A DNA stretch of 64,000 nucleotides. Source: Emiliania huxleyi CCMP1516 (lineage: Eukaryota). This document shows, piece by piece, positions 1 to 64,000 of the stretch. The position numbers and the translations under genes are program-made. The DNA is taken from positions 863,581 through 927,580 of the forward strand of contig NW_005202427.1 in the NCBI RefSeq assembly GCF_000372725.1, written 5' to 3'. The notes below the pieces were generated by a model. That model ran no database searches, was not told the DNA's origin, and saw nothing but the letters and a program-made list of their open reading frames with translations. The first letter of the stretch is position 1. The number at the start of each line of letters is the position of its first letter.

Positions 1-1345
1 CCGGTCCATCCGGAATTTTGTCGTTTTAGTTAGCACTAGACGGTTTTTGGCCGGCGCCATGTGGCGCCGGGCCCCGCCCTCCAGGGCTTGACGCGTCTGG
101 TGCCAGCGACGCAAACGGCGAGTGTTTTGCGACGGGTACTTGTTCGGTACTTGTAGTGTTAGGAGCAACACGACGCCGATCGTTGAAAGTAGCAACCACT
201 CACACACACACACACGCCTCTAACCAACTGGCTCAGTTGAAGAGGCCGCTCCCACAGCTCTCACACCTATCTCTCTGGTACACAATATTGGAAGCGTTGT
301 GAATTGTAGACCATTGGCCTCCTAAAAATCTCTCTCTCAACTCTCTCTTGGTAAGACTTCGGAGAAGGCAAGCCGTGAAGTTGTCAACCGTCTCGGCGTC
401 GACAACAACTCTCGAACCAGTCGTGCTGCGGGAACGGCCCCTCTGATTGCTCTGACAGGCACGCCTTGCACCTCGCCATGGATCCGCGGCAGAAGCCAAT
501 GCCGCAACGCTTTCAGGAAAGAGAGGAGGAAGACGCATACCAAAACTGCTCCAATCAGTAGCTCCATACGTTGCCTTTCACTGTGTAGGAGTTGTTGCAG
601 CTTCTCGATCTTTGAAGTCTTGTCCTGCAGCAATATTTTCTGCCTCCAAATGTAGTCTAATACGTCATCGCACCTCCGCCATGAGGACGGCCTTGTGCGA
701 GCGCTGTCGTTGAGAACGAAGCGGCCCGAGTGTTCTGTTGCCTTCAAGGCATATTTCCTGAGCTGAGGTAGCTCGTTCCCTTGGTGAGGGCGGTCGTGTT
801 TGTCATGGCCGGGTCGTGCATGTACGTCTGGGCGACGTCCGTCGGACTACGGTCCGCCATCTTTAGCAGGTCTTTGATCGGCTTCAAATCGTCCTCCTTG
901 ACGCCGCTGCCTCGCGACGAATTCTCCGGACCCCGACAAGCCGCCCGACGTTGGGCCTCTGCCCCGCACGCCCCCGCCCCTTCTTTCTGCCCCTCGCTCA
1001 CACCCCGGCCCGACACGCACATACAAGACAAACCCGGCGTCCTGCTCTCAAAAGAAAAAGAAAAATGGGTCGACCCGTCGAACTGGGATTCGAACTGGCG
1101 ACTCGCTCAGACCTCAAGAGGTTGCTCACGAAAATCGGCACAGCGATCCTGCAACTTGCGCTCGCGTGGGTGCCACCGGCGGCAGCGGCTTCGGCGTGCC
1201 CTCAAGAAAGAAAGAAAGCAGTGGACCATGACACGCCGACAATGTCGAGGGTGTCACTGACAAGAGATTGAGAAAGCGAGCACACCGCCAACACACCGCC
1301 GCCCAAGCCGCACCGCCAACACACCGCCGCGCAAGCCGAGACAGC

Positions 1346-4300
1346 ATGCCCTTTGTCCTCTTTCTTGCCCTGCTTGCGTCCGCCACGGCGGCGCCTACCA
1401 CGAAAGGCCGGCGCGCGAACGAACAACCCAAAGTTCGTCTGGTTGTCACCGGCGAGACCAACGTGGCGAGGACCACGCGTGGCGCGCGAGCTTCAAACCG
1501 GGTGGCGCAGATGGCGGCGTGGGGCGGAAACGTCACTATGACAATCCGAGCAGCCCACAACACCTTCACTGTGGTCGAAGTCGCGGACCCCAACGAGGCG
1601 CGATTGTTCAAGGAGCAGGCGGAGCGCTCGGGGCTAAGGGTCGAGGAGGATCAGCGGCGCTACCCAGGACCGAGCAGCACCGCCACGCGGACGCAGCCGC
1701 TAGCCGAGGAAACGCCATGGGGGATCGAGCGTGTGTACAACGGAGCGGTGCCGAACGCCTCCTTCTTCCCGTCGGCGGTGACGCATCCGCTCTGCATCAT
1801 CGACTCTGGCTACCTGCTCACACACCCTGACCTTCCCTCTGACGCCACCGCGGCGGACCCGCTCCAAGCTGACCCAGCCGGCACGATGTACTTCGGCGAC
1901 GACATCTGCAACCACGGCACGCATGTCCTCATCCTCTCCGCCGCCCCTCTCCGCCGCCATCATTCTCTGCCCGCCGTCTCTCCGCCGCCCCCTCGACCCC
2001 ACCCTCCATCACTCCACCACATCCTCTCCCCCGCCCTCCCCCCCGCCCTCCGTCCCACCAGGCACGCATGTCGCGGGCACCATCGCGGCCATCGGTGGCG
2101 ACGGGGAGGGAGTGGTCGGTGTCTTCCCGGGTGCGCCTGGCCTGAAGATAGTGAAGGTGTTTGGCGAGGCCGGCCAGCTCGACGACCCACCTGGGTGGCC
2201 AAACGAGGCGTGCGGCTGGACCTATGCCTCAGAAGTCGTCGATGCGGTTCAGCGATGTGTCGACAGCGGAGCCAAGATCGTCTCGAGTGAGCGTGCCTAG
2301 TTCCGCTACCCGTCTTTGACTCATCTAACCCCTCCCGCCCCCACCCCCCCTCTTCCGCAGTGTCGCTCGGAGGTGGGGGTCCGTCGAGCACTGAGCGTGA
2401 TGCCTTCCAGACATTCTTTGATGACGGCATCCTCAGCATCGCGACCGCCGGCAACGGCGGAAGTAGCAGCTACAGTTACCCGGCGTCCTACTCCTCGGTC
2501 ATGAGCGTCGCCGCCACCGACAGCAGCGACGCGAAGGCGAGCTTCTCGCAGTTCAACGACGACGTCGACATCGCTGCGCCAGGCGTCGACGTCGTCTCGA
2601 CCGTCGGTGCCACCCCTGTGCGAGAAGGCCGCAGCGCCGCCGCTCTCCCACCGCTCTCACGCGATCATTGTCTCCTACCTAGGCCCTCCGAGCGACACTG
2701 GGGTCGGCCCCCCGGCCTATGATTCGTACGATGGGACCTCCATGGCCGGGCCCCAAGTTTTTGGCCTGCCAATGGGGTTTTGGAACAAGTGAGCCCCCCC
2801 CCCCCCCCCCCGCACGCACGCGCGCGCGCACGCACGCACGCGGAGGTCGGACCCGAGCCGCCGCGTCAGACACGCCTCGCGGCCACGCAGGTACCCGTCC
2901 TATACCAACGCCGAGGTCCGCACGGCGCTTGAGGGGGGCGCCGAGGATCTGGGCGAGCCAGGCCGCGACAACCAGTTCGGCCATGGCCTCGCCAACTACC
3001 AGGGAGCCGAGATGAGGTTGGGCGCGCCATCGGCGCCGCCGCCGCCGCCGGCCCCGCCGCCGCCGTCCTTGCCGTCATGCCCGCTCGGCGACGTCTGCGC
3101 CACCGGCCCGTGCTTGATCACCGACGGCGGCTCGTGCGCCACCTCGCCCGACTTCCCGAACGACTACCCGAACCTCGAGGGCTGCACCCTCTACGGCATG
3201 CCGCCGGTCGGGCTGGACGTGATCGCCTTTGACGTGGAGGAGCACTCCAACTGCATCTGGGACTACCTCACCGTCAACGGCGTAAAGTACTGCGGCACCT
3301 CGGGCCCGGCCGGGGTCGTGCCGTCCTCCTCGAAGGCGTCCTCGCTCGTGAGCTGCTCGCCGCTTCTCATGCCCGCCCTCGTGCTCATCCTCCTCGCCAT
3401 CGCCTGCGGCGCCTCCTGGCCGACCGCGGCGAGCGGAAAGGGGGCTCGCGGCGCGGCGTGGGCCACTTGTTTCGCCGCCGCCACGGCGTACCTCTCCGGC
3501 GCGGCGGCGGCACCTGTCGGTTTCTCCGCAAGCGCTTTGCCGTGGCTCGCAGCGGGTCCCCCAGCGGGTCCCCCGAAGGTCGCCGCCGCAGTCGCCGCCT
3601 TGGCCGTCGTCTGCACGGTGACGTGGCGCCGCAACTTAAAGGCTTGGCCACCGTCGCTGGCGGTTTGGGTCACTGTCGCTGGCGGCGCCGCGCTTGTCGC
3701 AGCCTCAACGACCGTGCTCTTCATCACAGCTGCCTTCCTCGTCGCCGCCGTTTGCAGCTGGCGGCTGTTCGGGATGGCTGGCGGCCGAGACGACAAGAGC
3801 AGCTCGAGATCCGCCGCCTCGCTCGAGCCTGCCGAACGTCGTTGCCGCCATCGCACGCCGTCTCAGATTCACCACCAGCAGTTCAATTCGCATAGCTGCT
3901 TGGTCCTGCTTTGCGCCTTTGGTATGCTTGCTCCTTGCGAGGCTCGTCCGTCGCCTCTACGTCGGCTGAAGACGGACGTCACATGCGAGATTGTCCTGCG
4001 CCAGAAGATGAACCCGCCCGGAGGAGCCGCCCTTCCGCCCGAGCCCGCCTGCGTTCCGGTCGGTCGTCGGGGGCCCGTGTACGAGTTCTCGCCATCCCTG
4101 CCCAAGGCCTTCGTTGCGAGCATGGGGGGCGTCCGCCAGCTCGGTGGCAGAATCGTCACTTTTGTCGGTGGCAACGCTAGCGCCAAAAAGTCCGTCCCAA
4201 CGGTCTTCATCCCAGCGAGCGCCACCGTGGTCGCAGACGGACCCGCACGCGGCGTGCAGCGCCTGAGCGCCGCCGCCACGGGCACGAAAAAGGTCTTGGT

Positions 4301-7300
4301 TGCCAGGATGAGGAGCACCACACATGGTCAGGAGCCGACGCCGACGATCAATGACCTAAAGGAGCGCGTCTTCGGCATGGGAATCAGCCCCGTGGCCGTC
4401 AACTTCAAGTCGCAGTCCGCCGCCTGCTCAGAGAATGAGCTCATCATCGAACCAGGTGCGTGTGTTTCCGGGAACACTGCGCCAGGCTGTGCTGAGATCA
4501 GCGACGGTGTGATGAATCTCGACCTCGACATGGACCTCTCGCCAGGCGTGGATCCCAGCGCGGTGGAGTATGCAGCGGTTGTTAAGCTCAACGCCTTAGG
4601 CCTGCGTGATGCCGCAACAGCGGACTATGTCATGTTTCTCTTCCCTCCGGGCATAAGTCCGTGGATCGCGTATGCCTACATCAATGGGTGGTCATCATTT
4701 TACAGTGACACGTGGGGCGGGTCTGTCTCCGCCCACATGCACGAAGTCGGCCACAACTTTGGACTCGCCCACTCCGGCGAGTTTGGCGAGGAGTACGGCG
4801 ACCAGTCTTCGTATATGGGCTACAGCTACTTAAGTATCGGCTGGCCCGCGATGTGCTACCACGGCGGGCAGCACCGCAGCCTCGGGTGGTACAGCACCCA
4901 CACCACCGAGATCGCAGCCTCCGACTTCGTCAGCGGCCAGAACGAGCTCGTCGACCTGTTCGCATTCACCGACGTCCAGGCCCTGTCCGCAGGGGACCCC
5001 GTCATCATCAAATTGGACGTCGCCTCACCCCGGGGCTATGCGCTCTACCTACAGTACAACAAGGCGGAGGACCACAACAGCGGCGTGGTAGAGTCCGCAA
5101 ACCTCATCACCGTCGTCCAGGACGCGCTCAACACCCCGGCGTACCAGCAGTCGTGGAAGGTGGCGTCGCTCGGTGAAGGGGACGACTACGACGACAATCT
5201 GCGCGTCAAGGTGTGCTCGCTCGACGTGGTTGGCAGCGTCGACGTCGTGAGGCTCTCCATTTCTCTCGACTACATTGGCGATCCATGCCCCCCGCCGACT
5301 CTGTCGCCGCCGCCGGCTCCCCCATCGCCGCCGCCAGCGTCGCCACCACCGTCGCCGCCGCCCTCGCCGCCGCCACCGCCCGCGCCTCCGTCGCCGCCAC
5401 CAGCAGCGCAGCTGCTCGACCTTCGCACGGCCACCACGTACCAGGACTCGAGCTGGTTCGACAAGCAGGCGCCCGTGAGCGACCTGTCATACGCCGACAG
5501 CACGACGGGACGGCCGTGGGCCGAGTGCGGCCACTACACAAGCCAATGGTGGGGCGTCGACCTCGGGAGCGAGGTGTATGTGCGCTACGTGCGGCTGCAG
5601 AACCGCAACGACTGCTGCCCGGAGCGGCTGACGGACGTCGACATCTATCTCGGCTCGACGGCGGAGACGTACACGGGCAACGCGCTGGTGAAGTCGGACG
5701 TGAGCGTGTCGTCGAACGTGATGTTGGAGGTGGAGATCAACGCGTTGGGGCGCTACATCTACCTCAACCGGCCGTCTGCGGCGGGGCTGACGGTGTGCAA
5801 GTTCTACGTCTTCGCTTCGCCCGCGCCGCCGTCACAATCATCACCGCCTCCCCCGCCTCCGTCACCACCATCGCCGCCGCCACCGCCTCCCTCGGCATCG
5901 CCCTCGCCGCCGCCGCCACCGCCTCCGAGCGCATCGCCTTCACAAGCGCCGCCGAGCGCATCACCGTCACCGCCGCCACCATCGCCGCCGCCGCCGCCCG
6001 CGCCTCCGTCGCCGCCACCAGCAGCGCAGCTGCTCGACCTTCGCACGGCCACCACGTACCAGGACTCGAGCTGGTTCGACAAGCAGGCGCCCGTGAGCGA
6101 TCTTTCATATGCCGACAGCACGACGGGACGGCCGTGGGCCGAGTGCGGCCACTACACAAGCCACACGTGGGGCGTCGACCTCGGGAGCGAGGTGTATGTG
6201 CGCTACGTGCGGCTGCAGAACCGCAACGACTGCTGCCCGGAGCGGCTGACGGACGTCGACATCTATCTCGGCTCGACGGCGGGGACGTACGCGGGCAACG
6301 CGCTGGTGAAGTCGGACGTGAGCGTGTCGTCGAACGTGATGTTGGAGGTGGAGATCAACGCGTTGGGGCGCTACATCTACCTCAACCGGCCGTCTGCGGC
6401 GGGGCTGACGGTGTGCAAGTTCTACGTCTTCGCTTCGCCCGCGACGCCGCCGTCACCATCACCGCCTCCACCGCCGCCGCCTCCCTCCGCCTCGCCCTCG
6501 CCGCCGCCTCCCTCGGCATCACCATCGCCGCCGCCTCCCTCAGCATCGCCGTCGCCCCCGCCGCCGTCCGTCTCGCCGTCGCCGCCGCCGCCGTCCGCCT
6601 CACCATCGCCGCCGCCGCCCTCAGCATCGCCGTCGCCCCCGCCGCCCTCAGCATCACCGTCACCCCCGCCGCCATCCGTGTCGCCGTCGCCGCCGCCTCC
6701 CTCGGCATCGCCCCCGCCGCCGTCCGCCTCGCCCTCGCCGCCGCCTCCCTCCGCCTCACCATCTCCGCCGCCTCCCTCCGCCTCACCGTCACCACCGCCT
6801 CCCTCAGCATCGCCCTCGCCGCCGCCTCCCTCCGCGTCGCCGTCGCCGCCGCCTCCCTCCACCTCGCCGTCGCCGCCGCCTCCGTCCGCCTCGCCCTCGC
6901 CGCCGCCTCCGTCCGCCTCGCCGTCTCCGCCGCCTCCCTCCGCCTCGCCGTCGCCGCCGCCTCCCTCCGCGTCGCCGTCGCCGCCGCCTCCGTCCGCCTC
7001 GCCGTCGCCGCCGCCTCCCTCCGCACCGCCGTCGCCGCCGCCTCCCTCCGACTCGCCGTCGCCGCCGCCTCCGTCCGCCTCGCCGTCGCCGCCGCCTCCG
7101 TCCGCCTCACCCTCGCCCCCGCCGCCCTCAGCGTCGCCGTCGCCCCCGCCGCCCTCAGCATCGCCGTCACCCCCGCCGGCATCCGTGTCGCCGTCGCCGC
7201 CGCCTCCCTCGGCATCGCCCTCGCCCCCGCCGCCGACCTCGCCACCGCCTCCCACGCTGCCGCCTCCCGCCCCTCCTCCATCCCCGCCTCCACCCACGCC

Positions 7301-7640
7301 GCCGCCCTCACCGCCGCCCTCACCACCACCACCCTCGCCACCACCGCCCTCACCGCCGACCTCGCCACCGCCTCCCACGCCGCCGCCACCCTCACCGCCA
7401 CAACCCTCCCCTCCTCCACCCACGCCGCCGTCGCCCTCTCCGCCGCCGGTCTCTCCGCCCCCATCCTCGCCGCCACCGCCATGCGATCAGATGTGTCACT
7501 TTGCAGGAGCGGCCAAGGCGTTGCCCTGCTCGATTTTTGCCGAGTTGCCGTGTCCGCTTCTCGCAGACCGCGGTTGTTCTCAATGTACCGGGTGCTGTGG
7601 CCTGTCGCAGTGCATGTCGACAAACTCATCGGACTTTTGA
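1346..7640 (+). CDS. Secreted mosaic protease: signal peptide, S8 subtilisin-like domain, CUB-like domain, hydrophobic segments, M11 (gametolysin-like) metalloprotease, two F-type-lectin/F5-8C-like domains, Ser-Pro extensin-like stalk, Cys-rich tail
   Basis: ATG 1346 MPFVLFLALLASATA. S8 triad motifs IIDSG, NHGTHVAGTI (after splicing 1917-2061) and GTSMA. Further introns at 2287-2360, ~2608-2682 and 2789-2890. The last exon (YPSYTNAEVR...GHGL) is in frame with ORF 3012-7640, which has CUB-like SPDFPNDY...WDYLTVNG..YCG, metzincin HEVGHNFGLAH with EYGDQSSYMG, and two WGVDLG...QNRNDCCPERL domains. Confidence 0.88.
5370..6442 (+). repeat. Near-identical internal duplication of the lectin-like domain (~5370-5822 and ~5990-6442)
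   Basis: The two copies differ by only a handful of bases; the peptide AAQLLDLRTATTYQDSSW...CKFYVFASPA is repeated. Confidence 0.95.
6445..7480 (+). repeat. Coding ~27-bp tandem repeat (SASPSPPPP)n
   Basis: Repeating CCTCCCTCCGCCTCGCCGTCGCCGCCG-type units within ORF 3012-7640. Confidence 0.95.
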
Positions 7641-7921
7641 GCTTCCCGCGCCGGTGCCAGCCGCCATTGGCTGGCGAATTCTACGTTTACGGATACGTGT
7701 GAATGGAGAATGGAAATTGGAACCGTGGCCATGACAGACCGGCGGCGCGTACGTGAATGTGCATGGTATGCATGTTGCATGTAGTGTGCAGAGCTGAACT
7801 CGTCGAGACGTGGACGATGTGGAATGTGAGTAGCGTTGACGCCTGTGGCGCAGAAAAAGTAATATATCTTTATGCAGTTGGCGACGGTATATCATTTGGG
7901 CGACGTGGCATAGTGTGGTAA

Positions 7922-8775
7922 CCTCCCTCCGCCTCACCGTCACCACCGCCTCCCTCAGCATCGCCCTCGCCGCCGCCTCCCTCCACCTCGCCCTCGCCGC
8001 CGCCTCCCTCCACCTCGCCGTCGCCGCCGCCTCCGTCCGCCTCGCCCTCGCCGCCGCCTCCGTCCGCCTCGCCGTCTCCGCCGCCTCCCTCCGCCTCGCC
8101 GTCGCCGCCGCCTCCCTCCGCGTCGCCGTCGCCGCCGCCTCCCTCCGCACCGCCGTCGCCGCCGCCTCCCTCCGACTCGCCGTCGCCTCCGCCTCCCTCC
8201 GCCTCACCGTCACCACCGCCTCCCTCAGCATCGCCCTCGCCACCGCCTCCCTCGGCATCGCCCTCGCCGCCGCCGCCACCGCCTCCGAGCGCATCGCCTT
8301 CACCGCCGCCGCCGAGCGCATCGCCGTCACCACCGCCGCCGAGCGCATCACCGTCACCGCCGCCGCGATCGCTGCCGACCTTCTGGCAGACCATCGCCCA
8401 CCACATGGCCCTGCCTGCCGACCATGAGTCGTTCCGGCGCAATGGCGTCTACACCTTCCGACTGACCTATGGCGGCGGCACGATGCCGGCGGCCAGCAAC
8501 CCCGACTGGCTCACGTCGACCTGGACGCAGACCAACTGGGTCACGGAGGGCTCGCCGGGCACGCTGACCTGCCTCGACGCAGGATGCACAAAGTGGAATG
8601 CCGGAGCCGGTCAGTCCACATTCAAGGGGCTCGCAAAGAGCGACACCAGCAACACAGTGCTCGACGGCAATGGCCTGGAAGGCGGCTGGTACAACACGGT
8701 GGGCGGCCTTGTCACGTTCAACGGAGGGATGCCGGTCAATCACGGATGGGTCGCCGACACCATGACCTTGTCGAG
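7922..8775 (+). pseudogene. Start-less fragment: copy of the (SASPSPPPP)n stalk followed in frame by a fibrinogen/intelectin-like globular domain
   Basis: The frame opens right after TAA 7919-7921 with Pro repeats matching the upstream gene, then YTFRLTY..WTQTNW..FKGLAKS..TVLDG..GWYNTVGG..GGMP. No ATG or clear acceptor precedes it. Confidence 0.5.
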
Positions 8776-9933
8776 CAGCCCGCCGACGCGGGAACCGCGC
8801 AAGAACTGGAGCTGGTCCTCGAGCGCCGCGAACGCGCCCTGCAGCGCGGCGGCGGCCTCGCACGCCTCGTCGGCGCGGGCGTCTGCCTCGCTCGCGCGCC
8901 GCCTCTCCTCGTCCACCATCGAGTCGGCGTACGCCTGGATCTCCTTCCGGTGTCGCCCGAGCCGTAGCCTGTTTTCGGTCTCCGCAACCCGCGCCGCCGC
9001 CGCCGCCTCCCTGCGCACCTTTGCGACCTCGCGCTCGCGCGCGGCCTCCTGCTCGGCGCGGAGCTCGTCCGCCGCGTTCTCGGCCCGCTCGCGCTCGGCC
9101 GCGACTGCCTGCTGCACGGCCGCCGCAGCGGCCGCCGCCGCGCGGCGCTCACGGTGGCCGAGGTCCGTGACGGCGCGCGAGAGGAGGCCGCGCTGGTAGT
9201 CGATCTCGCGCTGCTGCCGCGCCGCGAGCCGCCGCAGCCTGACGACCTCTGACGGCGGCGGCGGGCGCCTCCCGCGCACCGCCGCGGCGATGAGCCCGAG
9301 CGCGTCCATGTCGAGGAGACGCACGGCGCTCGAGGCGCCGAGCCGCTCGTGCGCGCCCATCGCAAAGGCGAGGACCTTGAGGTCGGCGGGGATCTCTGCT
9401 GCTGCGGCGGCCGCGGCGCCGCCGCCGCCGCCGCCCGCGTCGGCCGCGGTCGAGGTGATCTTGGGGAAGACGAAGCGCGTCGCCGACTCGATCTCGAGCG
9501 TGCGCATCGCCCGCTCGGCCTCGGCTGGGTGTTGCCGCCGCGCTGGCGCGCTATGCGGAGGCGCGAGCACACCAACTCGCGGCGCTTGTTGTAGTCCTTG
9601 ACGGTGCGCTCGCACTTCTGCCAGAGCGACCTCACCGCGAAGCTGGCGGACATGGGCAAGGACACCGGCCCGCTCGCGCTCGCCGCCGCGCAGGTGGCCA
9701 CCCAGCGGGCAAAGATCAAGGCCTTGTTGTGTAGAGCCCGTCCGTCGCCTTCGCCATCTTAGTGGCCAAGTTGAGGAGGTAGGCGACGTGCGAGAGGGTG
9801 AGGCCGCCCACGGGGCAAGCCACGGCCAGCGCCACGGCGCTCGGCTCTTCCTGGGTCGCCACTGAGGCCAAGGCAGCAGCCACATCCTGGGAGGAAAAGT
9901 GCGCCACCGACGCGCACTTCTCGTGCGGGTCAT
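8740..9933 (-). pseudogene. Hypothetical coiled-coil protein, probably frameshifted or truncated
   Basis: LAFAMGAHERLGASSAVRLLDMDALGLI motif followed by an E/A/R-rich coiled coil. Upstream protein-like text switches frame near 9720 and 9530. Confidence 0.4.
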
Positions 9934-10450
9934 TCTCGGAGTTGTCGGGGGCGTGCGAAGCTACCGCCTGCGAACGGCCGGTTGGCAGACGTCATGGCCG
10001 GGACCAAGAGGTGCCTCGGGCCAGTTGGGGGGGCAAACCCAGCCCGCCCCCTAGAACCCCGGGTAAGGCCCAGGTGTGGCCTAGGGCATCAGAAGGGACC
10101 AAGAGGAGTCCAGTCTGAGCCATAGAGCCCATGTCTTTGCCCCCGAAGAGGTCGCGTTCAAATGCCCGGAACGGCCGTCTCAGTGGTGTCCGGCCGGCGC
10201 GATCACCGAGCTGTGACGCTCAGGGAAGCCCGATGAGGTGCTGGTTTCTTTGCCCAGGCCTGGCCTACGACCCATGCTGGATCAGCTGAGCAAGGTTTGG
10301 GGAGAATCCTATATTGGGATCTTCAGATATTTTATGACGGATGACCGAAAATGGGCAAAAACGGGGTTATTTTGGTGCACAGCTTCTCGCAACTCCACAA
10401 CGCCACTTTGGGACATCGTCATCGACGACACACCCCCTCTCGAATATTTC

Positions 10451-12276
10451 TCAGTACTCCGATTTATTCGTTGTGCGTGCTGCGTGGCGCGCGCCACAGA
10501 GCACGCGCCTGCCTGCTGCTGCGCGGCGTGCGTCGCCAAAGTCCGTGTACGCGGCCGAGTCGTGCTCGATGCCGAAGCCGAGCTCCTGCCTCATGCGGCG
10601 TGGGGCGCCGGGCGGCCCCGCCTTGAGGAGCAGCGCGGGCTGCGTCCGGTACATTCGCTGCAGGATGAGCATCTTGTGGTGCACGTCGAACGTGTCCGAC
10701 TCGAGGTCGGCGCAGTCCTAATGAGGCGACGACGGCCTAGAGTCGGGGGTGAGTCAAGAGTGTCCGACTCTCGGTCAGCGCGGGCCTCGAAGAGGAGCTG
10801 CCGCTCTCCGGCCGAGAGGAGGACGCGGTGCCGCCGCACCGTCTGGCGCATCGCGTGCAGCGAGATGACGAGCAGGCCGAGGTCGACCTCGGACAGCACC
10901 TGTGATCGACCGATTGGCTCGGCGAGTGAGTAGGCGAGAGGAGCAGGCCAAAGTCGAGACTCGGAGAGCACCTCTGCGCCGGCGGCGAGCGAGCGGAGGA
11001 GGAGCCGCTCCGTATCGCGCAGCACGAGCCGCACCTAGCGCAGCGAGTCGAGCGATCCACAGGGATGGGACTGAGGGGCAGCGGCTCCGTGCCGCGAGGG
11101 AGGAGGCAGCGCCTGCTTGAGCAGAGAGGCGCGAGAGCGGCGGCGCGAGCGCAGCTGCCGCACGACAGAGCGCAGCGTTGTCACTGCGACCTATGTGTCA
11201 TGTCATTGGATTTGGGTACCGGGTTGGTGAGGTACTGCGCCGCGCACCGTCGTGACTGCGACCGCGAGGGCTACGGCGCCCGGCAGCATCGCCGACATCG
11301 TCGCGGTGAGCGAGTTTTGTGCCATGAGGGTGTCCATCGCGCCCATCTGCACGAGCAATCACCCGAGGCTTACCCGAGATTCCCCGAGATCGCCGCGAGA
11401 TCACCCGAGATTGCCCGAGAGCCCCTACCCTCGCGCCCACCACCTGCACGAGCAGCTCGCGCCGCATGTACTGCGTCTGGATGAGCAGCAGCTGCAGCAG
11501 CGGCCCGCGTGCCATCGAGTAGACGGGCGACTGCATCTGCTGCTCGAAGAGGAGCGACATCGCCTCGAGCTCCGCGGCCTCCGCCTCGTCGGGAGGCATC
11601 CTAAGTCAGAAGGTTCCTAGAAGGTTCCTAGAAGGTTCCTGAGTGAGAAGGGGAGCGAGCTCACCACTGAGGGGCTCCTCCGCCTCGTGCGCGAGTCTCG
11701 GGGCTCGCGGAGTCTCGGGCACTCTCGGGCACTCTCGCGGAATCTCGGGGAATCTCGGGGAATCTCGGGGAATCTGGTGCGGGAGGGCGCCCGTCCGTGA
11801 AGACGGGCGTCGCGCCGTACCCGCTCGCCCACCTGACCACCTCACCCGGAGTGGTCAACGCATTCAAGGCGGGGCGTCCGCGCCGTGCCCGCCCGCCCAC
11901 CGGCGAGGCATGGTGGTTGCCATGTCGACGGCTCCCACCGCACTCTCGCCCAGCGCGCCCACCGCGCCAACCGCAGACACCGCGCTCTCGCCGAGCGCGC
12001 CGACCGCGCCGCCGACGACTCCGACAGCCGACGAGAGGCTCTCGAGGTAGCCGCCCCCCTCGCCCCCTTCGCCGCCCTCCCCTCCGCCCCTTCCTCCGCC
12101 CCCTCCGCCGCCCTCGCCGCCGCCCTCGCCGCCGCCCTCGCCGCCCCCCTCCTCGCCGCCGCCCCCGAGGCGCAACGCGCGCGGCGCGTCGCCGCCTCCG
12201 CCGTCGAACAGGGGGCGGGGCAACCCTCCTCCTCCTCCTCCGCCTCCGCCTCCTCCGCCGCCGCCCACGCCCGCGC

Positions 12277-12328
<52 letters not shown>

Positions 12329-13984
12329 CCTAGCTCCGGCGGCGCCAAGCGCGGCGGCGGCGCCGGCGCCGGCAGCACTCGCCCCGCCGGCGGCGCCGAG
12401 CGCGTTGAGCTCGGAGGCGTAGTTCTCCTTGAACTGGCGGAGCAGCGAGCGGAGGAGCGCATTCGCCTCCGAGATGGCGCGCGGGTCCGACACCTGTGGG
12501 AGATTGCGGGGGAGATTGCGAGAGATGGCGCGAGGTTGTGGGAGATGGCGCGCGGGTCCGACACCTGCTCGTACTGGCGCGAGTAGATCTCGGCTCATCT
12601 CGGCTCATCTCGGCTGATCTCGGGCCTATCTCGTGCCGCAACACCTGCTCGTACTGGCGCGAGTACAGCTCACGCACCAGCATCGACACCGGCGCCACCA
12701 CGTAGTACGACAGGAAAGAGGCCGCCGCCGCGCCGGCCTCGCGCGCCGTGCGGCGCAGCAGCGGCAGCAGCGCGTCGGGGCGGTACATCGAGTGCAGAAG
12801 CACGGCGCCGCCGCCCGCCGCCGCGGCGCAGTAGCCTGCGCGGTGAGGACGCCGACGTCGGGGCGGGGGCGTGCGGTGTTGTGCAGTGTACTTCAGAGCA
12901 CCGCGTGGATACGAGGGATGCGAACACACAGTGAGTATACCGGACTGCGGCGGAGCACAGCTGAGTGCGTGTCCTCTCGAGCGCCGGTCGGAGCATACGG
13001 GTGCGTGCTCCGCTCCGAGGCGCGGAGATGTGGGGAGGTGTGGGGGGAGATGTGGGGAGGTGTGGGGGGAGAGTCTCTCGCTTCTAGGCGCCGGTAGCCG
13101 AGCCAGTTCGNNNNNNNNNNNNNNNNNNNNNNNNNNNNNNNNNNNNNNNNNNNNNNNNNNNNNNNNNNNNNNNNNNNNNNNNNNNNNNNNNNNNNNNNNN
13201 NNNNNNNNNNNNNNNNNNNNNNNNNNNNNNNNNNNNNNNNNNNNNNNNNNNNNNNNNNNNNNNNNNNNNNNNNNNNNNNNNNNNNNNNNNNNNNNNNNNN
13301 NNNNNNNNNNNNNNNNNNNNNNNNNNNNNNNNNNNNNNNNNNNNNNNNNNNNNNNNNNNNNNNNNNNNNNNNNNNNNNNNNNNNNNNNNNNNNNNNNNNN
13401 NNNNNNNNNNNNNNNNNNNNNNNNNNNNNNNNNNNNNNNNNNNNNNNNNNNNNNNNNNNNNNNNNNNNNNNNNNNNNNNNNNNNNNNNNNNNNNNNNNNN
13501 NNNNNNNNNNNNNNNNNNNNNNNNNNNNNNNNNNNNNNNNNNNNNNNNNNNNNNNNNNNNNNNNNNNNNNNNNNNNNNNNNNNNNNNNNNNNNNNNNNNN
13601 NNNNNNNNNNNNNNNNNNNNNNNNNNNNNNNNNNNNNNNNNNNNNNNNNNNNNNNNNNNNNNNNNNNNNNNNNNNNNNNNNNNNNNNNNNNNNNNNNNNN
13701 NNNNNNNNNNNNNNNNNNNNNNNNNNNNNNNNNNNNNNNNNNNNNNNNNNNNNNNNNNNNNNNCGCACCCACCGTGCTCAGCCACTGCCGCTGTATTCGC
13801 TGTGCTCGCCGCCCTCGTACTCACGCGGTGCTCTGAAGACACTGCTCAGTACCCGCACCCCCGCCCCCGAGGTTGGCGTGTTGTCACCGTAGGACGGCGA
13901 CCACCTTCTCTCGCGCGACGACCTTGCGCGCTACGGTGGCCACGCTCTCTCCCGCAGAGCCATCGACCGCATCTGCACTCTCTA

Positions 13985-14029
<45 letters not shown>

Positions 14030-16125
14030 AGGCGGAGGCGGAGGCGGAGGCGGAGGCGGAGGCGGAGGCGGAGGCGGAGGCGGAGGCGGAGGCGGAGGCG
14101 GAGGCGGAGGCGGCGGCGGAGGAGGAGGCGGCGGCGGCGGAGGCGGAGGCGGAGGCGGAGGCGGAGGCGGAGGAGGCGGCGGAGGCGATGGCGGAGGCGG
14201 AGGCGGAGGCGGAGGCTGAGTTTGCGATGCGAGGCGGCGGCGGAGAGTGGGAGTGTGGCCGTGAGAGTGGCGTGTGGCTCGGCCGGTGCCTCCGCCGCAT
14301 ACTGCGCCAGGTCTAGCCGAGATCTCCCCGAAATTGCAATCTCGCCGCTCTACCTCGGCCGCGTACTGCGCCATCAGGCCGTTGATCGCGGCGATGGCGA
14401 GGCGGGAGGCGCCGCCGGCGGCCTCGAGGGAGGGGGCGTGGTGGATGCGCGAGAGCCGGTGGCGCAGCAAGCCGACGTGAGACGCATGCCGGTAGTGCAG
14501 AGCCGTGAGGCGAGACAGGGCGAGCGGCGGCGGAGGTGACTCGGAGGGCAGCGCCGGCGGCACCGCCGCGCTCGCCGCCGCTATCCTGGCCAGCCAATTG
14601 CGAGGGCCGCGCCAGAGCTGGTGGCGCAAGGGGTGCCGCGCCTGACAGCCGACAGCCGGGGTACAGCTGAGGTACAGCCGAGATGCGGCCGAGGTACAGC
14701 CGAGGCACAGCCGAGGCACAGGTACACTCACCTGGCGGGACCACCACTCGCGCGCACGCGACACCTTGAGGGGCGAGAGGGGCGAGAGGGGGGGGGGGGG
14801 AGGTTCAGGTCAGTGGGTGGGCGAGGGCGGTGGGGGGGCGAGGGGTCTGGGTGGCTCAGCGAGGACTTGTGTGCGCCTTGAAGGTCCAGGAAAGGGGCAG
14901 GAAAGGGGCAGGAAAGGTCCAGGAAAGGGGCAGGAAAGGGGCAGGAAAGGGGCAGGAAAGGGGCAGGAAAGGGGCAGGAAAGGGGCAGGAAAGGTCCAGG
15001 ACTGGGTGCGCCTTGAAGGCCAGGTCGAGCAGGGCCAGAAGCCACCAGTCGAGCAGCGCCAGGCAGACGCGCGTGCAAATCGCGTGGCGCAGCGACTCGA
15101 GCGCCGCAGCCGTCGCACCGTCCTTGGCCAAGCCTTCCCCTCCGCCTCCCTCGCCTCCCTCGCCTCCCCCTCCTCCCTCGCCTCCCTCGCTGCCCTCCCC
15201 TCCGCCCTCCCCTCCGCCCTCCCCTCCGCCGTCCGCCTCATCGCCCTCCTCGAGGAGATCGCTCAGGTTGGAGAGCTCGAGCAGGTTGGTGGCCTGACCA
15301 GGGACGACGCGGGAGGGGAGAGAGGAGGGCTCGGACCAGAGGCGGGGATTCTCGGACCAGAGGCGGGGAATCTCTCGGCCCTCTCTCGGCCACCTCTCGG
15401 CCCTCTCTCGGCCACCTCTGCCATCCCTCTGCCATCTCTCTGCCATCCCCTCGGCCATCCCTCACCGATCCGAGCATCGTCCCGATGGAGGCGGGCAGGA
15501 TGGTGCTCAGCGTGCCCAGAGATAGGCGCCGCCGCAGCGTCTAAGAGAGAGGCGCGAGAGTGAGCCGAGAGGCGGACGCCCGGTGAAAGAGGGAGAGAGG
15601 CGCAAACGCAGCCGCCTGCAGCGGGCTGCGCGGCAGCGCCCAGCCGGGCTGGCTACCCGAGGCGGAGGAGGAGGAGGACAGCTCTCGGAGGGGAAGGCCG
15701 CGGGGCGAGCCGGTCCGCTGCTCCTCGGCCGTCAGCACGGAGAACCACCCTCCTCCGCCGACGACGGACGGGGAGGGCCGGAGCGGCGACAACCAACTTC
15801 GGAAGCCCGCCCTGCCGCCGTCAGCGCCACACCCGTCGGCGCTGCCGTCGCTCGCGGCGGCGCCGAAGCTGGCGGAGCGCGAGCACGCCGGCCGAGGCGA
15901 CGCGGCCTTGGCGGCGACGCGTGCGGTGTGCCGCTCCTCGACCAGCGACCACCGCTCGAGCAGGTCGATGACGGCGTCCGGCGACTCTGGCACCGGCTCG
16001 GTCGCGAGCGAGTGTAGGCTCCAGAAGAGGACCGACTCGAGCTTGCTGGCCGAGGCTGGCGGGTAAAGCGGCAGGTGGCGAGCAAGGTCGTCCGAGGCGC
16101 GTGCGGTGGCAGCAAAGCCTTCCAT
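10451..16125 (-). CDS. NCA2: NCA2/DGS1-like mitochondrial membrane protein (multi-exon, interrupted by a gap)
   Basis: Spliced C-terminal peptides FEQQMQSPVYSMARGPLLQLLLIQTQYMRRELLVQMGAMDTLMAQNSLTATMSAMLPG and EDCADLESDTFDVHHKMLILQRMYR resemble the NCA2 domain. Candidate ATG at 16125 (MEGFAATAR); start is uncertain. Confidence 0.72.
12836..13098 (-). mobile_element. Introner-like repeated intron, copy A (NCA2-like gene)
   Basis: GC donor GCTACCGGCGC-CTAGAAG...GAGAGGACACGCACTCAGCTGTGCTC...CACGCGGTGCTCTGAAGTACACTGC...CGCAG. Splicing restores NWLG/YCAA. Confidence 0.75.
13111..13763. other. Assembly gap
   Basis: Run of N. Confidence 1.
13764..13892 (+). mobile_element. Introner-like repeated intron, copy D (3' part only; 5' part lies in the gap)
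   Basis: CCCTCGTACTCACGCGGTGCTCTGAAGACACTGC...GAGGTTGGCGTGTTGTCACCGTAG ends at acceptor AG 13891-13892. Confidence 0.72.
13893..13987 (+). CDS. Orphan exon resembling the EF-hand region of a PP2A B'' (PR72-type) regulatory subunit
   Basis: Translates DGDHLLSRDDLARYGGHALSRRAIDRICTLY directly after the acceptor, then runs into (GGC)n. Confidence 0.6.
13988..14216. repeat. (GGC)n/(GGAGGC)n microsatellite
   Basis: Seen directly. Confidence 0.98.
14882..15000. repeat. Intronic 11-bp tandem repeat (GGAAAGGGGCA)n
   Basis: Seen directly. Confidence 0.95.
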
Positions 16126-16883
16126 ATATGTACGTGTACAGATGTGGTGCGCACGAGCTCGTCGCCGCGCCACACCTTGACGGCCTTGTCGCCCGAGCCA
16201 GTGAGGACTTGGCCGTCGTCCGCCGCCGCCTGGTTGGTGTGCCCGCGGCGCGTGAGCGTCGGCGAACAACCGGCCCACTCTTCACAGCACACTGGCACGA
16301 CAAGGGCGCAGACTGGCGCGGACTGGCACACACACCACCGGAGCCGCCTAAGGGGCAACTCCGTGCACTGACGGTCGGCCGTCAGAAACCACGCCTGCGT
16401 GGATCGCGTCACACCAATCCTCGCTACCCAACGCGGCCAAAGGATATCCACCTCGCCCGACTGCGACATGGCCCGCGGGTGGCACACGCCGCGAACCTCC
16501 ATCCGCGTCTTTTTTTTATGGCGCGGACCCGCGGCGACCTCGGGAGACGGACGGGACTCGGCGACGCGGTGTTTCGGGTGTCTGTCGCGCCCGAGTGTCC
16601 TGTCGTGGCACGTGGGATCGGTCTTCGGAGTCCACGCGCGGAGATCGTGTTTTTAGGGTTTTGAGTAAGCTTGAGCTTGTCGGATTCACATATGCATGAG
16701 AAATGAGAAGTCTCGCGCCACCTCACAACCTGAACATGTGGATGAGAGACTGAGAAAAGATCTCAGAGGGACCGCCGCACGCCAGCGGTCGCGGCCACGA
16801 CCGCTGGCCGCTCCACAAAATGCTCCCCGCGCGGAGCAGCCCCCCCGCCCCCCGCCGGTCAAGCTGAGCTCCACCGCCCGTGC

Positions 16884-19800
16884 TCACTCGCCCTTGAGCA
16901 CCGCCGTCGGGGGTGAGAAGCCGCAGTCCGCCGGTGGTCCTGCTGTCCGCTGCGGCAGCCTGTCCACGCACGCGCGAAAGGCGTCGAGCCCTGCCTGCTG
17001 CAGCTGCAGCAGCTGCTCCATCTTTGCGCCTACACCTCGCCCCCGCCGCCGGTGAGGGGCCTGGGTGGACCCGAAGGGGCTGACCGCCTCTCGGGGAACC
17101 TCGGGTGCTCTCCGCGTGCGGTGTCCCGCGCGTCCCGCGCAAGCTCGGGCAGGCTCGGGGAATCTCGGGGAATCTCGGGGAATCTCGGGGAATCTCCGCG
17201 CGCCGTCCCACGCGTCCGCGAGTTCGCCGCTGTTGATGGCGTCGACCCAGCGGTGAAGGAGGCACTTGAGCTCTGCACTCAGCTCGAAGTTGGCAAACCT
17301 GCAGTGTGTGTGAGAGTGAGCGGGCAAACCGTGAGAGTAAGTTGGCAAACCTGCAGTGTGTGTAGTGGAGGGGCAGGTAGTAGCGTGGGTGCTGCGTTCA
17401 GCAGCGTCGGAATGCGAGGGCTTCACTCTAAGGCCTGTCGAAGGGCTACGAGCCCGAGGCCCCGCGCGCGCGCACGGCTTGTCTACAGCCGAGCGCGCGT
17501 CGTAGCGAGCGCTCGTTGCAGTGCGGGGGGGGGGGGGGAGGGGCGTCGTCGACTCCCCGCATCTACCTCTGCAGACAGCAGGAACGGCTTTGCGCGGCAC
17601 TCGGCTCGCACGAACCGCTCGGCCTCGGGAGGCATCCCCGTTGTCGAGCCTGGCGAGGACGTGTCGTGGACGTGTCGTTGACGTGTCGCTTCGTGGACGT
17701 GTCGCGGACGTGTCGTGGACGTGTCGTTGACGTGTCGCTTCGTGGACGTGTCGCGGACGTGTCGCGGGCGTGTCGTGGGCGTGTCGCGGGCGTGTCGTGG
17801 GCGTGTCGTGGGCGTGTCGTGGACGTGTCGTGGACGTGTCGTGGACATGTCGTGGACATGTCTCGCAAGAGGAGCGTGGCGCGGTTCGGCGACGGTGGCA
17901 ATGCTCGGCGACGGCGGCTCCGCTCACCGAACCAGACGACCCGCTGCGGCAGCTTCTGCAGGTCGGCGCGGCTCAGTCCGAAGACGCCCGAACACGGGCT
18001 CCAGTAGAGCGGCTCCATCGAGCCTACCCGGCTCAACCGGCTCGGCTCCTCTCGGCTCCTCTCGGCTCCTCTCGGCTCCTCTCGGCTCCTCTCGGCTCCT
18101 CTCGGCTCCTCTCGGCTCCTCTCGGCTCCTCTCGGCTCCTCTCGGCTCCTCTCGGCTACAGCGGCTGCATTGAGCCTCGCGGTCCGATGAGCTGTGGGGC
18201 GTTGTGGCACGGCCATCCGGCATCTACATGCCATCCGACCGGAGCGGCGCACGTTGCCCGTCAGCGGCGCGGTCGTCATGGTTTGCCACTTTGGGAGCGG
18301 GTCGAACGGGCTCCGCGGGGGCATAAACATCGGGCAGCACGAGAAGGGCAGGATGTCGTCGAGCCTGCGCAGGGTCGCGGAAGGGTCTCGGAAGGGTCTC
18401 GGAAGGGTCTCGGAAGGGTCTCGGAAGGGTCTTGCGAACGGCAAGATCTCGGCCAGATCTCGGCCAGATCTCGGCCAGATCTCTCGGTCGGGGCTGTCTC
18501 GCAAGATACACGCGCGCCAGAGGTCGTAGAGCGACACCGCCGTCAGAAGCTGCAGCAGGGTGTACAGCGCGGCCGGCAGCAGCCAGAGCGGCTCGTGCCT
18601 ACGTGCGCTTACACCAACATCAGCGTATTGTGTCTTCAGAGCACCGCGCGAATACGAGGGAGGCGACTACAGTGAAAACCCAGCCGAGTACGGTCGAGGA
18701 CAGTTGAGTCCGTATCCTCTCGATCGCTAGGTGGAGCACAAGAATCCGTCTTCTAGCGGCTCATGCTCAAAGGCGTGGCGCAAGTCGGCGGAGAGGAGGG
18801 AGGAGAGCGGGAAGGCAAACACGAGCAGCGAGGCGGACCAGAACGACACGAAGTCCAGCCCTTGCAGCCACAGGATCCCGGCGTGGAAGGCGAGGCCGTG
18901 GGCGCACCAGAGCGGCGAGAGGCGTCCGCTGAAGGGAGCCACGGCGAAGGAGAGCTCGAAGAGGAGGGCCCCGCTGGCGAAGATCGTGAGGAGGCGCGGC
19001 GACTTGACCAGCCGCCACTGCACCGACCGCGTCAGAGCCTGAGAGAACAAGCGTCTCCACCTCCCCAGGAGCTGGCGAGCCGCCACGGCACTACCACTGG
19101 CGTGTCAGGCGCCGAGTCGGCAGGCCGGGACCACATGCCCTCGAGAAAGTAGTGCTGGAGGGAGGTGCCTATGTGCATCGTAGGTAGTCGGCAGGCCGGG
19201 ACCCCACACGCTCGAGAGACAGCCGTGCTGCAGCGAGGTGTCGAGGTGCCGAGGCCCCAGTAGCGGCGGAAGCGGAACGAGCAGAGCACCTTCGCGACGC
19301 CGGACGAGACGTACCCGGACGCGAGGTACACTCGCAGCAGCTGCACGGCGGGCGGGCGCGCGGGGTGAGACGACGCGAGCACTGGAGAGGGCGGCGGTGC
19401 GGCAGTGGCGACAGCTAGAGAGCGTCCGGAGACTGCCGAGGATGGCTCTGGCACGCGGGAGGCGGGCGACTGGAGGAGGGGCCCGGGAAGTTCCCGGAAG
19501 CCTCCTCCGGGAGGCCACCTGCAGAGGCCACGGAGGCGGAGGCGGCGACGGCGGCGAGGCGGCCGCGTCGAGTGAAGGGGCGCAGGCGAGCAGCAGCAGC
19601 ACGGCGGGCACCAGGATCGGGTTGTGCCCCGACAGGGTCGCCTCGGCGTAGAGCTGCGGAAAGTAGAGCAACGAGAGCGCAAAGGCGCCGAATAGGAACG
19701 GCCGCGGCGCGAGCGGGGCGAGCGACGCGAGCAGGCAGGCAGTGAAGGCGACGCCGACGGCACGCATCTGCAGCGGCGTGAGTGCAGGCGGTGTGATGAT

Positions 19801-19974
19801 GCCGTACAGCTTGCTGGGATGCGCTCCCAAGCCTCGCTTTGACGCCAGCCCGATGCCGCTGCTGTGGAACCACGTGTAGAAGAGCTGGTACTGACTCGAG
19901 CTGGTGAGCATCGAGAGGATCAACCAGCCGCAGTAGCATAGCTGAAAGGCTCTCACAGGGTCCTCGGGGAGCAT
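16884..19974 (-). CDS. HTTM-like (vitamin K-dependent carboxylase-related) multipass membrane protein, multi-exon
   Basis: ATG 19974 MLPEDPVRAF. Exons read WPLQ/LLRVYLASGYVSSGVAK, GALLFELSF...GLAFHAGILWLQGLDF, ILPFSCCPMF, ending ...AVLKGE* at 16884. Confidence 0.68.
17656..17862. repeat. Intronic 11-bp tandem repeat (GGACGTGTCGT)n
   Basis: Seen directly. The same unit recurs on the opposite strand at ~33690-33865 and ~45990-46040. Confidence 0.95.
18040..18157. repeat. Intronic 10-bp tandem repeat (CTCGGCTCCT)n
   Basis: Perfect array seen directly. Confidence 0.97.
18599..18766 (-). mobile_element. Introner-like repeated intron, copy B (HTTM-like gene)
   Basis: GC donor GCATGAGCCG-CTAGAAGACGGATTCTTGTGCTCCACC...GGTGCTCTGAAGACAC...GTTGGTGTAAGCGCACGTAG. 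Splicing restores HAFE/HEPLWLL. Confidence 0.85.
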
Positions 19975-20087
19975 GCTGTCCTCCGCGGAGATGGGACGCG
20001 GGTGGATGCGATTGGGCAGCGACTCGTGGCTGCACCGTCGCCAGCACTCGTTCGCCGCGGAGACTAGTCGTGGAGGAACATCTCACT

Positions 20088-20416
20088 TCACAGCCTTGTT
20101 ATTGAGAAGAAAATACCTCGTATGGCGCTGTGTGCTGGTCTGTGAGAGGTTGAGGTGCGAGCCCTGGAGGCCCTGGGGATGGGGGGGGACTACCCGCGGG
20201 CTTAGAAGGCCCGCGCGCAGGGGGGTGGGGCATCTTTCACAGATAGGTTGATAAGAAACAAGATCAAGAAGCTCACACAGCCTTGTTATTGAGAAGAAAC
20301 TACCTCCCATGGCGCTGTGCGCTGGTCTGTGAGAGGTTGAGGTGCGAGCCCTGGAGGCCCTGGGGATGGGGGGCGACTACCCGCGGGCTTAGAAGGCCCG
20401 CGCGCAGGGGGGTGGG
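20088..20416. repeat. Tandem duplication of a ~140-bp unit (period ~187 bp)
   Basis: CACAGCCTTGTTATTGAGAAGAAA...GCGCAGGGGGGTGGG at ~20088-20229 and ~20276-20416. Confidence 0.93.
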
Positions 20417-23281
20417 ACTCTGGGACATTGAGACCGGTCATGCAGAGAGAGATTTTTAGCAATACCAAACAACTCTAACACTCACACGTAATTTGGGGCC
20501 TGTTTTTGTGTTTGTCATGCATGAATGAGTGCGCGACACGCATGTTGCGAGCAGCGTTGTTGATGTTTCACACAAAAACACAACCACGGACCCAAGACGC
20601 ATCCTTCACAGCTTCTTTTCAAAAGAGAATTTTTCAATACAAGTCTTGTACGTCTGTGTGCTGTGTGGTGCACGCCCTCCGAGCGCGAGAGAAGGCCGAC
20701 TTATCAGCTGGTCGGCCGCCATTCGGGCCTCCCAGCCTGCTGCGGCGGCGCGGCCGGTCGAGGCCGGGCTCGGCCCGGCCCGCGACGGCTGGCCGCCGAC
20801 GAGCGCGCTCGCGCTGCTCGTCAAGATGGCGGCGGTGGCGATTGCGGCGACAAAAGTTCAGGCGTACAGCGCTCAGGCGCCTGTCGTCTTTCGTCTTTTG
20901 TCGCATTTCGCACACGCGCACGCCGCGCGACCCGCGTCGCTCCGCGAGGGCATGAGCCTTCCGCGATTCGATCCCGCAGCCAAAAGCTGCTCGCTCGAAC
21001 CGCGGCCGACTCTGCCATCGCGGCCGCAGCTGTCGAGCTCTCCAGAAAACTGGTGCCTCATATGCTGCCTCCCTGCGGATGCTGCCGGCGAGCCTGGCGG
21101 TCCGCTGTACAAGGAAGTGCTGACTCGATGCCCCCCCCGCAATCTTCTACCCCCACGACTCGGAACACGAATGTGACAGGACCATCGGGTCCTTCAGCCA
21201 CCAAAGCGGGATCACCCGAGAGCAGCTGAGCCTGCCTCTGGCCTCGCCTCCCTCTCCTTCAGGCATTCGTGGCATCCTATGGGTCGTCCAGAGTACGTGG
21301 CTGGGTCCACAGCGCCTCACTGGCACTATTGTAGCCCTGGCCGGTGCGCGTGCGGAGTTGAAGTTCCGGAGTGAAAATTCAAACGCGTTCTCTCACGGTG
21401 ACCAAAAAATGTCCACCTCAGAGGCACCTCCGGAGGCAGGCCGCCGCACGCCGGCGACACAGCTCCAGCTGTCGAAATGACCCGCAGCTCCTCTCAGAGC
21501 GGGAACTGTGACGAAAGTTGACTGAGGCGGTTGTCAGGAATCATCATACGAATCACATGGTGGCTTTCTCATGACAGGAGACCGCCCGACCACTCCTGGG
21601 TGGCACTGCCACCGGTGTCGCTCGACGTCCTGTCGACAGCGTGCCGACAGCGACACAGACCATGTGGGACGCGCCGAGTATCGACCTCTACTGCTTACCC
21701 AGCCTTCGAGTGTATCCTGGCTGTGGTCCCACACCCACTGGTGTCCATCTCAGAGACCGCAGGAGGTCATGAGGGTCGATGGGAGAGCCAACCCCACAAT
21801 GCCTAAAAACCCAGCCCAGTATCGACCTCTGGCTTGTCAGTCGCTATGTGGTGTGTGGTGCACGCCCTCCGAGCGGGGCGGGGTAGTCTGCCCGTCTGGT
21901 TGTCGCCCACCTCTCCAGGAGAAAGGCTGCTCTATTTTTTTTATTATGTGACCGTGTCATGTGTGTGTCCGCCAATTTGTTCTACGGTCTCTCTTTCGCT
22001 ACGTGTTCAACGTCGTGTTGAACAGTGTTCAACACCACGGCGCTGTTCACAGCGCGCGCGGACGGCCGATCTGAGAGTCTCCCTCCGCTGGACTTTTGTA
22101 AAGCATGCTTGTGGCAAGTTATGGACGCTAGTATCGACCTCAGAGACCCAAACCCGAATTAATAATTAAGGCTCAAAGTATGGTTGAACAACCGTTGAAC
22201 AAACAGGTTGCACAACGAAAAGAGACTAGTGCGACCGCTAGACGGCGGTTCCCGCCGGCCCCAAGGCTGCCCAGCCCCAGTACCACACCGGCCACATACA
22301 CCGTGGCGCTGGAGTCGGTCAGTGAGGCACTAGACGGGCTACGGAACCATGCGCGCGCCGGCCGGACAGGCTGCGCGCAGGGGCCGCGCCGCCTCGATTT
22401 CGCACCTCCGCTCCGCGGCCGGCTGAGGGGCTAGCTCGCCCGGCGACAAGCCCAGCCATCGCCCAGCGCCCCGTATCGACGGGGGGCACGCAAAAAAACC
22501 GCACCTACGACTAGGGTGAGCCCGTGAGGGCGTCGGTGTGGGCCGCGGGCGGGCTGCCAGGAGGGCGCGGGTGGGAGCATGGGAGATGCACCACCGCTCG
22601 ACGAAGACGCGCCCGACGAAGCCCTGCTTGCGGAGGATGGTCGATCCTCGCCTACTAGTGTCGGGCGTGTGCGAAAAAGAGCGCAAATCGGAGCTCAACT
22701 CGCGCGCGGCTGGGAAAGGGGTGCCACACCCCTCCGAAGGCGCCTCGCGAGGAGCTGCTGCTGCCCCCAAACGCGCGCTCGGGCAGCACGTCGGCGCGCC
22801 TGCGGGGTTGGGGAGGTGAAACTATGCTTGCTGGCACGCGCATCCCGCACCACCCCCACGTCCGCGCGCACCATGCCGCCATCCCACCTCACAGCCAAGC
22901 GCCATCGCCGTCGGACGCGGCGACGCCGAGCGGTGGCCTCGCAGACGACGAGCGCGATGAGGCCGCCGCGCCGCCGGGGTGGCCGGCGCGTGCCAGCCGC
23001 TGGCCCGTCCAGCGTGGCGGGACCGGCTCGCCCATCCTGGCCCGCGCGCTTGCCGACGCGAGAAGATCGCGCGAGAGGGCAAAATGTGGCAAAATGGCCC
23101 TGTTTGCCAACCCCTCGACGAATTCACGTCGGAACGAGTCGGATCGACGACTCGCCGCCTGCACCAGCGTGTGCGCCTTGCAATTCTATACAGAATCGAT
23201 ACTTGGTACGTTTTCTGAATCGCTCGTGGAGAGGTCTACGTACTAATCTTAAGTGTACATGTACTAATCTTAAGTGTACAG

Positions 23282-24134
23282 GCGAGTTCGTCGACCGCTT
23301 CCTGCGAGCAGCGCCGGGGCAGCGGCGCGGCGCGGCGGGCGGCGGCGCGGACGGCGGCGTGGGCGGCGGCGCGGGCGGCGCGGCGGACGGCGCGGACGGC
23401 GCGGTGGGTGACGCGGCGGAGGGCGCGGCGGAGGGCGCGGCGGAGGGCGCGGCGGAGGGGGTGCGGATCGGCTACTTGGCGCAGCACGGCCTGTTCGAGC
23501 AGTTCCCGCGGCCAATACTAATTCTAATACTAATACTAATACTATTGCTGGTATGAGTATCACCCAGGCCTGTTCGAGCAGTTCCCGCGGCCAATACTAA
23601 TTCTAATACTAATACTAATACTATTGCTGGTATGAGTATCACCCAGGCCTGTTCGAGCAGTTCCCGCGGCTTCGGCGCGACTGTGAGGTGCCGGCGGCGT
23701 GCGGCGTGAGCCGCGGGTGCGTACTGATACTAATGCTAATGCTAATGCTAATACTAATACTCATTCAGGTCGTCGGCTACAAGCTCGTGCGCCTCTACGA
23801 CGCCGCGCAGACGCCGCTGCTCTGCCCGCGCGCGGCGGGCGGCGGCGGCACCGACGCGCAGGGCAACGTGAGCGCGGTCGACGTGGAGAAGCCCGACCTG
23901 CTAATACTAACACTAATCGTGTACCAATACTAGTCTTAAGCGGATGAATACTAATCTTAGTAAAAAGTACAGGTCGACGTGGAGCAGCCCGACCTGCGCC
24001 GCTTTCCCGAGTTCGCGCGCGCGCGCTGCGCGGCGGTGGTGCTCGGGCCGGGCGAGGGCCTCTTCATACCCGCGGGGTGCTGGCACCACGTGCGGAGCCT
24101 GACGCCAGCCTTCAGCGTCAGCTTCTGGTTCTGA
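23282..24134 (+). pseudogene. JMJD5: JMJD5/KDM8-like JmjC protein, C-terminal exons only; HxD segment not found
   Basis: [71 protein letters not shown]. Introns at 23489-23646, ~23717-23768 and 23877-23972. Confidence 0.75.
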
Positions 24135-24331
24135 GGTCCGGTCCAGCTTCGCAAGTCGAGACTCTAAGAGAGACAAGGACAAGGCATCAAGAGTAAGGTA
24201 AGGTAAGGTAAGGTAAACTTCTCCACACACACGAGGTGGTGGGGCAAGGGGGGGCAACCCTCGCGTCTCCACGTCTGACGACAGGAGCCCCACGGCATTC
24301 AAAGTGCAAGGCCCAGTGCGCGTGGGTGAGC

Positions 24332-24363
<32 letters not shown>

Positions 24364-24468
24364 GTGTGTGTGTGTGTCACGTCACTGCATCCTCCGCCGG
24401 TTCCTCCCGTCGCCTCTTCTTTGTTCGAATGTTTTTCAATCCATCCTTCACGAAGCCCTCCCATGTAG

Positions 24469-24540
24469 CTAGCGTTCTTGGCGAATGTCTCGAAATGGCC
24501 AGCAGGCGCTGTCGGCTTCGTCGCCATCGTCCTCCTCCTC

Positions 24541-24589
<49 letters not shown>

Positions 24590-26904
24590 GGTAGGTAGAG
24601 CTCGCCGTCAGGTAGGTAGAGCTCGAAGCCTTCCTTACCGCGCACGGCCTCCTTGATGGCCGCCTTGCCCTCTTCGCCGAGGTTGTAGTTGTAGCGGACG
24701 TTGAGCTGTGCAAGCAAGCCGCCCTCAGAGGCACGAAGAAGGAGGGGGGTGTGGCGGCACGCACCTTCGTTAGGGAGGCCCGGACACCAAGATCAGAGGC
24801 GATCAGAATGGAATCGTTCGGCTCCAAGCCCTGGCCGCGGAAGTCGGCGCTGGTCTGCTCCAGTCCGATGCCACAGAGCGAGATCTTCTTCTCCTTGGCA
24901 ACCGTAGCGAGCATGGTGGCCGACTCCTTGTCGAGATTGTTGCAGAGCAAATTGGCCGCCGTTAGCGAGGCCATGACGCTGATCTCAGGCGCGATCAGCA
25001 TCGCATCCGCTGGGCGGAGGCTCTGGCGAGAGAAGTTGAGGCGGGTCTCGTCGCCCTTGAAACCGCACAGAGTGGTCAGCGTGGGGTGCTCCTGCTTGGC
25101 CTTGAGGAGCATGGAGGCAGCGTCCACGTCGAAGTCGTTCCGCAGCAAATTTGCTGCCGTCAAGGAGGCGCTCGCAGCAATCGCTGGCGCGAGTGCTTTG
25201 GCACCCTCATCCCCAATTTGATTTGAGTGGATGACGAGGGTGGTCAAGGACGTGCTGGCCGCGATGGCTGGTGCGAGCGCTTTTGCGCCCTCGTCAGCGA
25301 GATAGTTGTCCGCGAGGTTGAGGCTCGTCAGCGTCGAGGCACTGTCGCGCAAGGCGTCTGCGATAGCCTTGATGCCAGTCGCATCGTACGTGCCTTCGCC
25401 AAACTTCGTTGCGCCGCACAGCGCATTGTCGCTCAGATAGAGCGACTTCAGCGAGGCCATGACGGGCATCAGACCCGCAACGACGAAGCCGCCCACGACG
25501 CCGATGCCCTTGTTCACCAGTTCGAGCGTGGTGAGCGACGCGGCGCGCATCTCCTTGACGGGGATCTCGTTGAACTTCTCGATCTTGGGGTTGGAAAGGA
25601 CAGTGGCCGAGAGCTGCGAAGCGCCGTCGCCCGAGATGTCGTTGTTGCGCACGTCCAGTTCCGTCAGGAACGTGTTTGCCACGAGGACCTTCGCGAGGGC
25701 CGCAGCTCCATCGAAGCCGAGCTGGTTGGTGCGTAGGGAAAGAGACACGACCTTGTACGCCTCCACGGCGTCGCCGAGCGCCTCGACGTGCACGGCGCGA
25801 ATCATCTTGTCTTGCAGATCGACCGTCGTGCCGGCCTTGCAGGCGTAGAGGACGACCGCCTTCCCATACGCCTCGATCATCGTGTCCTCCAACCCCACGA
25901 TGCTCTTCTTGTCGTTGGGGTTGGACAGGTCGCCGCCGCTCGGCATGTACTTCTCGCCCAGCACCTTCACCGCCGGGTACTGGTGCAAGCCGCCGCCCGC
26001 CTTGATCGCGTACAACGGCACCTCGCGGCCCAGCATCTCGGCCCACAGCGAGAAGACAAAGTACTCGCAACGACACCCTGCACATATGCGATTTTCATGC
26101 CTAATTTGTACTCGGTACTCTTCACGATTACTACGAGAGAAGGGCAGCTAGCCGCACAGCCACGGCGGCCGTACTGCGGGATGTCTTCCGGGTACTTCGC
26201 CGCGTCGTGCTTCAGCTCCATTTCCTCGGTCGGGACGAGCATGTAATTGCAAAGCGTGGCGTACTTGATCAAGCTCATGACGCCCTTGAGCTTCTCCGTC
26301 TCGTCGTCCTGGAAGAGTTGTGGCGATCACTCATTTGATGGAAGAAGCGACAATGCGCATCATGACGAGGCGAGCTAACAAGAGATGGGCCGACCTGGTA
26401 GATCGACTGCCAGTCGCACCACAGCACGACGTCCTCCGCCCGCAGCCCCTTGTCGGCGATGAGCGCCTCCACGCCCGCGACGATGGTCCGCCACTTGAGG
26501 TTCTTCTTCTCGCCGCCCTGGTAGTCGGGCGCCCCCTTGTCATACGGGTTGTTCGGGTCGTTCGTATCATCCACAAAGGCGCGGTCCCACCAGGTGTGGC
26601 TGATGAAGATGGCGACCTTGCCCTGCGCAGTGACAATCGTGCCATCGAGCGCGCCGTCCACGACCTTGCCAGTGCCGCCCTCGACCCAGGCGAAGCGGAT
26701 GAGCAGGCCCGAGGCCAGCGCATCGTCGCGCCACGACTTGACGGACTTGAAGATGCGCTTCTGCTTTTTGAAGGCGAGGAAAGGCATCACGAGCATCGCC
26801 GTGCTCATCTCGAACGCGGGGGTCGCGGCTGCCTGCCCTCGCTGCACGCAGGGAGCGGCCGGAGCCTCCGGCGCGGCAGCCGGAGCTGCCACCGTAGGTG
26901 CCAT
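24469..26904 (-). CDS. HET-like N-terminal domain + ribonuclease-inhibitor-type LRRs + acidic tail
   Basis: ATG 26904. Motifs IFISHTW, PDY, LWCDWQSIYQ/DD, SLIKY and YGRRGWCRCE appear after splicing 26309-26394 and ~26078-26157. LRRs of the type LTSLNLADNYLADEGAKALA; poly-Asp tail; stop at 24469. Confidence 0.8.
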
Positions 26905-27007
26905 GTACACGATCACACAGCTACGGCCATTCTCCACTTGTGTGCAACGACGTTGAACACTGTTCAACGCCGTTGAACACGATCGAGTAACCGTCTAACA
27001 TCCAAGG

Positions 27008-27112
27008 AAAGAAAGAGAGAAAGAAACCACGGGCCCAAGGGAGGGATGGGAGGACGGCACGCCGCCACCACACAGGGATTTTAAGGAGAAGTGTGTGGTG
27101 CGCTAGCCGTCC
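27008..27112 (-). mobile_element. Short 5'-truncated retroposon copy (stem-loop + (TTTC)n tail family)
   Basis: Matches ~39988-40089 and 40252-40362. Flanked by CCAAGG at 27002-27007 and 27113-27118. Confidence 0.7.
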
Positions 27113-27221
27113 CCAAGGCTAAAGAATTCTCGGCTAAAGAATTTCGCATTCGGGAAAACTTTTTTCTTCAGAGCTGCCTGCGCGCCGCCCGCGGCGAGGA
27201 AGCGACCGAGGGTGAGCAGCT

Positions 27222-30185
27222 ATGAACAAGCTCTTCCAGCAGATGAACAAGATCGAGGCCGAGATAACGGCCGGCATCAAGGACGGCATCAAGGACGCGG
27301 CGGCCGTCGATTCCGACGCGGCGGCCGCGGCGGACAGCCGTCGATCCTCCACTGCAGCCGCCACCTCCTCTGCGGCTCCTGCGGATGCCACGGCGGCCCC
27401 AGGCGAGTCACAGGAGGCGACGACGATCGAGCGGCTGCGTGCGCAGGTCCGCCGACTCGAGACGCGGCTGCAGGAGAAGACCGAGTTGGTCGCCGAGAAG
27501 GACGCGCAGATTGCGGCCGTCCTCGCCGAGGGGGAGGGGCTGAGCCGGCGGCAGGCCGAGCAGGAGTCGACCATCCGCAAGCTGCGCGGCACCCTCCGCG
27601 AGGCGCAGGAGGCGGCGGAGGAGCACGCCGCCGCACTGACCGAGGCGCGCTCCGAAACCTCGGAGCTGCGGAGGCAGCTGCTCGAAGGCGCCGCCGCGGG
27701 TGCCGCCGCCGCCGCGGCGGCAGGCGCGGAGGGGGCAGCGGTGCCGGCGAGCGGGTTCGCTGCGGCGGAGGCGGCGGAGGCGCGCGAGGCGGCGCTCACC
27801 GCCAGCCTCGCCGAGCTGCAGCTGGAGAATGCCAAGCTGAGCCAGGCGGGAGGTGGCGGGACCTTCTAGCAACCTTCTAGGAACCGTCTAGGAACCTTCT
27901 AGGAACCTTCTAGGCGGCGAGGTGGAGGGACGAGGGCCTCACCTCACAGCTGGGCGACGTTGGACAAGCAGGAACCTCCTAGGAGCCTTCTTGGACCCGT
28001 CTAGGCCTCACCTCACAGCTGGGCGAGCTCGAGGCGCGGTCCGGCTCTGCCGAGGCGCAAGCCCGCGAGCTCGCCGCCGCGGTCGCAAAGGAGACGCAGC
28101 CGCTGCTGCGGCAGGTTAGGGCTTCCACCCGATCTCCCCCGATCTCCCCCGATCTCCCCCAAAATCTCCCCCGATCTCCCCCACGACCTCACCCATCTCC
28201 TCACCCACTCCTTCCGCCTCTCCCTGGCCATCCCCGATCTCGCCTTGCCACCCCCCCACCCCCCACCCCCCCCCGAATCTCCCCCGATCTCGCGCTGCGC
28301 CAGGTGAGCGGTCTGCAGGCGCAGCTCGCCCAGCTGCAGGCCGCGTGGAAGGCGAGCGACATCGCCCCACATCTCCCCATATCTCCCCACATCTCCCCAT
28401 ATCTCCCCACATCTCCCCATATCTCCGCGTGGAAGGCGAGCGACGCGGCGCTGCGATCCCAGCTCGCGGCCCCTAGAAGCGGAAGACGGATTCTTGTGCT
28501 CCACCCAGCGATCGAGAGGACACGGACTCAACTGTGCTCGATCGTACTCGGCTGGGTTTTCACTGTAGTCGCACCCCTCGGTATTCACGCGGTGCTCTGA
28601 AGACACTGCACGATCCCGTACTCCCGCCCTGAGGTTGGCGTATTCAGCACGCAGGCTCTCGGCGGCCGAGGGGGCGGCCGCCGCGACAGGGGACGAGGCC
28701 GCCCGCCACCTCGCCGCCGCCGCGAGCACAGGCGAGCAGCTGCGTGAGGCGACCGACCTAGATGCAGTACCTACCGCACCGCCCACGGGACTGAACCCAC
28801 ACTGGATTCGGTACTCTGGAGGTATGGTACTAGCGGCCGACGTAGATGCGGGCTGACCGACTGCTCACAGACCCGTGGCGTCCAGCTCGCACCCCAGTCC
28901 AACTCGCACCCCAGTCCAACTCGCACCCCAGTCCAACTCGCACCCCAGTCCAACTCGCACCCCAGTCCAACTCGCACCCCAGTCCAACTCGCACCCCAGT
29001 CCAGCTCGCACCCCAGTCCAGCTCGCACCCCAGTCCAACTCGCACCCCAGTCCAACTCGCACCCCAGTCCAACTCGCACCCCAGTCCAACTCGCACCCCA
29101 GTCCAACTCGCACCCCAGTCCAACTCGCACCCCAGTCCAACTCGCACCCCAGTCCAACTCGCACCCCAGTCCAACTCGCACCCCAGTCCAACTCGCACCC
29201 CAGTCCAGCTCGCACCCCAGTCCAACTCGCACCCCAGTCCAACTCGCACCCCAGTCCAACTCGCACCCCAGTCCAACTCGCACCCCAGTCCAACTCGCAC
29301 CCCAGTCCAACTCGCACCCCAGTCCAGACGTGCTCCTCCCTCTCGTGCTCTCGCGCTCTAGGCGAGCGACGCGACGCGGCGCGCCGAGCAGGCGCTCGCC
29401 GAGGCGCGAGACAAGGCCGAGGCGCACACGGCCGCGGCCGAGCGGCGTGCGGCGGAGGCGGAGGCGGCGGCGGCGAGGACGGGGGCCGCGCTAGAGCGAG
29501 CAGAGGCGGCGAGGAGTCAGGCGGAACGCGGTGCAGCAGAGGCGCGCCAGCGCGCCTCCGCCCTCGCCGACGACCTCGAGAAGGAGAGAGGCGAGAGGCG
29601 GGACGCGAGGAGACTGCACGAGCGACAGCTCGCCGCCGCCGCCGCGAAGCGGTCGCCCCCCGCCCGCCGCGGCCCCGCGGCGTCTTGGCAGCGTGAAGGG
29701 CGGCTCCTCACCCCTCGGGCTGCGGACAGGTCCCAACCCGCTGGCGGGGCGAGCGGCGGGGCCGCGTGGAGGGAGTCGGCGCTGCTGCAGCCAACCCGCC
29801 TTTCCAGCGGCGGCGGCGGCGGCGGCGGCACAGCGGCGGCAGCGCCTCTCGACCCGCGGCAGCAGGGCGAGCTGACGGGCCTCCGCTCCTTGGTTGCGGC
29901 GATGCAGGCCAAGGAGCAGACGCTCATTGACTCGCTCGTCCAGCTGCACGTGCGGCGGCGAGCAGCTGCCGGCGAGAAGGCACGGAGGCGCTGTTGACGC
30001 CGCCCGCCCGGGAACAGGTGCGGATGGAGCAGCTGGAGGCTGAGGCGGCGGAGGCGCACGGGGCGGCGGCGCGGCTCAAAGCGTTGCGCGACGAGCACGC
30101 GGTCGCACTCGAGCTGTTGGGCGAGAAGGAGGAAAAGCTCGAGGAGCAGGCGCGGCTATTGCAGGAGCGTGGTGTGGCCCATTAA
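27222..30185 (+). CDS. TMF1: TATA element modulatory factor 1 / golgin-like coiled-coil protein, multi-exon
   Basis: KDAQIAAVLAEGEGLSRRQAEQESTIRKLR and C-terminal EHAVALELLGEKEEKLEE resemble the two TMF signature regions; ETQPLLRQ motif also present. Confidence 0.8.
28462..28654 (+). mobile_element. Introner-like repeated intron, copy C (TMF1-like gene)
   Basis: GC donor GCTCGCGGCCC-CTAGAAGCGGAAGACGGATTCTTGTGCTCCACC...GGTGCTCTGAAGACAC...GAGGTTGGCGTATTCAGCACGCAG. Splicing restores LRSQ/LSAAEG. Confidence 0.85.
28881..29326. repeat. 17-bp minisatellite (CCAACTCGCACCCCAGT)n, ~26 copies, intronic
   Basis: Head-to-tail units with occasional A/G variants and no spacers. Confidence 0.97.
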
Positions 30186-30505
30186 GGTCAGTATCTCTCA
30201 GAGATCCTTCGTTTCTCATTGACATTGTGGCTGTTGCTGCGGGACTGTGCGTCGTGGGCAATAAATATAGTGTCTGTCAACATCACTAGGGAGGGTTGTG
30301 TCGTTGATGGCGCCAGCGCCTGCTGTTGACAAGTGGGGAGCAGACGGCTGTTCAGTCTTCAGAGACGAAAGGCTCTCGAAGCTGCCCCCAGGGGCCCAGC
30401 AGGCGTCTTGACGCGGGTATCGAATTTTTCTTCCCTCTACAAAGAGGCCCCAACGGACCCGAGAAGTGCTAATAGCTAGGCGCTCCGAGACGACCAAAGT
30501 GTTAA

Positions 30506-30672
30506 CCCTGGTAGGTGGATTGTCCAAAATACGTCAGCCTCGCACGCCTAGCGCTAGGTCTGACACCCGACCGCCCCCCCCTCCCTAATATTAGCCGGTA
30601 GGAGCACATTTTGGCCGGCTAATGTTAGGGAGGGGAGGCCGAAAAACGCATACTTTTGTCCACGTACCAGGG
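30506..30672. mobile_element. piggyBac-type MITE (167 bp)
   Basis: TTAA at 30502-30505 and 30673-30676. TIRs CCCTGGTAGGTGGA / CCCTGGTACGTGGA (13/14 match). Internal 21-bp inverted repeat at 30578-30598 / 30615-30635. Confidence 0.88.
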
Positions 30673-31083
30673 TTAATCAGCTGGACCGAATTTTACCAAG
30701 TTGGACGCCGTTGGACGTATCCAGTGTTTAGTGTCTACGTGCAGCGACGGGCGCTGCGCGATAGCTGCTTTGTGGGTCCCGTGAGCCAAGTCGGCGTCGG
30801 GCTGCGCAGCCGGTCGCTAAATGTTCGCTCGCCGTGGTCACAAGCCATCGAGGAAGCCACCCTACCAGGGCCACAATCGCGTTGCGGATCAGGTTTGTGA
30901 CCCTGGCGGTGGCGAGCCTTTGGCGCACAGCGTAAGCATGCCAGCACGACTCGCATCAGGGCTGCACCCGTCGCCGAGCACCTCGTGCACTCCACATGGA
31001 ACGGGTGATGCCACGACGCTCACGGCTTCACGCGCCCGGCGCTCCCATGCAAACCCTGGCAGAGAGCGTTCAGCGCAGAGGCC

Positions 31084-32796
31084 CTAGCCGCTGCGCTTGA
31101 CGCCGAGCACGCGCTCAATCTCGTCGACGAGGAGCCGCGTCGTCCGTGCCCCTGCCGCGTCGATAAGGAGCATGGCCGCCGCCTCGCGGACTGTCGCCGC
31201 AACGCCGAGGCCTTTCAGGCCGAGCTCCTCGCCAATGGAGTTCACCCGCTTGACGGTAGCGGCAGTGAAAGCCAGTTGGTCGTCGTCCTCGTCGGGCGGT
31301 GCCGACGGCCCCGTCGCGGGCTCCGGCGAGAGCGTGTCCGTCACGCCGCACGGGCTTGGGCGCTCTGCAGGGGGCGACGGGTTGTACATCACGTCTTTGT
31401 GAAGGCACTCGTGCATGAGGCCGGCACCGGCACCGGCGAGGCAGTGCACGTTTGGAGCTGCTTGCCACTCGCCGTCGGCTGACCCCGCTTGCCACTCCGC
31501 CGCCACCCGCTCAGGGAACGGCGAGTTGTCGAAGACGAGAAGCCACGAATTGGAGGTCCCGAGGTTGGCGCGCGGCCCGGCATGCCAGTACCCCACATCG
31601 GAAAACCACAGCATCTTGTCTGCGTCGTCTGTCATCGCGTAGGCGACCCGGCCATTGATGAGCTCGGGCTCGCGATCATATGCCCCGAGGTATCCGGCGC
31701 CCGCGGCTCCGAGTCCCTCCACGCGGCCAATGAGCGAGACCCGCGGCGCCGCCGCGGCGCGCTCCTCGGCGTTCTCCTCGGCGTTCTCCTTGTCCGGACC
31801 GGCATTGGTCCGGCTTGCTGCTGTCTCCTCTGGCACTGTCGCCAGCGGCTCGCACAGCGCCTTGGGCGGCTCTCCCGTGCCACCCCGCAGCTCAAAGAGC
31901 TGGCGCGCCACACGCCTTCTCTGCCGCTCGCGGTTCTTCTTGAATTCTGGGAGGATGAAGTCCGCCTCCGGCTCCCGCGTCGGGCTCTCCGGCAGAGCAG
32001 CCAGGGCCACCGTCGCCGCCAATGCCCCGCCAGGAGAGCTGGACGACACCGGCGAGGGGGGAGAGGCGGACGACACCGGCGAGGAGGAAGAGGCGGACGA
32101 CACCGGCGAGGAGGAAGAGGCGGACGACACCGGCGAGGAGGAAGAGGCGGACGACACCGGCGAGGAGGAAGAGGCGGACGACACCGGCGAGGAGGGCGAC
32201 ATTCGCGCCTGTGACGCCCGCGCCTCAGCGAGCGCCTCTTCGAGCTCGTCAAGGAGACGCTCCTCCTCCGCCAAACTCTCGGGAGAGGGAGAGGGCGAGG
32301 TGGAGAGGCCCTGTCGGGGCAGCTCGCACGCCGCGGGCAGCGCGCGTTGCGCGGCGAGGCACTTGGTGATGGCCACGGCATCCCCGATTGCCACCCTGAG
32401 CGCGAGCGCCTTTGCACGCGATGGCTTGCAGAACGCGCGAGGGGACGCGCCGCATTCGAGCTGCGGCAGCGCCTTCTCCCACTTCTCGACAGCACTGCGC
32501 AGGGCGATCCGCGCCCTTGCCAACAGCGCCACTCGCTCCTCCGCCTCGCGCGTGCTGGCGAGGTCGAGGAGGGACTCGAGCCGCGCCGCTTCGTCCGGCA
32601 AATCGAGCTTGGCGACGGGCGCAGTGAGGTCGAGGAGCGCCGCGGCTCGGCCGGCGGCGCGGAGCCGCTGCCACTCGCAAACCTGCATGCGAGGGCTCCG
32701 CCGCGCGATTGCGGCAAGAGCGCAGTGCATGGAGTACTCGCCGCGCCGGACGCGGGCCGAGGCCAAACCTTTGGCCCGCTCGTTGCTCGTCAACAT
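31084..32796 (-). CDS. Hypothetical protein with a 24-bp coding tandem repeat (SSPVSSAS)n and a small aromatic-rich domain
   Basis: Long ORF with globular-looking GYLGAYDREPELINGRVAY...MLWFSDVGYWHAG region; repeat at ~32040-32195. Start and a possible 5' intron are uncertain. Confidence 0.6.
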   Translation of the reverse strand: MLTSNERAKGLASARVRRGEYSMHCALAAIARRSPRMQVCEWQRLRAAGRAAALLDLTAPVAKLDLPDEAARLESLLDLASTREAEERVALLARARIALRSAVEKWEKALPQLECGASPRAFCKPSRAKALALRVAIGDAVAITKCLAAQRALPAACELPRQGLSTSPSPSPESLAEEERLLDELEEALAEARASQARMSPSSPVSSASSSSPVSSASSSSPVSSASSSSPVSSASSSSPVSSASPPSPVSSSSPGGALAATVALAALPESPTREPEADFILPEFKKNRERQRRRVARQLFELRGGTGEPPKALCEPLATVPEETAASRTNAGPDKENAEENAEERAAAAPRVSLIGRVEGLGAAGAGYLGAYDREPELINGRVAYAMTDDADKMLWFSDVGYWHAGPRANLGTSNSWLLVFDNSPFPERVAAEWQAGSADGEWQAAPNVHCLAGAGAGLMHECLHKDVMYNPSPPAERPSPCGVTDTLSPEPATGPSAPPDEDDDQLAFTAATVKRVNSIGEELGLKGLGVAATVREAAAMLLIDAAGARTTRLLVDEIERVLGVKRSG

Positions 32797-32986
32797 CTCG
32801 TTGCCCCCGCCGAGGTTCGCGGTTGTGGCGCCGTCAGGCAGGAGCAAGAAATCTCCGTCTAGCTCTTCAGGGAAAGGATAGGTTTGTTGTTTGTCGCGTT
32901 GTGCAAAGAGCAGATGTCATCTTTTTGTTCCTTTTGTTCTGGTCAGAAGTACCCCACACGCAAAGAAGTTAGAACCCCCGCGCAGG

Positions 32987-35372
32987 ATGATTTTGCATGC
33001 GATGGGTACTCTTGCGACCGCGTGGGCCGGCCTGTCGCCGCCTCGTTGCTGCCCCTGCCACCATCGGCATCGGCACCGCCCGGCGCTGGCCAACTTTCTA
33101 GATGACTACAAGGCCGAGCGGTGGGCTCGCGAGGCAGATTACCGCCAGGCATCCGACCCCGAGGCGGAGCAATTCATTTCCGACATCAACGTCGCGCACA
33201 TTGAGGAGCTGCGGCAGGTCGCGCACGTCAAGGGCGCCGAGGACGGCATCGACTGGTCGGTCGAGGAGCTCTCCTCCGTCGAGGTGACCGCAATCGACGA
33301 CGAGGGCATGCTGCTGCAAGAGGCGTCGCTCCCGCTGCAACAACCCACCGCCGGACGCGCCCACCGCTCCCCTCGCCGCCCCGCTGACGCCTTGCCGCTG
33401 TCCCCACTCCGCGCGCGCTGCCACCCGCCACTGCCCACCGCTCCACATTTGGCGACGATGTCTGCAACTGCGTTTGCGTGTGTGCTTGCCAGCTCCTGCA
33501 GCCGTCCCGCCCCTCGCGGGTGGTGCCTTGCAGGTGCTCTGCTCGTCGAGCGACCAGCGCTGCATCGCGGTGGACGTGCGGGTGCCGTGGTACAGCCGCC
33601 TCCCCTCGCCCTCGAGCCTGCAGGAGATGCAATCCGCCTTCGCCGCCGTCGCGAGGCGCGAGACACTACCCCGGCCGCCGGCTGGACACCTCCACGACAC
33701 GTCCACGACACCTCCACGACACCTCTACGACACCTCCGCGACACGTCACGTCGACGACACGTCGACGACACGTCCACGACACGTCCACGACACCTCCGCG
33801 GCGCGTCGACGATCACGACACGTCCACGACATGTCCGCAACACGTCCACGACACGTCCACGACACGCCCGCGGCGCTACCCTGTACTGCCCTGGTAGGCG
33901 GGCGTACGCGGGCGGCGGGCGAGACAATGCGCTGCCGCCAGAGTACGAGGCGCAGCAGGCGGAGCTGCAAGGGCTGATGGCGCTGATGAATGCCGACTTC
34001 GGTGGGCGGCTGAGAGAGAGAGGGGGGGGGAGGGAGAGAGGGGGGGGGGGGGGGAGGGAAAAAAAGGGAGGGAAAAAAAAAGGGAAAAAAAAAGGGAGGG
34101 AAAAAGGGGGGGGGGGGGAAGGAAAAGGGGGGGGGGGGGGGGTTCCCCACCCCCCGGAAAAAAACTTGGGGGGGGCCCCCAAACNNNNNNNNNNNNNNNN
34201 NNNNNNNNNNNNNNNNNNNNNNNNNNNNNNNNNNNNNNNNNNNNNNNNNNNNNNNNNNNNNNNNNNNNNNNNNNNNNNNNNNNNNNNNNNNNNNNNNNNN
34301 NNNNNNNNNNNNNNNNNNNNNNNNNNNNNNNNNNNNNNNNNNNNNNNNNNNNNNNNNNNNNNNNNNNNNNNNNNNNNNNNNNNNNNNNNNNNNNNNNNNN
34401 NNNNNNNNNNNNNNNNNNNNNNNNNNNNNNNNNNNNNNNNNNNNNNNNNNNNNNNNNNNNNNNNNNNNNNNNNNNNNNNNNNNNNNNNNNNNNNNNNNNN
34501 NNNNNNNNNNNNNNNNNNNNNNNNNNNNNNNNNNNNNNNNNNNNNNNNNNNNNNNNNNNNNNNNNNNNNNNNNNNNNNNNNNNNNNNNNNNNNNNNCCCC
34601 AACCCTCTCGCCCCTCGCCGCTCAACCCTTCGACCCCTTCGCCCTCTCGCCCTTGATCACCCCCCAAACCCCTCGCCCCTCGCCCCTCACCCCCTCGCGC
34701 CCTCGCCCTCTCGGGCCTGATCACCCCCCAACCCCCCTCGCCCCTCGCCCCTCATCACCCCCCAACCCCCTCGCCCCTCGCCCCTCACCCCCTCGACCCC
34801 TCGCCCTCTCGCCCCTGATCACCCCCCAACCCCCCTCGCCCCTCGCCCCTCACCCCCTCGCCCCCTCGCCCTCTCGCCCCTGATCACCCCCCAACCCCCT
34901 CGCCCCTCGCCCCTCACCCCCTCGCCCCCTCGCCCTCTCGCCCCTCGCCCCTCACCCCCTCGCCCCCTCGCCCTCTCGCCCCTCGCCCCTCACCCCCTCG
35001 CCCCTGTGCAGGTCGAGCAGGCCACCATGACGCAGCTCAACTTCGAGGCGCGACTACACAACACAACACAACACAACACCACACCACTCACCACACACCA
35101 CACACCACACCACACCATTTACCACACCACTCACCACACCACACCACACCACACCCGAGCACACGCCACACGCACGCACGCAAGCACGCACGCACGCACA
35201 CACACACACACACACACACACCTCACCACGCACACACACGGCGCGACGAGGCGTCTCCACATTGTCCACCCCTGCTTTGGACCTCTTCCCCTTACCCCCC
35301 CTTCTCTCTTCCTTCAGGGCCTTTCCCTCGAGCTCACCACGATCGACGCCAGCGGCTACTCCCTGGACCTGG
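32987..35372 (+). CDS. Probable plastid-targeted DUF2470-like protein (multi-exon, interrupted by a gap, 3' end not visible)
   Basis: Signal/transit-like N-terminus. Two modules: FISDINVAH..VEVTAIDDEGMLL and LMALMNADF..VEQATMTQLNFE/GLSLEL. Confidence 0.5.
34185..34596. other. Assembly gap
   Basis: Run of N. Confidence 1.
34597..35005. repeat. Intronic pyrimidine-rich compound repeat (CCCCTCG units with higher-order repeats)
   Basis: Seen directly; ends just before acceptor TGCAG at ~35011. Confidence 0.9.
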
Positions 35373-35866
35373 GCGAGAGCCCCCCCCCCCCTGCGCAGCA
35401 GGACCATGGCCGCCCTCTTCACGCAAAAGCACAACCCCGGACCCAAGACGCACAAGCACAGAGAGTCGAGAAGGGAGAGAGACAGCGACGGCAGTCCGAA
35501 GTCAGCACTGGTCCCCAGGAAGGCGAATGCGAGGACGGCCTCTGTGCACAACAGCACAGCCCCAGGCCCGACATCGCACGACAGCACAGTGGCAGTCCGG
35601 GAAGGCGACACACCGGGTCACAGGGACGGCGATCTCAAGCCTTATCGCGCGCGCCAGACGCCACCCTCCTCACGCGGCTCGAGCTGTGAACAGCGTCTCT
35701 TCACACCCGCAGCTGTGAACAGACGCCGCCCTCCTCACGCGGCGAGCTGTGAACACGAGCTGTGAACAGGCGAGGCGCCTGCGCAGCAGCAGACCTGGTC
35801 TGCCTCGATCCTCTTCCCCCGCCGCTGCTTCGCGGCAGCCGAGGTGGATCCATACCCCCCCCCCCC

Positions 35867-36538
35867 NNNNNNNNNNNNNNNNNNNNNNNNNNNNNNNNNN
35901 NNNNNNNNNNNNNNNNNNNNNNNNNNNNNNNNNNNNNNNNNNNNNNNNNNNNNNNNNNNNNNNNNNNNNNNNNNNNNNNNNNNNNNNNNNNNNNNNNNNN
36001 NNNNNNNNNNNNNNNNNNNNNNNNNNNNNNNNNNNNNNNNNNNNNNNNNNNNNNNNNNNNNNNNNNNNNNNNNNNNNNNNNNNNNNNNNNNNNNNNNNNN
36101 NNNNNNNNNNNNNNNNNNNNNNNNNNNNNNNNNNNNNNNNNNNNNNNNNNNNNNNNNNNNNNNNNNNNNNNNNNNNNNNNNNNNNNNNNNNNNNNNNNNN
36201 NNNNNNNNNNNNNNNNNNNNNNNNNNNNNNNNNNNNNNNNNNNNNNNNNNNNNNNNNNNNNNNNNNNNNNNNNNNNNNNNNNNNNNNNNNNNNNNNNNNN
36301 NNNNNNNNNNNNNNNNNNNNNNNNNNNNNNNNNNNNNNNNNNNNNNNNNNNNNNNNNNNNNNNNNNNNNNNNNNNNNNNNNNNNNNNNNNNNNNNNNNNN
36401 NNNNNNNNNNNNNNNNNNNNNNNNNNNNNNNNNNNNNNNNNNNNNNNNNNNNNNNNNNNNNNNNNNNNNNNNNNNNNNNNNNNNNNNNNNNNNNNNNNNN
36501 NNNNNNNNNNNNNNNNNNNNNNNNNNNNNNNNNNNNNN
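35867..36538. other. Assembly gap
   Basis: Run of N. Confidence 1.
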
Positions 36539-36956
36539 ATTCTTGATTGCAGAACAGTGAGTGCTGAGTGATATTGGGTAAGCTGCGTTATTTTGCGTGC
36601 AGGAGCTGTTGTGCTGATCAATATTCACATGTAGACATGATATTATTTGAGTATTGGGGGGGGGGGGGCTGCGCGCCCGAGGGAGCACCGGCCTGCCCCT
36701 CCGAATCGACCCCCGCTTCAAGAGCTCGACAGTGACGCGTCGACCCGCGCGGCTCCAAGCGCTGCGCACAGCGGCGGGGGCTCGGAGGCCGTGCCGGCTT
36801 GCCACACCCGAGCAGGAGTGCGAGCAGCGCAGCGCGTGTCCGGAGGGCGAGGAGCGCAGCGCGTGCCAGGAGGGCGAGCAGCGCAGCGCGTGCCAGGAGG
36901 GCGAGCAAAGCGTGTCCGGAGTGCGAGGAGCGTGCCGAACTGGCCAGCAGCGCGTG

Positions 36957-38753
36957 TCAGGAGTGCGAGGTCTCGAGGCAATCGACCGTGCGGGGCAGCC
37001 GCACGCGCAGTCTCCGCACCCGCTCTGCCCAGTCCGCCGGCGGTGAAGCGTGCGAGAGCGCCACGACGCCGTCGGCCACGCGCGCACGTAAGTTTGTCTC
37101 GTTGAGCCAGTCGGTGCCTGTCACATGCAGGAGCAATAGCTTTCCCGCGCCGATGCCTCAGAGCGGGCGGCGAGGGCCGTCCCCGTCGGGAGGGGGCTGT
37201 CACGCCCGCGATCTCGCTCGCTGGAGGGTTGTGGGGGTTGTGTTTCGCCTCTTGTTTCGCCTCTCTCTGGCCATCAAGCAATGCTGTCTGTCTGAGTCTG
37301 TCAGGTCTCGACGCGCCAAGCGCCTGGCTCGTGCGCGCCGCCGACGCCATAGCCGGTGTCTGCGATGACGCCTCGGCCGCCCGCGATCCGGGAGAGGCCG
37401 CGCCTGCCGCGAGTTCTCTTTTCTGACGTCTCTGGGCGTCGTGCCGTCTTTGGGTGTCGTGGCCGCGCGTCGCGACCTGTGCGCCCAGCAATCCCCCGGG
37501 GGCCCAGTGATGCGACCGGTGACAGCGTGCCTCGTGTCGGCTCCCGAGCCAATCGTGCGCAGCGAGTGTGTGTGCGTGTGGGGCCCGTCCTCCATGCTCC
37601 GAGGTGTGTACCGCTGACTGGCTGACTGACTGAGTCGCGGCTATAGGCCGCGCGCCAGGTGGCAAAGTTGTGCGGGTCGAGTCGCACCCGAGTCGAGTGC
37701 GCGGCGGTGCGGCCACCGGACGTGTGCAAGAAGGCGATCGGGCACGCGTCGAGGAAGGGCGAGAGCCAGCCCTCCTGGTCCGGCAGCCACGGGGAGACGT
37801 CGAGCGAGAGGCGTGCGCGCGGCAGCGCCTCTCGTACCTAGACGGGGAATGTGAACTCACTGACCTCACGTTGGGCCCGCAAACCACCGCTGCACTCACT
37901 GCACAAGTCACTGCATTTGCATTCACTTGCATTCTGCACTGCATTCCCCCCCCCCCCCCCCTTCCCCCCTTTGCATTCCCCCTCTAGGCTCGCGTACCCT
38001 CGCGCCGATCCGGCAGAACAGCGCCACCAGCTCGCTCTGCTGCATCCCTCCGCCGCGCTGCGTCGCCGAGGCGTACTGCGCCAGGTCGGGCTCGACCAGC
38101 CAGACCGGAGAGGCGTCGGCGCCGAGCCGCTCCGCCGTCGCGTTGGCGTAGTGCGAGTACAGCTCCAGGATCTCGCCTTGCCGACGACGCACAAAGGCGG
38201 CGCCGCGCTCGCAGAGCGACCCGACGCCTCCGCCGCCTCCGCCGCCGCCGCCGCCTCCGCCGCCGCCGCCTCCTCCGCCGACGCGGGCCGCCGCCGCGGC
38301 GACGTCGCAGTCGAGCAGCCCGTCGGAGTGTCGCGCGAGGCCGGCGGCGAGGTAGGCGTACAGCAGAACCGTCTGCGAGCGGGCGCGCGCGTGCTCGAGC
38401 GCCCGGCCGTGCGACCGGTCGTTGAAGCGGACGCCGTGCCGCCTCGACGGCGGCCCGATCCACAGCGTGACATAGTCCGCGGCAGCGGCGGCGCTGGGCC
38501 AGGCGGCGCCGAACTTGAACGCGCAGCCGCTCCGGCGAGGAGGAAGCCGTGCGCGCGCGTGGTGCCGGGACGGCGCTCCTTTGCCGCACACGCAGCAGTG
38601 CTCTCCCGGCGACCCAAACTGCAGAGACGCTGCCCAGCCGTTTACGACCCGGCCGCTGGCGCAGTGGCCCTCGCGCTCGTAGGCCGCGCAGGTGCCGCCG
38701 AACTTGTTCGCCCAGCCCGGCGAGTCGGCGCAGCCCTGACGAGCGACCATCAT
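36957..38753 (-). CDS. Cys-rich module + uncharacterised glycoside-hydrolase-like (distantly GH6-like) domain, multi-exon
   Basis: CADSPGW...CCVCG, then LYAYL..GLLDCDV..LC..GAAFVR..WLVEPDLAQY / LPRARLSLDVSPW..FLHTSGG / VIADTGYGVGG / WLNETNLRARVADGV...SHS* (TGA at 36957). Start is uncertain. Confidence 0.62.
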
Positions 38754-39546
38754 GCTGCAGCAGCGTCCCACACAGCCTGTCTCTCGCGACGAGGGCTCGG
38801 GCCAGCCACCAGGGTTTAGGGCGGACTCGCGAGGAGCGCCGAGGCCACGCACGGGCGAGGCGGCCCGCGGTGTGAGGGAAGGGAAGAATTTTAATGTGGA
38901 CACGCTGGTGCTGTCCTCAGGACCGCGTCATCGCGGGTGTGCAAGGATGTGGCATCCAGCTCTTCTTGAGCCTCTCCGCTCTCGCTCGTTAAGCTGCGGT
39001 ATACTCGAGGCGGCCGCGGGCATGTGTCACGAGAAATCGTCGTGCACTCTTTCACACCAGCTCGCACGCCTCTCCCACGTCCTCCCCTCCCTCCCCTGGC
39101 TTTTGTGTTTTCTTTCTTCTTCTTTTTTCGCCTCTCCCACGTGGTGTGTGGCTCCTCTGTGTGCGCGAGCAGGGACACAGCGACTCCGTACACTGGCGAT
39201 TCATGAGTGATCAGGTTTGTGTATGGCATAATTCCAGTACTTCGGGGGCCGGGGGGGTGAGCTACCCACACACATCAGTTTTACTCGCTGATTCAGCACC
39301 ACTCCGAGACACCCACTCCCGGCCGCCGCCGCCAGCGCCGCTACCGAGAAGTTCGGTTGGGACGGTCCGCCGTGCCGTTAAATCGCCGTTATCGAATGCC
39401 TTGGGCTTCGCTTGGCCGTCTTGAGCGACACCACGTCCTGTTCCACCCATCCATGGTCGCCCCAGCTCTTCTTTCTTCTCCGCATGCATGCACTGACTGA
39501 CTGACTGCAAACGTCCGGGTAGTCCACCTCGGCGTCACAGCGACGA

Positions 39547-39756
39547 ATGCGGCACCGGCGACGCCTAGAGCTCGTTGCGGCGGCCGCGACCAAGCTGCTT
39601 GGCGTGGATCCGACGCAGTCGATCGACGTCAGCAAAGCAAAGCTGTTCCTTTCCGGAGGCGACACCGTGGATGTTGCGGACCTCGCCGCCGACGATACCG
39701 TCTACATAGCGTTCAGGCAGCTCCGCCTCCGCCCGGGGCTCTCGCCTCTGCCGTGA
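39547..39756 (+). pseudogene. Isolated KHA/doublecortin-like ubiquitin-fold fragment
   Basis: LVAAAATKLLG..AKLFLSGGDTVDVADLAADDTVYIAF. Confidence 0.3.
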
Positions 39757-39987
39757 GGGGGGGCCACCCCCCACCCTCTGAGGTCAAAGCCCTCTGTGCC
39801 GCGCCAAGACGGACCATCAGCCAGGGACCCTCTGAGGCCAAAAGCAGCCAAGAGAGGCCATAGAGGCGGCACAGAGTCAGAGTCAAACCCTCTGTGCCGC
39901 CAAGGCAGGGGTCCGACCCGTCCTCAGAGGGGGGTCTGAGGCCTCAGAGAGTGTACAGCCCCCCAGTGGCTCGACACAGGTGGGACA

Positions 39988-40130
39988 GAAAGAAAGAAAA
40001 CAGGATCGAGGGAGGGATAGGAGGACGGCACGCCGCCACCACACAGGGACTTTAAGGAGAGGAGTGTGGTGCTAGCCGTCGCCCACCCTTGGGCGTCTGC
40101 CTCTTTCCCTATCGCTCTCTGCAGTCTCTC
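39988..40130 (-). mobile_element. 5'-truncated retroposon copy (stem-loop + (TTTC)n tail family)
   Basis: Homologous to 40252-40400 and shares the ORF end GRRPRVGDG*. Confidence 0.7.
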
Positions 40131-40251
40131 TCGGGCGCCTCACGAGCGTGCGGCCGTGTTTTTCTTGGTTTTCCGCGATGTAGGCACCACTCCCTGGCGA
40201 GTACAGACCACGCCTCACTTTTTCACAGGGGGGATCCGTCTGGAAAAAGGA

Positions 40252-40825
40252 AAAAGAAAGAAAGAAAACAGGCAACCCAAGGGAGGGATGGGAGGACGGT
40301 ACGCCGCCACCACACAGGGATTTTAGGGGAGAAGTGTGGTGTTAGCCGTCGCCCACCCTCGGGCGTCTACCACTTCCTATCTCTCTCCGCAGTTTATCAC
40401 CAATTCTTGCAGCGACCTTCATGCCACCTCGCATTCTTCTCACTCTCGTCGTTCTCTCTCCTGCTGTCTCTTCCCCTGACTCATCGCTCTCCTCGGCCTC
40501 GTTCTGAGACGCCGCTGTCGTCTGCCGATCTCTTGCTCTCGCTGCTTCTCTCGCCTTTCTGCGTAACTCCGCTCTCCTCTCCGCGTATTTTGGTCCCTCG
40601 AGTTTATCGAGCATTCCTCGCGCAAGGACCACATTTCTGACTCCCACTGCGAGCATATCCCGCCCTGTCATGTCGTTGCTCAGGTCCACTCTCGTTTCGA
40701 GCACTTGTACCTCAATGGTCGGTGTTGGCACTGGGGTTCCCTTCGGGTATATTGTGACAGCTGATGGCGGGATTTCCACTTTTGTTTCGTCCTCCTCGGG
40801 GTCGTCTTCCCCGGCTTCCTTGCGT
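40252..40825 (-). mobile_element. 5'-truncated non-LTR retroposon with 13-bp TSD; carries an ORF C-terminus ending at 40342
   Basis: TCTGGAAAAAGGA at 40239-40251 and 40826-40838; lower GC; open frame to TAA 40342; 3' stem-loop and (TTTC)n tail. Confidence 0.8.
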
Positions 40826-41901
40826 TCTGGAAAAAGGAGGCGTGTGACAAGTGGAGGGTTGGATCGCCGTCTTTCGGCGAGGATGGGTGTTGGAGCCCTC
40901 TTTGCTCAACATGCGGCCTGCTCTGCCGCCTCAACGAGACCGCCGCGCGCGCGCGCGCTCGGCATGCCTGCTGCTCGCCTGCCGACCTGGCCAGGCCGCG
41001 CGTGGCTGGCGCCAGCTCGTCATCGCAGCGGAGCACCGGAGGCGCGGTTTGCCCGCTGCTGGCTCTCGCCCCGCCGGCGGTTCCACGTGAGTCTATCACA
41101 CTCTGGAGCCGAAACCAGCCGGAAATGTGCCTCCTCACAGCTCCTCATGGATCTGCGAAGAGAACCGTCTCCTCCAAGTAGCTCCACAGCCGGTCCGGCT
41201 CGCCCCTCGGGGGCTTCGTTCAAGCGTGCTGTGTGAGTGTTGAGGTGATACGAGCGCGCGTGGGCGCGGCGCGAGTGCCGTTTTGGGTCTCTTTTATACC
41301 AGTGATGAAATATAAACCGACTTTACCACGCGCGCGCACGCGCGCCGCGCTCCTCGACTCTCTCGCACCCGCCCCGAGCCACGCCCCTCACGAGATAGGC
41401 GGCTGCGACCCTGAGAGTGCGCAGCGGTGCCGCTGGCGTGCTCACCACACCCACCCATCATGCCTGCATCATTCCTGCACGCACTGCCCGGTCTGGCCGG
41501 GGCGTGGGGCGAGATCTGGCATGGCGGCGCGCTTGAATTGAGCGCCTTTGATCGTCTCGCGGCGACTGCTCGCAGGCCGGGCGGCCAGAAACTGTGCCGC
41601 TCAGCCATCCGCCGAAGCGAGCGCGCCGGCGGCGGTCCGCCGCCGGCGCGCTCGGCTCAGTGTCTTCAAGCCCGCCGCCGGTGGGGAGCTCCGCATGCCG
41701 CACGCCTGCTTTTCGCTGCGCATGCTCGAGCCCCCGGCGAGGGCTTGTGCTGTGAATAGCAGGCGTGGTCTGTACTCGCCAGCACCACTCCCCTGTGCAA
41801 CAAGAAAATCCGACGTCAGCGCAGGTTTTCTTGGTTTTCCGGCGACCTGGCTCACGTGTGTGTGCGCAGGGCAGAGAAGCAACAGCCTTCCAATACACTC
41901 G

Positions 41902-44900
41902 ATGCAGTCGAACCGGCCGCCTCCGCCGCGCCCCCAGGGCGGCCGCGGCGCGCCGGGGCCCCAGGGCGGCCGCGGCGGCCAGGGCGGCCGCGGCGGGCCG
42001 CGGATGATGCAGATGGGTGAGCGGCGCCTCTGTGCATCGCCGCGCCAGAGATGCTGTGCAGACGGCCCTGACCGTCCGTGTCTCCCTCGCCCGCAGGCGG
42101 CAGCCCGATGGGACCGCGCGGGGCGATGGGTCCTGGTGCGCGAGCGCGCTTCCGCGACGCGCTGCCCAGGCGGCCTGGTGCTGAGCGGCCCCTCGCCCTT
42201 CTGCCGCAGGGATGGCAGGGATGCCGATGGTGTACGGCGGCATGCCGCCCGCCGGCGGACCGCAGGTGCAGTCCGCCCGCTGCGCCGCGGACCACCCTCG
42301 CGGCTGGTCGGCGCTGGCTGACTCGCGCCGCCCCGCCGCAGATGAGCCTGGTGCGAGTGCCGGCCAACCTGTCGCCCGAGCAGCAGCAGCAGTGGCAGCA
42401 GCAGATGATGCAGCAGCAGCAGATGCAGATGATGGGGATGATGCTGCCGACGAGCGGATACGTGCGTGCGCGCACGCGCGCGCGCCTCTGCCCACCGCGC
42501 CGCCGCCGCACCGCACGCTCCGAGGGCGTCCCAACACACCGCTCACCTCGCCGCCGCCTCCCGCTGTCAGGGCACGATGCGGCCGGGCCCATCGATGCGC
42601 GGCGGAGGCATGCAGGGAGCGTACATGCCGATGGGGGGGCAGCAGGCGGCGGCCTACGGGCAGCCGACCAACATGTACTCAGCGCCGGGCCAGGCCGCGG
42701 GCAGCGTGCGGCCGATGCCGCCCCGCTCGGGTGCGCCCATGAGCGGCGGGGTCGTCCCGGTCGGCGGCAGCTTCCAGCCGAGTGCGGGCGCGCCCGCGCC
42801 GCCAAAGAAGCCCGCTTCGCGCGCGATCGCGATCGTCAACCCGGAGACGAACGAGGAGGTGGTAGTGCCCAAGAAGGCTGAGCCGCCGCCCGAGGCGCCG
42901 CCGCCCGAGGCGCCGCCCGCCGACAGCGCTCCGCAGCCAGACGCATCGCCGCCGCTGACGGCTCCGCCCGCCGCCGACGAGCCGCCCGCCTCGCAGCTGT
43001 CGCCGCCGCCGCGGCCGCCCGGCCCGCCGCCGCCGCCGCTCGAGCCGGTGGCCGCCGCGGCGGAGCCCGCGCCCGCCGAGCCGGAGCCGCCCGCGCCCGC
43101 CGAGCAGCCCGAGGCTCCCGCCACGGCAGCTCCCGCTGCCGAGCCGCCCGCCGCGCCCGCCGCCGCGGCGGAGCCAGAGGCGCCGGCGCCGGCGCCGGCG
43201 CCCGCGACGCCCGCGGCGCCGGCGGCGCCGGCGCCGGCGGCCGAGGCGGGCGGCGCCGCGGACGGCGACCACAACGACGATTGGGAGACCAAGGACGACT
43301 CGGCCCTCATCATCGAGGAGTCGCCGCGCGAGAAGCCAAAGGCTCCTGCGGCGGGCGGCCTGTCGCTGCGGCCGGGCGGGGCGGGCGCCTTCGCCTCGAC
43401 GGGCAAGGTTGCGGTGGGCGGGAAGAAGGTGTACGCGCGCGACTTCCTCATGTCGCTGCAGCCGCACTACACCGAGCGGCCCGCGACGCTCACGATGGAG
43501 TTCGAGGTGGTGGTCGACGGCGCAGCCGCGCCCGCAAAGGGGCGCGGCGGGGGCGCAGAGTGGGAGCGGGTCGGGGGGAGGGGCGGCCGCGGGGGCAAGG
43601 GCGGGCCTCCCGGGCTCAACGGCGGCGGCGGCTTCAGCGACCCGCGCGACCCGCGCAACAACCAGTTCCAAAAGGGCGGCAAGGGCGGGCGCGACAAGGG
43701 CGGAGGCAAGGGGGGGCAGCGCTTCATGCCAATGTCCGAGGTCAAGCCGCTGGAGAAGACGGAGAACGCGTACGTGGCGGCGACGATCGCGAAGAAGGAC
43801 GTGGACGCGGGCGAGAAGCTGCTGCGCGACTGCAAGTCCATCCTCAACAAGCTCGCCCCCGAGAAGTTCGACAAGCTCGCCGGCCAGTTCCTCGAGCTGC
43901 CCGTCGAGTCGCGCGCCGACATGGTCGGCATCATCGACCACGTCTTCGACAAGGCGCTCGCCGAGCCGGTGTTCGGCACGATGTACTCGACGCTCTGCGC
44001 GCGCTGCTCCGAGTCCTTCCCCGAGTTCCACGACGCGGACAACCCGGGCGGCAAGCCCGTCACCTTCAAGGTGCCTTCCGAGCACACCACCTCCACCCGT
44101 CGCGTCGCCACACGTCGCCAGAATCTGCAAGAGTCCCGCGAGCCCCCAACCACCACCACCACCACCACCACCACCACCACCACCTGGCGCGCGCTCTCTC
44201 GCCGCCTCTGCCGCCGCTGCCACCCTCGGCCTAGCCTGTGCCCCGCCCGCCCATCACCCACCCTCCTATCGTCGCCCCCTGGCAGCGGCTGCTGCTCAAC
44301 AAGTGCCAGGAGGAGTTTGAGAAGGAGAATGTGGTCAAGACCCAGCTGGAGGCGCTGGGCGAGGACACGCCCAAGGAGGAGAAGGAGCTGATCCGCATGC
44401 GCGCGAAGAAGCGGATGCTCGGCAACATCCGCTTCATCGGCGAGCTCTACAAGCAGAAGATGCTCACCGAGAAGATCATGCACGAGTGCCTCATCAAGCT
44501 GCTCGGCGACATCGAGAAGCCCGACGAGGCGCGCGCCGCCCGCCGCCCGCCGCCGCCCGCCGCACGCGCCCGAGCGGAGGGCACACACCGCACGGCACGG
44601 CGCGGCGACGGCACGGCCCTCGCCGTCGCGCGCCGCTCCCCCGCCCCGTTGCGCCGCCGCTTGCGTCCACCGCCCCGCCCCGCTCTTGCGCGCAGGACGA
44701 GGTCGAGTGCCTGTGCAAGCTGATGACGACCATCGGCTCGCTCATCGACCACGCGCGCGCAAAGTCGCACCTGGACGAGTACTTCACGCGCATGAAGTCG
44801 ATGGCGAACAACGAGAAGCTCGTCATCCGCATGCGCTTCATGCTGCAGGAGGTGATAGACCTCCGGCGCGGCGGCTGGAAGCAGCGAGTGGCGGACCCGG

Positions 44901-47087
44901 CCGTCAAAATGCAGCAGCAGCAGCAGGCGCAGATGGGCAAGGGGGGCAAGGGCAAGGGGGGCGGCCCGCCCAGTCGCGGCGCGCCGCCGCCCGCGCGGGG
45001 CGCCGGGCCGCCCGGGCGCGGCGGCGCGGGACCGTCCGCGCCGCCGGCCGCGCCGGCCGCGCCGGCGCCGCTGAGCAAGGAGAAGGTTGCGGCCCGGCTC
45101 GAGACGGAGCTGGAGGAGTACTTCAACCTGGGGCAGGTGGAGGAGCTGCTGCTGAACCTCAAGGAGCTGCGCGAGAAGGCGCCCGAGACACCGCGCCAGA
45201 GACACCGCGCCCGAGACGAGCGGGCACACTGACCCCCCCCCGCCCCCTTTACCCCCCCCCCTTTCCCGACCCGCCCACAGGCGCGGCTGCCGAAGGGCGA
45301 GCCGTCGCTCGGTTTCCTCTTCCTGAAGGAGGGGATCGCGAAGGCGATCGAGGCGAAGGACGCCGCGCGCGTGCGCGAGTGCATGGCCAAGTCCATCGGC
45401 CCGCTGCACCGCGAGAAGCTGCTGGCGCCTGCGGAGGTGCGGAAGTACTTCACCGACATGCTCGAGTTCATCGAGGACGAAGCGATCGACGTGCCGTCGA
45501 TCGGTGCCATCTTCGCAAACTACATCGCGGCGGCCATCGCCGACGATGTGCTGCCGCTCGGCTTCCTCGCCACGGCCTTCAACCACCTCGCCGACTCCCA
45601 TGTCTCCACGCTCAAACAGTCTGCGATGCTCGGCGCGCCAGAGTAGTAGTAGTAGTAGTAGTAGTAGTAGATGCTCGGCGCGTGGCCAGACCGCCGCGCG
45701 CGGGCGGGCGCGGAGCCCTCTCCTGCAGCCTTTAGCCCTGCCGGAGCCGTCGCGTAGGCGCGACGCTCGCCAAGCTGTGCGAGCGAGCGGGCGCCGAGCG
45801 CGGCCGCGCCCTCTACGCCGAGGCCAAGGACTTTGACCTCGCGGCGCTCGCCGGCGGCAGCGAGGCGCGCGCGACACCGGACACTCTCAGGGTTGGGCTC
45901 CATCTCCGAGCCTCCGCCGAGGCACTGCCGCGACGCGCCCTGGTCTTTCCGCTCGCCCTGCACGCCGCCCACGACACACGCGCAGAGGCACGTCCACGAC
46001 GCGTTCGCGGCGCGTGTCCACGACGTGTCCACGACGTGTCCCTCAGGCTGCGGTCGAGCTGCTCGAGGGGGCGGGCGTCGCCGCGCTGGACCCGGCGCTC
46101 ACGCAGCAAGTGACGGCCGACAAGGAGGCGGCGTCGCTGGCGGCGGAGGCGGCGACGCGCGAGGCGCTGTGCGCGCGGGTCGACACGTACGTAGACGAGC
46201 GGCTGGCGTCGGAGGGCGCCTTTGCGGCCTTGGATAAGCCCAAGGAGGGGGAGAAGCCAGAGGCGCCCGCGACGGCTGTGGCGGCGGGGCTCTGGGTGGG
46301 GAACGAGCTCGTGGGGTCGGGCTTGGCCAACGATTTGCAAACGCGCAAGCAGCTAATGCGCGCCATGATGCGCAAAATGCTCACGTACGCGCCGCGGACT
46401 GCAGAGGGGCAACCGTGCCCCAAGACTATCGAGCGGGGGCTGAAGCGGCGCGGGCTCCCCTATCTCCCCCCTATCTCCCAATCTCCCCAATCTCTCCCCA
46501 ATCTCCCCCGTATCTCCCCCGTATCTCCCCCGTATCTCCCCCCCTGAAGCGGCGCGTGCGAGCACGCGCCGGCCCATCTCGCGGCCGCCAGCCCCGCCGC
46601 TCAGCCCGCTCGGGGCCCTGCTGCAGGTGGACGTCGATGATCCAGGTCGTCTCGCGGCCCGACAGCGAGCAGCCGCTCGACGCACAGGCTGCGGCGCACG
46701 CGCTCTTTGAGGTGCAGGGCTTTTGCAGCGAGCACGGCTTCCCGGAGGGGCTGCTCAAGAAAATCTACTACGCGCTCTACGACGCCGACGTCATAAACGA
46801 ATCCGCCTTCGCGATCTGGAAGGCGCGGGAAAGCGCCGTCCTTCTCACTGTTGCACACGGGGGCCACCCACTCACTCCCTGCTCTCCTTGAGCCGTGCAT
46901 TTGGCTCACTCTCGACCCGTCCGCTCGCTTCTGCTCACCCCGAGCCGTCTGCTCGCTTCTCTCGCAGGACACCGACCCCGACGCGGAGCCGACGCCGAAC
47001 AAGCTCAAGGCCCTGGTCCAGGCCAACGAGTTTCTCACCTGGCTCGACTCGGCCACCCAGGAGTCGGGGCCGAGCGACGACGACTGA
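41902..47087 (+). CDS. EIF4G: Translation initiation factor eIF4G (eIF4E-binding motif, MIF4G, MA3, W2)
   Basis: YARDFLM (YxxxxL-phi). MIF4G: KSILNKLAPEKFDKL, RLLLNKCQEEFE, LGNIRFIGELYK, RMRFMLQEVIDLR. MA3: LEEYF..AIDVP. W2: LYDADVINESAFAIWK and FLTWLDSATQES. Stop at 47085-47087. Confidence 0.95.
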
Positions 47088-47363
47088 GCGGCTCCGTGCC
47101 TGGGCAGGCAGGGACGGGGCCGCTCTCTCGGCAGCGGAGTGGACGCCACACACGCGGCCAGACACGCCAGGCTCAACGGTGCGAGGGCCGAGCTCTGCCC
47201 GCGCCAGGCGTCGCGCCGCCCTCAACAGCCAGGGGGCCCGCCCGCCCGCCCTAGCATGAAGCCGCCGTCACAGGTCGATTAAAAAGCGGGGTGCCGCTTG
47301 TCGTTTTATTTTACCACAGCAAAGAGATCAGTTTACACGTTCTCGTGCCTTAGGGCACCGCAC

Positions 47364-49687
47364 TTGGAGCACTTGGAGTGCAGTCATTAACCTCACATCC
47401 AGGGCCGGGGAGCTCAGAAGCGCACCCAGCGGGCCGGATGATCGGGATCGGGTTACGGGCTAGAGAGCCCTAGCCCCGGGGGTGCGCGTTCGCAGGGCAA
47501 GGGCCTTAAAGTAAACACGGGTCTCCGAGGGTTAGCCCCGCGTACCGGGTTTCCCCTTAACTGCAGGACGCCCCCTCTACTCGGAGCTAATGAACACCAT
47601 ACTGCACGCCCCACACCACCACTCTACACTCACTTGCGTCGGCGTCTGAGTAGACCCCCCCGCCTGAGGGCTCACCCCTCGCCTTCCCAGGGTCTCAACC
47701 CTCCTTGATTCGCTCTCTTGCTCGTCTCCCGAGCGTTATGCGACGACCGGTATGGTCGTTTCCCTCGTTGTTGGTGTCGCTTCCTCCGCTGCCGCCCTTC
47801 ATCCCCGCCAGCTTCTCCCGGCTCCACCGCTTCCGAGGGCGTCGACGGCCCGGTCGAGGTCTCCCCGGGCGAGAACGGTGGCATTGGGCCGCAACCAGTT
47901 CCACCCCCGGGGGGTCGAGCCCGCTCTCCCTGGTTGTCTCGCGCCCGCACCCGCGGCCTCTCTGTCGTCCTCGGCTCGCCCCCCCCCTCCGCCGGCTCCT
48001 CTCCAGGTTCGGGGGGGCGTGGCCCTCCCTGTGGAAGGTCGTGGTGGTCCGGTTGCCACCGCGACTGGCCTTCCCCTGGTGAGCCCGTACGTCCCGACTC
48101 CACTCTCAGAGGCCGCGTCAGCTCATCTCTCGCCTCCTCCGACAACTGACCCCAAGCCCCCTCCGGGGCCCTCCGGCCACGGCCCTCCGGCTCGCCGGTG
48201 GGCCCACTATCGTACCGCGGTAACTCCCCTCCCCCATCTCCTCCGTCCGGATACACCAGCCTCCGGCGGGGCGGTCCCGGACCCCCCAGGTTATTCCGAG
48301 CGGGTCCATCTTGCGGCGCCTCCTGAACGACCATCACCACCCGTCCGCCCGCTTCCGCCGTGGCTACCGCCTTCTTGTACACTCGGGTGAGGGCCCCCTG
48401 CCCGTGTTCGTTGACCGTGACCAAGACGTTGTGCGGCCACGGTCTCGCCTCCCATCTGTCCTCGGCGACATCATCCACTTCCACCCCCCACTCCCCTCCC
48501 GACCACGCCCCCCCCACCACTCTGGGTGCGGCCTCGAAGAGCGTCGACATAGTGAGCGCCGAGGTGAGCGCCTCGCCTCTCAATCCGAACGCATCCCTCA
48601 GCCACGCCCTCAGCTCCGGGACGATCTGTGCCACGATCCGCAGCGGGCCACGACCCCGCTCCCGGACCGCCTCGGAACACACCCGGACAGCCGCAGCGGG
48701 CAACCGCTGCGCTCCAGGCCACGTCCGACTCGCCCACACCGCAGCGAGGCAAGTCGCTCTCTCCGGAGTCATGCCGTGGCGCAGCCCCCCCGTGTGGACA
48801 GTCAGAACCGTGGGGTCCTTGCCCATCTCAAAGGCTTGAAGCTGGCGCCACACCCCCGCTCCCCGCCTTCCAGCCGCCCCGCTATTCACCGGAAGCCGGC
48901 AATCCGGAGCGAACCACAGCGAGTCCGCCATCGCAGCCAGGTGGGCCGACCTCTCCATCGCGACCCCTCCCAGCTCCGTCTTGCACGCAGCGCAGCCATA
49001 CCGGAAGTGGGCGCGCGTGTCCGGGCCGCCCTCGCATAGGTGGCACGCGGCTCGGGGGCGAGCTCCTTCCAGCCGCACTGTCCTCCGGATGGCCTCAGCG
49101 TCCGGCCCACCTTGCGCCTGTAACTCTGACGCCGTGCAGCTCATTCTTCCTAGCGTGGCCCGCATAGCCTCCTCCAAGAGCGGGCCCGGGAGTGCTCTGC
49201 GTAGGCCGGCCGTCACTCCCAGGTCGACTTTCCCGTCAGCGCCCAGTCGGAGGAGCAGCGTCGCCCTCCTAACTTCCAGGATCTCTATCGCACGTTGTGA
49301 TAGGGGGGCGCACTTCGCCCTCTCTTCCTGCACGAGTTCTCCCGGCCCTCGCACAGGGGGAGGGTCCTGGCGTCCCCGGTGGAGCTGCACGTTAGCGAGG
49401 CCTCGCACCGTATCCTCCCTCCGCGTCGCCGAGTCATCCCCCCCCATCGGCTGGTCTCGCGTGGCCTCCTCCATCCGGATGGTGTACGACCTCCTCACCG
49501 CTGCAGCCTGGTGTTGTAGTCCCGCCAGGGTGTTCACCGCTATGTCCTTGGCCAGGTTGGTTGCCGGGTCCATCGTTCCGCACCCTCCCAGGTCTAGCGG
49601 GAGCAGCACCACCTCCATCGCCGCCGAGCGCTGGGCCGTGAGCGGGGTGGGGGCTAGCCGGAGGGCTCGCAACGACGCCCGAGCGGC
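47364..49687 (-). mobile_element. 5'-truncated LINE-like retrotransposon (post-RT C-terminal part of ORF2 + 3' UTR)
   Basis: Intronless ORF 47672-49690 with a zf-RVT-type CHLCEGGPDTRAHFRYGC motif and codon use unlike the host genes. Possible 8-bp TSD CACCGCAC at 47356-47363 and 49688-49695. Confidence 0.62.
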
Positions 49688-49794
49688 CACCGCACACCGC
49701 GATTTCTTTTTTCCGAGTCCAGAGTGCAGAGTGCGAGTGGTTGCGCGGGCTCCTGCCGGGTTGCACGCCGACGGAGTTCAGCTCGCCCGTAGGC

Positions 49795-52700
49795 ATGGCG
49801 TCGCTTGGGACGCCAGGCGCAACCGGGCCGGCCCCCACCGGCACGCCTGGCTGGCTCCAAGAGGCCGGGAGACAAATCGAAATCTCTCCCGGCGCCAACG
49901 GAACAATCGACCTCACCGACGGCACGGGGCGCATGCCACCACGCCCCGCGACAATCATGGTGCAGGCGTGGCCCGCCAAGAGCAGAAAGGCGACCGTGCT
50001 CGAGCTCGCCATGGCCGAAGGCACCGTGGACGACTTTGAGGCCAAACTGGTCGAGATGGGCCTGCGCGAGGGCTACCGCCTTTACCAGCTGCACGGGGAC
50101 AAGCTCGAACCGCAGCCCACCACGTACCGGACGGTGATGGCGCTTTTGCCGTCGCGCCGCAGCGCAGGGGGGGGCGCCCGCCCGTCGAGCGAGCGACGCG
50201 AGCCGACCAAGCTTCTCGTCTCGAAGCCGCCGTCGTTCGACATGCTCTCCAAGGTGATCGCGCCCGAGTTCACCGCGGCGCAGGGCATCAAGGAGATCCT
50301 CGACAACGCGATCCAGTCCCTCGTCTTCTTCAGCATGGACCACCCGGCACCTCTCCTCCCCGCCGCCTCTCACTCCCCTGCCGCCTCTGCTGCTCCCTGC
50401 CGCCTCTCACTCCCCTCCTGCCCCCTCTCCTCCCTGCCGCCGCTCAGCCCCTTGCGGCCTCTGCTGCTCCCTGCCGCCTCTCCTCTCTGCCGCCGCTCAC
50501 TCCCTTGCGGCGGCTCTCCTCACCGCTCCACTCGCTGCAGGAGCTTCTCGCCAGCGGCTGCTGGACGCCGCAGCTCGTCATACTGATCGACCTGGCGCGC
50601 GGGCGGCTGCGCGTCGTCGACAACGGCGGCGGGCTCAACCCGACCCAGATGGAGGACTGGGCAGAGTGCGGCAACTCCACCAACCGCTCGCGCGTCAACG
50701 AGATGCTCGAGGCCGCGGCGGCGCGCTCCAGCACCGACCCTCGTGTCGCCGGCCTCTTCTCGCAGCTCTTCTCCTCGTACGGTATCGGCGGCAAGGGCGG
50801 CGGCGGCGCGCTCGCACCCGCCGCCTCTCCCTCGCCGCCTCTCCGATGCCCCTCCATCCTGCCGCTGCCGCGGCTGCCCACCCCCACACCCTCCTGCCAC
50901 CCCATCTCCACCCTGCTGCCTCTCCCTGCCCGCGCATCCCCTTCTCCACCACTCTCCCGACACCTTCGCGGCCTTGATTCGCGGCCTTGCACACACTCGC
51001 GGCCTTGACTCGTGGCGCGGCCTTGCACACACTCGCGGAGGCTCACAGTACTCGGCAGGCGCGCTCACCCGCGAGGGCAAGGAGATCCAAGGCAACATCA
51101 CCCTCTTCTCGAGCCAGGGACCCTTCGAGGACGACCGCACCTGCCTGCAGCAGATCAACTTCGACCTGCGCGAGGCGCAGCGCCGGCAGGCACAACTCAG
51201 CGACGCCGCTGCGCCCTGAGCTGCGACATCGCGTCGCCACGGCCTGACCCCCCCCCCCCTCCCCCCAGGCCGCCAAGGACAACTCGCCTTGGAACCGCGA
51301 GTACATCTGCGAGGAGTGGGAGCCCGAGACAGAGAAAGAGCTGCGGCAGCTCATGGACCGCGACGGCTGGGGCGACCGCATCACCTGCCTCGAAGTGGAC
51401 CGGCTCGCGCCTTCGGTGGTGGAGAAGCTTCGCGAGGCGGTCGCCGACCCGCACCGCTCCGAGCTCGTGGGCGAGATCGTCGACACGTGGGCCTACTCCT
51501 TCGAGCCGCGGCTGTACGAGGCGGTTGCGCGCGACTGCAACACCTTCAACAGGGAGAAGGACCCTCCGCCGCTGCGCATCACCGCCAGCGTCGAGGCGTG
51601 TGGCATCGACGGTGGCGCGGCGGACCCGACCAGCCTCAACGCGCTGGCGGGCCTCAAGTACCAGAAGCTTGCATCCCAGGCCGCCTCGTCCTCGTCGCAG
51701 CCGCTGCGGCGCGGGCTTCGCGCCGGCGGCGCCTCGGATGCGGAGGTGTTTTGCTACGAGTTTGACGTCACCGACGGCGCGGGCAAGCGGGGCAGGGCGC
51801 TGTTGCTTCTTCGCTACTACCCGATCAAGGACGGCGGCGAGACGCTGCCCGCCGAGTGCAAGGCCGGCTTCGACGTCCGGTGCTCCCCCCCCCCCCCCCC
51901 CCCCCCCCCCTTCCCCCGGGCCAAAGCGCCACACCTCCCACCCAGAAGCCCCCTCCCCTCACATCCCGCCCGCCGCGCTCGTGCAGGTGGCAGAGCCGGC
52001 TGCTCAAGGACGAGCGGCTGCGCCTCCTCTCCTTCATGGACCCCGCCGAGCTGTCGACCAAGGGCCGCGGCAGCGCGCAGAAGGAGCTGAGCTTGCTGCT
52101 GCAGCGCGTGGGCCACCGGCTGCACGGAGAGCTGCTGCTCGACCCGTCCTTCGCCGTCAACAAGATGAAGTCTCAGCTGCTGCAGAGCGGCGAGGAGTCG
52201 AGCTCGGGCAGTATCAAGCTCGTGCAGATGCTGAGGGACAGGAAGGTGGCGGAGTGGGTGCGGCCGGGCGGGGGCACGCTGGTCGACGAGTTCCTGCAGT
52301 GGCTGAGGGGGCGCGAGCAGCTCGACGACAATTTCCGGTTCGCGCCGAACAGCGAGCGCGGCGACGTCGAGGCGTGGCCACCTGCTATGGAGGACGGGGC
52401 GTCGCCTCCACAGTTGCTTCACGGAGTCAGTGGCGACGTGCTCCGCCTCACCGGCTACGTGAGCGACCCGGAGTCGAGCCCCTCGCCAGGCCGGGCACTG
52501 CTCACCCTCGCTTTGCGCTGTAGGTGACGAAGATTCTGCGGGCCGGCGACAAGACGTTGACGGCGCCGCGGAGCGAGTCTGGCCGACCTGTCGAGGCGGA
52601 CGCGCTGCGGCTGTGGTTGCGCAAGGACAAGAGCAAGGTGTTCAACAAGACGACCAACGCGGTGTGGGCCGAGGTGTACGGTTTCTACTTCTTCGCTCGC

Positions 52701-55700
52701 TCCGGCCTCAGCGCGGTGGAGGTGGAGGAGGAGTGCCGGAGGGCGACCGACGGCGAGGTCCTCTACCTCGAGGCGGGCGCACGCGCGAAGGCCGCCTCGC
52801 TGACGGGCGATGCGAAGGAGAAGGCGCTGATGCTTCGCGCTTTGCCGCTCGAGCTCATCGAGCTCAAGCAGTCCAGCTTGCGCATCCCGGAGAAGGACTG
52901 GAAGGCGCACGTGAGGTCGCTGCAGGACGCGCACGAGAAGACCAAGCCCAGCGCGGTGGTCTGCATCGACACCGCCACGGCCGACGCCACCGCCGCCGGC
53001 TCTTCCTTCGTGGGCGGGGATATCGAGCGGGACGTCCCGATCGAGTACGCCTGCGAGGGCTTCATCGATGAGGGCAAGAAGCTGTGGCTCGCCGTGCAGG
53101 TGCACAACGGGTCGAACAAGGTGATCAGCAAGACCGAGCTGGAGAAGGGTGGCTACGTGGTCAAGCTCACCGCGACGCACACCGAGGGCCAGGTCAAGCT
53201 CATCGAGGCGAGCCACTTTTACGCCGGTGGCGCGGCGTGGTTGCAGCCGAAGCTCGACGAGCCCGGCGAGTGGGTCTGCTCGATCGCCGTCGTCGACAAG
53301 AACGGCGCGACCGTCGGCAAGACGTGGGCGGTGACGATCCCGGTCGCGCAGCCGGAGAAATGCGCGTCCATCGAGGTCGAGTTTGAGGACGAGGACGCGA
53401 TGCTGCGCGTGGGCGAGGCCCTCCCCCCGCTCGTGGTGACGGCGTTCGACTGTGTCGGCGTCCAGTTTGAGCTGTCCGCGCTCCCAGACAATCTGGACGT
53501 CGACATCGTCGACAAGAAGTCGCAAGGCCAGCGGCTGGAGCTCGACCCGTTCGATCAGCAGCAGGCGGTGCTCGCGGACGGCAAGATCCGCATCTACAAC
53601 CTCGTGGTACGCGGCCCCTTTGCCACCGGCAAGCACGCGGGCAGCGTCAAGCTCGGCGTTGCCTTCGGCGAGCTTAAGGCCGCGAAGACGAAGTGGCTCG
53701 AGATCAAGTGCGGTCGGCCCGCCAACCTCTTGCTCGAGAACACGGAGGTGCTCTTCGACGCCGCGCCGTACGACGCCGGCGATTCACTGCCGCCGATGCG
53801 GCTGTTCTGCACGGACGTCCACGGCAACCCCGCCGGAGGCTGCTCGGTCTGGCTCGAGATGTCGCACGACGGCGAGGCCGGGTCCGATCCGTTCACCGGG
53901 CCGAGCGGGCCGTTTGAGACCAATGCCAAGGGCGAGCTGGTCTTGGGCGGTGGCAAGAAGGCCGGCTTCAAGGTCAATGGAGCTGTGCTGCGACCCGACG
54001 CGGAGGCAGTGGCCACCCTCAAGTTCGTCGCCACCCTCGAAGCCGAGGACGAGGCTGAGGACGCGGTGCTGGAGGTGCCGGTGCGGCTGGCGCAGCTCGA
54101 GCAGGAGGAGGAGCCCGAGCTGGCCACGCTGGCGATGTCCGTCGTGCCGGGCCCGGCGGGCTCCTCCACCCCGACCGTCGGCTGCGATGAGGAGTTCAAG
54201 ATCGAGCTGTACGGCTCCGACGAGGTCGGCAACGCCTGCCGCCTCGACCCCGCCGACTACGCCAAACCATACCTCGCCAGCTCGGGGGGGCTGGGGGCGA
54301 CTTGGGGCGACTGGAAACTAAACGGCGACGTGCTCGAGATGACGGTGCAGCTCAGCGGCAAGGCGGGCGACATCGAGATCGAGCTGCCCGAGTCTGACGC
54401 CCACCGTCACATCCACTGCGAGCCGCTGAAGCTCTCCCTCGTCGCCGGCGCGCCGAATGCGGTGGTCGCCTCCGTGGTCGGCAACCCCATCAACGGCGCG
54501 GAGCTGGTCGTGAGCGCACACCTCGTCGATGAGCACGAGAACGTCGTCGAGAGCCACGGCAGCGTCGTAGAGTGGGAGCCGCTGAAGGCCGAGGATCCGG
54601 ACCAGCTTCACGTTCACTGCTCTGGGAGCGGCAAGAAGAAGGGCGTCCGCGCGCAGCTCAAGGCGACCGTGCTCGCGAAACAGACGCTGCGCGAGCCGGA
54701 TGAGTTTGGCCTCGTGCTGTCGGCGCGCTTCAAGAAGGGCGGCGTCTGGCAGACCGTCACCACCGAGAGCGTCGACGCGGACCCCTTCCGCGTGACGCTG
54801 CAGCCCGGCGCCGCCGTCATCAGCGACTTGGTCGTCAGCCGCGTGCAGCTCGAGAACGAGGCGAGCGACACGACGAACGACTATGTCGACGACGACGTCG
54901 AGGCGAGGCCGACGCACGAGGTGCCGAAGGTGACGCAACCGCTGGAGCCCCTGCCGCCGCAGCCGCTGCATCTCACCGCCGAGCCCAGCGGCATGCTGCC
55001 GAGGCTTGCGCTGCGGGTTCGCTACGAGGACGGCGGCTTCCTCGAGCACCCCACGAAGTGCCAACTGCGGGCGAGGCTGGTGCGGAGCGGGGCGTCAGCG
55101 GAGGCGCGCACGGCGCGCAGGCAGCAGCAGCCGGCGCTCTTCTGGCCATCATCCGGCGACTGGCAGAAGCGCGCCGGCGGCCCCGTCGAGCTGAGCCCGC
55201 CCGGCGAGGCGCCGGTGCAGGGCCTGCTGCTGCAGGAGGTGCCAGCGCCCGCCGAGCCGGGGGCGTACTCGCTCGAGCTCGCCCTCTCCTTTGGCAGCAC
55301 GACGAAGGGCCTGCCGCCCTCTCAGCTGCTCAAGAGCGCGGAGCGGACAGAGGTCACGGCGGCTTTCGCCATCGTCGTCGAGGCTGGCCCTCCCTCGAAG
55401 CTCCTTCCGGCGCTGCCCGGTGCCTCGTCTGCAGGCCCTTCCTAGACACTTCCGAGACACTTCCGAGAGACCTCGGAGACACCTCCGCGACACCTCGTCT
55501 GCAGGCTCGGGCTCGACAACAGCGCCGCTCAAGGTCGTGGCGAACGAGGCGACTGAGCTCGGCACGTTTGCGCGCCTCGTCGACGCCATGTCCAACCGGC
55601 TCCCGTCCGACGGCACCGTCCGCCTCTCGCTCCGGCAGTACGCGATGGGGTCGGAGGAGGGGCAGGGCATCACGCTCGAGATCGCGCAGCCGGACACCAC

Positions 55701-57448
55701 GTTGCGCCTTGTCGACGGGGAGCTGTCGGCGCCGGCGTTGGCGTTGCGCGGCGCGGGCCCGTCGGGCCGGTACCAGCTCTGCTTTGAGCTCGAGTCCGAT
55801 GCCCAGGCGTGCAGTGCAGCAGGCTCGCCATCCACCGGCACCGAAGCCAGCCGCTAGAGAGCTCGAGTGCGATCCATAGGTGTCGGGCTGGCTCGCGGTG
55901 GACTACGAGAACCCCGCCGACGAGGGGGAGCGAGAGGCGGAGCGGCATCGGCAGGCGGAGAGGCTGCAGGCGGCACAGGCCCGGCTGCAGGCGGCGGAGG
56001 AGGAGGAGGGCGAGCTCTCCCGGCGGCAAAAGGCATGTGCTGGTCAGGTCGGTGCTGCGAGGCGCGCGCACGACTGCGCCAGCGCGGAGGTGCGCAGAAG
56101 CCAGGCGCTTCTCGCGCAGAAGCGCAGCAGTCGCGACGCGTTCGGCTTGGACGAGGCGGCCGTGAAGCGGCTCAAGACCGCGCACGGCATCGGCGACGCG
56201 GACGCGGCGTCGGCGAGCGCGACGGGCGCCATGCCGCCGAACACGCTCGGCCAAAAGCTGCGGGCGAAGGTCGCGCAGCTCGAGGAGAGCTTGACGGTGC
56301 GGGTGAGCGTCGACGGCGAGGAGGCGGAGCGGCGGCGCTTCGGCGACTTCCCCATCCCTTTGGAGCCCGACGACAACTCGCGCGTGTGGCTCGAGCTGCG
56401 GCCGCGCTCCGACGCCGACGGCGCCCAGGGCCCGCACGGCATCTTCAAGGTTTACTCGCGCGGCGGCGAAGAGCACGCTGAGGGCCCTGTCGACGAGCAG
56501 ACCCTCTCGCCCGACCCCGAGGGCGAGTACCTGCTCGACGCGCTGCAGCCCGCCGTGGAGAGCGGCCGCGTCGAGAGCCTCTTCGAGAGCGGCCGCGTTG
56601 CGGACGAGCGGCTCTCCAACATCCTCGCCGCGCTGCTGCCCTCGTGGTTTGGCGCCGACTGCGTCGTGCTCGCCCGGCCGCCCGCGGCGGCTCCGCCACC
56701 GCCATCTTTCTTTGCCCGGCTGAAGGCCAAGCACCTCAACCCGCTGGCGTCTCCGCCGCCCGCTCTCCTCCCGCCGCCGCCCGCCGCGGCGGCGGCGCCG
56801 CCAGAGGAGGACGCCGACTCTGGGCTCCTCAAGCTTGGCCCGGGCGGGTCGCTGCACCCCCCCTTCGACGGCGCAAGCTTCTTGGTAAACCGCATCTGCT
56901 GCGACGGCACCGCGGCGCGCACCGCATGGTACCGCGCGCTCGGCGGCTACGGCGATGCCATCGTCTTCGACAAGTCGAGCGCCATGATCGACTCCGACGC
57001 GCCGGCCTCCTCTCTGCTGGTTGCGCTCGAGGACGACGCGGGCTTGGTGGGCGGCGGCGGCGGAGGGTACGCGGTGCGATCCTCCGACGGTGGGATGGGC
57101 GCACTCGCCAAGCCCGCCTCCTCGGCGTGCCGACTCGGGAGGCTCACCGATGCGGACGAGGAGCAGGCGCTGAGCGGCACCGCCGAGGGCCGGAGGGTGG
57201 TTGAGTTTGAGCGGGCGGCGAGCGAGCTGAGCGAGCTGGAGCGGGCGGGTCGGGAGGCGGAGGAGGAGGAGGCCTCGGCGGAGAGGGCGTGGAGGGAGGC
57301 CGAGTGCGACTTGCGCCTGCTCGAGCAGGAGCTCGACCCGCTGCGCCACGAGGTGGAGCAGCTCCAGCAGCAGCTGGGCGTGGGAGGCACCGGAACCGGA
57401 GGCGGCCGCGTCCGCGGCAGGAAGCGGGCGCGCCAGGGGGTGGCTTAG
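49795..57448 (+). CDS. SMCHD1: SMCHD1/GMI1-like protein: GHKL ATPase, long beta-rich linker, coiled coil, SMC-hinge-like C-terminus
   Basis: GHKL motifs IKEILDNA, VVDNGGGL..QMEDWA, SSYGIGGK; WQSRLL, RLHGEL..FAVNKMK, FLQWL; hinge-like RVADERLSNIL..ADCVVL and FLVNRI..WYRALGGYGDAIVFD flanked by coiled coils. Confidence 0.78.
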
Positions 57449-57543
57449 TCCTTAGACCGATGCATGCATGTAAGAGCTGCGATGGTGACGAATTTGATCG
57501 AGGGTCCAGCAGTGTCGTCTTGTACGTTTACTTTTGCTAGGCC

Positions 57544-59094
57544 TAGGGTGCCCACAGGACCCAAAACCGCAAAAGAAAATAGCTCTGCGCCTCAAAAACG
57601 CAATGCTCCGCCGTTCGCTGCCGTGGTCTGCCGCCGTGCCGCCGCTCCTTACCGTGCCGCTCCTTCCGCGCCTCGCCGCCCTTGCCATTTATTCGCCGTC
57701 CCTCCTGCCGTGCGTTACCGCCGTGCCGCCGTACCGCCGCTCCTACAGTGCCGCGCCGCCTCCCACGCGCACACACCTTACCTCCTGCTCGACCGAGTTT
57801 GCGATGAGAAGTGACCCGAGCCGCCGGGTGCCCCGCAGCGGCCTCGCTGGACCAGAAGAACCGGTCCGCGAGTGCTCCGCAGCAGCCTCGCTGAGCCAGA
57901 ACGTCGGCTCGCGAGGTGGGGTGCTAGTATGAGCCCGACCCAGGTCGTAGTGTTCTTGCTCCCAGCGCTTGCGCTTCGGCGGTTAGTGGTGCACTAACCT
58001 CCGAGAAACCCTTCGGGTCGCTCCTCATCGCAAACCCTGTCAGCAGAGTCTCCTACGGGAATGTACGTAAGAGCTACATACACTGAGAGAGAAAAAGGGA
58101 CGCACGAGGCAAATCTGATGTTGGAATGTTTCAATAGCAGAGAGGCCTCTTCCGTTGGGGGACCGAGTGACTAGGAAACGAGGGTTCCCCATTGTGACCC
58201 GCTCCAGCGGCGAGCGTGACACTGCACTTGGCGCCGAGCGCCCCCGCGGCTCAGACCTTGTGCAAGAGCCGACCGCCTCGGTGAGCACGCCGGTCCGGAC
58301 CGATGGCACTCGGTGTGGAGCAAGCAAGACCCCCCCTCCCCCCAATCGGCGCGCGCCCGAGCTTTGAACGGCCGCCAGGAGCACCTGGAGGACTCCTCAT
58401 GGCTGTGCCCAAGTGGGCTTCGCGCCGGCCTCGGCTGGGGGGGCGGGTTGTCCCGGCTGCGGACACCTTCTGCAGCCCCCTGGGCGTGGGTCAGCACCCA
58501 AAAGCTGCCCCCCGGCGGCATACAGCACGGCCAGCCAGCCTCTTCCTCCTCCTCAAGGGCTGTACTATAGGTCATATTGCGCCGCCTCCTACTGGCAGCC
58601 GGGCGGGCGCGCGCCGCGGGCGCCTCGGCGCGCGCACGGCTCGCAAAATTCGAACGAGTACTGCCGCCCGGCCGCCTCAAGGCTGCCGGGCGGCAGTACT
58701 CGCCTCGCAAGGCGCGCACCGGCTGCTCTGGCTGCTGCGCCGGCGGCCGCTGCGCTGGCCGCTGCTGCGCTGGCCGGCGAGCGGTACGACCGCCGGTGGC
58801 CGCTGCACCCGCGCCTTCCCTCGCGGGCGCCGTCGCGCCGCGCGCGCCCAACTCTGCTGGCACACGGCACGCGTCGTCACTCAGCCGCGGAGAACAGGCG
58901 GTGCTGTGCGCGAAGCGCGCGCGATCTCGTACTTTCAAGGCTGGATCCGGCCATTTCAAGGGTATACCTTTGAGAATCCCCAGCGTCCCACCCTCCTAGC
59001 ACTCTCAATATCTCGACTCTCCAACACGAAGTGCTGCGATCGAGGTTCGCCCATTTCTTTTTCCTTTCTTTTTGGGGGCCCTGTGGGCACCCTA
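57544..59094. mobile_element. Non-autonomous hAT-like DNA transposon (1551 bp)
   Basis: Perfect 15-bp TIRs TAGGGTGCCCACAGG (57544-57558) / CCTGTGGGCACCCTA (59080-59094), extendable to 18/19. CTTTTGC at 57531-57537 and 59095-59101. No transposase ORF. Confidence 0.8.
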
Positions 59095-59359
59095 CTTTTG
59101 CATGATGGCGAACACCCGAAAAAACTGAAAAAAGAAGAGAAAGAGGTTGTTAAAGAGGCTGTACCTGTACCCCTCTTCGGACGTCGCAAAGAACTATGTC
59201 TCAGAAGAAAGAAAACAACAGGCAAAAACTGTTCAAGTTGTACCCTGAACGACTACATGTACTTATACCAACTTCGCCCCGCTTTCGCCGCCCCGCGTTT
59301 CTGCGTTTGGCGCCCCGCTTTCGCCTGCCCTGCGTTTGCGCCGCTCGAGTTACGCCGGC

Positions 59360-60328
59360 ATGCGGTCCGAGGAGGAGCCGCCTCCTCTCACCAAAGAGGA
59401 CTCGCTCGTCAACGCAGTCATGAACGGCGATGCGGACGCCGTCGCGCAGATGCTCGCTGAGGGCGCCGACCCGGACTGCAGCCGCTTCTTTGGCTTTGCC
59501 CAGATGTCCCCGCTTTGCATTGCATGCGTGCTCGGGGACGTCAAAATTGTGACGGCCCTGCTCGACGCCGACGTCGATGTTGGGATGCAGCACGACGAGA
59601 TTGGCATTCAATCGCCGCTGAGTGCGGCGTCGCTCAACGGCCATGCAGCGATTTTGGAACTCCTACTCGAGCGAGGCGCTCCAGTCGACGACCCGGATGC
59701 GAAGGGCTACACTGCCCTCCACCTCTGCTGCGCCAACGGGCACGCAAAGTGCGCTCGGATGCTGCTCAGCGCCGGCTCATACGTCGACCGCGAGGCTCTG
59801 GACGGGTGCACACCCTTCTGGCTCGCCTTCAGCTGGGGCCGGCTCGAGTGCGTGCAGGTCGTCTCTGCCTGGGGAGCGGCGCGCGTCTTCCCGAGGGAGC
59901 AGGTCGGACGCCCGCTCCAGGTGAGCCAGGAGGTGCAGGCTTGGCTGGCAGTGAGCCGCGGGTGGGGGCCTCTGCACCACCTGGAAGTTAACCTCGCCGA
60001 CCGGACGCTGCAGCTCCTTCGTGGCACAGGGGAGAGCCTCCACTCTGGCGGCGCGGCGTCGCCGCTCTCGCTCGCGCGCGCCCTGCAGCGGAGGGGCCTC
60101 GCGCCCAAGGGCTCCTCCGCGGATCTCGTGTTGCGAGCCGCCGAGCCGTGGTCGCCCTCGACCCACCACCTGTTCCCCGCGAGGGCGAGGGCGCGAGCCT
60201 CGCTGCTGGTGCGACAGGGCTGGCTCCTGTCGCGAACCCCCCCCTTTCATTCGCAGGCGCAGGCGCTGGTAGACGTATTTCGCGAACTCGTGCTCCCACA
60301 CGCCATCTCGCGGGAGGAGGGCGAGTGA
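59360..60328 (+). CDS. Ankyrin repeat protein (intronless)
   Basis: SPLCIACVLGDVKIVTALL, SPLSAASLNGHAAILELLL, GYTALHLCCANGH, GCTPFWLA. Confidence 0.9.
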   Translation: MRSEEEPPPLTKEDSLVNAVMNGDADAVAQMLAEGADPDCSRFFGFAQMSPLCIACVLGDVKIVTALLDADVDVGMQHDEIGIQSPLSAASLNGHAAILELLLERGAPVDDPDAKGYTALHLCCANGHAKCARMLLSAGSYVDREALDGCTPFWLAFSWGRLECVQVVSAWGAARVFPREQVGRPLQVSQEVQAWLAVSRGWGPLHHLEVNLADRTLQLLRGTGESLHSGGAASPLSLARALQRRGLAPKGSSADLVLRAAEPWSPSTHHLFPARARARASLLVRQGWLLSRTPPFHSQAQALVDVFRELVLPHAISREEGE

Positions 60329-60582
60329 GAGTTTGAGAGAGGCAGCCTCGAGTCTCGAGAGACGAGAGGCGCGCCGTCTCTACACTCTAGCGGTACTAGC
60401 GGTAGCGCGGCGCAGTTCGGTCGAGAGATAGTGCTCATCGTGTATTATTTGATTGGCGGCGGGGGGCGGCCGCGCGCAGGCCGCGCGCCGGCCGCCGCGC
60501 GTGCGATCCCGCGCAACGTAAATAACAACTCACACACAATACAACAGTGTAAGTGTTCTCATACCGTCAAAACGCGAAAAGA

Positions 60583-61775
60583 TCATCCCGCAGGCCGGTC
60601 GCGCTCGGTGCTGCGGACTCTCATCAGCCCCTCCTGGGAGGTGGAGGCGACGAGGCGGCCGTCCTCGCTCCACACCTCGCCCAGCGCGAAGCCGCGGCCG
60701 CCCGAGGCGGAGGGCGAGCGCATGACGTGGCAGAGCCACGCGTCCATCCGGAAGGGGCGGTGGAAGGTGACCTATGGGCACGTCTTGGACATGGCACGGT
60801 TACGGACGTGGCACGGACATATATGTCCATCCGAAGGGGGCGATCGGGTGACCGAGTGCGACAACGAGGCGGCCTGCAGCTCTCGCCTCCACATCGCCGT
60901 CGGGTGGGGCTGCAGTGCGGTGCCGAGCAGCGCCCAGTCCGTGAAGTAGGTGAGCAGCCGCTGGTGGACGGCCTATGGACACGTCTTGGACATGTCATGG
61001 GCGGTGTCCTCAGCCGGTGAAGCGGAGCCGCTGATGAACGCCTCGTCGCCGGGCGGCAGCGGGTCCTTCGCTCTCACCCACACCGCCTGCCGCGGCGCGC
61101 GCACGCTCTCGTCCCAGGGCGCCACAAACTCGCAAGGCCGCAGGTCGAGCGGGTTGGCCTCGGCGCTGTACAGCTGCCGCAGCCGCGGCGGCACCTTTGC
61201 CAGGTGCGGCGCGAAGCGGTCGGCGAGGGTCGGAAGATCCTCCGGCGCCTGCAGGGAAGTGTCCAGGAAGTGTCCAGGCAATGTCCAGGACCGAGCGGTA
61301 CGCGAAGATCCTCCGGCGCCGGGAGGCCACGAGCGAGCGGGCCAAGGCCGTCCTGGTGCTCGAGGCCTCGCTCGGCTCGCTGGAAGCTCGCCGTCATGGC
61401 GAGGATCGGCGCGCCCTCCTGCGACGCCCGCACGGCGATGGCGGAGAAGGAGCGACCGTGGGAGAGCACCTCGCAGTCGAATCGGATGTCAGCCGACACG
61501 TCGCCGCCGCGGAGAAAGTGGCAGCTCAGCTGGTGGACGGAGAAGTCGCCGCCGACAAGCTTCTGGCAAGCGGCGAGCGCCTGTGCCATCGTCTGGCCGC
61601 CGTACACTCTGCCCCACCCGAGGTCGACCGACCGGCCCACAAACGCGGTGCTCGTCTCTGCGACGGGCGAGACGTCGACGTGCCGCACGAGCGCGTCCGC
61701 AGTGACGCGGCGAGTCGCGGCAGTGCAGAGGCGGGCGGCTCGCACCAGCGAGGGCGCGGCGCGAGCGGACAGCAT
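60583..61775 (-). CDS. tesB: Acyl-CoA thioesterase II (TesB/ACOT8 family) with an N-terminal mitochondrial-type presequence
   Basis: GRVYGGQTMAQAL, HFLRGG, GRSFS, HQRLLTYFTD, ASLSHSVTFHRPFRMDAWL, GRLVASTSQEGLMR. Introns at 61249-61319, ~60973-61041 and 60772-60852. Confidence 0.92.
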
Positions 61776-62356
61776 CGCTGCACGAGAAAAGGCTCGCCCT
61801 GCCAGGAGGGACCCACTCTGACCTGTTCCGACCGTCATCACTTTGAACATGGTCGGATCAGGGTCGGAACAGTGTCGGAACAGGGTGAGCCCTGTGGTGA
61901 CGGTCCTATTTCCGGACCTTCCTTTCCTTTGAGCACTTGAGCACCGGATACTCGAGTAGGGTCGATTCCGCATGGTACGGGACCCCTCGATCGTCTCGCC
62001 CTCCCTCACTGGTGTGTGTTCATCGGGGGGGGTCATAACAAACACGGTACAGGATCGAGGTGCACGCTGCCAAGGCAGTGTCGTCCCCCCTCTCCCCGAC
62101 GGCGATGGCGGTGTGACCGATCGAGCTACAAGAGGAGCTTGTTCGGCATGATCGGGGTGAGCCGAGCAGTTCTTTCCTTTCGTGATCAGCCCATGTTCTG
62201 ACCGTGTTCGGCAGCGTTCGAACACGGTCAGAACAGGGTTGGATCAGGGTCGGAACACATGTGACAGAGCTGCCCCACACGTACGGCCCTTTTTGCCGAC
62301 CTTGATCCGTACTGTGTTCGACCGTGATCCGACCGGGTGTTGAGGGACGATTTCAT

Positions 62357-63837
62357 TCAGAATGACCAGGCGCGCGATACAAACACAGACCAACTAGGTA
62401 CTCGAGTTGGAGAACCCCCCCCCCCTCGAGACCCCCTGGGGTCGACCCGGCCGATCGGGGTGAGATTCTTGGTGGTCTTCTTGCAGCGGTCGACCAGGTT
62501 GGGCTCGCCCTTGCGCTCGATCTTGCGGAGCGGGGAGGGGGTCTTCCACTCGTCGATGCCCTGCGCGTGTGCGAGAGGTCATAGGGTCAACATGAGTACC
62601 GCACGTGGGACTCCCGTGTCCCCGCAATAGCAATACCCATGTATGCACGTGCTGGGAGAATCTCACCGCCGGGGCGAGCTTCTCCGCTGGCGGAGACTCC
62701 TTGGCCGAGATGGTCCAGTCGGCGTCGCCCTACGCAATGAAAGCGGGGTGGGGTCAAGGGGTGCCGGCGGACTTCTCGGCGGCGGGCTCGTCGGTGGCTG
62801 CCTCCTCGGACTCCTCCTCGGTGGCGGACTTGGCGGCGGCCTCCTCGGTGGTCGCCTTCTCGGTGGCGGCCTCCTCGGCGGTCGCCTCCTCGGTGGCCGA
62901 CTCGGCGTCCTCCTCGTCGGCGGCGGACTTGGCGGCGGACTCCTCGGCGGCGGCGGACTTGATGCCGCATGCCTGGGTGAGGGGAGAACACGCAAGTGTG
63001 CGGAGACAGGGAGACCGTAGGGATGATGACAATCCTGGCGTGCGCACACTCACCTCGGCTCCGAGGTGCGAAGGCAGCGACGACAAGTAGATCTCGTCCA
63101 CATCGCCGTCGGGCTTGGCCGTGTCCACTGCGGGCTTGGGCGCGGCCTTGACGTCGTCCTTGACGCCGCACGCCTGTGGGCGAGAGCGAATACGCAGGTG
63201 TTCGGAGACGGGGAGATTGCACGGAATGTGCTCTTGGCGTGCGCACACTCACCTCGGCTCCGAGGAGCGAAGGCGACAGCGACGTGATGCCGACAGGAGC
63301 CGTCGGCGCCGACTCGGACGGGACGTCATTGCCGTTGCCGATGACGTCATTGAGTGATGCGGGCTCGCTCTCGGACGAGATGCCGTCGTGCTTGCCTCCG
63401 GCAGAGTCGACGACGGACGAGGGCGGCGACGGAAGTGGCAGGCACGAGGTTTTGTCGACGGTGAACGTGAGGCGCCGCGAGGTCTCGGCGCCGGCGAACG
63501 ATGCGCCTACCGACGCCGCAAACACGACGCCGACGTACTCGAGCGAAGCGGGCTTGCCCTCGGACGGGATGACGTCCTCGAGCGAAGCGGGCTGGCCCTC
63601 GGACGGGATGCCGGCGGCCTCGCCTCCGGCAGGGTTGACGGTCGTGTTGCCCGCCAGCGACGCCTGTGTCAGCCAGAAGGCCAGAGGATAACATAAGTCT
63701 TGCAGACGGGAGCGCATTGTCACGTGCGCGCAAGCACACGCCTGCTTGTCAGCAAGCGGCGGCGGCGGAGGAGAGAGCTTGAGCACGAGCTTGTCACCGG
63801 CGGCCGGCACGAGCTCGAGTTTGAGCTTGTCGAGCAT
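62357..63837 (-). CDS. Hypothetical low-complexity acidic protein, multi-exon
   Basis: Exon-like text separated by GT/GC-AG introns; EEATAEEAAT repeats. Both ends are uncertain. Confidence 0.45.
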
Positions 63838-64000
63838 GTTGATCGAGTTCCTGCAGCGCGCGTGGGTATGCACGCCAAAGAGGGTCGATAGATGCAGCTC
63901 ATGGAGAAGGCTGTGTGACGGGTTCATGTGATAGAACTGCTGCTGCTGGTTAGTTACTGGATGTACCAGCAGACTGTGCAGAGCACTACTATTATGACTG

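Follow-up and report, generated by a model that had tools for sequence, protein, structure and literature searches.

A repeat of about 180 bases makes up the whole intron in four genes of a 64-kb stretch of Emiliania huxleyi DNA (the window, meaning here the entire stretch that was analysed) and in dozens of genes elsewhere in this alga. We believe that this repeat of about 181 nt is very probably a MITE, a DNA transposon of the non-autonomous, cut-and-paste type, and that it served the Emiliania/Gephyrocapsa lineage as an introner. A profile built from 20 clean copies matched the 64 kb at exactly four places, named A, B, C and D, and the introns, elements and target-site duplications (TSD) at these places are the following:

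12836..13098, minus strand: intron A, 263 nt, GC-AG, with the donor G at 13098 and the left TSD copy, which has one extra base, at 13089-13097
13088-12835, minus strand: element in A, in which a microsatellite insertion duplicated the left terminus (about 13021-13080)
12827..12834, minus strand: right (exonic) TSD copy of A
13764..13893, plus strand: 3' part of element D, the rest of which lies inside an N gap
13894..13901, plus strand: right (exonic) TSD copy of D
18599..18766, minus strand: intron B, 168 nt, GC-AG, with the donor G at 18766 and the element at 18757-18598
18758-18765, minus strand: left TSD copy of B, matching at 7/8 positions
18590..18597, minus strand: right (exonic) TSD copy of B
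28462..28654, plus strand: intron C, 193 nt, GC-AG, with the donor G at 28462 and the element at 28472-28655
28463-28471, plus strand: left TSD copy of C, with one extra C
28656..28663, plus strand: right (exonic) TSD copy of C

The coordinates and lengths that an initial annotation of this DNA had given for A, B and C, all of them GC...AG, were correct, and D was indeed cut by the N gap and ended in TAG. The annotation had also placed B and C close to each other and A and D further apart, and this agrees with the 93.6% identity of B and C over 125 nt (E 5e-50) as against the 73-86% identity of A and D to other copies (E 1e-11 to 1e-25). Of the core that it described as common to all four copies, the 5' part is well shared by B and C only. 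In the metagenome loci L044 and L057, D is a complete 191-nt GA-AG intron with a perfect 8-bp TSD, and the element is likewise present at the A site in loci L030 and L045.

Further copies were collected by exact matching of a 22-nt pattern derived from the window copies, and this yielded 59 loci in three metagenome assemblies. By their flanks these loci were reduced to 48 site entries (flanks were shared by L003 with L011/L012 and by L010 with L022), that is, about 46-47 distinct sites, with all four window sites included. Visual curation gave both ends of 43 entries, L007, L015, L020, L022 and L035 being without one end; L011, a repeat of L003, was dropped, and 42 sites were left for the TSD and donor statistics. 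One published criterion for introners (PMC9860276) asks for four or more similar introns in genes that are not paralogues, and the hosts of these 42 two-ended sites include a non-paralogous set of genes for kinesin, HPAT, TCP-1, U32 peptidase, HTTM and PP2A B'' proteins.

The element has the termini CCTA...YAGG and an imperfect 17-nt terminal inverted repeat (TIR), and the introns of the family measure 146-270 nt without insertions. Its TSD has a fixed length of 8 bp. Left and right flanks at the 42 sites showed an identity of 0.63 at length 8, compared with 0.315 +/- 0.024 (maximum 0.40) in 1000 shuffled pairings, and of 0.26-0.37 at lengths 2-7 and 9-14; extra bases gained by some copies put length 9 marginally above its own shuffles. 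Compared in the donor register, the duplicates matched at 8/8 positions at 7 sites, at 7/8 at 10, at 6/8 at 10 and at 3-5 positions at 15, so that 27/42 sites match at 6/8 or better. We preferred 8 bp over 9 bp on terminal symmetry, the 9-bp length being less firmly set aside, and a 10-bp TSD was rejected since the last exon base is G in only 30/42 sites, which places that base outside the duplication. Hence, what had been taken initially for a duplication of 10-12 nt is an 8-bp TSD plus a donor G from the flank.

It had also been stated that no TIRs were evident. Nevertheless, imperfect ones exist: 13/17 positions match on the family consensus, and single copies match on average at 7.8/17 positions in register versus 3.5-4.9 when the ends are slid by 1-3 nt. 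The TIR is weak, as only the first four positions match in most copies and positions 5-7 almost never do; moreover, the curation by eye looked for an AGG at the right end, whose invariance is therefore partly built in. The same kind of terminus, in a better preserved form, was found in a second element of the window:

37837..37988, minus strand: sister element, 152 nt, CCTAGA...TCTAGG with a different interior, a TIR of 14/17 and an 8-bp TSD (7/8)

This sister element makes up a predicted intron of the GT-AG type (37997-37838), and taking the intron out restores the frame. A motif of 9-10 nt is repeated inside the 181-nt element, the 9-nt form occurring six times in forward orientation with at most two mismatches, and is found inverted at the left end; such repeats are expected of transposase binding sites, which they may represent. 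Elements of the hAT superfamily have 8-bp TSDs and termini that begin with CA or TA. The family was not assigned to hAT, since the TSD length fits but the CC...GG termini do not, and we know of no superfamily that combines CC...GG ends with an 8-bp TSD. A transposase or an autonomous partner was seen neither in the window nor in the metagenome loci or the viral contigs; the latter gave 0 matches to the core pattern, and 28 viral-contig loci obtained with a 16-nt end pattern were attributed to chance, none of them having a profile match.

The weakness of the TIR and the apparent duplications of 9-12 nt at some sites could also suit an element of non-LTR type, SINE-like or other, that was retroposed by target-primed reverse transcription, and such elements do exist in this genome, as the L027 copy contains a SINE-like repeat bearing a direct repeat of 10 bp. 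We regard this origin as very unlikely and largely refuted: the duplication signal has a sharp peak at 8, 43/48 site entries retain both ends (the remainder being mostly cut by contig ends) and there is no tail, the terminal motif is inverted and recurs as a near-perfect TIR in the sister element, and a search of eight loci against Rfam gave nothing at the gathering score. The idea that a second repeat was derived from U1 found no support in the Rfam search either.

The donors at the 42 sites were GC in 24, GT in 8, GA in 8 and GG in 2, the two GG cases (L004 and L031) being doubtful. In 39/42, the downstream exon begins with the same dinucleotide as the donor, and the donors have no consensus at positions 3-9. 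For the initial annotation the donor was GC, which is true of A, B and C, but D uses GA (in L044/L057) and the family has GT and GA donors as well. Curated E. huxleyi genes have 56% GC, 40% GT and 4% GA donors (PMC4028052), and the GA share of the family, 8/42, exceeds the 11/241 of the curated genes (Fisher p 0.003). The element starts at a nearly constant distance from the donor (offset -9 in 29 of 43 rows, -10 in 12 and -8 in 2), and the family similarity spans the intron from base 9-11 to the acceptor. A branch-point-like CT[GC]A or CCGA motif lies about 23 nt before the AG in 34/42 used ends versus 5/42 opposite ends, although the opposite end would also give YAG|G in 33/42. With a codon model, 37/42 sites could be analysed (four with short flanks and one with a 3-nt offset were dropped), and the sense orientation was favoured at 37/37, or 32/32 outside the genes on which the model was trained; these orientation counts, as well as those of donors and motifs, share ancestry among copies. 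The earlier proposals that all copies are in sense orientation and that the element brings the branch point and the acceptor and borrows the donor were thus upheld in every test, with the branch point itself being predicted from sequence.

The repeat might instead be a passenger in introns of another origin, for example a tandem duplication or a break repair at AG|G. Other introns of the window do show such an origin: intron 28352-28435 lies between long direct repeats and has microsatellite filler, and intron 19249-19169 is a degenerate copy of the next exon. For the 181-nt family, however, we hold this explanation to be very improbable, as the acceptor is supplied by the element, its start is at a fixed 9 nt past the donor (29/43 at -9) and nothing of an earlier intron is left on either side, with 42/42 tested sites being spanned end to end.

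Removal of the introns leaves an open, codon-biased frame for B, C, A (via L045) and D (via L044/L057), in agreement with the initial reading. Across the family, the reading phases called separately on each side agreed in 32/37 sites after removal, compared with 1/37 and 5/37 when the junction was shifted. Pfam matches were obtained for 18/73 exon pieces, none of them from the hosts of A, B or C. The kinesin domain (PF00225) joins exactly from 288 to 289 across a GA-donor intron, and the HPAT domain (PF23452) from 164 to 165; Cupin_8 (L051) is a two-sided Pfam case in which about 6 model positions are unexplained. The host of D is a PP2A B'' regulatory subunit gene whose exons match residues 176-201 and 202-229 of the human protein in PDB 4mew_A, with residues 201 and 202 consecutive across the GA-donor intron. 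A protein search with the host exon of A gave no usable match. The host of B is the following gene:

16887..19974, minus strand: host gene of B, HTTM-domain protein, 10 exon blocks

It matches P0006, a UniRef protein with an HTTM domain that is labelled Emiliania huxleyi. P0006 is derived from transcripts and spans the B junction as predicted. In addition, RNA contigs from 4/4 runs (three studies) leave the window near B at position 18764, which corresponds to the donor plus three letters common to the next exon, and continue elsewhere; these contigs cover the donor side only. The RNA contigs, on the donor side, and the protein show that B is spliced out at the ends of the element. The RNA contigs listed for C include one that is unspliced (28436-28610, run X12) and represents read-through, and splicing of C is suggested by its frame. 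Such read-through has been reported for 89% of the E. huxleyi introns inspected (PMC4028052). The RNA contigs at D included none that spanned both exons and gave no junction; splicing of A and D is predicted from the continuity of frame and domain.

Orthologues of the B host in three clusters (P0003 from Tisochrysis lutea, P0004/16/17, and P0005) cross the B site as single ORFs. Further on they run into unrelated tails, in P0003 and P0004/16/17 at points where an intron interrupts the window gene as well, and because of these read-through tails we infer that the orthologue ORFs were called on genomic DNA. B would therefore have been gained in the Emiliania line, and at this one site the intron was absent from three haptophyte orthologue clusters. 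Ancestral introns homogenised by gene conversion could account for one variable site that is common crosswise to alleles of B and C, and for one kinesin site at which the assemblies disagree by 12% within the element versus 1-3% in the exons. Yet intron B is missing in the orthologues and gene conversion explains neither the TSD nor the TIR, so that of all the explanations considered we give this one the least credit.

On the basis of the transposon origin, a DDE-type transposase acting in trans would insert the element after a G in exons, converting exon-G-[8 bp]-exon into exon-G-[8 bp]-element ending in AG-G-[8 bp]-exon. The intron would then consist of the flanking G, the left duplicate and the element up to its AG, and the last G of the element would replace the borrowed G and leave the mRNA unchanged. 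The donor would be this G plus the first target base (C, T or A), which the spliceosome of the alga would tolerate, and the presence of the branch-point-like motif at one end only would let a single orientation survive. Spread at the RNA level, in which the excised intron is reverse-spliced (a route suggested for the introner-like elements of fungi), would fit the strict sense orientation (37/37) and the fact that the copies are nearly always whole introns. However, bases 1-9 of the intron are particular to each site and repeat the local exon, a pattern that would not result if whole introns were reverse-spliced, and the RNA fold of the element is unremarkable (z -0.42 and -0.45); we think this route even less probable than retroposition or a passenger origin.

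The introner elements of Aureococcus anophagefferens were reportedly described by Huff et al. in 2016 as MITE-like, with one splice site carried and the other co-opted. Introners that arise from TIR transposons, bringing their acceptor along and recruiting the donor, have been described (PMC9860276, PMC12130899; review PMC11282704), so that the route of intron gain is itself already established and the family is, apparently, the new part. The published TIR-type introner is likewise short and non-coding, has a TSD and a TIR and leaves the mRNA unchanged. In contrast, its TSD is of 4 bp rather than 8 bp, whereas in the E. huxleyi family, if its TSD is taken as 8 bp, the donor G would lie outside the TSD and be replaced by the last base of the element, and GC, GT and GA donors are used. 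Another likeness is that to A. anophagefferens, also a GC-rich alga tolerating GC donors, for which an introner with an 8-bp TSD has been depicted (PMC9860276 Fig. 2F); nevertheless, according to that source the Aureococcus family adds 12 nt to the mRNA while ours adds none, and by their descriptions the two are set apart by lineage and by the much greater age of the E. huxleyi family (82% identity to consensus). Fungal introner-like elements are also sense-oriented whole introns in unrelated genes, but they are presented there as lacking both the TSD and the TIR found here (PMC9860276).

For E. huxleyi CCMP1516 itself, the tables available list introner families of 37-70 nt with TSD and TIR given as '?' or N/N (PMC9860276 Table S6, PMC12130899 sd07). 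One of them is similar in its labels ('co-opt 5', carry 3'' and '10bp terminal direct repeats'). The listed families are, however, without GA donors and their 37-70 nt compare with 146-270 nt here, a comparison by length and labels only. A literature search that included two newer genome papers found no description of the 181-nt family in the text available, and no table of termini in that of PMC4455052, PMC12973397 and bioRxiv 2024.10.30.620910. The family is thus apparently undescribed, being set apart from the listed ones by length and labels. The published introner filter needs annotated introns and similarity within ten intronic bases (PMC9860276), and E. huxleyi gene models are said to be often wrong at intron borders (PMC10290126). 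The start of the similarity at base 9-11, at the edge of this ten-base filter, and the frequent GC and GA donors may explain why the family was missed, and old introners of this kind can escape similarity pipelines that rely on annotated introns.

The family offers a concrete origin, open to test, for hundreds of non-canonical introns of the best-studied coccolithophore, as well as a natural series of donors that share no consensus past the first G and precede one constant intron body. A wider interpretation, doubtful but less so than the rival origins discussed above, is that an unclassified group of transposons with CC...GG ends and an 8-bp TSD spawned several MITE families (the 181-nt one, the sister at 37837 and possibly the 70-nt one) that built a sizeable share of the GC-AG and GA-AG introns, that mass insertion and not GC content alone drove the lax 5' splice sites, and that the clustering of copies reflects targeted insertion. 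The study of curated genes attributes the predominance of GC donors to the GC content of the genome (PMC4028052); the excess of GA donors in the family is offered as a sign that the element sets the donor by position and not by consensus.

The identity of 62 copies to the family consensus was on average 82% (range 63-90%), and copy pairs from different loci were on average 73% identical; the family and its burst of insertion are old. The summed contig depth of the conserved core relative to the flank was about 800x in DNA run X7 and about 300x in X5, a ratio of contig depths that is not a copy number but that roughly fits the approximately 47 sites found with the exact pattern, provided that around a tenth of all copies match it. 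The family probably has several hundred copies in the genome; the high copy number that the initial annotation had deduced from four copies in 64 kb is likely to be right in the order of hundreds, but the density was overstated and thousands are not supported. No empty allele was seen at the four window sites, all of which were occupied in the metagenome assemblies, D being occupied in both X5 and X7. The 95 kb of loci contained 15 extra copies or fragments, all oriented like the first copy and 7 of them with a well-kept core, while less than one would be expected from several hundred copies in a haploid genome of 98 Mb, the size given in PMC10290126. This suggests either a clustering of about tenfold or more or that many old copies escape both counts. 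A signal of local hopping would be hidden by an old star-like burst. Copies from the same locus were not each other's nearest relatives, with the exception of B and C, which rank first both ways.

Nine introns divide the HTTM-domain gene that hosts intron B (window 16887-19974), and seven of them fall within a region that is a single ORF in Tisochrysis and in one other relative, which suggests that lineage-specific intron gain in this gene was heavy. The repeats and introns that accompany the main element, the ~181-nt introner, in the window and in the metagenome-assembly loci (L numbers) are the following:

37837-37988, minus strand: sister MITE with near-perfect TIRs, an 8-bp TSD and termini as in the main element
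28772-28833; L057 429-510 and 1141-1214; L051 1003-1066: repeated intron family of ~70 nt, distinct from the main element
28352-28435; within copies A, L002, L005, L011, L017, L019, L027, L033 and L055: 10-nt microsatellite insertions
19169-19249: 81-nt GC-AG intron, a degenerate copy of the following exon
24224-24337; L003, L005, L010, L012, L017, L019, L027: repeat of ~115 nt
37477-37633; L013, L020: repeat of ~160 nt
L014, L019, L027: telomere-like CCCTAA runs within introns

By prediction, the sister MITE makes up a GT-AG intron on the minus strand (37997-37838), and no further copy of it was found in the window or the L loci. The ~70-nt introns have inverted ends of their own and a 3' end reading TACYAG|G; their likeness to the published 70-nt E. 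huxleyi introner families is one of length only. The microsatellite insertions are flanked by site duplications of 12-40 nt, and one by itself constitutes a GC-AG intron; in others the termini of the main element are duplicated. These insertions look like a second route of intron gain. The 81-nt intron is removed in P0006, a transcript-derived protein labelled Emiliania huxleyi, and kept in P0009 and in one contig of sequencing run X14.

In L027 the ~115-nt repeat is inserted in a copy of the main element, where it bears a short tandem tail and is accompanied by a direct repeat of 10 bp; it is SINE-like and had no match in Rfam. The ~160-nt repeat interrupts two main-element copies, each at a different position, and site duplications flank some of the CCCTAA runs.

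At one site represented in two assemblies (L003 and L011), the element differs by 12% while the exons are 97-99% alike, and the B and C alleles (window versus L040/L049) share one position crosswise. Gene conversion among main-element copies is a possible source of both patterns, as are assembly chimeras. Between A and D, an N gap (13111-13763) divides divergently oriented genes. L057 enters the gap from the D site and covers 720 nt or more of it without reaching L045, from the A site, so the gap is longer than drawn or mis-scaffolded.
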